64,000 nucleotides of DNA from a virus (taxonomy: Duplodnaviria; Caudoviricetes): IMG/VR virus record IMGVR_UViG_3300037424_001651, positions 11,548-75,547 of that record. The stretch is one strand, 5' to 3'. Both the position numbers and the translations under genes were made by a program. Shown one piece after another: positions 1 to 64,000 of the stretch; the stretch's first letter is position 1; every line of letters starts with the position of its first letter. The notes under the pieces were generated by a model, which was given only the letters and a program-made list of their open reading frames with translations, searched no databases and was not told where the DNA came from.

Positions 1-179
1 GAGCGTGAAGGGTAACTCACGCGGCCTCGGCAAGTCCGAGGCAGCCAGACGTGTAGGTGGTCGGCTGGCCCTCCGAAGGCGCATCTCCGACGCCCGACGA
101 CAAAGGCGCGCCAGCGCGACATCAGTCTCCGGCGGCAAGGTCACCGTACAACAAAGACCCTGACCGACGCCGGTAGTTC
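1..179 (+). ncRNA. Candidate structured ncRNA (3' part, truncated by the window start) directly upstream of the tRNA cluster
   Basis: No ORF. Consecutive helices GTGA/TCAC, GCCTCGG-caagt-CCGAGGC, CAGCC..GAC/GTC..GGCTG and CCGGCG..GGTCA/TGACC..CGCCGG, ending just before tRNA-Gln. Strand is inferred from context. Confidence 0.45.
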
Positions 180-255
180 TGGGGCGTCGTCCAGTTGGTA
201 GGACGCGACACTTTGGATGTCGATGTCGCAGGTTCGAGTCCTGCCGCCCCAGCCA
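180..255 (+). tRNA. tRNA-Gln(UUG)
   Basis: Acceptor TGGGGCG/CGCCCCA, anticodon arm CGACA-CTTTGGA-TGTCG, T arm GCAGG-TTCGAGT-CCTGC, encoded CCA. Confidence 0.95.
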
Positions 256-263
256 CAAAATCT

Positions 264-338
264 GGACCCGTAGCACAACGGATAGTGTGGCGGCCTCCGA
301 AGCCGTGGATACAGGTTCAAGTCCTGTCGGGTTCACCA
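264..338 (+). tRNA. tRNA-Arg(CCG)
   Basis: Acceptor GGACCCG/CGGGTTC, anticodon arm GCGGC-CTCCGAA-GCCGT, T loop TTCAAGT, encoded CCA. Confidence 0.95.
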
Positions 339-339
339 T

Positions 340-413
340 GGGCCACTAGCTCATCTGGATAGAGCACAAAATTCCTAATTTTGGGGTGGCCGGTTCGACT
401 CCGGCGTGGCCTA
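340..413 (+). tRNA. tRNA-Arg(CCU)
   Basis: Acceptor GGGCCAC/GTGGCCT, anticodon arm CAAAA-TTCCTAA-TTTTG, T loop TTCGACT; CCA not encoded. Confidence 0.93.
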
Positions 414-419
414 CTGAAT

Positions 420-493
420 GGACCCGTAGCTTAACTGGATCAAGCGCCGCACTACGGATGCGGAGACTGGAGGTTCGAGTCCTCTCGGGTCTA
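420..493 (+). tRNA. tRNA-Arg(ACG)
   Basis: Acceptor GGACCCG/CGGGTCT, anticodon arm CCGCA-CTACGGA-TGCGG, T loop TTCGAGT; CCA not encoded. Confidence 0.93.
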
Positions 494-497
494 CTGA

Positions 498-580
498 GGG
501 AGCGTTGGCGAATGGATTACGCCCCTGGATTTCTAATCCAGCGCCGAGAGGCATTCCCGGTTCGAGTCCGGGCGCTCCTA
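498..580 (+). tRNA. tRNA-Arg(UCU) with an atypical long (class II-like) variable arm
   Basis: Acceptor GGGAGCG/CGCTCCT, anticodon arm CTGGA-TTTCTAA-TCCAG, 14-nt variable region containing GCC-GAGA-GGC, T arm CCCGG-TTCGAGT-CCGGG. Confidence 0.88.
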
Positions 581-623
581 CTACGACTTGCACTGGTATA
601 ACAGACGTGCTAGGGTAGCCTGC

Positions 624-872
624 ATGAACGACACTGAAAGACTCAACTGGTTGGAGAAGCAGGACGGCGCAGGCGTCATCAGCGACGACAACGGACGCTG
701 GGCTGTACCGGACAGCGGCTTCCAGAACTTGCAAGACGATGAGGGGAACTTCATCACGGATCAAGCCATCGACGTGGAAAGCATGTTCCTGATTCCGGCG
801 GCGTTCTGGAAGCCCAGTCTCCGCGAAGCCATCGACGACGCGGTGCGGCGCGCGCAAGACGAGGCGGACTGA
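624..872 (+). CDS. Hypothetical phage protein
   Basis: ORF MNDTERLNWLE... abutting the next gene; acidic and phage-like. Confidence 0.6.
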   Translation: MNDTERLNWLEKQDGAGVISDDNGRWAVPDSGFQNLQDDEGNFITDQAIDVESMFLIPAAFWKPSLREAIDDAVRRAQDEAD

Positions 873-1153
873 TGAAAGTGCTAACATGGGGCGGCCTATT
901 CGCCCACGTAGACAAACAGTGCAACTTCCATTACGAAGGCGAGAAGAACGCGGACAACTTCCGGTGGACCTGCCACCACGATCTGCGCTTCGCCAAGACA
1001 TTCTGCGAGGAGAAGGGTGTTGCTTGGACACAGGTGAAGACGCGGCTGCACGACACTGGTGGCTTCTGTGACTGCGAGATCCTTTTTAACACAGTCGAGC
1101 ACTTCTCGGAGGCCGAGGAGGCGGAGCCGCTGCCTTTGCTGGCTTCGGCATAA
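872..1153 (+). CDS. DUF2695-family protein
   Basis: Motif GGFCDCEILFN typical of DUF2695. Confidence 0.65.
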   Translation: MKVLTWGGLFAHVDKQCNFHYEGEKNADNFRWTCHHDLRFAKTFCEEKGVAWTQVKTRLHDTGGFCDCEILFNTVEHFSEAEEAEPLPLLASA

Positions 1154-1165
1154 CGGGGGAGCGGC

Positions 1166-1510
1166 ATGACACCAGAAGACCAAGAGAAGATGGATGGTTC
1201 GCCAGCACGCGTCTTCGCAGTGCCGGTCAGCAATGACGACACGTGCGACGATACCTACGCCGGGCACCACAGTCACTACATCGACATCAAGTTCCAGCTT
1301 GGCCCTTGCGGTGAGGTCGGCGTGAACGGTTGCAGCATCCGCGATGTGATTCGCGTCCTCGGCGACAGGTTGGAAGGCTTCCAACGAGGGCCGTTCAAGT
1401 GCCGAGAGAACGCGCTGGCCATCACCAAGTTGCAAGAGGCGCAGCGCTGGCTCGCGCACCGTACCGAGGAACGGATGCAGCGAGGCGTCAAGGGCCGCAA
1501 CGAGCCATGA
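1166..1510 (+). CDS. tad1: Tad1-family anti-defence sponge protein (Thoeris anti-defence 1)
   Basis: FQLGPCGEVGVNGC..D.I....DRLEGFQRGPFKCRENALAITKLQEAQRWL..RT.ER..RGVKG matches the Tad1 signature (FQ.GP..E.GVNG / CRENA.AITKLEEA..WL..RT..R..RGVEG). Confidence 0.85.
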   Translation: MTPEDQEKMDGSPARVFAVPVSNDDTCDDTYAGHHSHYIDIKFQLGPCGEVGVNGCSIRDVIRVLGDRLEGFQRGPFKCRENALAITKLQEAQRWLAHRTEERMQRGVKGRNEP

Positions 1511-2106
1511 GCGACACCTTCTTGTCCCGGCCCTGCCTTGATGAGGGTAAACAGCGCAGTCTTTATATCGCGTGTATGCCCGGTATGTCTGCGAGTGTCG
1601 ATGTGAAGGGATCGTTCTTCCGTCCGATCTTGCGGGGGCTTCTCAAGGAGATGCAGGTCACGGCGCATTTTATCCGTTCTTGCGATCCTTCAATCAAGCA
1701 AACCAAGCGGTTCATTGAAAGAAATGGTAGTGTTGACCTTGGTCGCGCGCTGTTGCTTGTGGCGAAGAGCTTTGGGGGCGTGCGTATGCTCGTGGACGTC
1801 ATCCCACATACGAAGGTTCAGTATGGGCGCGTGGCTCTTTTGAGTATTGATCCGTACGGGAAAGGTTATAGCTTGCATCGCAAGCCTATTATCTTACCGA
1901 AGTGGTGGTACAGCGACCCTTACGCCAAGGCAGTTAATTTCTATCAGGACAACAAGGGCTTTCGTGGGGCGAAGGTCGTTGGTGCGGCCAACAAGAAACT
2001 GAGCTGCTTCCCGGACGGGGAGAAGGTCGCGCACATGAACATCGTTTTTCACCCCGCGGTCAAAGAGGCTGCGTCTGGCTTAGTGGCGTGGTTGTTGGAG
2101 CGGTAG
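1507..2106 (+). CDS. Hypothetical protein (199 aa)
   Basis: ATG overlaps the tad1 stop (ATGA); continuous ORF. Confidence 0.6.
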   Translation: MSDTFLSRPCLDEGKQRSLYIACMPGMSASVDVKGSFFRPILRGLLKEMQVTAHFIRSCDPSIKQTKRFIERNGSVDLGRALLLVAKSFGGVRMLVDVIPHTKVQYGRVALLSIDPYGKGYSLHRKPIILPKWWYSDPYAKAVNFYQDNKGFRGAKVVGAANKKLSCFPDGEKVAHMNIVFHPAVKEAASGLVAWLLER

Positions 2107-2515
2107 TGGATTATCGCTATACGAAGGGGACGCCTCCGAAGAAACGTGGCGAGGACTGGTTCAGTGTTGTAGATCTTGGCGTGAAGGAGTGAATGATGCG
2201 TAGAAAGAAGAAGCCAACACCCCGTCCGGTTATACGAAACGTGACGCGGTGCGTACCTAATAAGCCGCGTGTCTTTGGGCAGTCTACTGTTGGATATGGG
2301 CCGCCTTACAGATTAGCCTAGAGGATCGACGTCGTCAAGGTCACGTGCGAGGATACAAGCTTGAAGGAGTACAAGACAGTCAAGCGCGTCATTGCTAAAG
2401 ATTCGTATGTACTTTTGCGCAAGACTGACGACAGCCATATCCTCATTCCTTGGTAGCAAATTGTTGTGCTTGAGATTATGTATAAAGGAGTAGTGAACGA
2501 AGAGGAGGAGGGCGC

Positions 2516-2875
2516 ATGAAACGCGGACCATTCGGCACCCAGATGGGTGGAGGCTTTGGCGGTAGCTTCGGCAACGATCAACAACGTCCCGAAGTTCCAT
2601 GGGGCACGTCCACCGGAATCGCGTGCAACACGTGCGGCAAGCCTATCCGTTTCGGCCGTGAGACGCATCGTCAGGGCAACGCTTTCACTTCCGGCCGTTG
2701 GAAGATCACGTGCCCGGGTCGGTTCTGCACGACGGACCACGTGATCACGGACGCCGAAGCAAATGCGTTGCGCGTAGCGATGGCCAACGGAGATCCGCGC
2801 AACGTCTGTCTCATGCTGCGCCAGATTGCGCGCTGGACCTACCCGTACAAGGACTTGGAGAAATTGATGGCATGA
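2516..2875 (+). CDS. Hypothetical zinc-finger protein
   Basis: RBS GAGGAGG; CNTCG and CPGRFC cysteine pairs. Confidence 0.55.
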   Translation: MKRGPFGTQMGGGFGGSFGNDQQRPEVPWGTSTGIACNTCGKPIRFGRETHRQGNAFTSGRWKITCPGRFCTTDHVITDAEANALRVAMANGDPRNVCLMLRQIARWTYPYKDLEKLMA

Positions 2876-3117
2876 CCGATATTTATTCGTGTCCTGTGTG
2901 CAAGGAACGCCGTGGGTGTAACGTGCAGCAATACGGACCACGCAAGATGCAGATCTGGACGCTGTGCTGCTCGAAGTGCGGGTACAATTATGTGTGGGTG
3001 GATCAGAAAGCACAGAACGTGCTTGATGCGTACAATCAAGCAGTGCGCTGGACTGAGGAACACAATGCAAAATTCACAGGGCAAGGTGACGCGCCAACAA
3101 GCCGTGAAGGTACGTGA
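2872..3117 (+). CDS. Small Zn-ribbon protein (weakly Lar restriction-alleviation-like)
   Basis: CPVC...CSKCG...AYNQ pattern. Confidence 0.4.
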   Translation: MTDIYSCPVCKERRGCNVQQYGPRKMQIWTLCCSKCGYNYVWVDQKAQNVLDAYNQAVRWTEEHNAKFTGQGDAPTSREGT

Positions 3118-3356
3118 AGTTGTCAGGGTGCACGGCGTCAACCGGATCGGTTGCAGTGCGTTCCAAATGGTAGATGGCCCTGATGCTGGTCGGTGGTGTG
3201 GTATAGGTTGTGAGTTTGCAAGTCGTTCGCTCGGGGACTGCCTATTCACGACACAACCCATAAGTTATCCTACCCGTGAACGTGCAGCACAAGGCGCGCT
3301 GAATTTGCTAGCGCGTATTGTGGCAGGTAGGGAAGACGTGATCGAGGAGAAGGGTG

Positions 3357-3566
3357 ATGAAGGTTGAGTGGTGGGACCAGTTCGAGGTTGAGGTGGCAGG
3401 TGCGTCTTACCTGTTCGATTTTGGCCGGGCCGAGTCTGGCACCTTCATCGCAACCAACGGCGAGTTGAAATTCACGGTCGAAGGAGACACGTTGGCTGAG
3501 TGTCGTGAGGTAGCGCGCGAGGCCGTGATCTTGCTGTTGGAGGATGTGCGTGAAGTTGAAGCTTGA
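3357..3566 (+). CDS. HicB-like antitoxin-fold protein
   Basis: EGDTLAECREVAREAVILLLE resembles the HicB G.T.EEA....REA motif. Confidence 0.5.
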   Translation: MKVEWWDQFEVEVAGASYLFDFGRAESGTFIATNGELKFTVEGDTLAECREVAREAVILLLEDVREVEA

Positions 3567-3660
3567 CCTGTCGGATCCGGAAGTCCGTAGCATTTGGGAA
3601 ACAGTGTTGGAGGCACGCAAGCGTGTCGCGAATTGGCCTGCGTGGAAAAGAGGAGAAGAC

Positions 3661-4206
3661 ATGGTTGATCAGAACATACCGCCAAAGGCGTTGGAGTACG
3701 CGAAGGAAGTTGTGGAGCGCATCAAGAACGCGCCGCCTCTTCCGGACTTATCAGAGGAGGAGCGCACTCAGAAGGGCCACGAACTCTTCGAGTACGAGGG
3801 TACGAAGTTCAAGCGCTTCCAATTGTTCCGTCCCTTTGTCTGGGCATCTGACCTGGCCGGTGTCGGCCCAGGTTCTGATGATTACATGCGCGTTGGCTAC
3901 ATTGATGAGAAGGGCCGCCGCTGTCATCGTCCCATGCACAAACAGGACTTTCGCGCCCTTTTCGTGGAGGCGTCGGTACACCAGATGGATTACAAGGCTG
4001 CGTGGCAGGAGCTGTACGCCGAGGTTTTCGAGGCGGCGTGGCAGCCTCGCGATGTGAACTTTCTAGCGGATTATTTGTTGGATATGCTGATCGAGATCGG
4101 CGCGAAGCATGGCGGCCCGACCATGGATGCGCTGGCTAATGGTACTGCCACGGCCGAGGTGCACGCCAAGCACAAGGATTTGCATGTCGGAAGCCCTGTT
4201 GAGTAA
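3661..4206 (+). CDS. Hypothetical protein
   Basis: RBS GAGGAG; continuous ORF in the gene train. Confidence 0.55.
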   Translation: MVDQNIPPKALEYAKEVVERIKNAPPLPDLSEEERTQKGHELFEYEGTKFKRFQLFRPFVWASDLAGVGPGSDDYMRVGYIDEKGRRCHRPMHKQDFRALFVEASVHQMDYKAAWQELYAEVFEAAWQPRDVNFLADYLLDMLIEIGAKHGGPTMDALANGTATAEVHAKHKDLHVGSPVE

Positions 4207-5330
4207 AAATCCGCACATGTGGTTTGAGGCTCTCGACGCGCCAGGTACGCCGCTGGATCGCAGGCGGTGGCAATGTTGTTGGTGTTACATGGTGGGTACG
4301 CACGACGAGTTGCAGGCGCAAGCGTGTATGCATGTCTACCCGCCGTGCCCGTACTGCGGCCAGACGCCCGAGTGCGCATCGGACTGCGAAGGAATCGCAC
4401 TTGCTTTTTCTGGTGAGCATCCCGACCTCGGGCCTGGTACCAAGGTCCATGTGGCAGGCATGTTTCCAGGGCAGAAGATCCGCGCGCCCGCCCGTCGGTG
4501 CCGGTGAGCACGATGCCCGCGAATGGGTGATCACTCTTTATCTTGGATGGCGGGTATACTGTGCGTGGAAACGGTGTCCCGCTTCGGGGTTTTGGGGCGA
4601 GTTCTACAACGAGAAAGATCGTTTCAAGGAGTGGTGTGAGGCTGTGAGGTAGTGGCGATCACCGATCAGAGGGGGACAAGATGAGCGACGGTGGAGAACG
4701 TCTCAAGGAATTGTTGCTCCAGGCAGCAGTTGTTGCCCATGAGAATGACATTTCGTTCGTGACCGCTTTTGTAGGGCCAGACGATCCTCTAGACGTAATT
4801 CTAGATCCGGTCAGCGCGTCCGAAGAATTTATTCTCTGCAAAGCGATAGAAGTCACGGTTGCTGGTCGTGCGCTTCGCGCAACTATCGGTGGTGAAGCGG
4901 GAGACATTACTACAGCGGCTTCTTTTCTCGATGAAGCCAACGGCAAAGCGTGAGGTAATGCCATGAGCGAAGATCAATTAAGTTCGGCCGTCCGAAACTG
5001 GACCACTGTCATTGGCCTATTGATGGTGATCGTGCCGCTGCTCATCGGCGGGGTCGTAGCTGTACTGCTCGGTCTGGGTGCGTGCTCGGCTTGCACGTCT
5101 GCGTGCGTGGGCTGTGCACTGATAGCCTCTGAAGAACCGGAGGAATGATCTCATGCGAGCCAAGACTACAGGGCAGTCGTGACGGTGGCCATTTTCTACA
5201 TCGCCGCACGCGATACCATTCGAGAGTTCATCAACAAGAGTGGTGTGGCAGGCATCTTCACGCTGGCACTTCTCGGTGTGACCGCCCAGATTTGGCCACT
5301 GCACTCAAACGTGTCGAGGTTCTACAACTG

Positions 5331-5645
5331 ATGGCGATTGAGTGCGCATGCAGCATCGACATGGATGGCGACTGTTACGGACCGAGCTTCTTCGACGAGC
5401 GCTTCCCGAAGGCGCGCAAGGAACATCGTTGTTGCGAGTGTGGCGAAGCTATCCAGCCCGGCGAGACGTACGAGTACGTCAAAGGGTGCTGGGACGGTGA
5501 GTTCAGCGTGTACAAGACGTGCATGACGTGCCGCGCCATCCGCCATGACTACTGCTGTACGTGGGTCTACGGTGAGCTACGCGAGGCGATGTGGGAAGCC
5601 TTTGATTTTGACTACGTAACCGGGGAGGCACGCGATGACGACTGA
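5331..5645 (+). CDS. Cys-rich hypothetical phage protein
   Basis: RBS GAGGT; CCECG...TCMTC motifs. Confidence 0.6.
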   Translation: MAIECACSIDMDGDCYGPSFFDERFPKARKEHRCCECGEAIQPGETYEYVKGCWDGEFSVYKTCMTCRAIRHDYCCTWVYGELREAMWEAFDFDYVTGEARDDD

Positions 5646-6303
5646 CCGCGAAGAATGGGGCTATCGCTGGGCATGGGATGAACTCACCAAGGAACTGGAT
5701 GGCCGGATCGAGTGCTACAATGGTAAAGAAGCCGGGCTGCACCAAGAAGCTCGGGGCTGGTTGGCGTGCCTGCGTCACATGCGCCGCAAGGCCAAGGTGT
5801 TGGAGCGTCGGATGCGGCGCGAAGGCGCGACCGTGGCGCTCGGCGCTGTCGTGGAGGAGATGTGGGCAGCTCTCAAAGATGATGGCGAGACGTCCTGTCC
5901 GTGCTGTGGGCGGCACATGCAGGTGTACAACCGCAACATCTATCGCGGGATGGCCATTTTCCTCATCTGGCTTGTCCACCAGTATGAGTCCGGACACGAG
6001 TGGGTCCACATCAGCAAGTTCCCGCGGAGCCGGAGCGGCGATTACGCCAAGCTCATGTATTGGAACCTCATCGAGCCGCGGCCGAAGGAAGACGATCACG
6101 AGAAGCGCGACAGCGGGTACTGGCGGCCTACCGAGGATGGCATTCGGTTCGCCCACTGTCACCTCGCGGTGCCCAAATACGCCCTCGTCTTCGATGGGGA
6201 GGTACAGGGGTTTGCTGGCGGGGGCGTCTTCATCCGAGATACGCTTGGGACGCGTTTTGACTACGATGAGATAACGTGTAAGATCGCGGCAGGTAAGATT
6301 TGA
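5635..6303 (+). CDS. Hypothetical phage protein (CPCCG Zn-ribbon, possible winged-helix)
   Basis: Overlaps the upstream stop; CPCCG and YAKL.YW.LIE..SGYWRPT..G motifs. Confidence 0.6.
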   Translation: MTTDREEWGYRWAWDELTKELDGRIECYNGKEAGLHQEARGWLACLRHMRRKAKVLERRMRREGATVALGAVVEEMWAALKDDGETSCPCCGRHMQVYNRNIYRGMAIFLIWLVHQYESGHEWVHISKFPRSRSGDYAKLMYWNLIEPRPKEDDHEKRDSGYWRPTEDGIRFAHCHLAVPKYALVFDGEVQGFAGGGVFIRDTLGTRFDYDEITCKIAAGKI

Positions 6304-6372
6304 GCGCACGGTAGCGCATTGTGATAGATTAGAGCTTGACAGCGCATTTAGCGGAAGATAGGGTGGGTGGAC

Positions 6373-7077
6373 ATGGGCAAGGCTCCAAAAACGGATAAGT
6401 ATGACGAGCTTCTCTCATCACGGGAAGTCACACGGCGGCTTAGCATCGCTTATTCCACGCTACGCAAAAAAGTGAATAACGGCGAAATTCCGTCTGTACG
6501 CTGTGGCCGGAACTTTCGATTCCGTCGAGGGGACATCGAACAGTACATCGGCGGCGTCCTCCCATCCCAGCAAGCCCCGGAACTCGTCGCTCGGCCCGAG
6601 CCGGACCCCGATCCGGTACCGGCTGCGTCAGAGGAGCCGCTGGACGATAGAACATGGCTCCAGCGCTACGAAGCGGCAGGGCGGCCCGAGTCGTTGCCGC
6701 TCGACCTCTTTCTCACGGTACCGGACGCTGCCTTCGACCTCTCGGGCGAGATGCTCCCTCAGTTCCGAACTGCGGGGCCTGTTGCAGCCGTTATCGTCCG
6801 CAACGCACCCCGGAGCTTCCTCGTCTCGGTCTGCTGTGCCGGAAAATGGGAAGACGTCGACGACGCCGCCAATACCACCGACGCGCGCTGGCTGGCCTGC
6901 GACGCCTTGTGGGCCACGATCCACGACAAGCCACACGCCGTCACGGAAGCCTTCGTCGAGGATCTGTGTCGTGCCTCCGTCCGTATGCATCGACTCCACG
7001 TGGTAGAAGATGCCCAGCTCTGGCGTGATAAATGCAACGAGGCTGAAGAAGGGTTTGAAGACGACTCGGCTGGGTAG
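6373..7077 (+). CDS. Excisionase/MerR-like helix-turn-helix (HTH_17) protein with acidic C-terminal domain
   Basis: LLSSREVTRRLSIAYSTLRKKVNNGEIPSVRCGRNFRFRRGDI is a typical HTH_17 pattern; TTGACA lies upstream at 6336. Confidence 0.75.
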   Translation: MGKAPKTDKYDELLSSREVTRRLSIAYSTLRKKVNNGEIPSVRCGRNFRFRRGDIEQYIGGVLPSQQAPELVARPEPDPDPVPAASEEPLDDRTWLQRYEAAGRPESLPLDLFLTVPDAAFDLSGEMLPQFRTAGPVAAVIVRNAPRSFLVSVCCAGKWEDVDDAANTTDARWLACDALWATIHDKPHAVTEAFVEDLCRASVRMHRLHVVEDAQLWRDKCNEAEEGFEDDSAG

Positions 7078-7092
7078 CGCCTTGGAGGCAAC

Positions 7093-7413
7093 ATGCCCAA
7101 AGTAACTACGAACATCGAGCCGATGGTCGAGAAGCCGAAGAAGGCTGCGGCTACATCTCAGAAGACTACATCCCAGAAGAAGTCTACTACTAAAAAGAAA
7201 GCACCTAAGAAAGAAGCGGCGGTTTTGATTGTGCCCGTGTGCGATGAGGAGTGCAATCTTCGCGCGAAATGGAAGGTTGTATCCTGTGACGATCCGGATG
7301 AGGACTATCGCTACACCTGCAATCAGCATCTTGGGAAGGTGTGTGAGCAGATTGTGAAGACCAGCAAAGTCAAGTATAACATCCTCTACCTCAAGGGGAC
7401 ATTTGGTGGGTAA
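7093..7413 (+). CDS. Hypothetical protein with Lys-rich N-terminus
   Basis: RBS GGAGG; continuous ORF. Confidence 0.55.
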   Translation: MPKVTTNIEPMVEKPKKAAATSQKTTSQKKSTTKKKAPKKEAAVLIVPVCDEECNLRAKWKVVSCDDPDEDYRYTCNQHLGKVCEQIVKTSKVKYNILYLKGTFGG

Positions 7414-7837
7414 GCAAAAACCCGGGATTCAAAAAGGAGACGGTGATGTGCCAAAAAAGGTATTCGTGATCGGCGGCAAGGACCGTCTACGGGAATTCGA
7501 CGTGCGGCGCGACTTGGTTGCAGCAGGCTTCGAGGTCTTCTATGTACCTAAGCACGTACCTGATAAGGTCTATGCTGGCCTCGACGCTTTCGTACTGGTC
7601 TTTCCGACCGATAATCTTGGCCGCACTCTCGCTGGTTGGCTCATGGGCCGTTGGCAGCGTCGTGGGTATAAGGACCATCGTGGCGTCTTCTTCCTCAGCG
7701 AACGCGAGATCAAGAACGGTGAAGCGCTTCCCGAGAACATGCCAGGCGGTCCCGAGCGAAACTTTTTCTGCAAGACCATGGACGAAGTGCTTGACGCCTT
7801 ACGGCGCGACTTACCGGAAGCTCCTGAGTCGGCATAG
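7403..7837 (+). CDS. Hypothetical alpha/beta protein (weak nucleoside-deoxyribosyltransferase/TIR-like fold)
   Basis: VFVIGG...GFEVF..DAFVLVFP...AGWLMG pattern; no clear catalytic Glu. Confidence 0.4.
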   Translation: MVGKQKPGIQKGDGDVPKKVFVIGGKDRLREFDVRRDLVAAGFEVFYVPKHVPDKVYAGLDAFVLVFPTDNLGRTLAGWLMGRWQRRGYKDHRGVFFLSEREIKNGEALPENMPGGPERNFFCKTMDEVLDALRRDLPEAPESA

Positions 7838-7846
7838 AGGTGTGGT

Positions 7847-8407
7847 GTGGCAGCGCTGTGGGCAACAGGTGATACGCACTTCTGGCACTGGAATATCGGT
7901 AGGCCAGACTACTGTAACCGGCCCGACAACTGGCAGGAACTGATCATCGCACGCTGGAACGAGGTCGTACAACCCGGAGACTGGGTGTTACACGTCGGCG
8001 ACTTCGCCTTTGGCCGGGACGCCACGTTCAATCGGATCATCGCGACACGCCAGCGACTCAACGGCCACATCTTGCTTATCTGGGGCAACCACGACCGCAT
8101 CCTCAAGCCACGTAGATGGCTAGAGAACGTCGGTATCGATGTCATCCTTCGGGATCACGGCACTAGCTTTGACATTGGTAAGTACAAGGTTGTATGTCTG
8201 CATCAACAGCCTGAAAAATATCCGCCTGAATGGGGAAAGCGCATCATCTTTGCCAGCCACGCCCCCATCCGGAATCAGGCTCAAATGCCTTATTTTTACG
8301 GCCACATCCACAATAATGAAGACACAGCGCAGTTTCCCGGGTGCTGCCTTTGCGTCGAGGTGACGGATTACAGGCCTGTATGCATTGCTCGGGATATTGA
8401 TGCTTGA
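7847..8407 (+). CDS. Calcineurin-like metallophosphoesterase
   Basis: DTHFWH, HVGDFA, GNHD, SHAP and GHIH motifs. Confidence 0.9.
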   Translation: MAALWATGDTHFWHWNIGRPDYCNRPDNWQELIIARWNEVVQPGDWVLHVGDFAFGRDATFNRIIATRQRLNGHILLIWGNHDRILKPRRWLENVGIDVILRDHGTSFDIGKYKVVCLHQQPEKYPPEWGKRIIFASHAPIRNQAQMPYFYGHIHNNEDTAQFPGCCLCVEVTDYRPVCIARDIDA

Positions 8408-8432
8408 CACCAGAATGACACCACGGTATGTT
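8404..8432 (+). promoter_or_regulatory. Sigma70-like promoter
   Basis: TTGACA-N17-TATGTT upstream of the RHH gene. Confidence 0.6.
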
Positions 8433-8450
8433 GCGATTAAGGAGATGCAC

Positions 8451-8609
8451 ATGGCGGCGCAAGAAGAGAAGCGATTCACGTTTCGTGTTCCGCTGAAGCT
8501 TTATAAGAAGATCAAGCGGGCCGCAGAAAAGGAGCACCGTCCCCTCAATCAGTGGCTCATCGTACACCTCAAAGATCTGCTCAAGCAGCCGGTGCGTTAT
8601 GGGAGCTAG
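8451..8609 (+). CDS. Arc/ribbon-helix-helix DNA-binding protein
   Basis: KRFTFRVPLKLYKKIKRAAEKEHRPLNQWLIVHL; RBS AAGGAG. Confidence 0.8.
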   Translation: MAAQEEKRFTFRVPLKLYKKIKRAAEKEHRPLNQWLIVHLKDLLKQPVRYGS

Positions 8610-8970
8610 TATGGATTACGAACAATACTTGACACGTATCGTCGATGAGGGCATCGCAGCCGCCAAGACGGACTACACGAAAGAAAGTGACAAGGACAGG
8701 CTCAAGGGATCAGTTGAAGGCTTCGAGGCATGCCGCGGGAAGTCACCTGCTGAACTCAAAACTCTACTCGTCACAGCCAGCGAACGTGTAAAGCAAGCGT
8801 ACCTCGACGAAGCCGAGAACTACTTCGAGATCCGTTGTTACGAGGCCGAGGTCGAATGGGTTTGTAACTGCGTCAGCGCGATTCTCATGCATGAGGGTCA
8901 ACCAGTGATCGTGCCGCCGACCGCGCGTGGCGTGATGAAGGCGGCCGAGGTTGTGGGCGTGCGCGAGTGA
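8599..8970 (+). CDS. Hypothetical protein
   Basis: Overlapping gene train. Confidence 0.55.
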   Translation: MGASMDYEQYLTRIVDEGIAAAKTDYTKESDKDRLKGSVEGFEACRGKSPAELKTLLVTASERVKQAYLDEAENYFEIRCYEAEVEWVCNCVSAILMHEGQPVIVPPTARGVMKAAEVVGVRE

Positions 8971-9615
8971 TTGATATGCCTGACGCGATAAACACGGCGA
9001 CAGCCAAAGATCAACTTGTGGGTGAGGCTGTGGAGCATGTGAAAAGGTATCGCAACAATCAAAGATGCGAAGGTGATCCTGAAACATGCGCGCCAAAATG
9101 GATGACGTGCCCCGTCGCTAAACTATGTCCGGCAGTTTTTCGTTGGCTGAACGAGGTCGACGACCGGACTCGCGAGAGGTAAGCGATGACCACCCGTCGC
9201 CCCAAGCGCCTCAGCGAGATCCTGCCCGACCCGGCCGACCGGGACGCGGTGGTGAAGTGGATACTCGACCAGGACGACTGTGAAAGAGAGCACCTGATGA
9301 GACGAAGACAAAAATTGGATGTGTGGAGCTTACCTGATCATGTTCTTGACGGATTGCTTATTCGCAAACTGTACGAGCTTGATGAACCTGGGTTGCTCGC
9401 ACTAGACAAAGAACTTCTCGAAGGCGATGTGAAGGCTACGCAACGCAGTTCACGAAACCACCGCTTGCACTCTACGACCGTGATAAGTGCCTCCAGATCC
9501 TCATGGACCGAGACGGCATGAGCTACGACGAGGCTGAGGAGTTCTTCAGCTTTAATTGCGAAGGTGCGTGGGTTGGTGAGAATACACCACTCATCGCGAA
9601 GCTGGGGGGCGCGGA

Positions 9616-10341
9616 TTGATGGATCGTAAAGATGAAGTACTGATCGGCATCCCGCCCGAGATGTTACTGGGTGTGCACGCCGTGTACCAGTTATACGGTG
9701 CTGTGGATCGTGAGATCGAGGAGATGCTCCAGGTCGTTTCGCCACGGATTGCGGCTTTCTGTGCACCTATGTGGACAGCCCTGCATGCCGTTGTGCGCAG
9801 TGTTGCGCTCGACCAGACGGAAGGCCGTGAGCAGTGGGAGTTTGCCTTCTATGTGCCCAAGCTGGAGATCACGCCCGATTTTCGGTGTTCGCTTCCGACC
9901 CGCTTGACAGTGGGTTGCCCTTCCGATCCGCTGGAGGAGCCGCGGCACGAGTCATTCGACGTATCGCCGGACGCGACGCTGGACTGGATCCTTGGTTGGC
10001 TTGGGCCGCGGCGTGCTGTCGCGGCTGCCGACCCGACGCTGCGTGCCAAGGATCAGATCGAGTGTGAGTTGTGGCTTGTCACATTTCCGATCCGTGACGA
10101 GCGCATCGATCTCACATGCCCGATCACGGTCAAGTTGCCCGATGATCGTGTCGAGGTTCTGGAATATCCAGCGGACACGGTACTGACGGTTGCATCCATC
10201 ATCAGCCGCGTGTACACCAAGCTCGTGATGAAGAAGTACCCGTGGCTCATGACGACTTTTGCTTCGGCGGGCATATTTCTGTCGACAACGGTGGGGCTGA
10301 TGACCAAAGTTTTGTATAGGAAGGCGCAGGCGCAAGGATGA
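9616..10341 (+). CDS. Hypothetical protein
   Basis: 241-aa ORF in the gene train. Confidence 0.55.
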   Translation: MMDRKDEVLIGIPPEMLLGVHAVYQLYGAVDREIEEMLQVVSPRIAAFCAPMWTALHAVVRSVALDQTEGREQWEFAFYVPKLEITPDFRCSLPTRLTVGCPSDPLEEPRHESFDVSPDATLDWILGWLGPRRAVAAADPTLRAKDQIECELWLVTFPIRDERIDLTCPITVKLPDDRVEVLEYPADTVLTVASIISRVYTKLVMKKYPWLMTTFASAGIFLSTTVGLMTKVLYRKAQAQG

Positions 10342-10871
10342 AGTTCAAGGAGCCAAGTGGCGGCGTGCAGGTTGCTGTGATGAACCTGATCAAGGATCAC
10401 GCCAAGACACCAGAAGAACTGAAGCGGGCGCTGGACCATGATCACCCGAATGCTGAGTGGACGTTCGATGATGTGCTCAAGTGCTTGTGCTTCTTGGAGC
10501 AACACAACCGAGTTCGTAGTACCAGACGCGAGAGCGGTGGTTACGAGTTCAAGAAGGAGGAATAATATGTCCGATCCTGCACAGACGATGGCGCACGCTG
10601 AGGCGATGGTGGGTCCGATCCGTGAATTGCTCAACGTCAACGGCTTGACGAACAGTCAGGCGTTGTTGGCACTGGCAGTCACCTTCGATTCGGTCCTATC
10701 TTCGACGCAGGGCGTGCAGACGTCGGTCGAGGTCAAAGATGCGATGCATGATACGCTGCGCAAGCTTTGTGAGGCGTCTTCGGTGAACGCCGTGCTGGAG
10801 GCGACGTCGAGCTTCATGGTCGACGCGACGCGTTCTGTCATCCTCGTGACCGAGCAGGCCCCTACGCAGTG

Positions 10872-11771
10872 ATGGCCGCTGTTAAAGCGACATCGCCCAA
10901 TCCTCCTCCTGTTCTGGAGGGTGTGGTCGTACGGTTCCGTTTCCGCAAACAGGAGACGGGCTGGGGCGTAGTCGAGCTGCGCGCCATCAATGGAAAACAC
11001 TACACCGTGACCGGCGTGTTTCCTTCAGTTCAGGAGGGTGACCGTATCGAGGTGCGCGGCGAGTGGGTGGCTACACAACGCTGGGGTACGGAGTTCAAGG
11101 CCAGGGAGTTCACGCTCAAATTCGGTGAGGAGGGGCTGTATCAGTTCCTTCGACGGCTTGAACAGATCGGTCCGAAGCGCGCACGTGCCATCATGGACCG
11201 TTTCGGCGACGCTGTGCTCGACGTGATCAAAGACACGCCCGAACGTTTGCTGGAGATTCCAGGGATCACCGCGGATCGTGTGTCGCTGGTACAAGCCACT
11301 TATGCCAAGCTGCAAGAAGAGCAGGAAGCGCTTTTGTTTTTGCAGAGCTTGAAGCTGTCTTCCAACCAGATCGATAGGCTTTTGCGTGTTCACACCGGAT
11401 CGAAGCTGCGTGCGGCTATCGAGGCCAATCCGTATCAGCTTGTCGGGCATGGTGGTATCACCTTCCGGTTGGCAGATGGTATGGCGCAGCGGCTCGGTCA
11501 TGCCCTGGATAGTCCTTATCGGATTCGCGCGGGTTGCTTGCACACCATTCGAGGCGTGCAGCGCCGCGGCCACTCGTATAGCGTGCGTGAGGACTTCGTC
11601 GCCGAGGTAAATTATTTATTGAACGTCGAGGCAGACAAGATCGAGAAACAACTGGATCCGCTCGCTGTCGACAGTTTGCTGATCTTGCAAGGTGATCGTG
11701 TATACGGGCCGCAGCTTTATCGAGCTGAGCAGGACGTCGCGTTCAACTTGCGTAGACTGCGCCGAGGGTAG
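10872..11771 (+). CDS. recD2: RecD2-like helicase, N-terminal part (OB-like domain, helix-hairpin-helix, helical domain)
   Basis: Typical RecD2 N-terminus (GW.V..L...G...V.GEW....RWG.EFKA, IGPKRA..I...FG, ANPY.L...GITF..AD..A..LG, SPYRI.AG), stopping just before the Walker A domain. Confidence 0.85.
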   Translation: MAAVKATSPNPPPVLEGVVVRFRFRKQETGWGVVELRAINGKHYTVTGVFPSVQEGDRIEVRGEWVATQRWGTEFKAREFTLKFGEEGLYQFLRRLEQIGPKRARAIMDRFGDAVLDVIKDTPERLLEIPGITADRVSLVQATYAKLQEEQEALLFLQSLKLSSNQIDRLLRVHTGSKLRAAIEANPYQLVGHGGITFRLADGMAQRLGHALDSPYRIRAGCLHTIRGVQRRGHSYSVREDFVAEVNYLLNVEADKIEKQLDPLAVDSLLILQGDRVYGPQLYRAEQDVAFNLRRLRRG

Positions 11772-11774
11772 CAG

Positions 11775-11978
11775 ATGCAGATAAAACGAGGGCGGCGGGC
11801 CTGGCGTTGCCGTCATCATGATCGCGATGAGTACGGCCGTGGGCTGTGCCATGATTGTTACACGCGGCAATGGCGGCACGACGATCCGGATGCGCCGCGC
11901 TGTACTGTGCACGCAGATCGCCCATCGCGTTCCCGAGGCTTATGCGGCGAGTGTCTGCAAGGGGAGTGGCACTGTTGA
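11775..11978 (+). CDS. Small Cys/His-rich duplicated Zn-finger-like protein between the two recD2 parts
   Basis: Two repeats C.H.DR....RGLC..C. Confidence 0.55.
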   Translation: MQIKRGRRAWRCRHHDRDEYGRGLCHDCYTRQWRHDDPDAPRCTVHADRPSRSRGLCGECLQGEWHC

Positions 11979-13216
11979 TCGACGTTCAATTCACTGCGGA
12001 GCAGCTACGCGCTGTTGAACTTGCGCTGTGCGAGCCTGTGAGCATCCTCACGGGCGGCCCGGGGACAGGGAAGACCACGGTCTGTCGTAAGATTGTGGAG
12101 GAGTTCCGAGCGGCGCGAAAGCGCGTGCTGTGCGCCGCGCCGACCGGGAAGGCGAGCCGACGGTTACAAGAACAGACAGGCTTCGCCTCTACCATTCACC
12201 GCTTGCTGGAATGGAGTCATCAGGAATCCGGGTTCACGCGCGACAACATGAATCCACTCCAGGCCGATGCAGTTATCGTGGATGAGGCGTCCATGATCGA
12301 CGTGGTGCTCATGGCATCGCTTCTGGACGCTATTGCGACTGGTACGCATCTTATCGTGGTGGGGGACGCAGATCAGTTACCCCCGGTGGGGCCAGGTAGT
12401 GTGCTGCGTGATATGATCGCCTCTGGGATCATCCCAGTCACCCGGCTGACGGTGGTGCAGCGTTTCAAGGAGTCCGAGCGGCTGAAGGTGAACGCGCACC
12501 GTATCGTAAAGGGCGACGCGCTTTACCTGGATCGCCACAACAACGACGACTTCTTTTTCATGGAGCGCGAGGACCTGCAGCAAGCTGCGGATACAATTGT
12601 GAACCTCGTGACGAAGATCATTCCACGTCGCCATCAGTTCGACCCGGTGAACGACGTGCAGGTGCTCTGCCCCATGAAAAAAGGCATCCTCGGGGTACAC
12701 AACCTCAACGAGTTGTTGCGCGAGCGCCTCAACCCCGAAGAGTATGGGATGCCGGTTGCGAAGGTGTCGACGTACAACGTCGACAAGGATGTTTCTACCA
12801 TCCGGACTTTTCGCATGGGCGACAAGGTCATGCAGATGCGCAACAACTACAAAATCGGTGTCTTTAACGGTGAGGTAGGTCGTATTACGGCCATCGACAC
12901 AGGAAAGCTGACTACGGTTACCTTCGACGAGCAAGACAAGTTCTATGACTTCCATGCACTCAAGGAGCTTCAGCTTTGTTACGCTTCGACGGTACACAAG
13001 AGCCAAGGCTCGGAGTATCCCTGTGTCATCCTCGTGATGCACAACACGCACTGGAACATGCTTTTCAGGGCGCTGCTCTATACCGGCGTCACACGCGCCA
13101 AGAAGGTGGTCTACATCGTGGGCAACAAGCGTGGCCTCTACCAAGCTCTGAGTAACGACAGGCCTGTGCTGCGCAGAACGAGCTTGACTGAACGACTTCT
13201 AGAGGGTGCGTCATGA
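11975..13216 (+). CDS. recD2: RecD2-like SF1B helicase, C-terminal motor part
   Basis: GGPGTGKTT, APTGKA, TIHRLL, VDEASM, VGDADQLPPVGPG, STVHKSQGSEY and LLYTGVTRA; probable TTG start after RBS GGGGAG. Confidence 0.92.
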   Translation: MIDVQFTAEQLRAVELALCEPVSILTGGPGTGKTTVCRKIVEEFRAARKRVLCAAPTGKASRRLQEQTGFASTIHRLLEWSHQESGFTRDNMNPLQADAVIVDEASMIDVVLMASLLDAIATGTHLIVVGDADQLPPVGPGSVLRDMIASGIIPVTRLTVVQRFKESERLKVNAHRIVKGDALYLDRHNNDDFFFMEREDLQQAADTIVNLVTKIIPRRHQFDPVNDVQVLCPMKKGILGVHNLNELLRERLNPEEYGMPVAKVSTYNVDKDVSTIRTFRMGDKVMQMRNNYKIGVFNGEVGRITAIDTGKLTTVTFDEQDKFYDFHALKELQLCYASTVHKSQGSEYPCVILVMHNTHWNMLFRALLYTGVTRAKKVVYIVGNKRGLYQALSNDRPVLRRTSLTERLLEGAS

Positions 13217-13689
13217 GGCAGGGTAAGGGCCAAGTGGTGCGGCGCATCACGGTCGAGTGGGAAGACGGCGACACTGAATACATCGAGGGCAATGATGCTG
13301 TGCGGTGGTGGTCGATCATCGACACTATCGTGCGGATGCACATAGCGGCGAACCCGAATACGCCGGAGCGCCGCAACTTCGGCGGTACATGGAAGAAGGT
13401 TGGCGATGGCGAAGACTAAGTCCACGAAGCGCCGCCACCGCCGCGTCCCGTTGCCACAATACCGGAACCGATCTCGTGCGCGCGGAGGTTTGCGTGATGG
13501 CGCATGTGAAAACAGGAGATCCTTTCATCGATGCCGTCTTCGACGGGATCGAAACTGAGGACATGGCGGACGCGGACGGGGAATATCCGCTGGTCTTCCA
13601 GTGTCCACAGTGCGGATGCTTGCCGTACGTCTATCGGTCTGCGCACCCCGAGAACGGCGTCGCGTGTCCACAGTGCGGAAGGAGCAGTG

Positions 13690-14309
13690 ATGCACTTCGA
13701 CATCGCTAAGCACACGATCTTCAAGACGGTGACTGGGAGCCACGCCTACGGGTTGGCCACGCCGGAGTCCGACACGGACTACCGCGGCGTATGCGTGCCG
13801 CCGCAGGTGTTGGTGCTCTCGCCGTTCAAGAACTTCGAGCAGTACGAGGGTGACCCCGCATCGGATGACGACACGGTCATCTACAGCATCCTGAAGTTCG
13901 TCAAGCTGGCGTCCGAGGCGAACCCATCGTTGCTGGAGCTTTTCTACATCGACGAGCGCCACTGGGTCCAGACCACGCCGTGGTGGGATACGCTGTACGA
14001 GCACCGAGATTGGTTTCTCTCGACGCGGGTCGTGCACGCGTTCAGCGGCTATGCAGCCGCGCAGTTAAAGCGGATGCGTAACCACGCCCGCTGGATAGAG
14101 AACCCGCCCACAGAGCCGAAGCCCGAGGACTTCAATCTGACGCACGCAATGCTGCTTGGCAAAGACGAGATCGGGGCCTACGACTGGCTCAACGAACAAG
14201 AGGTCGGGCACTTCCGGTCCGTGACGGTCATCTTACCTGTGGTGAGAAGCTAGAAGGAATCGATTTCCTTACACAGGAGATCATGCAGGACTTCTGGCGC
14301 AACCGCTAG
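13690..14309 (+). pseudogene. Pol-beta-superfamily nucleotidyltransferase, apparently internally deleted or frameshifted
   Basis: GSHAYGLATPESDTDYRGV motif; the ORF stops at 14253 and a C-terminal-like tail (..EGIDFLTQEIMQDFWRNR*) lies in another frame up to 14309. Confidence 0.6.
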
Positions 14310-14723
14310 TTGTCCCTGACCCTGCATCGGTTGTAGGTGTAGTGTGGTGCGCAGGAGGCGCGTGTGGCGATGTGGAAGTGGTGGCAGTGGAGCCGTGATC
14401 TAGGGTGGGTGGTAGGCGCTGTGTTCGTTTTGATCATAATTCTATGTCAATTAGCGTCTTGTCCGCGGTCCGCTGTAGGTGCAACACGAGAAAAGCTATC
14501 CAACGAAAACCATGCAGTTTACCGGGACTTCGCTGCTCGTTTCCTATGCAGCACTCGATATACACGCACCCAAAAACTTGACAACGTGGTTACAGTCGAG
14601 GAAATTAAGGGCACGGCATGTTCCGTCGTTAGCTACAAAGATTCACGAGCAAACTGCTTTCGCAACCTTTTTTGCGTGTGGTTGTGCTGGGCGACGAGCG
14701 GCCGAGACAGAGGAGGCGAAGTC

Positions 14724-16010
14724 ATGATGCGACGTATACCAATAGGTGGAGTGTGTGTAGTAGCCGTTTGTGTGTTGCTTGCCGGTTCCGCGGTGGCGCA
14801 AGAAGTTGATTCTGGAGTTGATCCTGAAACCGATCCAAAAGCGTGGGAGGAATACGAAGACGCAGCTAAACAAGCCGGTGCTGGTGAAACTGTTGCGATG
14901 CCTGGGGACGCCGGTTGGGGCAAACCGTGGAAGCAGATGTGTGCGTCCAATGATGATTGGTGTCCCAACATCGCGGATGGTGTGAATTCGGGTTTGCAGT
15001 GGTGTACATCACCAAAGTGTATGAACAACCATCGTAATGGGAGCTACGCGATTTATGTTGAGTGGAGCGCCTGGATCGAGGTGGATTGCGGGGCCGTAGA
15101 CGGATTTGGCCAACCGGGTTTTTGGCCCGCGCAGACGATGCGCACCGAATCTTTTGGTGACGTGTTCGGCATGACGAAGTCAGGAACGAAAGAATGCGGT
15201 TTGGCGAGTGTTGACCGTGAGCATGCGGCGCAGTTGAATATCAACGCCTGCGACCCGCGCGCAAATATATATGCAACTTGTTGGTATCGGAATAATCGCC
15301 TCATCGCTTTACGCGAGAAGATGCCAGAGGTGATAGTAGCTCCGTTGGAGGATCAATGGTTGATTGCTGGTGCAGGTGGGTCTGTAGGCTTGGGTAAGGT
15401 GATCTTGTTGCTTCAGCGTTCAAACGCTCTCGCGACGGATGTGAATGGGGACCTCAAGCATGATCATCCGTACGAGTACATGATTCGTTATCTGCAAACC
15501 TTACACGCGAAGTGGAACAACGCACAGAAGGTCAACAAGCTCACGAAGTCCATGGGCATTAATGGCGCGCTGGGTCAGCTTGGTTATACGGAGAAGCAGT
15601 GGGGGTACCTCAAGAAGTTCTTGGATCTGTACAAGAAGCAAGGCGAGTGGTCCTCGATCTTCGGCTTTCGCCCGGGCCGTACCGCATTTCGGATCGCGCG
15701 GCCGGGCCGCGTTGCGGAAATCGTTGCGCCACTTTATTACGGGACTATTCCGTGGGGGGAGCCGAAATTACCGGAACGTCCGAAGGGCATCACGGAGTAT
15801 CCTGGGGACAAGTTGCATTGTGCATGCGGCAACTGGCCTGAATTAAAGACCAAGAAGCCGAGTGCCGCACAGACGCAGGCAGTGGCGGCTGTATTGCCTG
15901 CTGCGGCTGTTCCATTTGATCCGGCGGCGCTTATATGCGAGACAAAGAAGAATACCCTCGTTTGCGCGCATCCGAAGCTGCCCACTGGGACGTATCCAGG
16001 CGGAGGTTGA
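14724..16010 (+). CDS. Secreted SLT/lysozyme-like (lytic transglycosylase-like) protein
   Basis: Signal-peptide-like N-terminus (..VCVLLAGSAVA-QE); TES..(ECGL)..DPRANIYA SLT-like motif set; RBS AGGAGG. Confidence 0.55.
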   Translation: MMRRIPIGGVCVVAVCVLLAGSAVAQEVDSGVDPETDPKAWEEYEDAAKQAGAGETVAMPGDAGWGKPWKQMCASNDDWCPNIADGVNSGLQWCTSPKCMNNHRNGSYAIYVEWSAWIEVDCGAVDGFGQPGFWPAQTMRTESFGDVFGMTKSGTKECGLASVDREHAAQLNINACDPRANIYATCWYRNNRLIALREKMPEVIVAPLEDQWLIAGAGGSVGLGKVILLLQRSNALATDVNGDLKHDHPYEYMIRYLQTLHAKWNNAQKVNKLTKSMGINGALGQLGYTEKQWGYLKKFLDLYKKQGEWSSIFGFRPGRTAFRIARPGRVAEIVAPLYYGTIPWGEPKLPERPKGITEYPGDKLHCACGNWPELKTKKPSAAQTQAVAAVLPAAAVPFDPAALICETKKNTLVCAHPKLPTGTYPGGG

Positions 16011-16012
16011 TC

Positions 16013-16501
16013 ATGTGGTCTTTTCTTCCAGGTACGCTCAAGGAACGTATTCTGTACATTGTGATTGTCTTGTTGCTGGTCACAGTGATCGTTCTGGCGA
16101 TGTCCGGGCGTGCGCAATCTGCGGATAGTCCACATCAGGTGCTGAATCTGGAGGTGTGTTTGTCGAACCTCGAAACAGCCGACATGATGAAGGATCATTA
16201 CCGAAACGAGTTGAAACAAGAGCGTAAGTTGTACAAGACGGCGCTCCAGTCACGTGAAGCTCTTTGGCAAGGGAAGTACAAACGGGTCAATCAGGAGAAA
16301 GCAGGCATCACGTGTTGGGCGGAGAATGTAGCACTGAAGCAACAGATCGAAGACGAGAAGAATTTTTATCATTGGAGTCTCAAGTTCGGTGGCTACATCA
16401 AGGAGAAGACGCCGCGTGAGATCAAGCAGCACGAAAAGAAGGTGCAAGCTTACGTGGACAGTTTGGATTCAGAGGAGCTTGCGAAGCTTGAAGATGACTG
16501 A
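16013..16501 (+). CDS. Membrane-anchored coiled-coil protein
   Basis: N-terminal hydrophobic helix ILYIVIVLLLVTVIVLAM followed by a charged helical region. Confidence 0.55.
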   Translation: MWSFLPGTLKERILYIVIVLLLVTVIVLAMSGRAQSADSPHQVLNLEVCLSNLETADMMKDHYRNELKQERKLYKTALQSREALWQGKYKRVNQEKAGITCWAENVALKQQIEDEKNFYHWSLKFGGYIKEKTPREIKQHEKKVQAYVDSLDSEELAKLEDD

Positions 16502-16710
16502 GGTGTGCGGCGGCAGACGAGGATACATTGAAGACGCGCGAGGTGGTCGTTTCGGGCAACTTAAACGTACTGCGTGTCCTACTGGGTTGTGTGCCACGTA
16601 CACCGTCGATGTCGAGATTTACGACTGGCCCGAAATTTGACTTTCGGTAGCCTGGTCTGCTACAACAGTGATCGACACGGGCGACCATCCGCCTGAAAAC
16701 CAACCACGCA

Positions 16711-16737
16711 GCCCCGCTCGGCGAAAGCTGACGGGGC
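16711..16737. other. GC-rich hairpin with GAAA tetraloop between convergent genes
   Basis: GCCCCG-C-TCGGC-GAAA-GCTGA-CGGGGC. Confidence 0.6.
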
Positions 16738-16753
16738 ACACGTATTTCTGGGG

Positions 16754-18043
16754 TTAGAGCTTTTTCGGATCTACTAGAAGTTGGACCTTGTTGGTTGACC
16801 GTGCTTCGTCCCCGACCTTACTGGCCTGAATCTTCGATATGATCTCTTCGCTATCGAGCTGCTCCACGGCAGCGTGTGCGTACTTGACGTCGACGGAGCG
16901 TTTCACAATTTCGCGGAAGGGGACAAGGTCACCTCGTTTGTATTCTGATTCCTTCAACCATGCTTTGATCCGTTGCGCGGCTCGGACGAAGTCTGAGTCG
17001 CTCATCATCTGGATGAGGTACTCTTCGATGACGTCGATGCAGCGATAGGTCATGGGTGCGACCCGGTCCGTCACGAGGCTGCTGTAGACTGTGCGATGCT
17101 GCATCGAGGCTGCGTATAGCGCTGCAATCTTGTGAGCGTGTGTGGCGTTGCGCTCGATAAGGGATCCGTAACTACGGTCGACTTCATTGCCGCGTTTCTC
17201 TACCCATAAGGAGAGTTCAGCCAGCGCGTCGTCTGCTTCCTTCGAGGCGTGTAGCACACGTTGGGCTGCTGACCACTTCGCGATCTGGAGCAGCCCATCC
17301 TGTAGCCTGTTGAGGTCGTCTGGGTAGTATCGCGGGCGGCGCATCCACTTCTTCCGGTCCCCGGCCACGAAGAACATCCTCGACAAAAAGCCCGACCGGA
17401 AGTCCAAGTCCCTCAGATGTCGGTCGAGCAGGTCAAGGGCGGCTCCCCCGATCATGTTGATGCGAGGATCCTCGATCTTCTCGTCGCCCTTGCCGCGGGT
17501 CACGCGCCCGCTCGTCTCGCCGTCGAACAAATCCATCAACTGCGTCTTCATTGACCGCGCGTACTTCTGGTCAAGCTGGGCAAGAAACGACGGAAATTCC
17601 GGGATCACCATGATGCACTGCGGCTGCTGCGCAATCTTGCTGTAGATTGCCTCCGGCGACCCCGACCATGGAACGAGGAAGTAGGAGAAGTTCCGAGCCA
17701 AGACCTTCCGTACAAGGTTCACGGCCGTTGATTTCCGCTGCTTGGCGCTCGTCCCAGCCGTCAGTATCCACATATTGAGCGGAATGGGTGCGTCGTCTGG
17801 CGTGGGCTGGAAGACGCAGTTCGCGCCGACCACCGTGGCTAGGCAAGCCAAGCCCGAGGCGATATGGTAGATGGGCGGCGCGTCCGTGACCTCCAGCGCG
17901 TAATTCATGAAATCGCGCAGCCAACCTACCCCGGGGACCAGCTTGCGCCAGTCGTAGCCGTACGCTTCCGCGAGACAGCTATCGCATCGACAATCGTTAG
18001 GGTGATAATTCTTTCGCCGCCGACCCGACGCACGGCTTGTCAT
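16754..18043 (-). CDS. DUF3987 (YfjI-like) P-loop protein, replication-associated
   Basis: AP..YHIASGL..LA...G, N.W....G.SA..RKSTA, GSPEA..., LMDLFDG, P.INMIGG, SGFLSRM motifs. Confidence 0.8.
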   Translation of the reverse strand: MTSRASGRRRKNYHPNDCRCDSCLAEAYGYDWRKLVPGVGWLRDFMNYALEVTDAPPIYHIASGLACLATVVGANCVFQPTPDDAPIPLNMWILTAGTSAKQRKSTAVNLVRKVLARNFSYFLVPWSGSPEAIYSKIAQQPQCIMVIPEFPSFLAQLDQKYARSMKTQLMDLFDGETSGRVTRGKGDEKIEDPRINMIGGAALDLLDRHLRDLDFRSGFLSRMFFVAGDRKKWMRRPRYYPDDLNRLQDGLLQIAKWSAAQRVLHASKEADDALAELSLWVEKRGNEVDRSYGSLIERNATHAHKIAALYAASMQHRTVYSSLVTDRVAPMTYRCIDVIEEYLIQMMSDSDFVRAAQRIKAWLKESEYKRGDLVPFREIVKRSVDVKYAHAAVEQLDSEEIISKIQASKVGDEARSTNKVQLLVDPKKL

Positions 18044-18383
18044 GAACTTAGATCCTTGATGACATATAGTTTGGTCTGTTCTCCTTGCGTATTAGGCGGG
18101 TTACACCAGTTCTGATTTTCGCCACCGACCCCTCCGTTGAAACGATTTACCGTCATCAGAACTCCTTCTTTTGTGTAGGAAGTGAGAGACTTGATGCGCG
18201 ACTCCATCTTTGTTGTACAGAAGACGAGAGCCGCCGTTGTTTTCGTGTGCTAATTTGAAATCTTGTGTTGTTTTCGCAGGTTAGACAGGTTGCTGACCCG
18301 TTTTCGGGCGACGTGTAGCTTATTCTCGGGGGGCAGTTTCCCGAGCTGCGTTCAATAGCATTCATCTGTTCCAATCACCTGTC

Positions 18384-20099
18384 TTGGTGGATACCCACAG
18401 TGTGGGGGATCTACGAACATACAGAAACCGGTTGTCGGATGTCAAGAATCCGTCTGGGGTTTTTTTATGGTCATGTCGTTTTTTTGTTGACGGCTTTGCA
18501 AAGGTCGTGGTACTAAGTTTTCTTGCGATGCGGAGGCGTCCAAATCGCAGGCAAGGTTGGTTGGAGGATGGTTTGGATTGGGTAAAGACTCGTCTTAGCC
18601 CACGGGAGCGGTCGCGCCTCGAAGGCGTACCCGGCGTCGTGGTTGGGGAAGGTTGGGACAAGGTACACCTTTCTCATTTCCCGTTGATCGAACGGGAACT
18701 CGGCACGGCCGCCGCGCCTGAGGATGTGCGTCTCAGACCGTATCAAGCGGAAGGCGTAGCATTCTTACTAGCGCGTGAGGGAGCACTCCTTGCTGACTCG
18801 TGCGGCCTTGGCAAAACCAGACAGGTGTTAGGGGCGACCCGGAAGTTTCCGGTTGTCGTGGTGGGACCGAAAATCGCAGTACGCGAGCGAGGGGTCTGGT
18901 TTGCCGAGGCGCGCGAGTTTTTTCCCGATGCTGAGTACGCCGCGTTGACGGGTCGTCAACAAGATCGTGCACTCCCCAAGGCCGACTTCTATTTACTTAA
19001 CTATGACATCCTTCATCATCGGTGGGGCCAGTTCCTTACGGATGGTATCGGTACACTGATCGTCGATGAGGCGCACAAAATCGGTAACCTCAAGACTCAG
19101 CGTTCTAGGGCAGTGCAGGCGTTATCAGGTTGCGCAGAAGTTGTGTACGCCGTGACAGCTACACCGATGCCGAATCGTCCCGCGAATTTGTATTCCTTAC
19201 TGCACTTGATCAATTCAGGTGCGTGGGGCGGGTTCTGGGACTTCGCTAAGCGCTATGCCGACGCTCGACCGAACTACTACGGAATGGAGGCCAAGGGCCT
19301 CTCGAACAAGGAAGAGCTGCGCGCACGCCTTCAGGCTGTGATGCTCCAGCGTTTCTGGTACGAGGTTTCTGATCAGGTTCCGTCAGTGGCGCGTGAGCGC
19401 ATGATCGTAGACCTCGATCCGAAAGCGCGTAGGCGCTATAAGCAGATCGAGGCCGACCTGCGACAAGCGGTGAAGCAGCGGACCAAGGCGGCTAAGCTTC
19501 AGCAGATCACTGCACTGCGTAAGTTCTGTGGGCTTGAGAAGGCCAAGGCTGTGGCCGAGTTCGTGATAGACCGCGTACCGGAAGAGTCGGTCGTCATTTG
19601 GATATGGCATCATGAAGTAGCCGACGAGATTGCTACCTTGCTTACAAAGCGAGGCATCGAGTCCGTGCAGGTGACGGGGGCCGAATCGGGCAAGGCCCGC
19701 GATGTTGCCATCGAGCGTTTCCAGACGAAGACAGTGCCCGTTATGCTGGCACAGTACGAGGCAGCAGGCGTCTCAGCCGATTTCACAGCCGCACGCCTTG
19801 CCGTCTTCTGTGAGTTGGACTGGCTCAACATCAATATTCAGCAGGCCGAGGGGCGCACATGGCGTTGGAAGCAGACTCGCGGCTGTTTGATGTACTACTT
19901 CATCGTCGAGGACTCCATCGAAGAGATGATCCTTGATTACTTATGGAAGAAGGCGTCGTTCACGGCCGATGCGCTCGGCGACGGAAGCCAGATCGACGTA
20001 CTCAGCCAGATTGACGAGCGGGCAAACGTGGACCCGCGTGGGGAGATCCTCGACATGATCGAGGAAATGGTTGCGAAGGGGTTGGATGTCGAAGCATGA
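18384..20099 (+). CDS. SNF2-family SF2 helicase (true start probably downstream of 18384)
   Basis: LRPYQ.EG, ADSCGLGKT, IVDEAH, TATPMPNR, QAEGR.WR..Q motifs. Confidence 0.9.
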   Translation: MVDTHSVGDLRTYRNRLSDVKNPSGVFLWSCRFFVDGFAKVVVLSFLAMRRRPNRRQGWLEDGLDWVKTRLSPRERSRLEGVPGVVVGEGWDKVHLSHFPLIERELGTAAAPEDVRLRPYQAEGVAFLLAREGALLADSCGLGKTRQVLGATRKFPVVVVGPKIAVRERGVWFAEAREFFPDAEYAALTGRQQDRALPKADFYLLNYDILHHRWGQFLTDGIGTLIVDEAHKIGNLKTQRSRAVQALSGCAEVVYAVTATPMPNRPANLYSLLHLINSGAWGGFWDFAKRYADARPNYYGMEAKGLSNKEELRARLQAVMLQRFWYEVSDQVPSVARERMIVDLDPKARRRYKQIEADLRQAVKQRTKAAKLQQITALRKFCGLEKAKAVAEFVIDRVPEESVVIWIWHHEVADEIATLLTKRGIESVQVTGAESGKARDVAIERFQTKTVPVMLAQYEAAGVSADFTAARLAVFCELDWLNINIQQAEGRTWRWKQTRGCLMYYFIVEDSIEEMILDYLWKKASFTADALGDGSQIDVLSQIDERANVDPRGEILDMIEEMVAKGLDVEA

Positions 20100-20125
20100 A
20101 CATTGTCCTGTGGGTGTGGTAAAGC

Positions 20126-21130
20126 GTGGGCGCGATGGACAGCGTGGCTGGAACTAGCGGCAAGCGTATCATCCTGGACAGCGAGTGGGACATAGCGCCC
20201 CTCGATGTGCTCATGGACGACTTGTTGGATTCCGACCGCCGTGGCGGCCCAACGCCGCATGGGTGGCACAAGTGGAATGATCTCTTACAGTGTCCGCGTA
20301 AGTACGATCTTCTCTACAACCAGAACCGTGCACCGATGGCGCGTAGCAACGCACTGGAGTTCGGAGGCCTTATTCACGAGTGCCTCGCACTCTACTATGA
20401 AGAAATCGATGCGTTCATGGCAGAGGTCGATAACACGCGAGCCGACCGGTTATACGCTGCGTTCTGCGACGAGCCGCGCTGGATCCGTTTGCTTACTGGT
20501 ATCCTTGATTCAGGCGTCGAGTCGTACATGGAGATAGCGCAAGACGTCAAACGCCTCATGGACGCTTACATCGGCTTCTATCCCATGCTCCAGGATCCGT
20601 TCTTGCAGCATGAGGTTGTCGCCGTCGAGGAGTTCGTGGAGGTCCAGGGGACCTTCCCCTTCACGTCACGCATCGATCTTGTCTACCGTACCGTGGGTGG
20701 TTTGTGGATCGTGGATCACAAGAGTTCGCGCGCGATGGGACAAGACTTGACCTCGGGCTGGGCGATCAACGGCCAGATGCTCGGCTTGGCTTATGCAGCC
20801 ACACATCACTGGCCCGACGAACCGATACTGGGCCTCATCATCAATGTCCTGGTGCGGACCAAGACGCCGCAGTTCAAGCGGGTAACGTTACCGTTGCGCC
20901 GGGATCTGATTGGTGAGTGGATTACGAAAATGGAGATTTGGTTGAACAGCATATTGCCGCAGTACGAAACGACGGGCTGGCCGCCGAATTATGCCTCATG
21001 CATACACCGTTACGGTCGTTGCCCCTTCTATTCGTATTGCGAAGCCGGGGAAGCTGATGCGTTGCTGGACGAGCCGCCACGACCGATGCTGGAAATCGAT
21101 ACTGACAACATCGACGACATCGAGGTGTAA
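20126..21130 (+). CDS. PD-(D/E)XK (RecB/Cas4-like) nuclease
   Basis: CPRKY, G...H, RIDL...IVDHKS and C-terminal C..YGRCPFYSYC. Confidence 0.85.
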   Translation: MGAMDSVAGTSGKRIILDSEWDIAPLDVLMDDLLDSDRRGGPTPHGWHKWNDLLQCPRKYDLLYNQNRAPMARSNALEFGGLIHECLALYYEEIDAFMAEVDNTRADRLYAAFCDEPRWIRLLTGILDSGVESYMEIAQDVKRLMDAYIGFYPMLQDPFLQHEVVAVEEFVEVQGTFPFTSRIDLVYRTVGGLWIVDHKSSRAMGQDLTSGWAINGQMLGLAYAATHHWPDEPILGLIINVLVRTKTPQFKRVTLPLRRDLIGEWITKMEIWLNSILPQYETTGWPPNYASCIHRYGRCPFYSYCEAGEADALLDEPPRPMLEIDTDNIDDIEV

Positions 21131-21133
21131 CGG

Positions 21134-21772
21134 ATGGATTGGAAAAAAGAACCGATTCTGTACGTGGATACTGAAACGACTGGTGTGAACCCGGAGGCGG
21201 ATCGCATCGTCGAGCTTGCAATGGCACTCATGATGGATGGTGACGTGCGCTGGTCGTACGTTACGCTCGTCAATCCCGAGATGCCTATCCCGGAGGGCGC
21301 AGCCGCGGTCCATAAGATCCACGACGAGGACGTGACCAACGCCCCAATCTTCGCCGAGATCATGGAGATGGTTGGCTTGTGCATGGACTATCGCATCTGC
21401 GGCGCGTACAACGCACCGTTCGACAAGAACATCATCAAGGGCGAGTTTCACCGGTGCGGTGTTGATTTCGAGAAGGACTTTTGGATCGACCCGCTTGTGG
21501 TGGCGAAGCACTTCGTTACCATGCGCGGACGCGGTGTCCATCGGTTGGATACCATGGCTTCCCGACTCGGCATCGATCTTGGTGACGCAGCACATACGGC
21601 CGCCGCAGATACCATCGCAGCCGGGAAGGTCATGCACTACTACGCAAACAAGCTCCCGGACGATCTCGACGCTTACGTGGAGTTGCAGAGTTTGTGGGCT
21701 GAACAACAGTGGTCTGAGTGGGTGGCTTATTGCGCACGTGCCGGGCGTAACCCAGGCAAGCGTTACCACTGA
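21134..21772 (+). CDS. DEDDh 3'-5' exonuclease (DnaQ/epsilon-like)
   Basis: VDTETTG, AYNAPFD and AHTAAAD motifs. Confidence 0.9.
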   Translation: MDWKKEPILYVDTETTGVNPEADRIVELAMALMMDGDVRWSYVTLVNPEMPIPEGAAAVHKIHDEDVTNAPIFAEIMEMVGLCMDYRICGAYNAPFDKNIIKGEFHRCGVDFEKDFWIDPLVVAKHFVTMRGRGVHRLDTMASRLGIDLGDAAHTAAADTIAAGKVMHYYANKLPDDLDAYVELQSLWAEQQWSEWVAYCARAGRNPGKRYH

Positions 21773-21783
21773 AGGAGAAGAAT

Positions 21784-22266
21784 ATGCACGACGCAACACT
21801 AGAACGCGTACAAAAGGTTGATCCTTTTATGGATGACGCCCTCATGCGCGCCGATCTGAAGACAATGTCGGTAAGCGCAGTGGGTGGCGGCTATGTGATC
21901 CTCAAGGCACTGGAAAAGGTGTTAAAGAGCCGCCTTGCTACGTTCAAAGAGGTACTCAAAACACAAGTCAAACCCGGCACGAAGCTGGACGAGTCGCTGT
22001 TTTACATCAACCACATCAAGGTGCAGGGCCAACCGGTCTTGTCCTTTGCCAAGGTGCGCGCGCTTCAAGTGAATTGCAAACTGCCGGAGGACAAAGTCTT
22101 CCTCGTTCCGCCTATCGAGCGCCGAACGGTCGACCTCGATTTTTTACGCGCCAACGTTCCTGCGGCGAAGCTGGATGCGTGCTACGAGACATCCGGCGAG
22201 ACAACACAAATACGGCAAGGTGCGAAGGGTGATCTGAAGAAGCGCCTTGCCGAAGTTATCCGGTAG
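21784..22266 (+). CDS. Hypothetical protein in the recombination module
   Basis: RBS AAGGAG; position between the exonuclease and the AAA ATPase. Confidence 0.6.
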   Translation: MHDATLERVQKVDPFMDDALMRADLKTMSVSAVGGGYVILKALEKVLKSRLATFKEVLKTQVKPGTKLDESLFYINHIKVQGQPVLSFAKVRALQVNCKLPEDKVFLVPPIERRTVDLDFLRANVPAAKLDACYETSGETTQIRQGAKGDLKKRLAEVIR

Positions 22267-23019
22267 GTGAATGTGGGCGCACAAGCAACACGGGGGCCGA
22301 TCCTTGACAACGTCTACAACACACGCGATATGACCATCAGTGTTATCCGCGGCTTGAGCTATGGCCGCACTGGTGTCGGCAAAACCTACTTCGGTGGGAC
22401 CTTCCCGCGACCCCTGTTTCTGAGTGCGCAGACCGAAGGTGGCATCGTCACCCTGCGTAACAAGGGTGTGGATGCTATTGACATCTATGACTCCACCGAT
22501 ATGCTCAATGCGCTGCAAGAACTGCGCGCGCTGGCGAATGTGGGCAAGCTGACGGATCGCTGGAGCACGCTGGTCATCGACTCCATCACTCTCTACTGCG
22601 AACAGTACATCAACGAGCTGGTGGAGCAAGTGCCGGGCAACCGCAAGATGATGCGGCGGGTAGACTGGGGTCAACTCGATAGCCACCTGCGCACCCTCAC
22701 GGTCATGGCACACGAGTTGCCCATGAACGTGTGGTGGATGGCGCTGGAGGACCACGAGAAGGACGGCGAGACTGGGAAGGTAGTTAGCGCGTACCCGATG
22801 CTGTACGGCAAACGGTCCGCGAAGATTCTGGCGAGCATGGATGTGGTCCTGTGGCACGAGATGGTCAAGACCGGGAAGAACCTGGACAATATCTACCGGT
22901 GTCACACCCAGCCGTATCTGTACTACGACGCAAAAGATCGTTTCGGTGCATTACCAAGTTCAATGGATAACCCAAGCTATCAGAAGATGGCGGATGCCAT
23001 TGGGCTGCAACAACCCTAA
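22267..23019 (+). CDS. AAA_24/Sak4-like ATPase (phage recombination)
   Basis: YGRTGVGKT, EGG, LVIDSIT and AKDRFG motifs. Confidence 0.8.
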   Translation: MNVGAQATRGPILDNVYNTRDMTISVIRGLSYGRTGVGKTYFGGTFPRPLFLSAQTEGGIVTLRNKGVDAIDIYDSTDMLNALQELRALANVGKLTDRWSTLVIDSITLYCEQYINELVEQVPGNRKMMRRVDWGQLDSHLRTLTVMAHELPMNVWWMALEDHEKDGETGKVVSAYPMLYGKRSAKILASMDVVLWHEMVKTGKNLDNIYRCHTQPYLYYDAKDRFGALPSSMDNPSYQKMADAIGLQQP

Positions 23020-23042
23020 CTCTGTACGAGGAGGTACGAGAG

Positions 23043-23624
23043 ATGCCGAAGATTGGACTAGACCTGACAACCGTGGACGCCGTCAGTGGCGGTGGCTTCG
23101 TCAACGAGATCCTGCCGCCTGAGCAGGGTCCGTACGTCTTGCGGGTCAAAGAAGCAGTCGAGCAAAAGAGCAAGGCCGGGAACCCCATGGCCGTGTTCGA
23201 CTTCGAGGTCGTGGAGAACCACGGCCAGGAAGCTGACGAGTTCGTGGACCACAGCGGGAAGACCTTCCGCCAGTGGTATCCGCTCATCCCCCGCCAGCCC
23301 ATGGTCGGCCGGATCAAGGCACTTGCAAATGCTTGCGATGTGCCGTACGATAGGCAGGGTCTGGACTTGGACGACTTTTTGGATGCGGTACTCGAATGCG
23401 ATTTGACGGTCGACACCAGCGGCGATGGCCGGGAGTACAACAGGATCGAGAATCCTCGGCTCCCCCCTGCGGCTGGCGGCGATGTGGGAGGGGACGACCC
23501 CGGTGAGGATGCGAATCCCCCAGCGGAGACTCCCGCAACCAGCTCACAAGCTCGGCGTGCACCGAGCCGTGGGCGGACGGCCACGACGCGTCAACCGAGT
23601 CCTCCGCGCCGGAACGTCCGGTAG
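23043..23624 (+). CDS. DUF669-like single-stranded DNA-binding protein
   Basis: P.GPY.LRV.....SKAGNPM..FDFEV pattern, low-complexity C-tail, located next to the Sak4-like gene. Confidence 0.7.
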   Translation: MPKIGLDLTTVDAVSGGGFVNEILPPEQGPYVLRVKEAVEQKSKAGNPMAVFDFEVVENHGQEADEFVDHSGKTFRQWYPLIPRQPMVGRIKALANACDVPYDRQGLDLDDFLDAVLECDLTVDTSGDGREYNRIENPRLPPAAGGDVGGDDPGEDANPPAETPATSSQARRAPSRGRTATTRQPSPPRRNVR

Positions 23625-23819
23625 GAAGAGCCACGTCTCCCGGTGGCGGCGAGCTTCGGCTTGTCCGTCGCGCGGGTTTTCGTGGAGGCAGGGTCAGGGA
23701 CAAGAACGGGGATTGCGCTTCGGCGCATAACCGGTCCCCCGGGTGACCGAGTCTTCAGCATGGCGGGCTGGAGGTGCTCGGTCACCTGCTCCACGTAATT
23801 CCGAACACGGGAGGATTAG

Positions 23820-24362
23820 GTGCGCATCGCATTTGATGTGGATGGCGTCCTGCGTGATCTGATGGCGGTCTACGCGCCGCACGTCGACCACAGTGTGGAC
23901 GAGATTACGACTTACGATTCCGCGCTGAACTTCGCAGGCGGATTGGACCAGTTCCTGGAGCTGCTGGACGGTCAGCGCTGCTGGACGCTGGCCAAACCGC
24001 ATCCGCACTTGCTCGGATTGTACAAGCACATCGAGGCCCACGGCCATACGATCCTCATCGCTACGGCCATCAGCACTGAGGCGGGGCGGCAAGGCACATT
24101 GGAGTGGCTTTGCAAGCACGATGTCAACTACGACGAGCTTCACTTCTGCGTAGATAAGCTCCAGGTCCGGTTTGACGCCATCATCGAGGATTACCCCAGC
24201 ATGGCCCTTGCGGCGGCACGCGCAGGCTGTGCGGCGTTCCTGGTCCACCGACCGTGGACCGCGAATGTGGAAATCAAGCATCCGAACTTGTTCAGGCTGC
24301 CGCCGGACGAGGCTGCGCTTGGTATGGTGATGGAGGTACTGGACGGGCGCAGCGGTAAGTAG
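23820..24362 (+). CDS. 5'(3')-deoxyribonucleotidase (HAD, NT5C-like)
   Basis: IAFDVDGVL, IATA, K....D..IED.P motifs. Confidence 0.85.
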   Translation: MRIAFDVDGVLRDLMAVYAPHVDHSVDEITTYDSALNFAGGLDQFLELLDGQRCWTLAKPHPHLLGLYKHIEAHGHTILIATAISTEAGRQGTLEWLCKHDVNYDELHFCVDKLQVRFDAIIEDYPSMALAAARAGCAAFLVHRPWTANVEIKHPNLFRLPPDEAALGMVMEVLDGRSGK

Positions 24363-24521
24363 TCCTTGCACGGCAAGGCGAACGGAGAACGATCTGTCCT
24401 GCACGGGTGCGGGTCACGATACCTCGCCTCCGTTCGCCTTGCGGCACAGGGACACTTGTCTCTGACCCTGCCTGTGGAGGTTACGGTAGTGGACGCACCA
24501 ACGAAGAAGATCCATCTTTCC

Positions 24522-24941
24522 ATGGAGCGTAAGGGGATCACACAACGCTTTCGGATTGGTAACCTTAAAGGTTACATGACAGTGAATGAGGCCATCATTG
24601 GCGGTAAGCCGATGCCCGGTGAGATCTTCATGTATGTGGCCAAGGAGGGTGGGACGCTGAGCGGTTTTGTGAATGCTACGGCACTGCTCATTTCCATGTG
24701 TTTGCAATACGGCGTTCCACTTGAGGTGTTGTGTACCAAGTTCATTGGGTCGCGGTTCGAGCCGCAAGGTTACGTGGAGAACTCGGAGGACATCAAGTAT
24801 GCCGAGTCGATGTTGGATTATACCTTTCGCTGGATGGCACTGCGCTATCTGGGTAAGGCGTGGCTCAAGAAGCTCGACCTTATTGAAGGACGGCGTCAGC
24901 CTGTAGGTGTGCCTATGGCGTGGGAGGATGACGAGGTGTGA
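24522..24941 (+). CDS. Stand-alone C-terminal (TSCPD) domain of class II ribonucleotide reductase
   Basis: GY.TV......PGEIF....KEG.TL.G......IS..LQYGVPLE....KF...RFEP.G......I..A.S..DY.FRW. Confidence 0.85.
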   Translation: MERKGITQRFRIGNLKGYMTVNEAIIGGKPMPGEIFMYVAKEGGTLSGFVNATALLISMCLQYGVPLEVLCTKFIGSRFEPQGYVENSEDIKYAESMLDYTFRWMALRYLGKAWLKKLDLIEGRRQPVGVPMAWEDDEV

Positions 24942-25309
24942 AGGTACACGTGAAGTGGCAGTTCGAGTGTGCGGCAAAGTTACCTGTTGATCCTGTGGGT
25001 CGCGGCCACAAGCAGGAAATCGAGTTGGCGGTTGTGCGCGGTCAAGATCCAAGGCTGGATGAAGTTGTGCAGCGTGGTCTGGGTAGGCGTGGGAAGCAGT
25101 GCTTGGCGCTGAACATGGCAGATGCTGTTTTTGGTAGGGGTCACCATGAGATTGTGTGCGGCTATTGCGGGGTGCCAGCTTTTCGCTTGTGGGTGTTTCC
25201 CTCGTCGCAAGCAGGTACATACACGGTTTTGTATCGGCAAGTCGAGAAGAGTTCTGACGTTGGCGTTGTAACTGTGGAGGTGGTAGATGCCGAGCCGGAC
25301 GAAGACTGA
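24938..25309 (+). CDS. Hypothetical protein
   Basis: GTGA overlap with the upstream stop; CGYCG motif. Confidence 0.5.
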   Translation: MKVHVKWQFECAAKLPVDPVGRGHKQEIELAVVRGQDPRLDEVVQRGLGRRGKQCLALNMADAVFGRGHHEIVCGYCGVPAFRLWVFPSSQAGTYTVLYRQVEKSSDVGVVTVEVVDAEPDED

Positions 25310-28300
25310 TTGGCGGGCGAAGAAGTCGGAGGCGTGTCAGGATTGTCCGCTTTGCGACGAACCGATGGTACGCGGTGAGGGCAAACTGGATGGGCTTGGC
25401 CTTGTCATTATGGGTGAGGCTCCGGCACGGGAAGAGGTACGACAGAGCCGTCCCTTTGTTGGTGAGACAGGTCAGAAGGTGCTCGATCCGTTGTTGGAGC
25501 AGCACTTGCCGCAGAACGGGTGTCCCATCTCGCGTGAGGGTGTGTACATCACTAATGCATTACTTTGCCCATTGAATAAGAGTACCGTTACCCCCAAGCA
25601 GATCGAGGCTGCTATTGCATGCTGCAATCAGCGCCGTGTGGAGGAGCGCGAACTTGTAGGGGCGAAGTTCATTATCGGCATGGGTGCGACTGCTGCACAG
25701 GCGCTCATTGGCGAAAAGACCGTCAAGACCTATCGCGGCGCAATCATGGATAGTCCATTCGGCCTGTGTTCAATCACGTATCACCCCACGTTCATCTTGC
25801 GTGGGAAGAAGACCGGTTCGCGCGTGCAGTCGGATGTGTACTATCAGGTGATTTTTCAAGATCTCGTCAACGCATATCGTATGGTTGATCCGACGGTGCC
25901 AGCCGACGAGCGCATGTTCCGTCCGGCGTACGACATCGCGCCGCCGATGGAAGATGTGTTGGGCTTTCTCGATTGGATCCGCGCGAACAAGAAGTTGTGC
26001 TGTGTCGACATCGAGTGCGATAGCATTGACCCACTGGCCGCGAACTTGACGATCATCGGGTTCGGGGCTGAGGTAGACGGTGTAGTCGTGTCGCATGCTG
26101 TTCCGGTCTGGGAAGGGTCCGGGTACACTACCGCTGAGCTTGAGGAGTTTTATGCCACCTTTGCGGCGCTGGAAGCCGATCCGGCAGTTCCGAAGCTGTT
26201 TCACAATTTCACTTACGACGTCACGGTCCTGGAGCGCCACGGTATGCCAACACGTGGCAAGGTCGAGGACACGCTCATTTTGCACTACTGTTTGTTCCCT
26301 GAACTCATGCACGATTTGCAGTCCGTGGCCACGTCTTATCTCAACATTGGTCCGTGGAAGGTGAACTTCCGTCGTCGGGAGAGTGCGCGCAGGAAGAAGT
26401 ACGAGGCGCTGGCGCAGTGGCAGGAGAAAGCGGAGGAAGCGTCCGTCACGTTCATGGAGTTTCGCAAGCATATCAAGGTCGTCGAGCCGCCCGGAAAGAA
26501 GCCGCTGGTGGGGAAAAAGTTGGCGGCGGCCTTTACGGGGCTGGGGCTGGATGAGATTGCGTTGGCCCGTTTCAAGAAGGCGCGTACAGCTCGTAAGCGT
26601 GCCGACAAGAAGCTGGTGCAACTTGAAGAGGAGATCAACAAGGAGTTCTACGACGAGGAAGGCCGGGACATCAACAGCATCGAGGAGCTGCATTACAATG
26701 CCCTGGACGTTGCATGTACGCTCGGTTCGTGGCTGGCGATGCAAGAGGTTGAGCGAGAAGACCTCGACAAGATCACTGGTGAGACGACGCTGAAGGAACC
26801 GAAGCTCTACGAGACGGATGTGGCTGTTGCCGACATCGCGCGGCAGATGCAACTACGGGGGTTGCCAGTCATCGGCGACGCACGTACGACCATGCAGACG
26901 AGCTTGCGCAAGCAGGTGGCGGAGCATGAGGTAGCTATTCAAGGCTTTTTGTGTGATGTCTTGGCCGCTGCTCAGCAGGCGAACCCTGAATGGTTCGATG
27001 GGCGCTTTGCTGATCCGAAGGCGTTGGAGGCCGAGATCAAGGCTGTGCGCGCGGCTGAAGAGGCTGCTTCGCAGCAACGCCGTGCAGATAAGGGTGGGAG
27101 CACTGTAGTGAAGGCTGTGGATTCGCGTGTGGAGGGCAATGCTACTGGGCCGCTTCCGATACTTAGCTTCGAGGCCGCGCAGTGGGATGAGCTGTCGATG
27201 CGGGATCGTAGTTGTGTACAGCTAGCTGCCATTTGTGCTGCCGGGGTCGTAGACCCGAAGAAGGCCTTCAAGATCATGAGTCCGGAGCATAAGTCGTTCT
27301 TGCTTGATGCGTATGAGGTGCCTGTAGACGAGCTGACAGCCAAGACCGGCCAACGTAAGATGGACAAGGACAATCTCGTCAAGTATAGGGGCGCGTACGA
27401 CGTAGTACGATCCATGCTAGATTACAGTACGGCGCACAAGCTCTTGCGCACGTTCGTGGAAGGCAAGAAGATCATTATCGGTGAAGACGGGCGCATTCAC
27501 CCGTCATGGAACTCCAAAGGCAGCACGAATCCCGAGGAGTACGGCACGGTTACTGGCCGTTGGGCCAGTACCCCGAACGTCCAGAACTGGCCCTACGAGA
27601 TGCGCGCCATGATTGGCTTTCGTGACGATGAAGACTGGACGCTGGTCGGTGCAGACTTCAGCCAATTGGAGTTTCGCATCCTTGCGTGGTTCGCTGGACA
27701 GACGGATCTGGTCATCGCCTTTAACGAAGGTCCGATCCTAACGCTGGACGGGGCTAACCCCGAGCATAACAAGCTACTGAAGGCTCGGAACGAAGAGAAG
27801 AAGAATCTCAAGGAGTGTCCCGAGGGCCTTGACGTGGACGGCTTGAAGCTGGGCGAGTTCAAGAACCTCATCCCAGATTCGCATCGTGATCTCTGGATGC
27901 AGCGCATCTTGCGCGTCGAGAAGAACGCTAAGGGCGAGATCTTTGTCGAGCGTGACATTCATTCTGCTACTGCCGTGAGCATCTTCGGAAACGAGTATAT
28001 CGACGCGCCCCTCAAAAAGTACAAGCTGTTGCGCAACCTCACCAAGCGTGCGACCTATGGTGGCATGTACGGTGGCAATGCAGATACGTTGTACAGCGCA
28101 TTGCATCGGGACTTCCCAGGCACAAGCAAAACGCAGTGTGAGTTGTTCTTGGAAAAGTTCGACCGGATCTGGCCGGATATTGTCTCGTGGCGCAAGGATT
28201 CACATGACCGGGCAACGAAGGATGGAGAGCTGCGCACGCCGCTACTCGGGCGCTGCCGTCTCTTCCCGCTGCACCGACCGGAAGCTACGGTCGCCTTCAA

Positions 28301-28568
28301 TTGGCCCATTCAAGCCACGGCCGGGGACATTATGAACACGAGCTTGCGCAGGCTCTATAACTACGTTCAGTCCCGGGACGACTTACGCGGCCGGGCCTAC
28401 CCGATCATTCAAGTACACGACGCTATCTACTGGGAAGTCCGTCAGGAGATCGCCGAGGAGTTCCGGGCCGTCGTCGAGGAGCAGATGTCTTGTTACCTGG
28501 AGCACGAGACGGTGTGGATGAACTTCCCGGTCGAGGCCAAGATCGGCAAGATCTGGAGCGAGACATGA
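25287..28568 (+). CDS. polA: Family A DNA polymerase with N-terminal family-4 uracil-DNA-glycosylase domain and 3'-5' exonuclease (SPO1-like architecture)
   Basis: UDG: CQDCPLC, GEAP, RPFVG, TYHP. Exo: VDIEC, HNFTYD, YNALD. Pol: TGRWAS.PNVQN, DFSQLEFR, KRATYGGMYG, QVHD. Confidence 0.95.
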   Translation: MPSRTKTDWRAKKSEACQDCPLCDEPMVRGEGKLDGLGLVIMGEAPAREEVRQSRPFVGETGQKVLDPLLEQHLPQNGCPISREGVYITNALLCPLNKSTVTPKQIEAAIACCNQRRVEERELVGAKFIIGMGATAAQALIGEKTVKTYRGAIMDSPFGLCSITYHPTFILRGKKTGSRVQSDVYYQVIFQDLVNAYRMVDPTVPADERMFRPAYDIAPPMEDVLGFLDWIRANKKLCCVDIECDSIDPLAANLTIIGFGAEVDGVVVSHAVPVWEGSGYTTAELEEFYATFAALEADPAVPKLFHNFTYDVTVLERHGMPTRGKVEDTLILHYCLFPELMHDLQSVATSYLNIGPWKVNFRRRESARRKKYEALAQWQEKAEEASVTFMEFRKHIKVVEPPGKKPLVGKKLAAAFTGLGLDEIALARFKKARTARKRADKKLVQLEEEINKEFYDEEGRDINSIEELHYNALDVACTLGSWLAMQEVEREDLDKITGETTLKEPKLYETDVAVADIARQMQLRGLPVIGDARTTMQTSLRKQVAEHEVAIQGFLCDVLAAAQQANPEWFDGRFADPKALEAEIKAVRAAEEAASQQRRADKGGSTVVKAVDSRVEGNATGPLPILSFEAAQWDELSMRDRSCVQLAAICAAGVVDPKKAFKIMSPEHKSFLLDAYEVPVDELTAKTGQRKMDKDNLVKYRGAYDVVRSMLDYSTAHKLLRTFVEGKKIIIGEDGRIHPSWNSKGSTNPEEYGTVTGRWASTPNVQNWPYEMRAMIGFRDDEDWTLVGADFSQLEFRILAWFAGQTDLVIAFNEGPILTLDGANPEHNKLLKARNEEKKNLKECPEGLDVDGLKLGEFKNLIPDSHRDLWMQRILRVEKNAKGEIFVERDIHSATAVSIFGNEYIDAPLKKYKLLRNLTKRATYGGMYGGNADTLYSALHRDFPGTSKTQCELFLEKFDRIWPDIVSWRKDSHDRATKDGELRTPLLGRCRLFPLHRPEATVAFNWPIQATAGDIMNTSLRRLYNYVQSRDDLRGRAYPIIQVHDAIYWEVRQEIAEEFRAVVEEQMSCYLEHETVWMNFPVEAKIGKIWSET

Positions 28569-28755
28569 GCGTTGGGCGCGTCGACAAGCCGTACTTTTGC
28601 ACCACGTGTGGGTTGGAGGTCCAGATTGCCGTGCAGTCGTTTCGCATCAGCGAGTTTGGCGGCACGATGCTTGCCGTCGTTCCGCCTAGTTCACAATCAG
28701 AGCTTCGTTGTCCGCGGGTGGATTGCCCGGGGCGCTTGAAACGTGACCATCGAGG

Positions 28756-29481
28756 GTGAAGGAGGAAGGTGTGCCGGAGAACAACGAGAAGATCGAGATC
28801 ATCGAACCGCACAGCGTCGTGCTGTATCCCTCATTCGACGAGGTGCAGGACTTCCCACGCGTGCTGGAGGTCGCGGGTCGGACCTGTTACAAGAGTGAGG
28901 ACAAGATCACAGGCGAGAGCAACTGCAAGTTCATCGAGAAGATCCGTGACAGCGGGCACCACAGCGTGCTGGAGCATTGCTCCATCACTGTCAAGATCGT
29001 GGGCGACCGGTCGATGAGTCATCAGCTTGTCCGTCACCGCATCGCCGCCTTCTCACAGGAGTCCATGCGCTACTGTGATTATTCCCGGGACAAGTTCGGC
29101 AAGCTGCAAGTTATCTGTCCACCCAAAATCCAACAGGAAGGTGAGAACCGCGTTGACAAGTTCGCAAGGTGGAGCTGTTGCATCGAAGAGTGTTATCGTG
29201 CCTACCTTGATCTCCGGGAGATGGGCGTGCCCGCTGAGGATGCACGTTCGGTGCTGCCGCAGGCTACAAAGACCGAGGTCGTGACGACTTTCAACGTGCG
29301 GCAGTGGCGGCATGTCTTCGAGCATCGCGCATTGAACTCTAAAGCACAGTGGCAAATCCGTCGGCTCCTGTGTGGCGTCCTGCTCAGCCTGGCTGAGGCG
29401 ACACCAATCTTGTTCGGGGATCTACGCGAGAAGATGGGCGAGCTTGCAGATGCGGAAGCCTTTCCGTGCACGTGGGCGTAG
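28756..29481 (+). CDS. thyX: FAD-dependent thymidylate synthase
   Basis: GH.SVLEH, RSMSHQLVRHR..FSQESMRY, EDARSVLP and AQWQIR. Confidence 0.95.
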   Translation: MKEEGVPENNEKIEIIEPHSVVLYPSFDEVQDFPRVLEVAGRTCYKSEDKITGESNCKFIEKIRDSGHHSVLEHCSITVKIVGDRSMSHQLVRHRIAAFSQESMRYCDYSRDKFGKLQVICPPKIQQEGENRVDKFARWSCCIEECYRAYLDLREMGVPAEDARSVLPQATKTEVVTTFNVRQWRHVFEHRALNSKAQWQIRRLLCGVLLSLAEATPILFGDLREKMGELADAEAFPCTWA

Positions 29482-29508
29482 GAGGCGGGGCGGGACAAGG
29501 AGGGCGTT

Positions 29509-30009
29509 GTGGGGTTGGAAGAACTGAAGTCTATATATCCCAGTGGGATCGTAGTCGCAGGGACGGGGCACAGATGGTTTGGTGGTGCTGACATTGTGGA
29601 GATCGTACGAGACTGGATCAACAACATGCTGGCTACTATCGAGCCGCGACGCGTCGTCACAGGGATGGCTGTTGGGTTCGATACGTATCTTGCGCGTGAA
29701 GCGCTCCGACAACAGATCCCGTTGCTAGCGGCTATTCCGTACGAAGGGCAAGAAGATCAGTGGCCTGATGGGGCACGTACCGAGTATCGCAAAATCCTCA
29801 AGCAAGCAGAAACGGTGCATATTGTCGAGAAGGGTGGCTACGCGAGTTGGAAGTACCAGAAGCGCAACGAGTGGATGGTGAACAACTGCGATCTGCTCCT
29901 GGCGGCGTGGAGCGGGAAGCCGGGCGGTACAGCGAACTGCGTTCGGTACGCGCATCAAGTCGAGCGGCGGGTCGAGTTATTGCCAGGCCTCAAGCCCGAG
30001 GCCATTTAG
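29509..30009 (+). CDS. YspA/SLOG-family protein (DUF1273-like)
   Basis: AGTGHR, TGMAVGFD, AIPY..Q..W, YQKRNEWMV....L.A.W.G..GGTANCV.YA. Confidence 0.85.
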   Translation: MGLEELKSIYPSGIVVAGTGHRWFGGADIVEIVRDWINNMLATIEPRRVVTGMAVGFDTYLAREALRQQIPLLAAIPYEGQEDQWPDGARTEYRKILKQAETVHIVEKGGYASWKYQKRNEWMVNNCDLLLAAWSGKPGGTANCVRYAHQVERRVELLPGLKPEAI

Positions 30010-31035
30010 ATGTGTGTCGACACGTTAATCGTATCACTTCCTTCTTGGCGCTGGGACAGTGTGTCAAGCAGCCTCGCTGAGGGCCTCGCTGATGTTGTTC
30101 GGTGTGTGGCAGAAGATGTGTTTGTCGCTGTTCGGTCTTTAGCTGCGGGTGGCTGTGTGTGGATTCACAGTGTAGATGTACCCCACGATGTCGTATCGTG
30201 GGCTGACCCGCGCCAAGCTCAACGATTTCACAAGAAAAGACAGGCAGGGATTTCCCCTCGACGACGCGACGGTAGTCTCACAAATCCTACGACAGACATA
30301 CAAGCGGCGGCGGCGGAGAGATACGTTTGTGAATTATTGGGCAAGCGTTTTGATGGTTCAACACGGTCTTTCGGAGATCGCTTGGATTTCAACTTAATAG
30401 ATGGTCGCAGCGTTGACGTGAAATGGATGGATCGGGCACGAGGCCGGTTAATCGTGAACCCCACTGATCCTCCCAAGGATGTGTACGTGTTGGTAAGTGG
30501 GATAGCTGAGCGTGGGCTTACCGTCAAAGGTTGGTGTACGCGCAGTGAACTGATTGTTGGTGGCCGTCGCAATCCGGGGATGGAGGATCTAGGATTCGGC
30601 CCGAAATACACATTGTGGGACGATGAGCTTCGGCCGTTTTTAAGTCTGGAGCGTTTGGAGGCTGCGGCCAACTTTCGTGGGCGCTGGATTCTCGCGGCGC
30701 ATGTAGTTACCGCGGTGCATCCGGTGCTCGTCCTTCAAGAAGCGATTTGGCTGCAAAAGGCCCAAGGTGCCTTATTCCGTTTGAGCAAACCGAGCCGTCC
30801 TACACTGCCGGGGAAGCCATCGGTACAGTTGGCTTTGCGTCGCAGCCCGACGTGGGCTGACGAAGGTTGGCTTGATCACTGTTTGGTTGGTGCGAAGATA
30901 GTCGGTGCTGTTTACGTCGATAAGTGTGTTAGAGCTACTGTTGAAGCGGCTGGTTTAGTTCACAAAGATGTGTCGCCGTACCGAGACGAGGCACAACGTC
31001 CAGCCGGACTCCTGCAACGCATCCCGCAATGTTGA
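30010..31035 (+). CDS. Hypothetical protein with PD-(D/E)XK-like region (start uncertain)
   Basis: AAE..V...LG, D....G..VDVK pattern. Confidence 0.45.
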   Translation: MCVDTLIVSLPSWRWDSVSSSLAEGLADVVRCVAEDVFVAVRSLAAGGCVWIHSVDVPHDVVSWADPRQAQRFHKKRQAGISPRRRDGSLTNPTTDIQAAAAERYVCELLGKRFDGSTRSFGDRLDFNLIDGRSVDVKWMDRARGRLIVNPTDPPKDVYVLVSGIAERGLTVKGWCTRSELIVGGRRNPGMEDLGFGPKYTLWDDELRPFLSLERLEAAANFRGRWILAAHVVTAVHPVLVLQEAIWLQKAQGALFRLSKPSRPTLPGKPSVQLALRRSPTWADEGWLDHCLVGAKIVGAVYVDKCVRATVEAAGLVHKDVSPYRDEAQRPAGLLQRIPQC

Positions 31036-31040
31036 TCGTG

Positions 31041-31259
31041 TTACTTGTGGCGGTAGGTGATGAACCCGCGACTCGGGTCGTACGGTGAAACCGCAACCGT
31101 CACATGATCCCCGAGCACGACGCGGATCTTGTAGCGCCGCATGCGGCCTGCTAGACGGGCTTTCACTTCCAACCCTTCACCGGTTGTGACCACGAAGTTG
31201 CCTTGAGCATTGACCGTTGTGATTCGCCCTTCCATATCGATGAGGTCAGCGCGGCTCAT
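31041..31259 (-). CDS. infA: Translation initiation factor IF-1
   Basis: IDMEGRI......NFVV....EV.A.LAGRMRRYKIRVVLGD.V.V..SPYD..RG.ITYR.K. Confidence 0.93.
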   Translation of the reverse strand: MSRADLIDMEGRITTVNAQGNFVVTTGEGLEVKARLAGRMRRYKIRVVLGDHVTVAVSPYDPSRGFITYRHK

Positions 31260-31260
31260 G

Positions 31261-32622
31261 CTACATCCACGGGACGAGGCCACGCGCGACAGCGGTGTTG
31301 ATCGACGCTTCCGCTTCTTGTGGTGTGAGGGTGGGCCACGCGTGCAGCACCTTGCCTTGCCTCTCCGTAACCAGGCCCGCCATCTTTCCGCCGTTTTTAA
31401 GGTAAGCGTCTAACGAGGTGCGCAGACCTCTGGCGGCTTTTTCTGCGACTGATGTCATGCACCAGCGACAGGTTTGGCAGTTCCCAGAGACGCGAGGGTT
31501 GGTGGCGGCGCATTCCATCGGATCGCCGACTTCGGTGTGCCGCCCCATGCAGTGGTAGCCGAACACGGTGGCGATCCCTAAGCCTTCCCGTTTCAGCGTA
31601 TAGCGAACCTCGTCGATCCGTTCTCCCAGCGGGAACCCGGCGGGGATGGGTTGCGCGAAGGCCATAGAGGCTTCGGTGGCATAAGCAAAACCGACGAAGC
31701 TGTCGCCAAGCTTATGCGCAGCGTCTATGAGCTTGCCGAGGTGTTGGCCGTGAGGCCCGAACGGAGGGGTGCTGGGATCGAGGCTGATCTGGATGAAGAG
31801 GTTGCGGCGCGGGGTGAGCTTCTTGGCCCACTTCGCAATACGCGTGAAACCCCACAGACGGAAAGGTCCGCTGTCAAGTTCGCCGAGCAAGGGATCAATG
31901 CTCATTTGTTTCGATGTGAAGGTGTCGCGTTCAGAGAGCTTCGTGATCGTGTTGGCGAGCTTGACTGCGCCGCTATCGAAATCGCCGCCTCCGTTCCAGC
32001 GCAGGTTGTTGATTCCGACAGGGTAGAAGTACGGCTTGCGGTTCCGACAAAAATGTATGATACGTTTCGCTTCCTTTTCAAGCTCAGCCTGGGGTGCGTT
32101 ACGGTACCACTTCGTCAAGAGGCGGTTCTGCATGTAGCGGCGTTGATGGGCGTTCATCGTATCCCAGTTGGTTTCGGCCCACGTCACGAACCGAGCGGTC
32201 TTGGCATAGCAGTGGCTCATGCACCAGTCGGTTGGCATGCACGTACCGCCTTCAACGCGGACGTCTTTCTTGTTGTAGGGGTTCAGCCCTTGGCCGCGCG
32301 CCAGTTTGGCTCGGCCTTGTTTGGTCGGAACCCTGTACCCGTCGATGCGGGTGTTGAAGGAGCGGATGGCCTTGCCGTTGTCGGAGATCTTTAGCTTGTA
32401 CCGTGCAAGGTCTTTCACAATTATGGCCGGTGTGTCGGCTGGTGCGAGGTAGCCTGGAGGCAGTGGCGGCGTCGGCACGACCTGTCCGAAGGCTCCATAA
32501 CCAGAACCATCATCCTCGCAGTAACCCTCCAGTACCGGTGCCGGTGCGCCCGTAAGTGGGCATTGGTCGGGCGGGAACCAAAGATCTTCTTCGAGGTACC
32601 GCTCTTCGTAGTCGTCTTGCAT
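31261..32622 (-). CDS. gp88-like Cys-motif (Fe-S/radical-SAM-like) protein with N-terminal extension
   Basis: C....C...CYA, LRWNGGGDF, WGFTR and C-terminal C......C..CRWC. Confidence 0.6.
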   Translation of the reverse strand: MQDDYEERYLEEDLWFPPDQCPLTGAPAPVLEGYCEDDGSGYGAFGQVVPTPPLPPGYLAPADTPAIIVKDLARYKLKISDNGKAIRSFNTRIDGYRVPTKQGRAKLARGQGLNPYNKKDVRVEGGTCMPTDWCMSHCYAKTARFVTWAETNWDTMNAHQRRYMQNRLLTKWYRNAPQAELEKEAKRIIHFCRNRKPYFYPVGINNLRWNGGGDFDSGAVKLANTITKLSERDTFTSKQMSIDPLLGELDSGPFRLWGFTRIAKWAKKLTPRRNLFIQISLDPSTPPFGPHGQHLGKLIDAAHKLGDSFVGFAYATEASMAFAQPIPAGFPLGERIDEVRYTLKREGLGIATVFGYHCMGRHTEVGDPMECAATNPRVSGNCQTCRWCMTSVAEKAARGLRTSLDAYLKNGGKMAGLVTERQGKVLHAWPTLTPQEAEASINTAVARGLVPWM

Positions 32623-32634
32623 CCTGCACTCCTT

Positions 32635-33036
32635 CTAGTACATATCTGCGATCTGCTGCACGAACTCATTGGGGACACCGCGTCCGAAGTGAATCGCGAC
32701 CAGGGCTTGCGCAGGCAAGACGAACCGGTCAGTCCACGTCGGGCCGATTTGCCACCGTTTGCCGATTTGATCGAGCAGGTAGTTGCGGATGAACAGCTTG
32801 CCTTCGCGGATGTTGAGGTGCACATAGGCGAGGCTGGCACCGCCTTGGGAAGTTGGTAGTTCGATGACGATGCCCGGAGGCTGCGTGGGTAGTCGTTTGT
32901 TCCGCACGGGCGGCCCCTTCTGAACGTGTACGCTGACGCGCTTGACGCGCGTCCCTGCGAAGGTGCCGCGATCCTCGAAGGCGTGAGCGAGCTGCTCGGC
33001 CAGTTTGGTAACCAGGACTATCTCGTGCGGCGTCAT
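32635..33036 (-). CDS. Hypothetical protein
   Basis: Co-oriented with and adjacent to the gp88-like gene; RBS AGGAG downstream serves the next gene. Confidence 0.55.
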   Translation of the reverse strand: MTPHEIVLVTKLAEQLAHAFEDRGTFAGTRVKRVSVHVQKGPPVRNKRLPTQPPGIVIELPTSQGGASLAYVHLNIREGKLFIRNYLLDQIGKRWQIGPTWTDRFVLPAQALVAIHFGRGVPNEFVQQIADMY

Positions 33037-33088
33037 CGACTTGCATTGTGGCACAAGAGGTGTGTAAATTCCAACTACGGAGGTTGCG

Positions 33089-33409
33089 ATGCTGCCGAAA
33101 GTGAAGGTCAATGAGTTTAACTCGAAGGTGTTGAAAGCCAAGAAGCCTGTAGTCGTAGACTTCAGCGCTGATTGGTGTGAGCCGTGCAAGATGCTGGAGC
33201 CGATCCTCGACAAGATCGCTGACAAGTACAAGGAAGACGTGGAGTTCTACTCCGCGGATGCCGACGAGATCGGCGAAGTCATGGCCCGGTACAAGCTGTT
33301 TAGCTTGCCCACTGTTGCCCTGTTCCGCGCAGGCCAGCTCGTGGGAACCGCAGTAGGTGTCGACAACAACTCCGCGGCCGAGATCGAGGCGCTGTTGCAG
33401 CCGAATTGA
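33089..33409 (+). CDS. trxA: Thioredoxin
   Basis: VVVDFSADWCEPCK and SLPTV; RBS GGAGG. Confidence 0.92.
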   Translation: MLPKVKVNEFNSKVLKAKKPVVVDFSADWCEPCKMLEPILDKIADKYKEDVEFYSADADEIGEVMARYKLFSLPTVALFRAGQLVGTAVGVDNNSAAEIEALLQPN

Positions 33410-33536
33410 CCGCGATCTTGTCCTGACCCTGCCTTCGGGAACGTGTTTTCGCGGACTTACGCGCACAAATTCACTTAATTCTTGCAATCCTGGCACGACT
33501 GCGTTTATATTAGAGTCGATTCAAGGAGGCTCTTCT

Positions 33537-34259
33537 ATGAACCGATTTGCATGGCTCGTCTTTTTGTCCGTGGTCTTTTACGGCTGCGGTGGTCCTACCC
33601 TCTACAAAACAGTTCGCTATTCTCGGTTGTCGGTGAACACCGTCATGCTTGGGACGCAGGAGGCTGATAAGGTCAATGGCGAAGCGTTCACGGAGTCAAG
33701 CGATACCATCGCGAAGGCCGCATATGACGAGCATGTGCTTCCGGTCGCTACCGAAATGGGCCTCGAAGGCGAAGACGACGTGTGTTCGCTGGATGGGTTG
33801 ACGATTACTGACGATGCCAAGGCTGAGCTTCAAGAAGCTTGCGACGCTGGGTTCGCACAATGGTGTACCGACATCAAGCCTATTTGGCACGACCACTGCT
33901 TACGTACGTGTATCATTCATACGGTGAAGGATGGTCTACGCGCAGTCGAGAAGACGGTAAATGCGCTTCAGTACGTTCAAGAGAATTACTCGGCGGACTC
34001 CAAGTTCAAGCAACTCAAGGCAGACGACAAGCTCAAATGGACGGATTATGCTGGACAGGTCAAGAACTGGTTTGTGATGGCACTGGTCCAACTTGGGTCG
34101 CTTGTTCACCTTCTGCACGAGACTGGAATCCCCATTCCCGAAGCGCTCAACGTTATCACTGACATTTCGGGCGGTTTCGTGAACATGCCGAATAACTACG
34201 AGGAACCAGCGTGTGAATGTACGCCTTACCCCGAGAATTCGGGCTGCGAAGGAGACTGA
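33537..34259 (+). CDS. Predicted lipoprotein
   Basis: MNRFAWLVFLSVVFYG-C lipobox-like signal; promoter-like TTGCAA-N18-TATATT upstream; RBS AAGGAGG. Confidence 0.65.
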   Translation: MNRFAWLVFLSVVFYGCGGPTLYKTVRYSRLSVNTVMLGTQEADKVNGEAFTESSDTIAKAAYDEHVLPVATEMGLEGEDDVCSLDGLTITDDAKAELQEACDAGFAQWCTDIKPIWHDHCLRTCIIHTVKDGLRAVEKTVNALQYVQENYSADSKFKQLKADDKLKWTDYAGQVKNWFVMALVQLGSLVHLLHETGIPIPEALNVITDISGGFVNMPNNYEEPACECTPYPENSGCEGD

Positions 34260-34388
34260 CATGGCACGACCGAAATTGTTCACTGATAGAGAACTCCTCC
34301 AGATGGGCGGCAAGCCCTTCCAAGCTCCGTCACCAGTCGGGCGATCCTACATCAAAACGCTGGAATCGGCTGTTTCGTAGGGGTTATC

Positions 34389-34622
34389 ATGGCTGATTCA
34401 CCTGCTGCGGTTGAAGCGTATACTATCGAAGGCTACGACGATACGTCTCGTGCTGGTATTACAGTCGCGACTGTGGTGGGCATTGGCATGTTGACGCTGG
34501 CTTTAGGGACTGTGCTCTACTTCGGGTTGCGCCGCCCTCGTCAGGCTCGTGGACGCTCTCCGTACCATCCTGCCACAACATGGGCTACTGAAGCCGTGCC
34601 GTATTACAGCGGGAGGGGATAG
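34389..34622 (+). CDS. Small single-pass membrane protein
   Basis: Hydrophobic helix followed by RRPR. Confidence 0.55.
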   Translation: MADSPAAVEAYTIEGYDDTSRAGITVATVVGIGMLTLALGTVLYFGLRRPRQARGRSPYHPATTWATEAVPYYSGRG

Positions 34623-35669
34623 ATGTACGAGCTTGCATGCCCTAGCTGTATGATGTTTGGCGATTTGGGCGGAGGCGAGATCATGACGAAGACGCTCGTC
34701 CTTCGCGAGCTTCAAGTTGGCCTCGCTGATTGGGGTTTGGCTGATACTGGTAGTCCAGGTGTGTGGAGCGCTAAACTTGGTAGCGCACTCAAGAGCTATC
34801 AACAAGAACGGAAGTATCCGTATCTTACCACCAAGCCGGAATACTGGACGATCTATGACATTGTCGAGCCGCGTATTGGTGAGCCGACGTTCGACATTTG
34901 GTCCCGGATCTATCAGGAAGCGACAGGCAAGACACCGAATGCCGGTGTTTGGCAGGTTCAATTCGCGCTGCGCCAGTTGAAATTCAATCCTGGTCCTGTG
35001 GATGGCTTGTCAGGAACCCAGACGACGAACGCGATCAAGTTATGGCAGAAGATGCACGCTTTCCCGCAAACCGGTGTGCTCTTACCGACGCAAGTATCTG
35101 TGTTGGGGGCCGAGGTCGCAGAGGAGAAGTTGCTTGGTACGCTGCTGGTCACAGCCGAAATCCCGTCTGATACCTTGATCGAGACGATTGATCCGGCTGT
35201 CTCGTTCGAGGATCCGCCTGAAGTTGTAGAAGCGATTATCGAAGCGCAGGCGGCGGGTGTTCCGATCACTGTGCGCGAAGATCGTGCAGTAACAGAACCA
35301 AAAGTTGTGGTTGAGCGTGAGCCGACTACGCAAAAGATCATTTCTGTGACGAAGCTCATTCCAGCTACACCTCCCAAGCCGGTGAATCCGTGGGTGTGGG
35401 TAGGCGTCAGCGCGGCTAGTGTTGTTGCTGTGGGTGGGATCATTGCATTGGTTGTGCGGGCTGTTGGAGCTTCGGCCGCAACCGCTGCGGTTGCGGGGCT
35501 GGGGGCGTACGAAGAAGACCCCCGTGACGCACATCTACGTCGGGTCGGGCGCATGATGCGCGTAAAGGTTCGGCAACGTTCTGAACCGATGCTGTCCAAA
35601 CGCGAGAAGCGCCAGCGTAAAGGTGGTCGAAAAGGCCGTCATGCGCAAGCATGGCGTGAGGAGCAGTAA
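34623..35669 (+). CDS. Peptidoglycan-binding-domain protein with C-terminal membrane anchor
   Basis: Two PG_binding_1-like repeats (LQVGL..WG...G.W...L..ALKSYQ; VQFALRQL.FNPGPVDG..G.QT.NAIK.WQ..H..PQTG), TM helix, basic tail. Confidence 0.75.
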   Translation: MYELACPSCMMFGDLGGGEIMTKTLVLRELQVGLADWGLADTGSPGVWSAKLGSALKSYQQERKYPYLTTKPEYWTIYDIVEPRIGEPTFDIWSRIYQEATGKTPNAGVWQVQFALRQLKFNPGPVDGLSGTQTTNAIKLWQKMHAFPQTGVLLPTQVSVLGAEVAEEKLLGTLLVTAEIPSDTLIETIDPAVSFEDPPEVVEAIIEAQAAGVPITVREDRAVTEPKVVVEREPTTQKIISVTKLIPATPPKPVNPWVWVGVSAASVVAVGGIIALVVRAVGASAATAAVAGLGAYEEDPRDAHLRRVGRMMRVKVRQRSEPMLSKREKRQRKGGRKGRHAQAWREEQ

Positions 35670-35961
35670 GATGCGCGGCAAATATAGAGCCATGGGTGTT
35701 GTAACGCCTGAGTGGGATAATCGCATGCTCAAGCGCCTAACTAATGCGATCACGGAGACAGTCGCGGCCATGCAGGGCTTTCAGAAGCGAGCCATGCGTT
35801 CGTCTGTGTACGATGCGGAATATTTCGAGGCCGCTGAAAGCCTTCTTGATTTGCGGATGGTGCCAAGATGCTTGCAACGGCCGTCGAGGACAACGCAGAG
35901 GCTCTGAAGGCAGGGTAAGGACAAGAACTCAATGTGCAGGCAACAATAAGGAGGAATAGCA

Positions 35962-36738
35962 ATGTACAACGTGAACTTCTCAAATAGTCTTGGCGCAGTG
36001 GAGCCACTCGAACAAGGGCTGTGGGATAGCGTTCCTGGCGACGTTTATCAAGACGGCAAGTTTATCGCCGAGACAAGCGACGAGAACTTCGAGTACATCG
36101 AGAAGATGTCTCCGCCCTTGAGCAAGGAAGCTGCCGAGGCCATGGTTGCGGAGCTGACGGCCACCTTGAATGCGCGTCGCGCGGGGCTGGCGGCGCGTGG
36201 CATCGACGTGACTGAGGCGAATGTGACGTACGCTTGTGACGATGCGGTGTGCGGCGTCAAGTGGTCGTACGTGGCCCCGGTTCGTGAGTGGATGGGTCGT
36301 CAGCAATTCACCACGCAAAGCGAGGCTGAAGCATATCTGAATACGACGCTTCAGATGCTGCAAGCCAATGGCTGGGAAGTCCTGAACTCGCGCGTGACCG
36401 ATCTCGATACTCCCGGGTACTGGTGCGTCGTGCACACTGTGGACATGACGCCGCTCTACCTTCAGATGGCAGAGCCAGGCGAGGGTGAAACGCTTGCTCC
36501 GCCGATCATTACAGACCTGCCCGAGACAATCGTGATCCCAGCCGCTACGATGAGCCGTGGCAAGAAGATCGGCTTGGGCCTCGGTATCGCCGGTGCTGTG
36601 TTGCTTCTGGGTGGCATTGTGACGGCGGTTGTGGTGAAGAAGCGCAACGACGCTGACGACGCGCCGGTGCATGGCTACGGTCGATACGGGCGTGCGTCTA
36701 TGCACGGCCACTACAGCAAGCCTCGCAGCCGTTACTAG
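35962..36738 (+). CDS. Acidic protein with C-terminal TM anchor and basic tail
   Basis: KKIGLGLGIAGAVLLLGGIVTAVVVKKR. Confidence 0.65.
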   Translation: MYNVNFSNSLGAVEPLEQGLWDSVPGDVYQDGKFIAETSDENFEYIEKMSPPLSKEAAEAMVAELTATLNARRAGLAARGIDVTEANVTYACDDAVCGVKWSYVAPVREWMGRQQFTTQSEAEAYLNTTLQMLQANGWEVLNSRVTDLDTPGYWCVVHTVDMTPLYLQMAEPGEGETLAPPIITDLPETIVIPAATMSRGKKIGLGLGIAGAVLLLGGIVTAVVVKKRNDADDAPVHGYGRYGRASMHGHYSKPRSRY

Positions 36739-37258
36739 GCGCGAAGGAGATTTACGGATGAACCCACTGGTAATCGTGTTCCGGCTCGTGACGGGACTCA
36801 CAGAACTTATCGTGCACGAACTCAGGGCGAATCAGGAAGAGGCTGCGGCAGCCAACGTCGAAGTTGCCATGGGCTTCGGCCTCAAGGTCTTCGAGCGCCT
36901 CACCAATGGTGAGCCGCTTGATGAGCTGCTGAACAAGCGCGCCCGGGATCTCATGACCGAGGAGGACGAGTCCGAGGTCGCGGCCGACGAGGCTGTGAAA
37001 CGCGCCAAGAACATGTTCGGGAGGAAGTAGATGGCTAGCGTCAAAAAGATCCGTCAAGTTGCGGAAGCGTGGACACGTTACGAAGACTACCTTGCGCAGT
37101 TTATGGGTTGGTATGCGCTGGACCTGCTCGATGACGCCGAGCGTGATGGCCTGTCAGAGCGAGAAACAGCAGCCATCATTCGACAGATGCTGGAGGAATA
37201 CATTCCATCAACCGTTGACGACGCTTCAAGCGAGTTCTGGCGACAAGCAGGGCTGTAG

Positions 37259-37531
37259 ATGACTGAGGAAGGCAAGACGCTTGGCATCGCGTTCGGGAGC
37301 ATCGCGGTTTCCATTGCGCTTGTCGCGTTGGTCGTTGGTGCGCTGCACAAACCGTCGGGAGGGAATGGTGCTATGGGCGGGGCTGGGACGAAGCTGATCA
37401 ATAGAGCACGAATGCTTCTCGCGTATATGTCGCCGCAGGACGCGGTACGTGAGCTTGTGTCGACCGGTGTCGACAAGACAGATGCGTATTTCGCAGTTAA
37501 GGCAGCAGGCGTTCTGCTTGAGGAGAAGTAG
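37259..37531 (+). CDS. Small N-terminally anchored membrane protein
   Basis: Hydrophobic N-terminal helix and Gly-rich linker. Confidence 0.55.
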   Translation: MTEEGKTLGIAFGSIAVSIALVALVVGALHKPSGGNGAMGGAGTKLINRARMLLAYMSPQDAVRELVSTGVDKTDAYFAVKAAGVLLEEK

Positions 37532-37819
37532 ATGGCACGTAAGAAGACGCACAAGGACGTCGAGTTCGCCGTGGAGTTCGCAGGTCCGCGCGGCGGACAG
37601 GAAAAGATGCACCGCTCTTTCGAGGAAGCGGCTGGTACGGCGATTGCCATGGCAGCTTCGACCGGACAAGAAGTGTACCTCGACGTCTTGATCTACAGCA
37701 AGGCAGGTGCTCGTTGGTGGGGCGGCGATACTGCGGTGGAAATGTACGAAGAGGATCCCGAGGCGTCGATTTCGCAGCGCGTCATCGTGCGCGCTGAGGA
37801 CGAAGGCCGCATCGCATAG
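37532..37819 (+). CDS. Hypothetical protein
   Basis: RBS GAGGAG; gene train. Confidence 0.6.
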   Translation: MARKKTHKDVEFAVEFAGPRGGQEKMHRSFEEAAGTAIAMAASTGQEVYLDVLIYSKAGARWWGGDTAVEMYEEDPEASISQRVIVRAEDEGRIA

Positions 37820-37828
37820 GGGGGTGTC

Positions 37829-38209
37829 GTGAGCTTCGGACGTAAATGGAAGAACTGGGGCGGTTCCAGTGAGACTAAGCCGCGTGGGATGGGCGGCTTC
37901 GCCGACATTGGCAGCCGCATCGTGAGCGCAGGCAAGCTCTCCAAGGCACTCAAGGACGCGGGCCTCTGGCCGCGGACCTTCACAGCGAACGACCTCAAGA
38001 AGGGTACCCCTGCCGCAAAGGACGTAGGCCACGAGATCTTCGGTAGTAGGGCGATGATCTTCATCCATGCACAAGACATGGAGCATCGTCAGGCTATCGA
38101 GCGGTTCCTTCGCCGGGAAGACTACAAGTACAACCGGCGTTACTGGCCCGGCGCACCGGTCGTTGAGGCGCAGGTGTCGTATTTCAAGGGATGGCACTGG
38201 GACGAGTAG
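37829..38209 (+). CDS. FGRKWKNWG-leader protein 1
   Basis: Begins MSFGRKWKNWGG. Confidence 0.7.
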   Translation: MSFGRKWKNWGGSSETKPRGMGGFADIGSRIVSAGKLSKALKDAGLWPRTFTANDLKKGTPAAKDVGHEIFGSRAMIFIHAQDMEHRQAIERFLRREDYKYNRRYWPGAPVVEAQVSYFKGWHWDE

Positions 38210-38220
38210 GAGACAATCTG

Positions 38221-38688
38221 ATGTTCAACCTCACCAAAGCAGACAAGACGGTCATCGCCGCTTTCCTCGACCAGCGCCCGGCCTCGTCGAAGAAGCTCAT
38301 AACGGACGGACAACGTCTTGATGGGCTGTGGATGGGCGGCATGGGAATCGCCGAGTGGCGTGGTCGCCGAATCCTGTTCACGGATCTGGGAAGCAAGGCG
38401 GCGCAGATTGTGCAGCACGCAATCGAGAAGAAGGCTCCGCGCAACTGGCTCGGCGGCTTTGGGCAGGCGCGCGGGCCGGAGTTGGACCCAGAGCAGGAGC
38501 AGATGCTCCACGAGATCGTCCTCATGGCGCGCAACGACGGTCGCTACTATCCCAACCAGCCTGCGATCTCTGTCGAGCAGGCTATAAAGGAATATATCAA
38601 GATCAAAACTGGGGGGCTGCGTGAGGATGCGCAGATCATCCGCCGTGCTGCCGTACGCGAAGTGCAGCACGTATGGAGGCAGCGATGA
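38221..38688 (+). CDS. Two-module protein joined by a GGFG linker
   Basis: WLGGFGQ between two apparent modules. Confidence 0.6.
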   Translation: MFNLTKADKTVIAAFLDQRPASSKKLITDGQRLDGLWMGGMGIAEWRGRRILFTDLGSKAAQIVQHAIEKKAPRNWLGGFGQARGPELDPEQEQMLHEIVLMARNDGRYYPNQPAISVEQAIKEYIKIKTGGLREDAQIIRRAAVREVQHVWRQR

Positions 38689-39470
38689 AACGACGTAGTT
38701 ATGGCAGCAGCGCTGCCGATCTCGAACTAGCACACGAGGCAGTGAAGAAGGCGCGCAACTTTGTGTGGGAAGGCCCGAGCGACGAGTCGGACCCGGACAA
38801 GTGGGCCTTCACAGTCTCGCGGCATCGCGATTCGGGCCTGCTCGACGAGTCCAACTTCGCGACGATCAGTAAGGACATGGAAGCGCGCTTCCCCGATGAC
38901 GTCGAGGTGGTGCATTCCAGCCACTGGGCTGTGGGCTGGATCGACGAGCTTGCCGTGCGCGTCTTCGACGAGCAGGGCGGCATCACCGACGCTTTCCATG
39001 CCATTGTGGACTGGAAAGACAAGCTCGAAGACTATCCTATCGCCGACGAGGACGATTACAGCGAACGCGAACAGAATGCGCTCATCGAACATATCGCTTC
39101 ACAGATCATGTTTTCAGGTTTTACCGTGGATGATCCCGAAGATTGGGCGTATCGCGTGGCGCAGTGGTTGTCAGAGAACGGCTACGACAACGAGCTTGAG
39201 AACATCGATGATCGCGGCGCATACCCAAGCGAGGAAGCCGTTCAGGAAGCACTGCGTGTGCTTACACAAGCGGTTGGGGCGCTGGGTGAGATGGTAATGT
39301 CTGAAACCGCGGACGATGGACTTCGATACTGGTCGGTATATGCCCAAAGGTGGGTTGAGGTATCACCGGGTGGTTGGATACCTGTTGAGGAGTTGGCAGC
39401 GATGTCACCGGCCGACCGGGCACAAGCTATCGATTGGATAGAAAGGACCAGACAATGGCAAAAAAGATGA
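38685..39470 (+). CDS. Acidic hypothetical phage protein
   Basis: RDS.LL..SNF and HWAVGW motifs; GALG linker near the C-terminus. Confidence 0.6.
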   Translation: MKRRSYGSSAADLELAHEAVKKARNFVWEGPSDESDPDKWAFTVSRHRDSGLLDESNFATISKDMEARFPDDVEVVHSSHWAVGWIDELAVRVFDEQGGITDAFHAIVDWKDKLEDYPIADEDDYSEREQNALIEHIASQIMFSGFTVDDPEDWAYRVAQWLSENGYDNELENIDDRGAYPSEEAVQEALRVLTQAVGALGEMVMSETADDGLRYWSVYAQRWVEVSPGGWIPVEELAAMSPADRAQAIDWIERTRQWQKR

Positions 39471-39796
39471 TCATCAGGGCGCGGAGCTTCGAGAAGTGGA
39501 TGCAGGCGAACTTCACGCGGGGCGAGCTTCAGGATCTCGCGCGCTACGGCGCGAACACAGGCTGGCAGGGCTTGACCTATTACAACGACACGGTCGCGCT
39601 CTACGACAAGTTCAACGTTGAGATCTGGACCGCGCTCTACGAAGATGCCGAATCCTTCGGCGCGAAGAACGCCATCGCATTCATCGCTGACTTTGGTGGT
39701 GCAGACAGCGTCTCCGACGACGACACGTTCAAAAACCTGCTCGTATGGTACATGGCCGAGCGCACAGCACACGAACTGCTTGGAGATGATTACTAA
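39455..39796 (+). CDS. Acidic hypothetical phage protein
   Basis: GLTYY.DT..LYD...EIW...NLL.W motif; RBS AAAGGA. Confidence 0.6.
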   Translation: MAKKMIIRARSFEKWMQANFTRGELQDLARYGANTGWQGLTYYNDTVALYDKFNVEIWTALYEDAESFGAKNAIAFIADFGGADSVSDDDTFKNLLVWYMAERTAHELLGDDY

Positions 39797-40560
39797 TGGG
39801 TTTCTTCTCGTGGGACTGCAACGTCTGCGGCCATCCGATGCTTTCACCGGATGCGACGAACCGGACCAACCGGTGGATGGCGGACGTCGTAGTCATCGAG
39901 CCGAACGGTTCCATCTTGATGGGTGAATACGACGGCTACGGCCGCGTGAACGACCGCGACGTCGATGGGGAACCCTGCTGTTACCACCACGCTTGCTGGG
40001 AAGTTGCAGGCAAGCCCACGAAGTACATCCCAAGTGAGTCCGCGCACGATCAGGGGTGGTTCTTCGACGACCCCAAGCACGACATGCCCGATCCCCGCAA
40101 GTCCCGCGGCATGCGCGGCTTCGGGGCCGTGGCACGAAAGATCAAGAAGCAGCTTCCTGATGAGGCCGAGTTCTACGCATACCTCTACAAGAAGAATAAG
40201 GGCATCTTCTATCGCGGGGAAGGTGCGGATGGTCATGGTGTTGGGATGGGTGCGCTGGGTGCAGGCTTGTACGTGACGTGGGAAAAGGCCATGGCGAAGG
40301 CTTTCGCTGACCGGCAGAATAGTCACGTGTTCAAGTACAAGCTCAAGCCCGGCTTGAAACTGCTCGACGCGCAGAGTCGTACGATGGCATGGCTCAAAGC
40401 GGAAATGGGTTTCCATCCGTGGGAGTACAGCGACGACCCCATGTACGCTTTGATGCTCACAGACAAGGTCCGCAGTTTGGGCTACGACGGCGTGATCAGC
40501 GACAAGTTGGCAGATGGGCTTGTGATCTTCAACGCGAAAAACGCAAAGAAGGTGAAGTGA
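39796..40560 (+). CDS. Fusion of a Cys/His module, an MRGFG linker and an ADP-ribosyltransferase-like (ART-PolyVal-like) domain
   Basis: C-terminal FYRG...GAGLYVT....AKAFA...GYDGVI....VIFN pattern. Confidence 0.55.
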   Translation: MGFFSWDCNVCGHPMLSPDATNRTNRWMADVVVIEPNGSILMGEYDGYGRVNDRDVDGEPCCYHHACWEVAGKPTKYIPSESAHDQGWFFDDPKHDMPDPRKSRGMRGFGAVARKIKKQLPDEAEFYAYLYKKNKGIFYRGEGADGHGVGMGALGAGLYVTWEKAMAKAFADRQNSHVFKYKLKPGLKLLDAQSRTMAWLKAEMGFHPWEYSDDPMYALMLTDKVRSLGYDGVISDKLADGLVIFNAKNAKKVK

Positions 40561-41423
40561 TGGGCTTCGGACGCAAATGGAAGAACTGGGGCGACGCGGC
40601 TTCCGACAGGCGCGCGGAAGTCGGACGCATCATCTTCGAGCAGTTCGGCGGCAGGCAGGCCATGGCCATGATCGGCGGTCAAGCCACGTTGCTGAACTTG
40701 CCGCACTACGGCGAAGGCGGCCTCGGCATCAAATGGCCGAACAAGCAGCGCTCCAAGGGAAACTACGTCGAGATCCTCTTGAGGCCCGACGATACGTACG
40801 ACATGACCTTCTACAACCTGACGATCCGGGCCAAGAAGCCGGTCAAGAAGTTCGAGGGTGTGTACGCGGAAGACCTTCGACGGCTGTTCGAGGATCAGAC
40901 GGGTTGGTACCTGTCGCTGGGTGGTGCAGGATTCGGTGCGCACAAGAAGAAGGGTGAGGCTAAAGCCCCCACGATATACCTGACCAAGAGCGGCTCGCAC
41001 TGGCAAGTCATCGCGCACGGGCAGGCTATAGCCCAACACCGCAGTGAAGAGCAAGCGGCGCGTGCCTACTTGTGGTACGGCGGCGTCCCGCTTGAGCCTT
41101 GGGTCTACTTGGGTGGCATCACAGGGGAAGATCGTTTCATCCGCCGCTCTGAACTCTACGCAGCAGGACTCCAAGGCTTGGGAGCACTTGCTCTAGGTCC
41201 GCATCTGACCGAGGCGCAGATTGCAGCAGTGCGAGAAGAAGTCATACGCGAAGGTGTGCCTGTGCGTTTCCTTCACGACGGACAGAACTTGAACATCGTG
41301 ACTGGGGAGTTGCTCCCGCGTGGCACTAACGTCCTGCACCAAATGGTGTACTGGGGCTTCCCGCGGTCGACCTCGAAGAAGATCGCCAAGTGGCTCGGTG
41401 TCAAGGCCGTGTTCTCGGAGTGA
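40560..41423 (+). CDS. FGRKWKNWG-leader protein 2 (three modules separated by GAGFG and LQGLG)
   Basis: Begins MGFGRKWKNWG. Confidence 0.7.
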   Translation: MGFGRKWKNWGDAASDRRAEVGRIIFEQFGGRQAMAMIGGQATLLNLPHYGEGGLGIKWPNKQRSKGNYVEILLRPDDTYDMTFYNLTIRAKKPVKKFEGVYAEDLRRLFEDQTGWYLSLGGAGFGAHKKKGEAKAPTIYLTKSGSHWQVIAHGQAIAQHRSEEQAARAYLWYGGVPLEPWVYLGGITGEDRFIRRSELYAAGLQGLGALALGPHLTEAQIAAVREEVIREGVPVRFLHDGQNLNIVTGELLPRGTNVLHQMVYWGFPRSTSKKIAKWLGVKAVFSE

Positions 41424-41428
41424 AGCAC

Positions 41429-41818
41429 ATGAGCTTTGGACGCAAATGGAAGAACTGGGGCGGCCTGCGTGGGACGTCATGTAGCGAAGCGGATGGGTGG
41501 CTCCCCGAAGCAGAGTGTAGGAAGTACCACCCCAAGTATTTCCGCTTCGAGTGGAACGCGGATCACACGTACTGTCGCCCGCACAGAGGCGATGCGTGGT
41601 GGGACGATGCCTCCTACATCGCGCATCAAACAGGTGTAGATGCGATGGCGATGGAGGATTGGTGGTTCCGCGAGGAGGCACGCCAGCACGAAGCCGCGCG
41701 ACAAGAACAGCGCGAGACGCGTGAGGCGGGCTGGCGGCGTAGAGGCAGTGCGCTGCCGGGGCGCAAGCCACAAAAGTATCGCCGCAGGCGGATCGATGTG
41801 GATGACATCCCCTTTTAA
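41429..41818 (+). CDS. FGRKWKNWG-leader protein 3
   Basis: Begins MSFGRKWKNWGG. Confidence 0.7.
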   Translation: MSFGRKWKNWGGLRGTSCSEADGWLPEAECRKYHPKYFRFEWNADHTYCRPHRGDAWWDDASYIAHQTGVDAMAMEDWWFREEARQHEAARQEQRETREAGWRRRGSALPGRKPQKYRRRRIDVDDIPF

Positions 41819-41827
41819 GGCGCGAAG

Positions 41828-42115
41828 ATGAGCTTTGGGCACAAATGGAAGAACTGGGGCCACCTGCCCGAGAAAAAGATCCTTTGGGAGGAAGCTGCCT
41901 TCCGCATCACAACGGACGGTTCGGGTGCCTACAACATGGAGAAACTACGCGGCCGCCCCACTGACAATCTTCCTGTAGGGAGCATCGAGTATTTTCCTCC
42001 TGAGACGCCATTGGAAGTTGTCATCAAGGAAGCGCGGTTGCTTTGCCAAGCCCAGATTCAACGGCAACGATTGACACGCGTCTATCGCCGTGGTGGACGC
42101 GGACGCGGAAGGTGA
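41828..42115 (+). CDS. FGRKWKNWG-leader protein 4
   Basis: Begins MSFGHKWKNWG. Confidence 0.7.
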   Translation: MSFGHKWKNWGHLPEKKILWEEAAFRITTDGSGAYNMEKLRGRPTDNLPVGSIEYFPPETPLEVVIKEARLLCQAQIQRQRLTRVYRRGGRGRGR

Positions 42116-42118
42116 ATC

Positions 42119-43000
42119 ATGAAATTTGGACGTAAGTGGGCGAACTGGGGCGGCTTTGGGGCGACGCCAACTGCACGCGAGCTGGAAGTGCTCAAGGCTA
42201 TCATCCACAGCGCGTATCACGACGGCGCGGATCCGGTGGACAACCCGGTCTGGTCGTGGTCAGCCCTGAAGAGCCGCAGTGACAACGCCGTCTTCGGTTC
42301 CTTGGTGAAGAAGGGCTGGGCTGGTTCTTCGTACTATGAGGAGAACGAGACAATCGTCTGGATTACGCAGGAAGGCATGAACGTGCTACGCGCCGCAGGC
42401 GGGATGGCCGGTTTCGGTGGTCATGGCGCAGACATCATCGTGGTGGACCGCGCCGGGAATGTGCTGGAGACAGCGAAGGAAGGGATCCCGCGAGCTGCCA
42501 TCGCCCAAGGCCGCTTTGACTCGCGGCGCTTCATCGAGGCGAACCTGCCGTGGTCGAGCGTCGCACGGATGTCTGACACGGAAGTCCTCGGCGTGGACGT
42601 CAGCTTCACAGAGCGGGATAGGCACGTCATCCGGGTCGTCGTGGCAACGCCGGAGCAGCGCGGCCACTGGAAAGAAGGCAGCGCGGACGATTGGGAATTG
42701 TACAGCAAGCCCGGTAGGAATGCTGCTGCCAAGGGCCTGAATGCAGCGCTGAAGAAAGCTATGAAGATGATCGACACCACACTGGTGATCGGGGACCTGG
42801 ACTTGCAGCCAGAGGACATCGCAAAGATCGCGAAGGTGATCTCCAACGCGTACGCGAAGTACATGGCTCCGGCGCTGATCAAGTATCGAGCGCTGGGTGC
42901 CGGAGATAGCGAGGGCTACTACCACGCGAATCAAGCGCTGATCGACCACGTGAAGCGCGCAAACGGCTGGTGGGACATCGACTTCAGAGACTACCTGTGA
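42119..43000 (+). CDS. FGRKWKNWG-leader protein 5 (modules separated by MAGFG)
   Basis: Begins MKFGRKWANWGGFG. Confidence 0.7.
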   Translation: MKFGRKWANWGGFGATPTARELEVLKAIIHSAYHDGADPVDNPVWSWSALKSRSDNAVFGSLVKKGWAGSSYYEENETIVWITQEGMNVLRAAGGMAGFGGHGADIIVVDRAGNVLETAKEGIPRAAIAQGRFDSRRFIEANLPWSSVARMSDTEVLGVDVSFTERDRHVIRVVVATPEQRGHWKEGSADDWELYSKPGRNAAAKGLNAALKKAMKMIDTTLVIGDLDLQPEDIAKIAKVISNAYAKYMAPALIKYRALGAGDSEGYYHANQALIDHVKRANGWWDIDFRDYL

Positions 43001-43049
43001 TGCACGCGCCGCTCACAGTTGTCCCGACCCTGCCTCAAGGAGTAGTACG

Positions 43050-43532
43050 ATGACGACACGTTGCACAGTTGAGATCTGGGCTGCTGATATGCGCGTACCA
43101 ACGGTGAGTCTATATCATCACACCGATGGTGATCCAGGCTTCATGGGTCCGAAGCTCGAAAGGTTCATGAAGTACATCATGAAAGTGTTACCATACCGAC
43201 ACGACGAAGCGGCGACAGTTGCAGCGATGCTCGTGAAGCTCTCGTCCGATAATTATGATGGGCCGGTTGAACCGAATACTGGACCTGTCGAAACCTGGAT
43301 TCCGAAAAATAGCGAGGTGATGGGGGCACGGGCGCTGATTCCGTTCTTCCATCCGACGTGTGTGGTGCACTGGGACATCGCTTACTTGTGGCGTGTCAAA
43401 CTCGGGAAGGTATACGCAAAGAATAGGGGCTACAAGATCGAGTGTTATGTACCCAGCTTTGATTATGAAACAGGTGAGGTTCTCGATCTGAGGAAGGTCA
43501 ACTGGAAGGCTGAGGCAAAGAAGAGGCGTTGA
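43050..43532 (+). CDS. Hypothetical phage protein
   Basis: LYHHTDGDP motif; RBS AAGGAG. Confidence 0.6.
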   Translation: MTTRCTVEIWAADMRVPTVSLYHHTDGDPGFMGPKLERFMKYIMKVLPYRHDEAATVAAMLVKLSSDNYDGPVEPNTGPVETWIPKNSEVMGARALIPFFHPTCVVHWDIAYLWRVKLGKVYAKNRGYKIECYVPSFDYETGEVLDLRKVNWKAEAKKRR

Positions 43533-44131
43533 TGTACGCTGTTGGGCACATGGCTGGATTTGGTGCGACCGCTGAGAAGCGGCGTGTGGACGTCGTCGGT
43601 CTATACCCCGAGGAGAATAAGTACCTCGGGACGGTGTGGAAGGTGTTCTACACGGGTGCAGTGTCTACTATGTACCCGAGCGAACGTACATTGCGGTTCG
43701 TGAACGAATACTTCGCGACGAAGTATCCACATGTTCCAGCGACGGCTGAAGCACATTTCAAGCTTGATGGGACGATGGACTACATGGAGGTCTTCGCACC
43801 GTTCGCGGTTGGGCCTCGTCCGGCTCCGGTTTCGTTGCCTTATACAACGGTATCGATCCCAGTTGAGATTCGTTATGGGAGCTATCTCATTCGTACAACT
43901 GGTTTTCGTACGAGCTATTTGTCGGAGCGTAGTATTGCGTTCCTTAACGCATGGGTTACTTCGCAACAGCATTGGTCGGAGAAGTACAAGTATGAATTCT
44001 GGAAGCCGAAGGATGTGGTAGTGCGGTTGGATGCTGTGACTGGACGTCCTGACAAGATAACCGTAAACGTTGGCCTTGGATCACTCGCGGACGCGAGCAA
44101 GGCGAAGGAAACCTACCTCGCAATGTTGTGA
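43532..44131 (+). CDS. Hypothetical protein with MAGFG N-terminal leader
   Basis: Begins MYAVGHMAGFGA. Confidence 0.6.
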   Translation: MYAVGHMAGFGATAEKRRVDVVGLYPEENKYLGTVWKVFYTGAVSTMYPSERTLRFVNEYFATKYPHVPATAEAHFKLDGTMDYMEVFAPFAVGPRPAPVSLPYTTVSIPVEIRYGSYLIRTTGFRTSYLSERSIAFLNAWVTSQQHWSEKYKYEFWKPKDVVVRLDAVTGRPDKITVNVGLGSLADASKAKETYLAML

Positions 44132-44157
44132 GGAACCAGAAAGAAGAGGAAGCTAAA

Positions 44158-44559
44158 ATGGCCCAAAAAACAAGTAGCAAGAAGCGGACGAGTAGCAAGA
44201 AGCGGACGAAGTCTGGCGACAAGTGCAAAGGCAAGATCTACTGGAACGCGGTCGCAATGGCGCAAGGGACCAAGCATAAGACGGCTGCAAGTACGCAGGT
44301 CGATCATTGTGTCCGTACTTGTCGTGTCGGGCGCGATGTTTGCGAAAGCACTGTGAAGTCCGGCCTGAAGGGGCGCAGGAAGGCTCGCAAGAGCGGTGTG
44401 CCTTATGGACGCAAGCTGTCGCAGACCAAGGCCGCGAAGGCGGCTCGTACAGGCTTCAAGACGGCTTCCAAGTCGTGCAAGCGCGCGAGCAAGAGCCGAG
44501 TGGGCTTCCTGTCCTGCATGAAGAAGACGGCCCCGAGGGAGATCGCGAAGAAGATGTAA
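44158..44559 (+). CDS. Highly basic Lys/Arg-rich (histone-like) protein
   Basis: SSKKRT repeated twice (18-bp tandem repeat 44173-44208), very high K/R content, several Cys. Confidence 0.6.
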   Translation: MAQKTSSKKRTSSKKRTKSGDKCKGKIYWNAVAMAQGTKHKTAASTQVDHCVRTCRVGRDVCESTVKSGLKGRRKARKSGVPYGRKLSQTKAAKAARTGFKTASKSCKRASKSRVGFLSCMKKTAPREIAKKM

Positions 44560-44594
44560 GCAGGGTCAGGAACAATTTGAGGAGGAGGGTCACC

Positions 44595-45140
44595 ATGGCC
44601 GAGAAGTGGCGACGTTTTACTGCGTCCGATAATCCGTGGTCCCACGAGCCAGCAGAAGGTTGGCGGTCCAAGAACTGGGAGATTATCTTCCGGCCGAACT
44701 TCCATATCGTGTCCGGCTTGGTCCGGGCACGGTATGTGCGGCCCGACGGGTATTTGCCGTGGGCTTACTTCCTTGTTTACAGCAGCGGCAAGCTTGGGTG
44801 GGACTGGCCGGAGCGCGTGCCGAAGTATGTTGAGGACAAGGTCAACGCCTTGACGCGCGCGCAAGCTGGATCGTTTGGGGACGGCGCGCCGAAACGTCAG
44901 GGATATCGAGTTTTATACGCTCCGTTGGGTTCTTCCCGAAAGGTAGAGTGGAGCACACACGCAAACGCGCGTGAGGCAGTGAAGGAAGCACGTCGGTTGG
45001 TCCGGCATCGCGGTGTTTCAGGGGCACACGCTCGGTATGCACCGTGGATCAGCGTCATCGTTTTGGGGCCGCGCGGTAAGCTTTACTACGAGGGTTGGAA
45101 CGAATTATTCGGCCCATCTGAGAGTTGGCGGGACGTTTAG
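44595..45140 (+). CDS. Two-module hypothetical protein (GSFGD linker)
   Basis: RBS GGAGG. Confidence 0.55.
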   Translation: MAEKWRRFTASDNPWSHEPAEGWRSKNWEIIFRPNFHIVSGLVRARYVRPDGYLPWAYFLVYSSGKLGWDWPERVPKYVEDKVNALTRAQAGSFGDGAPKRQGYRVLYAPLGSSRKVEWSTHANAREAVKEARRLVRHRGVSGAHARYAPWISVIVLGPRGKLYYEGWNELFGPSESWRDV

Positions 45141-45155
45141 GAACAGGAGGATGCG

Positions 45156-45545
45156 ATGAGAAGACGAACTTTTGGTTTGGCAGCATGGCCTGAGTTGCAG
45201 CGGATCGGTGGCGTTGATGATCTCGTGCTCAGCGACGATGACATCATCAAACTGAGTCGCCACGTGACGGATCGACCCGGTGGTGGCGACAGCCCACTTG
45301 CGTCCTTGCTGGGTGCGTGCCTTGTCTGGCGACGCGGCACGAATGCAGTTGGGAAGGTCATAGGCGGCGCGACCGCGAACTTCGTGGCTTACCACCTCAG
45401 CAAGGGAAAGTCCGAGTCTTGGATCGTCAAGAGTTACCGTGCACATGTTGGCCGGGTTCTTCGCGCCGAGTTGAATAAGCAGCAAGCGGAGTTCGACTCC
45501 TACTTCGAGGAGTTGTGGGAGTTGCGGCAGCATCGCCGCCGCTAA
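45156..45545 (+). CDS. Hypothetical protein
   Basis: RBS AGGAGG. Confidence 0.55.
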   Translation: MRRRTFGLAAWPELQRIGGVDDLVLSDDDIIKLSRHVTDRPGGGDSPLASLLGACLVWRRGTNAVGKVIGGATANFVAYHLSKGKSESWIVKSYRAHVGRVLRAELNKQQAEFDSYFEELWELRQHRRR

Positions 45546-45571
45546 AGGAGTAGACGTGATGACTCTGTTAC

Positions 45572-46753
45572 CTAAAGGAGACAGCTTCTAGGAACATGCA
45601 GACCAACGTCCACATTACGTCCCTCCGGCTCCATCCAAGCCGGGAGTGCGCGCGCGAGGATATTTCTCGCCGCGTTCTCGTCTCTGTGCAGGACCAGCCC
45701 GCAATGCGGACACGAGTGTTTCCGCTCGCGCAGCGTCTTGGGCACCTTCTGGCCGCAGCCGCTGCAATCTTGGCTTGTTCCTGCGGGATTCACAGCCACA
45801 ACCTGCGTACCGGCGCTCTCAGCCTTGTACTTCAAGATGTTCAAGAACTGGCCCCAGCCAGCGTCTCGAATCGCCCGGTTCAACCAGCGGGGACCGCCCA
45901 TCGTGGTAATGGTCAAATCCTCCACGGCGATGAAGCCGTAGCGACGGATCAATTCCAGAGCTTCTTTGTGATGAAAGTCGCGCCGCTTGTTCGCGACGTG
46001 CGCATGCAGCGCCTGCACGCGTCCCTTCGTCTTCGCCCGGCGTTTGCTTCCGGGTTTGGCCCGGGCGAGCGCTTTTTGCTTGCGGCGCAGCGTAGGCAAG
46101 GTGTCTTTGAGAAAGCGCGGGTTCGGGATCTTCGCGCCATCAGGATGCGTGGCGAAACGCTCCAGCCCCAGATCGATCCCGGTCTTCGGCTCGTGAGCGC
46201 GCTCTTCAGGCAAGATTTTCGGCGCGCCGACGTCACAGGAAAAGACGGCGTACCACTTGCCTGCTTCGCGCTTGATACAGACGGTTTTGATCTCGCCTTG
46301 CAACGGCCGGTGCAACTTGATACGCACCTTACCGACGTACTGGACGCGCAGCCTCGGGTGTGCCGGGTCGAGCAGCACAATTCCATCCCCATAACTCGGA
46401 AGCGTGAACGAGTCGAAGCGATCTCGGGGCTTGAAGCGTGGGTAGCCCGGCTTCTCGCCCGGTTTGGCCTTTTTGACGCGCCGGAAGAACGCCTCGAAGG
46501 ACTTGTTGAGCTGACGCAAGGTAGCTTGCGCGCTGGAGAAGTTGAGCCGGGCGAAGTAAGCGTTCGAGCCGCGTTCGGCTTTGTACCACGCAGATTGTTC
46601 AGGGTAATTGACGCTACGTCCTTCGGCTTCCCAGCCTGCTTTGCGCTTAGCGAGGGCGACGTTGTAGAGGCGGCGGTGGGTTTCGAGCATGCTCGAAAGC
46701 TCCCCGATCTGTACCTTGTTGGGGTACAGACGGTACTTGAAGCTACGCCTCAT
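45572..46753 (-). CDS. tnpB: RNA-guided endonuclease TnpB
   Basis: FKYRLYP, GIDLGL (RuvC I), AVEDL (RuvC II), TSQ.CS.CG, CPHCG...RDENAA.N. Confidence 0.97.
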   Translation of the reverse strand: MRRSFKYRLYPNKVQIGELSSMLETHRRLYNVALAKRKAGWEAEGRSVNYPEQSAWYKAERGSNAYFARLNFSSAQATLRQLNKSFEAFFRRVKKAKPGEKPGYPRFKPRDRFDSFTLPSYGDGIVLLDPAHPRLRVQYVGKVRIKLHRPLQGEIKTVCIKREAGKWYAVFSCDVGAPKILPEERAHEPKTGIDLGLERFATHPDGAKIPNPRFLKDTLPTLRRKQKALARAKPGSKRRAKTKGRVQALHAHVANKRRDFHHKEALELIRRYGFIAVEDLTITTMGGPRWLNRAIRDAGWGQFLNILKYKAESAGTQVVAVNPAGTSQDCSGCGQKVPKTLRERKHSCPHCGLVLHRDENAARNILARALPAWMEPEGRNVDVGLHVPRSCLL

Positions 46754-46756
46754 ACC

Positions 46757-47173
46757 TTATTTACCCTTCTGGGCCTCGATATATTCACGAACTGTCTTCT
46801 CGTTGACGTGTCCGACGGTCCCGGCGTAGTAGCTTCGACTCCAGAGGGTCGGCAAGCGCGAGCGCAACGCCGGGAATTTTTGACGCAAGATGCGCGAGGT
46901 CGATCCTTTGAGGCGGTTGATGATCTCGGCCACGCACCAGCGAGGATCGGCTTCGACAAAGAGATGTACATGATCGGGCATGATCTCCAGCGTGTGTACA
47001 GTCATGTCCAGCGTATCCGCCTTTTCACGCAGCAAGACTTCGAGTCGCGCAGCCACATCGTCGTCGAGGACGGGCCGACGATACTTGGGGCACCACACGA
47101 TGTGATACTTCAAGTTGAAGACGGCTCCGGCGTTTTTGCTGCAGCGAGCTTCCATGCCGCACAGTATACACAA
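46757..47173 (-). CDS. tnpA: Y1 (HUH) transposase TnpA
   Basis: YHIVWCPKYRR, PDHVHL, KG.TSR.LR and LWSRSYY. Confidence 0.97.
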   Translation of the reverse strand: MCILCGMEARCSKNAGAVFNLKYHIVWCPKYRRPVLDDDVAARLEVLLREKADTLDMTVHTLEIMPDHVHLFVEADPRWCVAEIINRLKGSTSRILRQKFPALRSRLPTLWSRSYYAGTVGHVNEKTVREYIEAQKGK

Positions 47174-47250
47174 GACAAATACTTAATCAAGAAAGCAGGG
47201 ACTGCATTCCTCCGCCACCTGAAGGAGGCGGTCCCCTGCGGGAGAAGATT

Positions 47251-47688
47251 ATGGCTGGACCGAAGAAGACCGAGAAACGCGACCCGGGCGATCCGCTTGA
47301 GGTTGTCATACAGCCGATGCTGGAAGTGCCGAACCGAACCATCTTCTATGTGCGCAAGGTCAAGATCTACAAGCTTGGTCTGGTAGCATACGAACGCATG
47401 GCGAAACAAGGCATCCAGCCTAAATTAGCTTCGCAGGCGTTCATGGGCACGCCGCGCTATTGGCAGCTTCGCCGCCGGATCCGGCAAGAGGCTGGCTACC
47501 GCGATGATGGGTCGGGCAAGTTCATTTACCTGCCTGACGGTTACCGTGAGCGTGTGCAGGCCAACGAGAACGAACTGCTCGACGCTTTCTGGTCGGGTTG
47601 GTACGGCTGGGGAATGCTCGACCGTGGCGGGAGCATCGAGAACGCGAAGTACGACGGCCGCTGGCGCATGACCGTAGGAGATTTCTGA
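47251..47688 (+). CDS. Hypothetical protein
   Basis: ORF after the IS left end. Confidence 0.55.
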   Translation: MAGPKKTEKRDPGDPLEVVIQPMLEVPNRTIFYVRKVKIYKLGLVAYERMAKQGIQPKLASQAFMGTPRYWQLRRRIRQEAGYRDDGSGKFIYLPDGYRERVQANENELLDAFWSGWYGWGMLDRGGSIENAKYDGRWRMTVGDF

Positions 47689-47986
47689 TAGTGCCGAAGA
47701 TCTATGGAAAGCTGGCGGGTGTTTTACAGGCGCGTGATGCGGCGGGCAAGTTGATCAAGCCCGTGCGGCGCATCGGTATGACGAGTATCGAGTCAACCCT
47801 CATGACGCACTATGGTGGTTTGACGTTGACGTTGGACGCGCGCGGCTACTTCTGTTTGGTAGCGCAATCGCGCAGCGGAGAAACGCTAGCTGTGCAGGAA
47901 GGTAATGTACACGCGTTGCTCGACGCCGCTGGATTGTTGGAACCAGAAGTATTGGAAGCGCTCTTGAGCGAGGAAGAGCTGCACTG

Positions 47987-48634
47987 ATGAGTTGGGGCCG
48001 CTGGAAAGCGTGGGGTAGCTTGGGCGAACGCAGGTTCGATTCGCGCCAAGCGGCGCGGAAACCGGTACGCCCATTGCGTGTTCCAAAACCATACGAATTG
48101 CCTTCCTTCGTACCGCCTGTCCGTCCTGGTGCTGGGCGGCATGAGCATTGGACTGAAAAGCAGGTTTACCCGGATTTGCTGCGGTTTGCCGCCGAGGTGC
48201 TGAAGTTTCGCGATCCGCGACTCAAGAGCCACTTTGCGGATACAGGTAATGTCGACGCTATCGTGTACGACGCTGGGCGGCGTAGCAAGCCCTGTGCACG
48301 GTTCGAGGTCAAGAGCGCGCAGCCTTACGTCAAGGATGTACACGCACGTACAGGACGTCGTGTGGGCCGTTATCAAGTCAGCCCGCGTCAGCATGCGCTA
48401 CACAAGACAGGTGTTTGCGATTTGTTCTACGTGCTTGTGCCAGTTCGGGACGAGAAGATCGAGCATGTGGGCATTTGTAATGTACCGATGATCGAGAAGG
48501 TGTTGGAGAAACCGCTTACCACGGCTATCGGTATCCATCGTATTGGTGGGTTCGAGTGCCCTGGCGTGGATGACTGGGTCAAGGCCCAGCGGGCACAAAA
48601 ACGGCGTAGAATAAGTGATACGCGTGAATTTTGA
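47987..48634 (+). CDS. Leader-variant protein (MSWGRWKAWG) with PD-(D/E)XK nuclease-like region
   Basis: NVDA......FEVKSAQ motif after the leader. Confidence 0.5.
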   Translation: MSWGRWKAWGSLGERRFDSRQAARKPVRPLRVPKPYELPSFVPPVRPGAGRHEHWTEKQVYPDLLRFAAEVLKFRDPRLKSHFADTGNVDAIVYDAGRRSKPCARFEVKSAQPYVKDVHARTGRRVGRYQVSPRQHALHKTGVCDLFYVLVPVRDEKIEHVGICNVPMIEKVLEKPLTTAIGIHRIGGFECPGVDDWVKAQRAQKRRRISDTREF

Positions 48635-49136
48635 GAAAACGAGGCGGTAGGGTATAGTGCTAAAAGGTAGGAGACAGGGTCATGCGCCGACGTTGCTGTT
48701 GCGGTTGGTCGATGACGACACGGAGGATGTGATTCTCGACACGCAGCTACATGTGGATGCGCTGACCCCTTCCTTCATTGAAGAGGGCCTGTTGGCTTAT
48801 TTCCACGGCCACACGGGCTGGAACTTGCAAGCTGTGCAAGATTGGGAAATGGAACTCGATAGCTTACCGCCACGCCTGATCGTTTTCGTTCAGGCTGTAC
48901 GGGGAGGTTGATATGTATCAAATCGGCTTCGGAGAACCACCACGCTGGGGTCGGATGGCGGGCGGCGGTCTGGGGCCGCGAGCACAGGCTGGGACGTGCC
49001 TTTACGTCGGCGAGTTTGCTGGGGGTCTTGGGCCACTGCCTGCACGCGTTCGGCCGTGGGTGCTTAGCACCTCGCGGCGGGTCCGGCTGTTCCGGCGCAT
49101 GTACGGTCCCGGGTCGTTCTTGGGCGCGAGGTAGCT

Positions 49137-49982
49137 GTGGCCAAAGGACCATTCAATAAGATGTCTAACCGCGAGTTGAACCGGTGGATCGGGGAGTGGG
49201 AGGCGCAGGCCCCGGAGAACTTCTGGATGGACGGTCTCCACGCAGGAGGCTTTATGCGTCGGCAGGCCGCCTACAAGATGTACCGTCGCGGCTGGCGGAT
49301 GCGATCCCCGGCCGAGCAACAACGCATGTTGGACGACTTGGGGCGTAGCGCCTACTACGGCTATGGTGGATACTACGGCTATGGTGGATACGGCCAGGAA
49401 ATCTACCCGGAGCACACAGCCATTGGTCGGCGTGGGAAGCCGTCACGTCCGGCGCGCTATCTCGTCGAGAAGTGGCTGGAGGCGGGGCCATTCCGGTCAA
49501 TTTCACCGCAGCGTCTCTCGATCCTTGACTATGGCTGTGGTCGCGGCACCGACACGCAGTGGTTCATGTCGCTGGGCTACAAGGCGCACGGCTACGATCC
49601 GGTGCCGTCCGCTGACGTGCCCTACTGTACCGGCAAGAAGCCACGCAAGAATTACCACATCGTGTTCGTCAATTACGTCATCAACGTCGTTCCGACCTTG
49701 GAAGGACGGATGGGGTTGCTCAAGTCTGCGTGGGACTGTGTCCGGCGTGGCGGTTTGCTTTATGTGACCTCGCGTCCGGTCAAGGACGTCGAGTCTGGTG
49801 CAAAGAAGGGCAAGTGGAAGCGGCACGGGGACGGTTGGTACGTCCCGTCGACGCAGACCTTCCAGAAGGGCCACAGCAACGAGGAACTCATCGAGATGGC
49901 CTCGATGCTGCCCGGCGCTGCGTGGGTCCACAAGTTCGCAGCCAGTGGCTGGGCTGGCGTGATGGTCGCGAAGAAGAAGTAG
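49137..49982 (+). CDS. Class I SAM-dependent methyltransferase with N-terminal module and (YYGYGG)2 linker
   Basis: LDYGCGRG.D, GYDP, YVINVV, GDG....TFQK; resembles DNA phosphorothioation-associated putative methyltransferases. Confidence 0.75.
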   Translation: MAKGPFNKMSNRELNRWIGEWEAQAPENFWMDGLHAGGFMRRQAAYKMYRRGWRMRSPAEQQRMLDDLGRSAYYGYGGYYGYGGYGQEIYPEHTAIGRRGKPSRPARYLVEKWLEAGPFRSISPQRLSILDYGCGRGTDTQWFMSLGYKAHGYDPVPSADVPYCTGKKPRKNYHIVFVNYVINVVPTLEGRMGLLKSAWDCVRRGGLLYVTSRPVKDVESGAKKGKWKRHGDGWYVPSTQTFQKGHSNEELIEMASMLPGAAWVHKFAASGWAGVMVAKKK

Positions 49983-50049
49983 CTTGGGGAAGCTACAGTA
50001 AGGAAGAACATGTCGAACTGGAGCGAAAGGGGCGTCAGGAGATGAGTTG

Positions 50050-50376
50050 ATGTCAACGGCGGCGAACGGCAAGCGTAAGGCGTATCAAGTCGCTGCGAAG
50101 GTCGATGCAGACCTCAAACGACGCATCGATGAATTCGCGGTTCAGTATGGCATGGAGCCGAGTGAGGCTATCCGGACGTTGTTATCTTTCGCTGTAATGC
50201 AGAATGAGGATCCCAAGACACGGATCATGTACGCGCTGTACAATAACTTGAATGTACGCTGTTACCGACTGCTTCAGGAGGGGCTGAAGGCCGGGATGGG
50301 TAATATCAATAAGTGGCTCATCGATAGCATTGGCAAGGCGATGAACGAAGAGAAGATGAACATTCCGAATGTGTAG
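50050..50376 (+). CDS. CopG/RHH-like regulator
   Basis: VAAKVDADLKRRIDEFA..YGM..SEAIR.LL. Confidence 0.6.
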   Translation: MSTAANGKRKAYQVAAKVDADLKRRIDEFAVQYGMEPSEAIRTLLSFAVMQNEDPKTRIMYALYNNLNVRCYRLLQEGLKAGMGNINKWLIDSIGKAMNEEKMNIPNV

Positions 50377-50600
50377 GAGGGAGCGCGGTGGCACAGGTTG
50401 CGAGATTGCAAGCGGTTGATGCTGATACAGGTAAGTCGAAGTACACCATGGAGATCACCGAGGCTCGCGCAAGTGAGGCAGTGGTGTGGGCTGGCAAGTT
50501 CGGGTACGAGGTCGTGGATTTTCACGTGACCTTCCACGAGCCTGACACTCACAACATCATTGTGTACGTGCGCAAGAAAAAGAAGAAGTAGGCGGCTATC

Positions 50601-51695
50601 GTGACTGCGTTTATCTATGCCAAGAATATTGCCGAAGCCATCGAGTGGGCGAAGGCGGCACAGATCAACGCATCTTCGGAAGCCAAGATTCGCGCGTTCT
50701 ACAGCCAGAACAAAGCCATCGTCGATCCTTACTTGGGTGCGCTGACACCGCTGGGTGCTTGTTCTGGTATGGCCCATGAATCAAATTTCAGCGCGACGCA
50801 TACCAGTGATCCAGTCATCATGGAAAGTGGTCTTTGGTCGCTTACGCCTGGTGTAGCTATCAGGTACGACATTGACCCATTCGACATGGAATCTGCAATT
50901 TGGGCTGGGTGCCGCATGCGCAATGAGCGCATCCGCACAATCCTCAAGCTTTATCCGTGGCTCGTAAATTCAGATAAATATGATTATGCGAAGCTGACAC
51001 AGAAGTTGCCGGGTAGCTTTGGCATGGGTGGTTTCGAGCAGGTCATGAGCCTCATGGGCTATACCGCGAAAGCTCCGGCGAACGCGTGGGTGCAGCGCTT
51101 CCCGTATCGCGCCATGCGCAACTGGTTTCTCAATTCCGCGAACTGGTCGCGCATCCCGAAGATCGGGCGGATGTCTCCTCAGATCGTCGCAGGACGTGTG
51201 GTACGCAGCTCGGCTGTCGATTTCATGGAACGTGTTGGTGAGATCGACAAAATCCAGCGGGGTTATTACAAGATCATCGGCCGTCCTGAATACTTGCCGC
51301 CTTTCAACTCCAGTCGTTTCATCACAATCTGGACACCGAAGATTCGCGCTTACTTCAACGATGTGATGGCTGCACCTCCCCAAGATCGTGAGAATTACAC
51401 ACTGTACAAGCGCTACGGTGCAAGTGGGCTAGCTGCAATGGCCTCCGGGGATCCGCACGCGTGGGCGGAAGTCTTTAAGGGTCAGCGCGCTTCTAATTTG
51501 TATCGGACTATCGAAGACGTCATCAACTATTTTGGGCATCCTGGTACAGCACTTGGGTTCATTTCGCTTGTGGGGCTGCTCGCACTTGGTGGCAGCCTTG
51601 GCGTGCTCGGCTACTACAGCTATCGTGATCGGCGCAGGTTCGGCGCAGGCTGGCAACAGCTTCGTGCACGTTTCCAGGATCGGGCGGGGGTGTGA
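50601..51695 (+). CDS. SLT/lysozyme-like protein with C-terminal membrane anchor
   Basis: HESNF...ESGLW...DPFD..SAIWAG motifs; TM helix followed by RDRRR. Confidence 0.55.
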   Translation: MTAFIYAKNIAEAIEWAKAAQINASSEAKIRAFYSQNKAIVDPYLGALTPLGACSGMAHESNFSATHTSDPVIMESGLWSLTPGVAIRYDIDPFDMESAIWAGCRMRNERIRTILKLYPWLVNSDKYDYAKLTQKLPGSFGMGGFEQVMSLMGYTAKAPANAWVQRFPYRAMRNWFLNSANWSRIPKIGRMSPQIVAGRVVRSSAVDFMERVGEIDKIQRGYYKIIGRPEYLPPFNSSRFITIWTPKIRAYFNDVMAAPPQDRENYTLYKRYGASGLAAMASGDPHAWAEVFKGQRASNLYRTIEDVINYFGHPGTALGFISLVGLLALGGSLGVLGYYSYRDRRRFGAGWQQLRARFQDRAGV

Positions 51696-51696
51696 A

Positions 51697-52035
51697 ATGG
51701 TACGCGTTTTCCTAGAAGTTGCGCGAACGCCGAAAGAGCAGCGGCAAGGGCTGATGCACCGGCGACAGCTTGTTCCTGATAGAGGAATGCTATTCGTATA
51801 TGATGAGCCGCGCGAGCGTTGCCTCTGGATGAAAAATACACACATCCCGCTCGACATGATCTTCTTGGACCATAAGCACGTCGTTGTTGACGTGATCGAG
51901 AACGCTGCGCCGCGCACGACACGGAGACGCTGCTCTGCGGCCCCTGCACAGTACGTGATCGAGGTCGTGGGCGGCTTCGCACGCAAGCACGGGATTCGGC
52001 CAGGATCACGGGTCGAGTTCGAGGGGTTGACATGA
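51697..52035 (+). CDS. DUF192-family protein
   Basis: LEVART...GLM.R..L....GMLFVY......WMKNT.IPLDMIF.D, YVIEV.GG. Confidence 0.92.
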   Translation: MVRVFLEVARTPKEQRQGLMHRRQLVPDRGMLFVYDEPRERCLWMKNTHIPLDMIFLDHKHVVVDVIENAAPRTTRRRCSAAPAQYVIEVVGGFARKHGIRPGSRVEFEGLT

Positions 52036-52691
52036 CACGTAAACTTCCAAAGCTTCCTGTGGTGCAGAAAGTAAAGGTGTATCACGTTGGTAAAGAGCCT
52101 TCAGCTAAACCCAAACGTAGACGTTTCTCGCTTGAAGGTCCGGGTTTGTCTGTCTCCGAGCATCCACAAGAATGGAGCCGCATAGCGCGTCTTGGCGGTG
52201 TTGTTTGGGAGCTTCAGCGTGTGCGTGGAGATGGTGTATTCGTCGATGTGCACGGCATCACAAAAAAGCAGAAAGCGACCATCCTCAACCGCGCTGTGGA
52301 AACAGGTTGGATCACGCCTGCAACCCTTTGGCGATTCACGTATTACGACGACGAGGCCGACGAGGAACGCTTCTTTACTTTCGCTACGCGTGAGGAGGCT
52401 GCGGACGAGTCGGAGGGCTGGGGTTATGCTGCTGAAGAGGGTGTAACAGAGATCACTGGTCACAAACCGGCACAACAGTTGCTGTGGCATTGGGCGCAGT
52501 TCTTTTCCGACCCTTTTGATCTCGGGATGACGGAAGAAGTCGTGCTCATGGCGTTTATCGAAGCGATAGGCTTGTACGACGGTTTGTGGTGGCGCGAAAA
52601 ACTGGACCCGTCCCTCCTATCGGCCCCACGCGGCGTGATCTTTCAATCCAAGTTGATGGATTGGTGTTGGAAGGCTGTGGGTAAACTATGA
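52032..52691 (+). CDS. Hypothetical protein
   Basis: ATGA overlap; continuous ORF. Confidence 0.55.
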   Translation: MTRKLPKLPVVQKVKVYHVGKEPSAKPKRRRFSLEGPGLSVSEHPQEWSRIARLGGVVWELQRVRGDGVFVDVHGITKKQKATILNRAVETGWITPATLWRFTYYDDEADEERFFTFATREEAADESEGWGYAAEEGVTEITGHKPAQQLLWHWAQFFSDPFDLGMTEEVVLMAFIEAIGLYDGLWWREKLDPSLLSAPRGVIFQSKLMDWCWKAVGKL

Positions 52692-53158
52692 CGCGGGATC
52701 AAGCATACCATCGTTGCGTGCGGCAAGAATGGCAGCGGGACCAAGCCCTGCGCCGGTCCGGCGTCACCTGCATCTTCGTGGAGGCTGAGCCTCGATGCGC
52801 GATGCGCTTCGGGCTGACGCAGGCCGAGCGGCAAGCTGCGTGGTCGGGCTTCGGTGAAGAGCCTGTCATCGAGGAGGTGCCGGTCACGACAGCCGCGCTC
52901 CAGCCGGGGCCGCCCATCCCTGCCGCACTCGTGGGCATTTCCATGGGTGGCCTCGCGCTCTTGGTTGGTAGCTTCGTCAGCGCAGCCTTCACACGGGATC
53001 TAGGGCATGGCGCACTCGTGGCGCTAGGACCGAGCATCATCGCAGGCGTGCTCGCAGCGCACGTGCACCGTACAGACCCGGCGCTGTCGGCGAAGATCAT
53101 CAGCACGACGACGGGCATGCGCGTCAAGCCTGTGGTCGTGCAGCAGCCAGGAGATTGA
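52688..53158 (+). CDS. Membrane protein with SGFG linker
   Basis: WSGFGEE followed by two hydrophobic helices. Confidence 0.55.
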   Translation: MTRDQAYHRCVRQEWQRDQALRRSGVTCIFVEAEPRCAMRFGLTQAERQAAWSGFGEEPVIEEVPVTTAALQPGPPIPAALVGISMGGLALLVGSFVSAAFTRDLGHGALVALGPSIIAGVLAAHVHRTDPALSAKIISTTTGMRVKPVVVQQPGD

Positions 53159-53864
53159 CATGGTAAGGCGAAGAAGATCTCGCAGGGAGCCGGAGACGGA
53201 CGCGTTGATCACCATCAAAAAGTGGTATGGGCAATGGCCGGACGAGGTGTGGCAAGAAATAGTTGAGAGAAGGTGTGCGAGCTACGGCGAGGGAAAGCAG
53301 CCTGACGAAAACCTCGCGGCTGAATTGATCCAGCGCGCCAAGGATGGCGAGCGCTACATCAAGCAAGGGAACGCCAATCTTGCGTGGCAGACCTACGATG
53401 CGCTCAGGTGGCGTCTGGAGCAGATGATGGAAAGGCTAGAGTCATGAAACGCAAGTGCCAACAGTTCAAGCAGACGAAGGCTGGGAAGCGGTGTGCGAGC
53501 TACAGCGACATCAAGATGGACTGGGATCTCGCACCGCATGAGCAACGCGAATACCTAGACACCAGCGATCCCGTCAGCGCCATCGAAGAATCCATCTTGG
53601 ATTCGCTACAGGCCGCCGAGGTGTTGCGGAAGAAGCATCCACGTTCCAAGAACCTGAACTGGGCGGTCGAAGACTTGCATGCAGCGCACACCCACTGGAA
53701 GCAGCAGAACCACTTCGGTGCGTTGGCGTATCTCAAGCACGCCGCCCGACTCACGGCGATGGCGCGGTGAAGCTGAATACGGCCGCGCTCGCGTACGATC
53801 TATACTAGATCGATCTTCCTTGTCCTGACCCTGCCTTTTCCGCCCTCACCATGAAGATTTCCAC

Positions 53865-53893
53865 TTGACACTCGTCGAAGGTGCTGGTATATC
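53865..53893 (+). promoter_or_regulatory. Sigma70-like promoter of the Y RNA/Ro60 unit
   Basis: TTGACA-N17-TATATC with extended -10 TG. Confidence 0.75.
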
Positions 53894-53943
53894 AGTTGGC
53901 TGCGAGGTTGCGTGACTCTACAGTTTAGGCTGTAGCACCCATC

Positions 53944-53955
53944 GTTCTTTGAAAA
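53944..53955 (+). promoter_or_regulatory. BoxA-like antitermination site
   Basis: GTTCTTTGAAAA in the non-coding leader, as seen in rRNA operon leaders. Confidence 0.5.
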
Positions 53956-54046
53956 CAGAGTCGACTCGCTTCATTGCGCGTCACAGGCAGGGTAGGGACA
54001 AGCGGGCAAGTTTCGGACTCGCGGGGTCATGCCCCGATGCTCGTCT

Positions 54047-54111
54047 GGCGAGTGTGGGTCCGGGTTACTTCGATTTTGTAAACCAAAGTCCCGGGCCGAC
54101 AGTTTCTCGCC
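54047..54111 (+). ncRNA. Y-RNA-like unit 1 (minimal, 65 nt)
   Basis: GGCGAG/CTCGCC terminal stem, GGTCCGGG/CCCGGGCC upper stem, invariant TTACTTCG and CAGTTTCTCG. Confidence 0.75.
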
Positions 54112-54198
54112 GCTTCGTCAAGCGACCGCCCTCCGTACGGTCGATTGGCTTTCCCTGTGCATTGCTGGTCGCAGGCTCAAGAACCTGCTGCCAGCGCT

Positions 54199-54294
54199 GA
54201 GACGAGTGTAGGTAGGGGTTACTTCGCTTACCATAATCAGGCAACCCAGGCCGAGAGGCCTGGATACGTTCCCCGACCGGCAGTTTCTCGTCTC
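54199..54294 (+). ncRNA. Y-RNA-like unit 2 (96 nt, hairpin payload)
   Basis: GAGACGAG/CTCGTCTC stem, same conserved blocks, CCAGGCC-GAGA-GGCCTGG hairpin, U-rich tail. Confidence 0.75.
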
Positions 54295-54403
54295 TTTTTG
54301 ATTGTACCCTCGGTTTCGGTTCGGCCGCGCCGAGGGTGATTGGTCGCCGCACTTGCTTGTGGTGCGTTGCTGGTTCGTGGATCAAGCACCGTGTGCCAGC
54401 ACT

Positions 54404-54540
54404 AGGACGAGTGTAGATCAGGGTTACTTCGCACTATGGATGCCGTGGTTGCAGGTTCGAGTCCTGTCAGCGGCCGTGAGGCTGCTGTAGCTCAATTGGC
54501 AGAGCACGTAAAATTTCTCTGGTCGACAGTTTCTCGTCCT
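54404..54540 (+). ncRNA. yrlA: YrlA-like Y RNA, unit 3 (137 nt, circularly permuted tRNA-like domain)
   Basis: AGGACGAG/CTCGTCCT stem enclosing T arm GCAGG-TTCGAGT-CCTGT, loop-closed acceptor CAGCGGCC-GTGA-GGCTGCTG and D arm GCTC-AATTGGCA-GAGC. Confidence 0.85.
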
Positions 54541-54618
54541 TCTTTCTATCCTGCTGGTCGCGTCTTGACGCCTCCGGTGGATACGGTGCGCGCGGATCAA
54601 GAACTTCGCGCACCGGCT

Positions 54619-54690
54619 GGAACGAGTGAAGGCTGGGGTTACTTCGTTTATTGGCAAACAATCGTGCCCCAGCCGTCGGTTTCTCGTTCC
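54619..54690 (+). ncRNA. Y-RNA-like unit 4 (72 nt)
   Basis: GGAACGAG/CTCGTTCC and GGCTGGGG/CCCCAGCC stems, TTACTTCG. Confidence 0.75.
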
Positions 54691-54749
54691 TTTCCGGGCT
54701 GCGGCGGAGATGCGTCGTCCGCGTGGGGTCGAAACCCGGTGGTCCGGCC

Positions 54750-54854
54750 AAGGCGAGTGAAGATAGGGGTTACTTCGTCATTTGACTTCTAATCAAAAAA
54801 GACTCTGGGCTACAACGCCCAGGTAACGTGCCCTTGTCGTCAGTTTCTCGCCTT
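54750..54854 (+). ncRNA. Y-RNA-like unit 5 (105 nt, anticodon-stem-loop-like payload)
   Basis: AAGGCGAG/CTCGCCTT stem, TTTGA-CTTCTAA-TCAAA hairpin, CTGGGC-TACAAC-GCCCAG hairpin. Confidence 0.75.
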
Positions 54855-54944
54855 ATTTGAAGATTCTCGCTGCATCCGCGGCACAAACGAGGAGGCTCTG
54901 TTTCCAAACTCGCAAGACAACGCGGAGAAGGAAGGGAGGACGTC

Positions 54945-64000: not shown

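Follow-up and report, generated by a model that had tools for sequence, protein, structure and literature searches.

An 11-residue N-terminal peptide shared by unrelated small proteins of an uncultured phage, and a Gly-Phe-Gly motif joining their modules

At least five small unrelated proteins of an uncultured phage, and probably six, share the same 11-residue N-terminal peptide. The window analyzed was a stretch of 64,000 nucleotides (positions 11,548 to 75,547 of IMG/VR record IMGVR_UViG_3300037424_001651); coordinates refer to this window, and all listed features lie on the plus strand. The genes starting at 37829, 40560, 41429, 41828, and 42119 begin with the consensus M-x-F-G-(R/H)-K-W-(K/A)-N-W-G, hereafter the tag, and a second motif, hydrophobic-x-G-F-G, joins modules. 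This phage lineage is shown to apply a two-part peptide code, tag plus joint, to accessory proteins with interchangeable modules. The joints are new here and were missed by the first-pass annotation, which had reported the tag.

That annotation had described nearly identical leaders at five gene starts, conserved also in DNA and followed by unrelated bodies, and the results bore out each of these observations. The leaders were present at all five starts, and the 33 leader bases had a mean pairwise identity of 85.5%, compared with 33% for the 33-base flanks on either side. Allowing up to three mismatches, a degenerate DNA pattern encoding F-G-R-K-W-K-N-W-G matched exactly the five leader sites and nothing in 100 dinucleotide shuffles. 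A six-frame scan of the whole 75.5-kb contig with the tag profile revealed no additional copy, and no reverse-complement leader copy was found in the contig. An all-against-all blastp comparison aligned residues 1–11(17) only, and no similar pair emerged at E ≤ 0.05 among 18 modules from which leader and joints had been removed. The start positions, which the annotation had named as a possible weakness, were also checked. Because an in-frame stop lies 1–3 codons upstream in 37829, 41828, and 42119, the leader must be N-terminal in these genes, and every leader start either overlaps the preceding stop as TGATG or has a purine run resembling a Shine-Dalgarno sequence. The conservation of the leader supports the GTG start of 37829, as do P0009 and P0012, homologues that carry the leader. 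In the public annotation this gene (P0007) begins at an internal ATG (37889), which leaves the leader out.

The tag is basic (net charge +3) and rich in tryptophan, contains three glycines in 11 residues, and in many cases closes with W-G-G-(F/L)-G, which resembles a joint; the residues that follow it are G-G-S-S, D-A-A-S, G-L-R-G, H-L-P-E, and G-F-G-A. Low AlphaFold2 confidence in gene 40560, where the tag was modelled, indicates that it is probably disordered. Four of the leader genes are tandem neighbours, and 41429, 41828, and 42119 share one frame, separated by a stop and 1–3 codons.

The first leader gene (37829–38209, 126 aa, GTG start; leader 37829–37861) carries a joint-like G-M-G-G-F-A at 37886–37903, followed by a cargo of about 100 aa ending in W-H-W-D-E. 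Homologues of this cargo occur in P0008, P0009, and P0012 (54–86% identity), and as leaderless stand-alone proteins in P0010, P0011, and L042–L048. The second gene (40560–41423, 287 aa; leader 40560–40592) encodes a PHROG 9437 domain at residues about 13–118, the joint L-G-G-A-G-F-G (40917–40937), and a second module. In its AlphaFold2 model, residues 1–14 and 121–137 had a pLDDT below 50, and blocks across residues 21–120 averaged 77–94, placing the low-confidence tag and joint on either side of a confidently folded domain. The third gene (41429–41818, 129 aa; leader 41429–41461) ends in D-V-D-D-I-P-F (41795–41815), which resembles the C-terminal tip of bacterial SSB. The fourth (41828–42115, 95 aa; leader 41828–41860; P0002 in the profile search with the tag) has His for Arg at position 5 of the tag. 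The fifth (42119–43000, 293 aa) begins with leader and first joint (42119–42160, ending in N-W-G-G-F-G), followed by module 1 (residues about 15–95), a second joint, G-M-A-G-F-G, at 42401–42418, and module 2; between both joints, at residues about 11–95, its Atlas model weakly matched wHTH folds.

Joints were present in tagless proteins as well. Gene 38191–38688 contains N-W-L-G-G-F-G (38443–38463), which resembles the end of the leader. Gene 43532–44131 begins with an 11-residue peptide that is unlike the tag in sequence and ends in the same joint (H-M-A-G-F-G, residues 6–11, 43547–43564). In gene 39796–40560, the joint G-M-R-G-F-G (40108–40125, residues 105–110) separates an N-terminal module from an ART-like C-terminal module. 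Atlas structural matches to this protein begin at residues 105–136 (closest viral clusters, 119–135). In predicted structure, the module behind the joint matched ART-PolyVal, RES, and MuF-fused clusters at TM 0.57–0.62, with a feature score of 0.94 against a cluster that has ART-PolyVal in 20% of its members, and it resembles the ART domains fused to the packaged MuF protein in other phages; a Pfam search gave no hit for it at E ≤ 0.01. Some of the cargo looks like host-takeover effectors (ART-like, wHTH-like, and SSB-tip mimic).

The joints are more frequent than expected and mark module boundaries. In the proteins encoded at 35.9–50 kb, G-F-G occurred 8 times compared with 1.1 expected, a count reached in none of 500 shuffles, and G-(F/L/W/Y)-G occurred 19 times compared with 5.8 expected. 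A hydrophobic residue stands four positions before the final Gly in 14 of 16 joints. Codon usage at the G-F-G joints is freely variable. The joints lie in disordered linkers and at points where homology breaks off. Homology between P0005 and gene 40560 starts precisely at (F/W)-G and ends just short of the next joint; that between P0004 and P0006 ends about 10 residues beyond their common G-F-G, and the breakpoints between gene 37829 and P0008, P0009, and P0012 likewise fall at joints. One and the same cargo could follow the tag immediately or come after varying inserted modules, with the break always right at (F/W)-G. The proteins are small (95–349 aa, with one or two modules), and two-module proteins with swapped partners include 39796, 40560, 42119, P0004, P0005, P0006, P0009, and P0012, the modules of which we infer to be of conflict type.

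The tag also occurs in proteins from other metagenomes. The profile search that the first-pass annotation had suggested was run against 1.84 billion representative proteins and returned six matches, three from this contig and three foreign ones that start with 12 identical residues, and nothing else. Two further tagged foreign proteins, P0009 and P0012, came from a word-index search queried with the cargo of 37829. The five foreign proteins carry five different first modules, so that, with those of the contig, ten different first modules stand behind the same tag. Between P0004 and P0006 the tag is identical at 12 of 12 residues, compared with 71% identity for their common module; more generally, 10–11 of 11 tag residues are identical where cargo orthologues are only 54–80% identical. 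On the basis of the ten first modules and of conservation above that of the cargo, the earlier reading of a sorting tag stands as far as a peptide-level tag on interchangeable, unrelated cargo is concerned; routing into the particle is the tentative part, with indirect support from the ART-like module of the tagless protein 39796, given its resemblance to domains fused to packaged MuF.

The first-pass annotation had offered as an alternative that the 33-bp block is a recombination cassette or translational element, and as the main function this was disfavoured. A test of silent against replacement positions revealed that 4 of 7 silently changeable positions varied among the contig leaders, compared with 3 of 20 others (p = 0.05). 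Because silent positions vary more than replacement positions, the codons indicate that selection acts on the peptide. The leader block showed no stable or common RNA fold (z from −0.2 to +1.7), no Rfam match, and no antisense partner, and its complementarity to the structured RNA of the phage (23630–23814) was no greater than in shuffles. Nevertheless, 44 of 62 codon pairs at the silent sites of the leaders were identical, compared with 30 expected from random codon choice (p about 0.006), and since these sites are more alike than random choice predicts, common descent or use as a recombination patch keeps some standing. The rare codons GGA and AAA are kept, inserted modules fall exactly at tag and joint boundaries, the contig encodes a Sak4-like annealing protein, and the tandem order of four leader genes is also consistent with an element of this kind. 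That the block is a nucleic-acid element only, whether recombination patch, translation-initiation region, or operator, with the peptide as a by-product, is highly improbable in our judgement: the joint codons vary, the block has no inverted copy, and the peptide is identical in distant relatives despite cargo at 54–71% identity.

We tentatively favour, as a possibility still somewhat doubtful, a sorting tag with protease-type joints that works like the capsid-targeting sequence (CTS) of T4 though unrelated to it. The tag would direct sorting or loading, docking a large set of unrelated modules for host takeover or against host defence to a single shared receptor, of which the inside of the capsid under assembly is the likeliest candidate. 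One dedicated protease would cut at the exposed G-F-G joints, removing the tag and separating the modules, as the T4 head protease does with internal proteins. Recombinational swapping of modules was probably helped by the 33-bp block and the joints as well. Several observations count against this reading: the genes lie among replication and accessory genes, tagless proteins have joints too, and relatives of the modules in other phage lineages stand free and so work without sorting. A more specific version, very unlikely in our estimate, is a tag-and-cut system undescribed in bacterial viruses, in which the signal loads a changing set of effector modules into the particle or a phage-made compartment and a dedicated protease of adenain-like specificity cuts the joints; accessory genes would then be assembled, and reassembled, in the form of small polyproteins.

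The contig gives the setting of these genes. Neighbours of the tagged genes are replication, nucleotide-metabolism, accessory, and unknown genes, and a gene with a peptidoglycan-binding domain (34623–35666) lies just upstream of the tagged block. Searches of the 75.5-kb contig with Pfam and PHROGs revealed no capsid, portal, terminase, tail, or protease genes, and no scaffold or core gene or prohead protease in this linear, incomplete record; a six-frame search of the contig for C5 or C48 peptidases gave no match at E ≤ 1. As these searches found none, neither the proposed receptor nor the protease was identified. The CheckV completeness estimate of 83% leaves space for a compact morphogenesis module only, and given this estimate and the lack of tailed-phage structural genes the virus may be other than a standard tailed phage. 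The nearest relatives of its IS element weakly suggest that the host may be a Planctomycetota bacterium.

Known systems resemble the proposed one in part. T4 internal proteins are diverse defence proteins with the CTS as their sole common part (PMC3012670). In T4 (IPI, IPII, IPIII, and Alt), as here, an N-terminal peptide of about 10 residues alone is common to diverse, fast-evolving proteins, the end of the peptide coincides with a processing-type motif, and the cargo is interchangeable. However, the two peptides have no sequence similarity, the phage tag being basic and Trp-rich; packaging and cleavage are putative here, no head genes were found on this contig, and T4 internal proteins do not form chains of modules via internal joints. 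The motif of the T4 head protease gp21, (L/I)-x-E, is not conserved among the residues following the five contig leaders. In giant phages, the prohead protease removes N-terminal propeptides from ejection proteins (PMC10052503). The propeptides of SPN3US and phiKZ are likewise N-terminal segments cut from head-packed proteins at a recurring short motif, of which one protein may hold several copies (PMC10052503), but they span 20–254 residues and share no common tag, and their motif ends in Glu rather than G-F-G. Phages and conjugative elements encode polyvalent proteins, proposed to be processed into separate domains (Iyer et al. 2017, PMC5512222), which also combine several unrelated effector-type domains per polypeptide, shuffled between relatives, and a module predicted to be ART-PolyVal-like is present here. 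In contrast, the phage proteins are small, no embedded peptidase domain was found in them, and the tagged genes are not beside virion, packaging, or conjugation genes; a search of PMC5512222 for linkers and N-terminal signals revealed neither a common N-terminal tag nor a joint motif. The adenovirus protease (AVP, clan CE) cuts at (M/I/L)-X-G-X|G and (M/I/L)-X-G-G|X (PMC3386624). The former is fitted exactly by 6 of 16 joints, including M-R-G-F-G and M-A-G-F-G, and the conserved hydrophobic residue of the joints is the equivalent of P4. Ten joints nevertheless fail the strict consensus, often with F, V, or W for M, I, or L; the nearly invariant Phe before the last Gly is free in AVP sites, no clan CE peptidase was found on the contig, and the virus is bacterial.

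In composition the tag is also similar to membrane-active peptides rich in Trp and Lys and to short sequences that target proteins to membranes, for example in MinD. An interfacial, amphipathic, basic peptide of this kind could hold the cargo at the cytoplasmic membrane face or a phage-made membrane, with the joints as plain flexible linkers, an explanation we regard as unlikely. As a helix, the tag would place F2, W6, and W9 on one face before its Gly-Gly end; its hydrophobic moment was 0.56 for the consensus (permutation p 0.08) and 0.64 for 42119 (p 0.03), compared with 0.33–0.34 for permutations, its net charge is +3, its Wimley-White interfacial energy is favourable, and the peptidoglycan-binding-domain gene is close upstream. 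The periodicity test was, however, not significant for the consensus, the three glycines disfavour a helix, and the moment fell to 0.11 in the variant at 47987. Membrane-targeting sequences of the MinD/FtsA type are mostly C-terminal and not common to unrelated proteins, the likely cargo has no obvious membrane role, and a membrane anchor does not explain why the joints are so specific, with G-F-G and a hydrophobic residue placed three before Phe.

Two further explanations concern what the modules do after synthesis and how they were joined. The tag may bind a single protein of host or phage (a chaperone, protease adaptor, or polymerase, for example), or cut G-(F/L/W/Y)-G joints may act as N-degrons whose bulky hydrophobic N-termini time the destruction of modules. 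A short, probably disordered, strictly conserved, and position-specific tag suits docking, and the enriched central residues F, L, W, and Y are those that act in bacteria as primary destabilising residues at the N-terminus. These modules exist in other phage lineages as small proteins standing alone, with neither tag nor joint, which indicates that the modules act in the cytoplasm and function without any sorting. We consider this explanation distinctly unlikely: no partner was identified and no cleavage position assigned, and one motif on many unrelated proteins is unexplained unless they have timing or location in common. We give very little credence to uncut joints, whether scars of gene fusion or internal translation starts by which each module would be made both on its own and as part of a fusion, with the tag an N-terminus inherited by a gene family whose bodies were replaced. 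Met stands two or three residues before Phe in 5 of 8 contig joints and could mark an internal start or be left over from an earlier start codon; in public annotation 37829 begins at an internal Met, and the common frame of 41429, 41828, and 42119 means that stop loss would make an internal tag copy. Foreign joints, however, mostly have L, V, or F where the contig has Met, the internal Met codons have no good ribosome-binding site, and a functionless N-terminus would not stay identical while cargo falls to 54% identity.

Should the tag prove to be a loading signal, the capsid-targeting principle of T4 would have a second example, unrelated in sequence, in an uncultured phage lineage very different from T4. 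The tag would mark a set of uncharacterised proteins as probable injected or co-localised effectors, offer a portable tag for loading foreign proteins and, with the G-F-G joints, provide a rule for phage assembly and reshuffling of accessory modules. Tag and joint together are a practical search key by which unrelated orphan proteins from different metagenomes were recognised as belonging to one system.

The probable sixth member is a diverged leader gene (47987–48634, 215 aa) whose variant leader (47987–48025) ends in W-G-S-L-G. The variant noted by the first-pass annotation was present as described, and its kinship to the canonical leader was supported in part only. The two have M-S-x-G-R-W-K-x-W-G in common with one residue missing, and blastp in a small database gave E values of 0.006–0.07; a profile from nine canonical leaders alone did not list 47987, which scored below the best shuffled sequences (2.3–7.5 bits). 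The AlphaFold2 model of this protein was unusable (pLDDT 38). Gene 36758–37030, which contains A-M-G-F-G (36866–36880), ends in M-F-G-R-K followed by TAG (37013–37030), a stop where the leader has TGG, and may hold a decayed leader copy.

A lineage-specific peptide code, consisting of an N-terminal tag and internal joints, is carried by interchangeable protein modules encoded in this region. The open reading frame listing and a degenerate DNA pattern confirmed the five genes with a common N-terminus reported by the first-pass annotation: the tag, M-x-F-G-(R/H)-K-W-(K/A)-N-W-G, opens the genes starting at window positions 37829 (GTG), 40560, 41429, 41828, and 42119. The pattern gave 0 matches in 100 shuffles and revealed no further copy on either strand, and a six-frame profile scan of the 75.5-kb contig likewise found no further tag copies. 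Conservation at the DNA level, also claimed earlier, was evident in a mean pairwise identity of 85.5% over the 33 leader bases versus 33% in the flanks, and the alignment demonstrated that the conserved stretch runs from the start codon through codon 11 and then ends. Each tagged start either follows a purine-rich ribosome-binding site or overlaps the upstream stop as TGATG. In three tagged genes an in-frame stop lies one to three codons upstream of the start, and the tag peptide must therefore be N-terminal there. The public call of gene 37829 (P0007, 106 aa) begins at an internal ATG at 37889 and leaves out the tag, but the GTG at 37829 is better supported as the start. The bodies behind the tag are unrelated, as had been noticed: blastp alignments were confined to residues 1-17, and a comparison of 18 stripped modules yielded no pair with E ≤ 0.05.

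The variant N-terminus of gene 47987 was present as described, but its relationship to the tag is only probable, and an independent profile of nine canonical tags missed it. The AlphaFold2 model of this protein was unusable, and PD-(D/E)XK is a candidate identity only. Directly upstream of the tagged block, gene 36758-37030 ends in M-F-G-R-K followed by TAG (window 37013-37030), where the tag has TGG; this end may be a decayed tag copy.

We searched for the tag outside the contig at both the protein and the DNA level. An HMM profile of six N-termini, compared with 1.84 billion representative proteins, retrieved six proteins, namely three from this contig and three foreign singletons (P0004, P0005, and P0006) whose first 12 residues are identical. 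Two further tag-bearing proteins, P0009 and P0012, were retrieved when the 37829 cargo served as the query, along with P0008, in which this cargo sits behind a joint. All of the foreign proteins, each singleton included, lie on short contigs, and in the contig and foreign proteins together ten different first modules follow the tag. DNA pattern scans were performed on IMG/VR by using two patterns without the start codon, and on JGI metagenome contigs and GTDB genomes by using the wider of these patterns in a form anchored at the start codon. Their only matches (L001, L002, and L008) were rejected as tag copies, being off-frame chance matches within other genes. When residues 1-40 of 41429 were queried against a word index, only the query itself came back. 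The sole tblastn matches of 40560 were to its PHROG 9437 domain and came from large or jumbo phages that lack the tag. That domain was also the only match of all tagged and foreign proteins in Pfam and PHROGs.

The second element of the code is the joint, with the consensus hydrophobic-x-G-F-G, in which the first residue is hydrophobic in 14 of 16 cases and the codons vary freely. Proteins encoded at 35.9-50 kb contain eight G-F-G copies versus 1.1 expected (0/500 shuffles), and the rest of the contig contains nine versus 3.0 expected, at least one of which is the RNP1 of an RRM protein, another known motif. The joints coincide with homology breakpoints. P0005 comprises the tag, a 95-residue module, V-G-G-F-G, and the domain that directly follows the tag in 40560; its F-G aligns with the W-G closing the 40560 tag, and the homology ends just before the next 40560 joint. 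P0004 and P0006 have the tag and the first module in common and diverge approximately 10 residues past H-F-(D/G)-G-F-G. The W-H-W-D-E cargo, which in 37829 stands behind the tag after a short linker, occurs behind three different modules, connected through L-R-G-F-G in P0009, F-Q-G-F-G in P0012, and A-G-F-G-G-G-F-G in P0008. Neither tag nor joint accompanies these two cargo domains in other phage lineages, where they stand alone or are fused. The predicted structures show the same boundaries: the AlphaFold2 model of 40560 has a confident domain at approximately residues 21-120 (pLDDT 77-94) between low-confidence flanks, of which residues 1-14 hold the tag and residues 121-137 the joint, the structural matches of the tagless gene 39796 start within 30 residues past its joint, and those of 42119 fall between two joints. 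The tag itself often closes in a joint, as W-G-G-F-G (42119 and P0006) or W-G-G-L-G (P0004 and P0009).

Two related arrangements were observed. A 570-aa multi-module protein of an IMG/VR relative (L004:1610-3319) combines the PHROG 9437 domain with one similar to that of gene 38191; it has repeated motifs but neither tag nor G-F-G joints, and its neighbourhood was uninformative. Close to the N-terminus encoded by a methyltransferase-like gene (window 49137-49982), Y-Y-G-Y-G-G is repeated in tandem; by sequence, this is a linker rich in G-Y-G that broadly resembles the joints.

Most of the modules are orphans. The C-terminal half of 39796 (window 40126-40560), behind an M-R-G-F-G joint, has a predicted structure resembling ART-PolyVal, RES, and MuF-fused clusters (TM 0.57-0.62; closest viral clusters about 0.8), a likeness to ART that Pfam, with no match for this module, did not confirm. 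The first module of 42119 is weakly suggested by its model to be a winged helix. For the PHROG 9437 domain of 40560, the best fold match (Z 8.1) was rejected as middling and non-specific, within the noise range of the tool; the same search also returned uncharacterised viral proteins. The C-terminal tip of bacterial SSB recruits partner proteins. Gene 41429 ends, after an Arg-rich stretch, in the acidic, SSB-tip-like D-V-D-D-I-P-F (window 41795-41815), whereas a tip of this kind is missing from the SSB candidate of the phage itself (23043-23621). Judged from its sequence, the 41429 tail may serve as a decoy for host enzymes that bind SSB.

The selected unit is the peptide. P0004 and P0006 are identical at 12 of 12 tag residues and 71% identical in their common module. 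Cargo identity is 80% between 40560 and P0005, and 54% and 64% between 37829 and P0009 and P0012, respectively; across both groups, no tag residue other than that at position 2 differs. The silent-versus-replacement comparison proposed earlier pointed in the same direction within the contig, where four of seven silently changeable positions vary versus three of 20 others (one-sided p = 0.05), a weak test on five copies. Silent sites nonetheless agree more often than expected from random codon choice (44/62 versus 30, p about 0.006, again weak with five copies), and rare codons are kept within the tag. These features suggest that common descent, gene conversion, or 5'-end selection also left a mark. 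The alternative that the 33-bp block acts mainly as DNA or RNA is unlikely, because silent sites vary, the RNA fold of the tag region is neither stable nor shared, and no Rfam family was found for the tag; pairing of the tag region with the phage's structured RNA (23630-23814) scored no better than shuffles, a weak result given the odd-looking duplex output. As DNA, the block may also have acted as a recombination patch.

How the peptide acts is a matter of several readings. We tentatively favor, as one that may well be wrong, a sorting tag with protease-type joints, by analogy with the capsid-targeting sequence of T4 and the propeptides of giant-phage ejection proteins: the tag would sort the cargo, and the joints would be protease-type sites. 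In T4, diverse defence proteins have only the capsid-targeting tag in common (PMC3012670); the present tag is not a member of that family by sequence and motif but may work alike. Giant-phage ejection proteins carry propeptides (PMC10052503), and six of the 16 joints match the consensus of the adenovirus protease, (M/I/L)-X-G-X|G (PMC3386624). Membrane anchoring is a real rival to the sorting reading, since the tag is amphipathic, basic, and Trp-rich. Further real rivals are docking of the tag to a different hub and turnover that is timed. Secretion signals, lipoboxes, prepilin-type G|F sites, and double-glycine leaders were rejected by eye because no hydrophobic core follows the tag and no consensus fits.

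The IMG/VR virus record that contains the window is linear, incomplete, and 75,547 bases long, with nearly all genes on the plus strand. Pfam and PHROGs recognised functions of replication and nucleotide metabolism (family A DNA polymerase, helicases, primase, ThyX, exonucleases, a Sak4-like annealing protein, and RNase H), a Ro60-like protein, and methyltransferases; in this incomplete contig, they recognised no capsid, portal, terminase, tail, or protease gene, and Peptidase_C5 and C48 had no match in its six frames. CheckV nevertheless places completeness at 83%, a figure that is either incorrect or implies a structural module that is novel or of unusual compactness. The 37-45 kb region had no blastn match among GenBank phages, tblastn with 42119 gave no match, and no relatives were found through the DNA polymerase in IMG/VR. 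An IS200/IS605 element (TnpA and TnpB; window 45572-47173, minus strand) lies within the accessory region of the phage. Its TnpB has its nearest relatives in Gemmataceae MAGs (54-59% identity), a weak hint that the host may belong to Planctomycetota.
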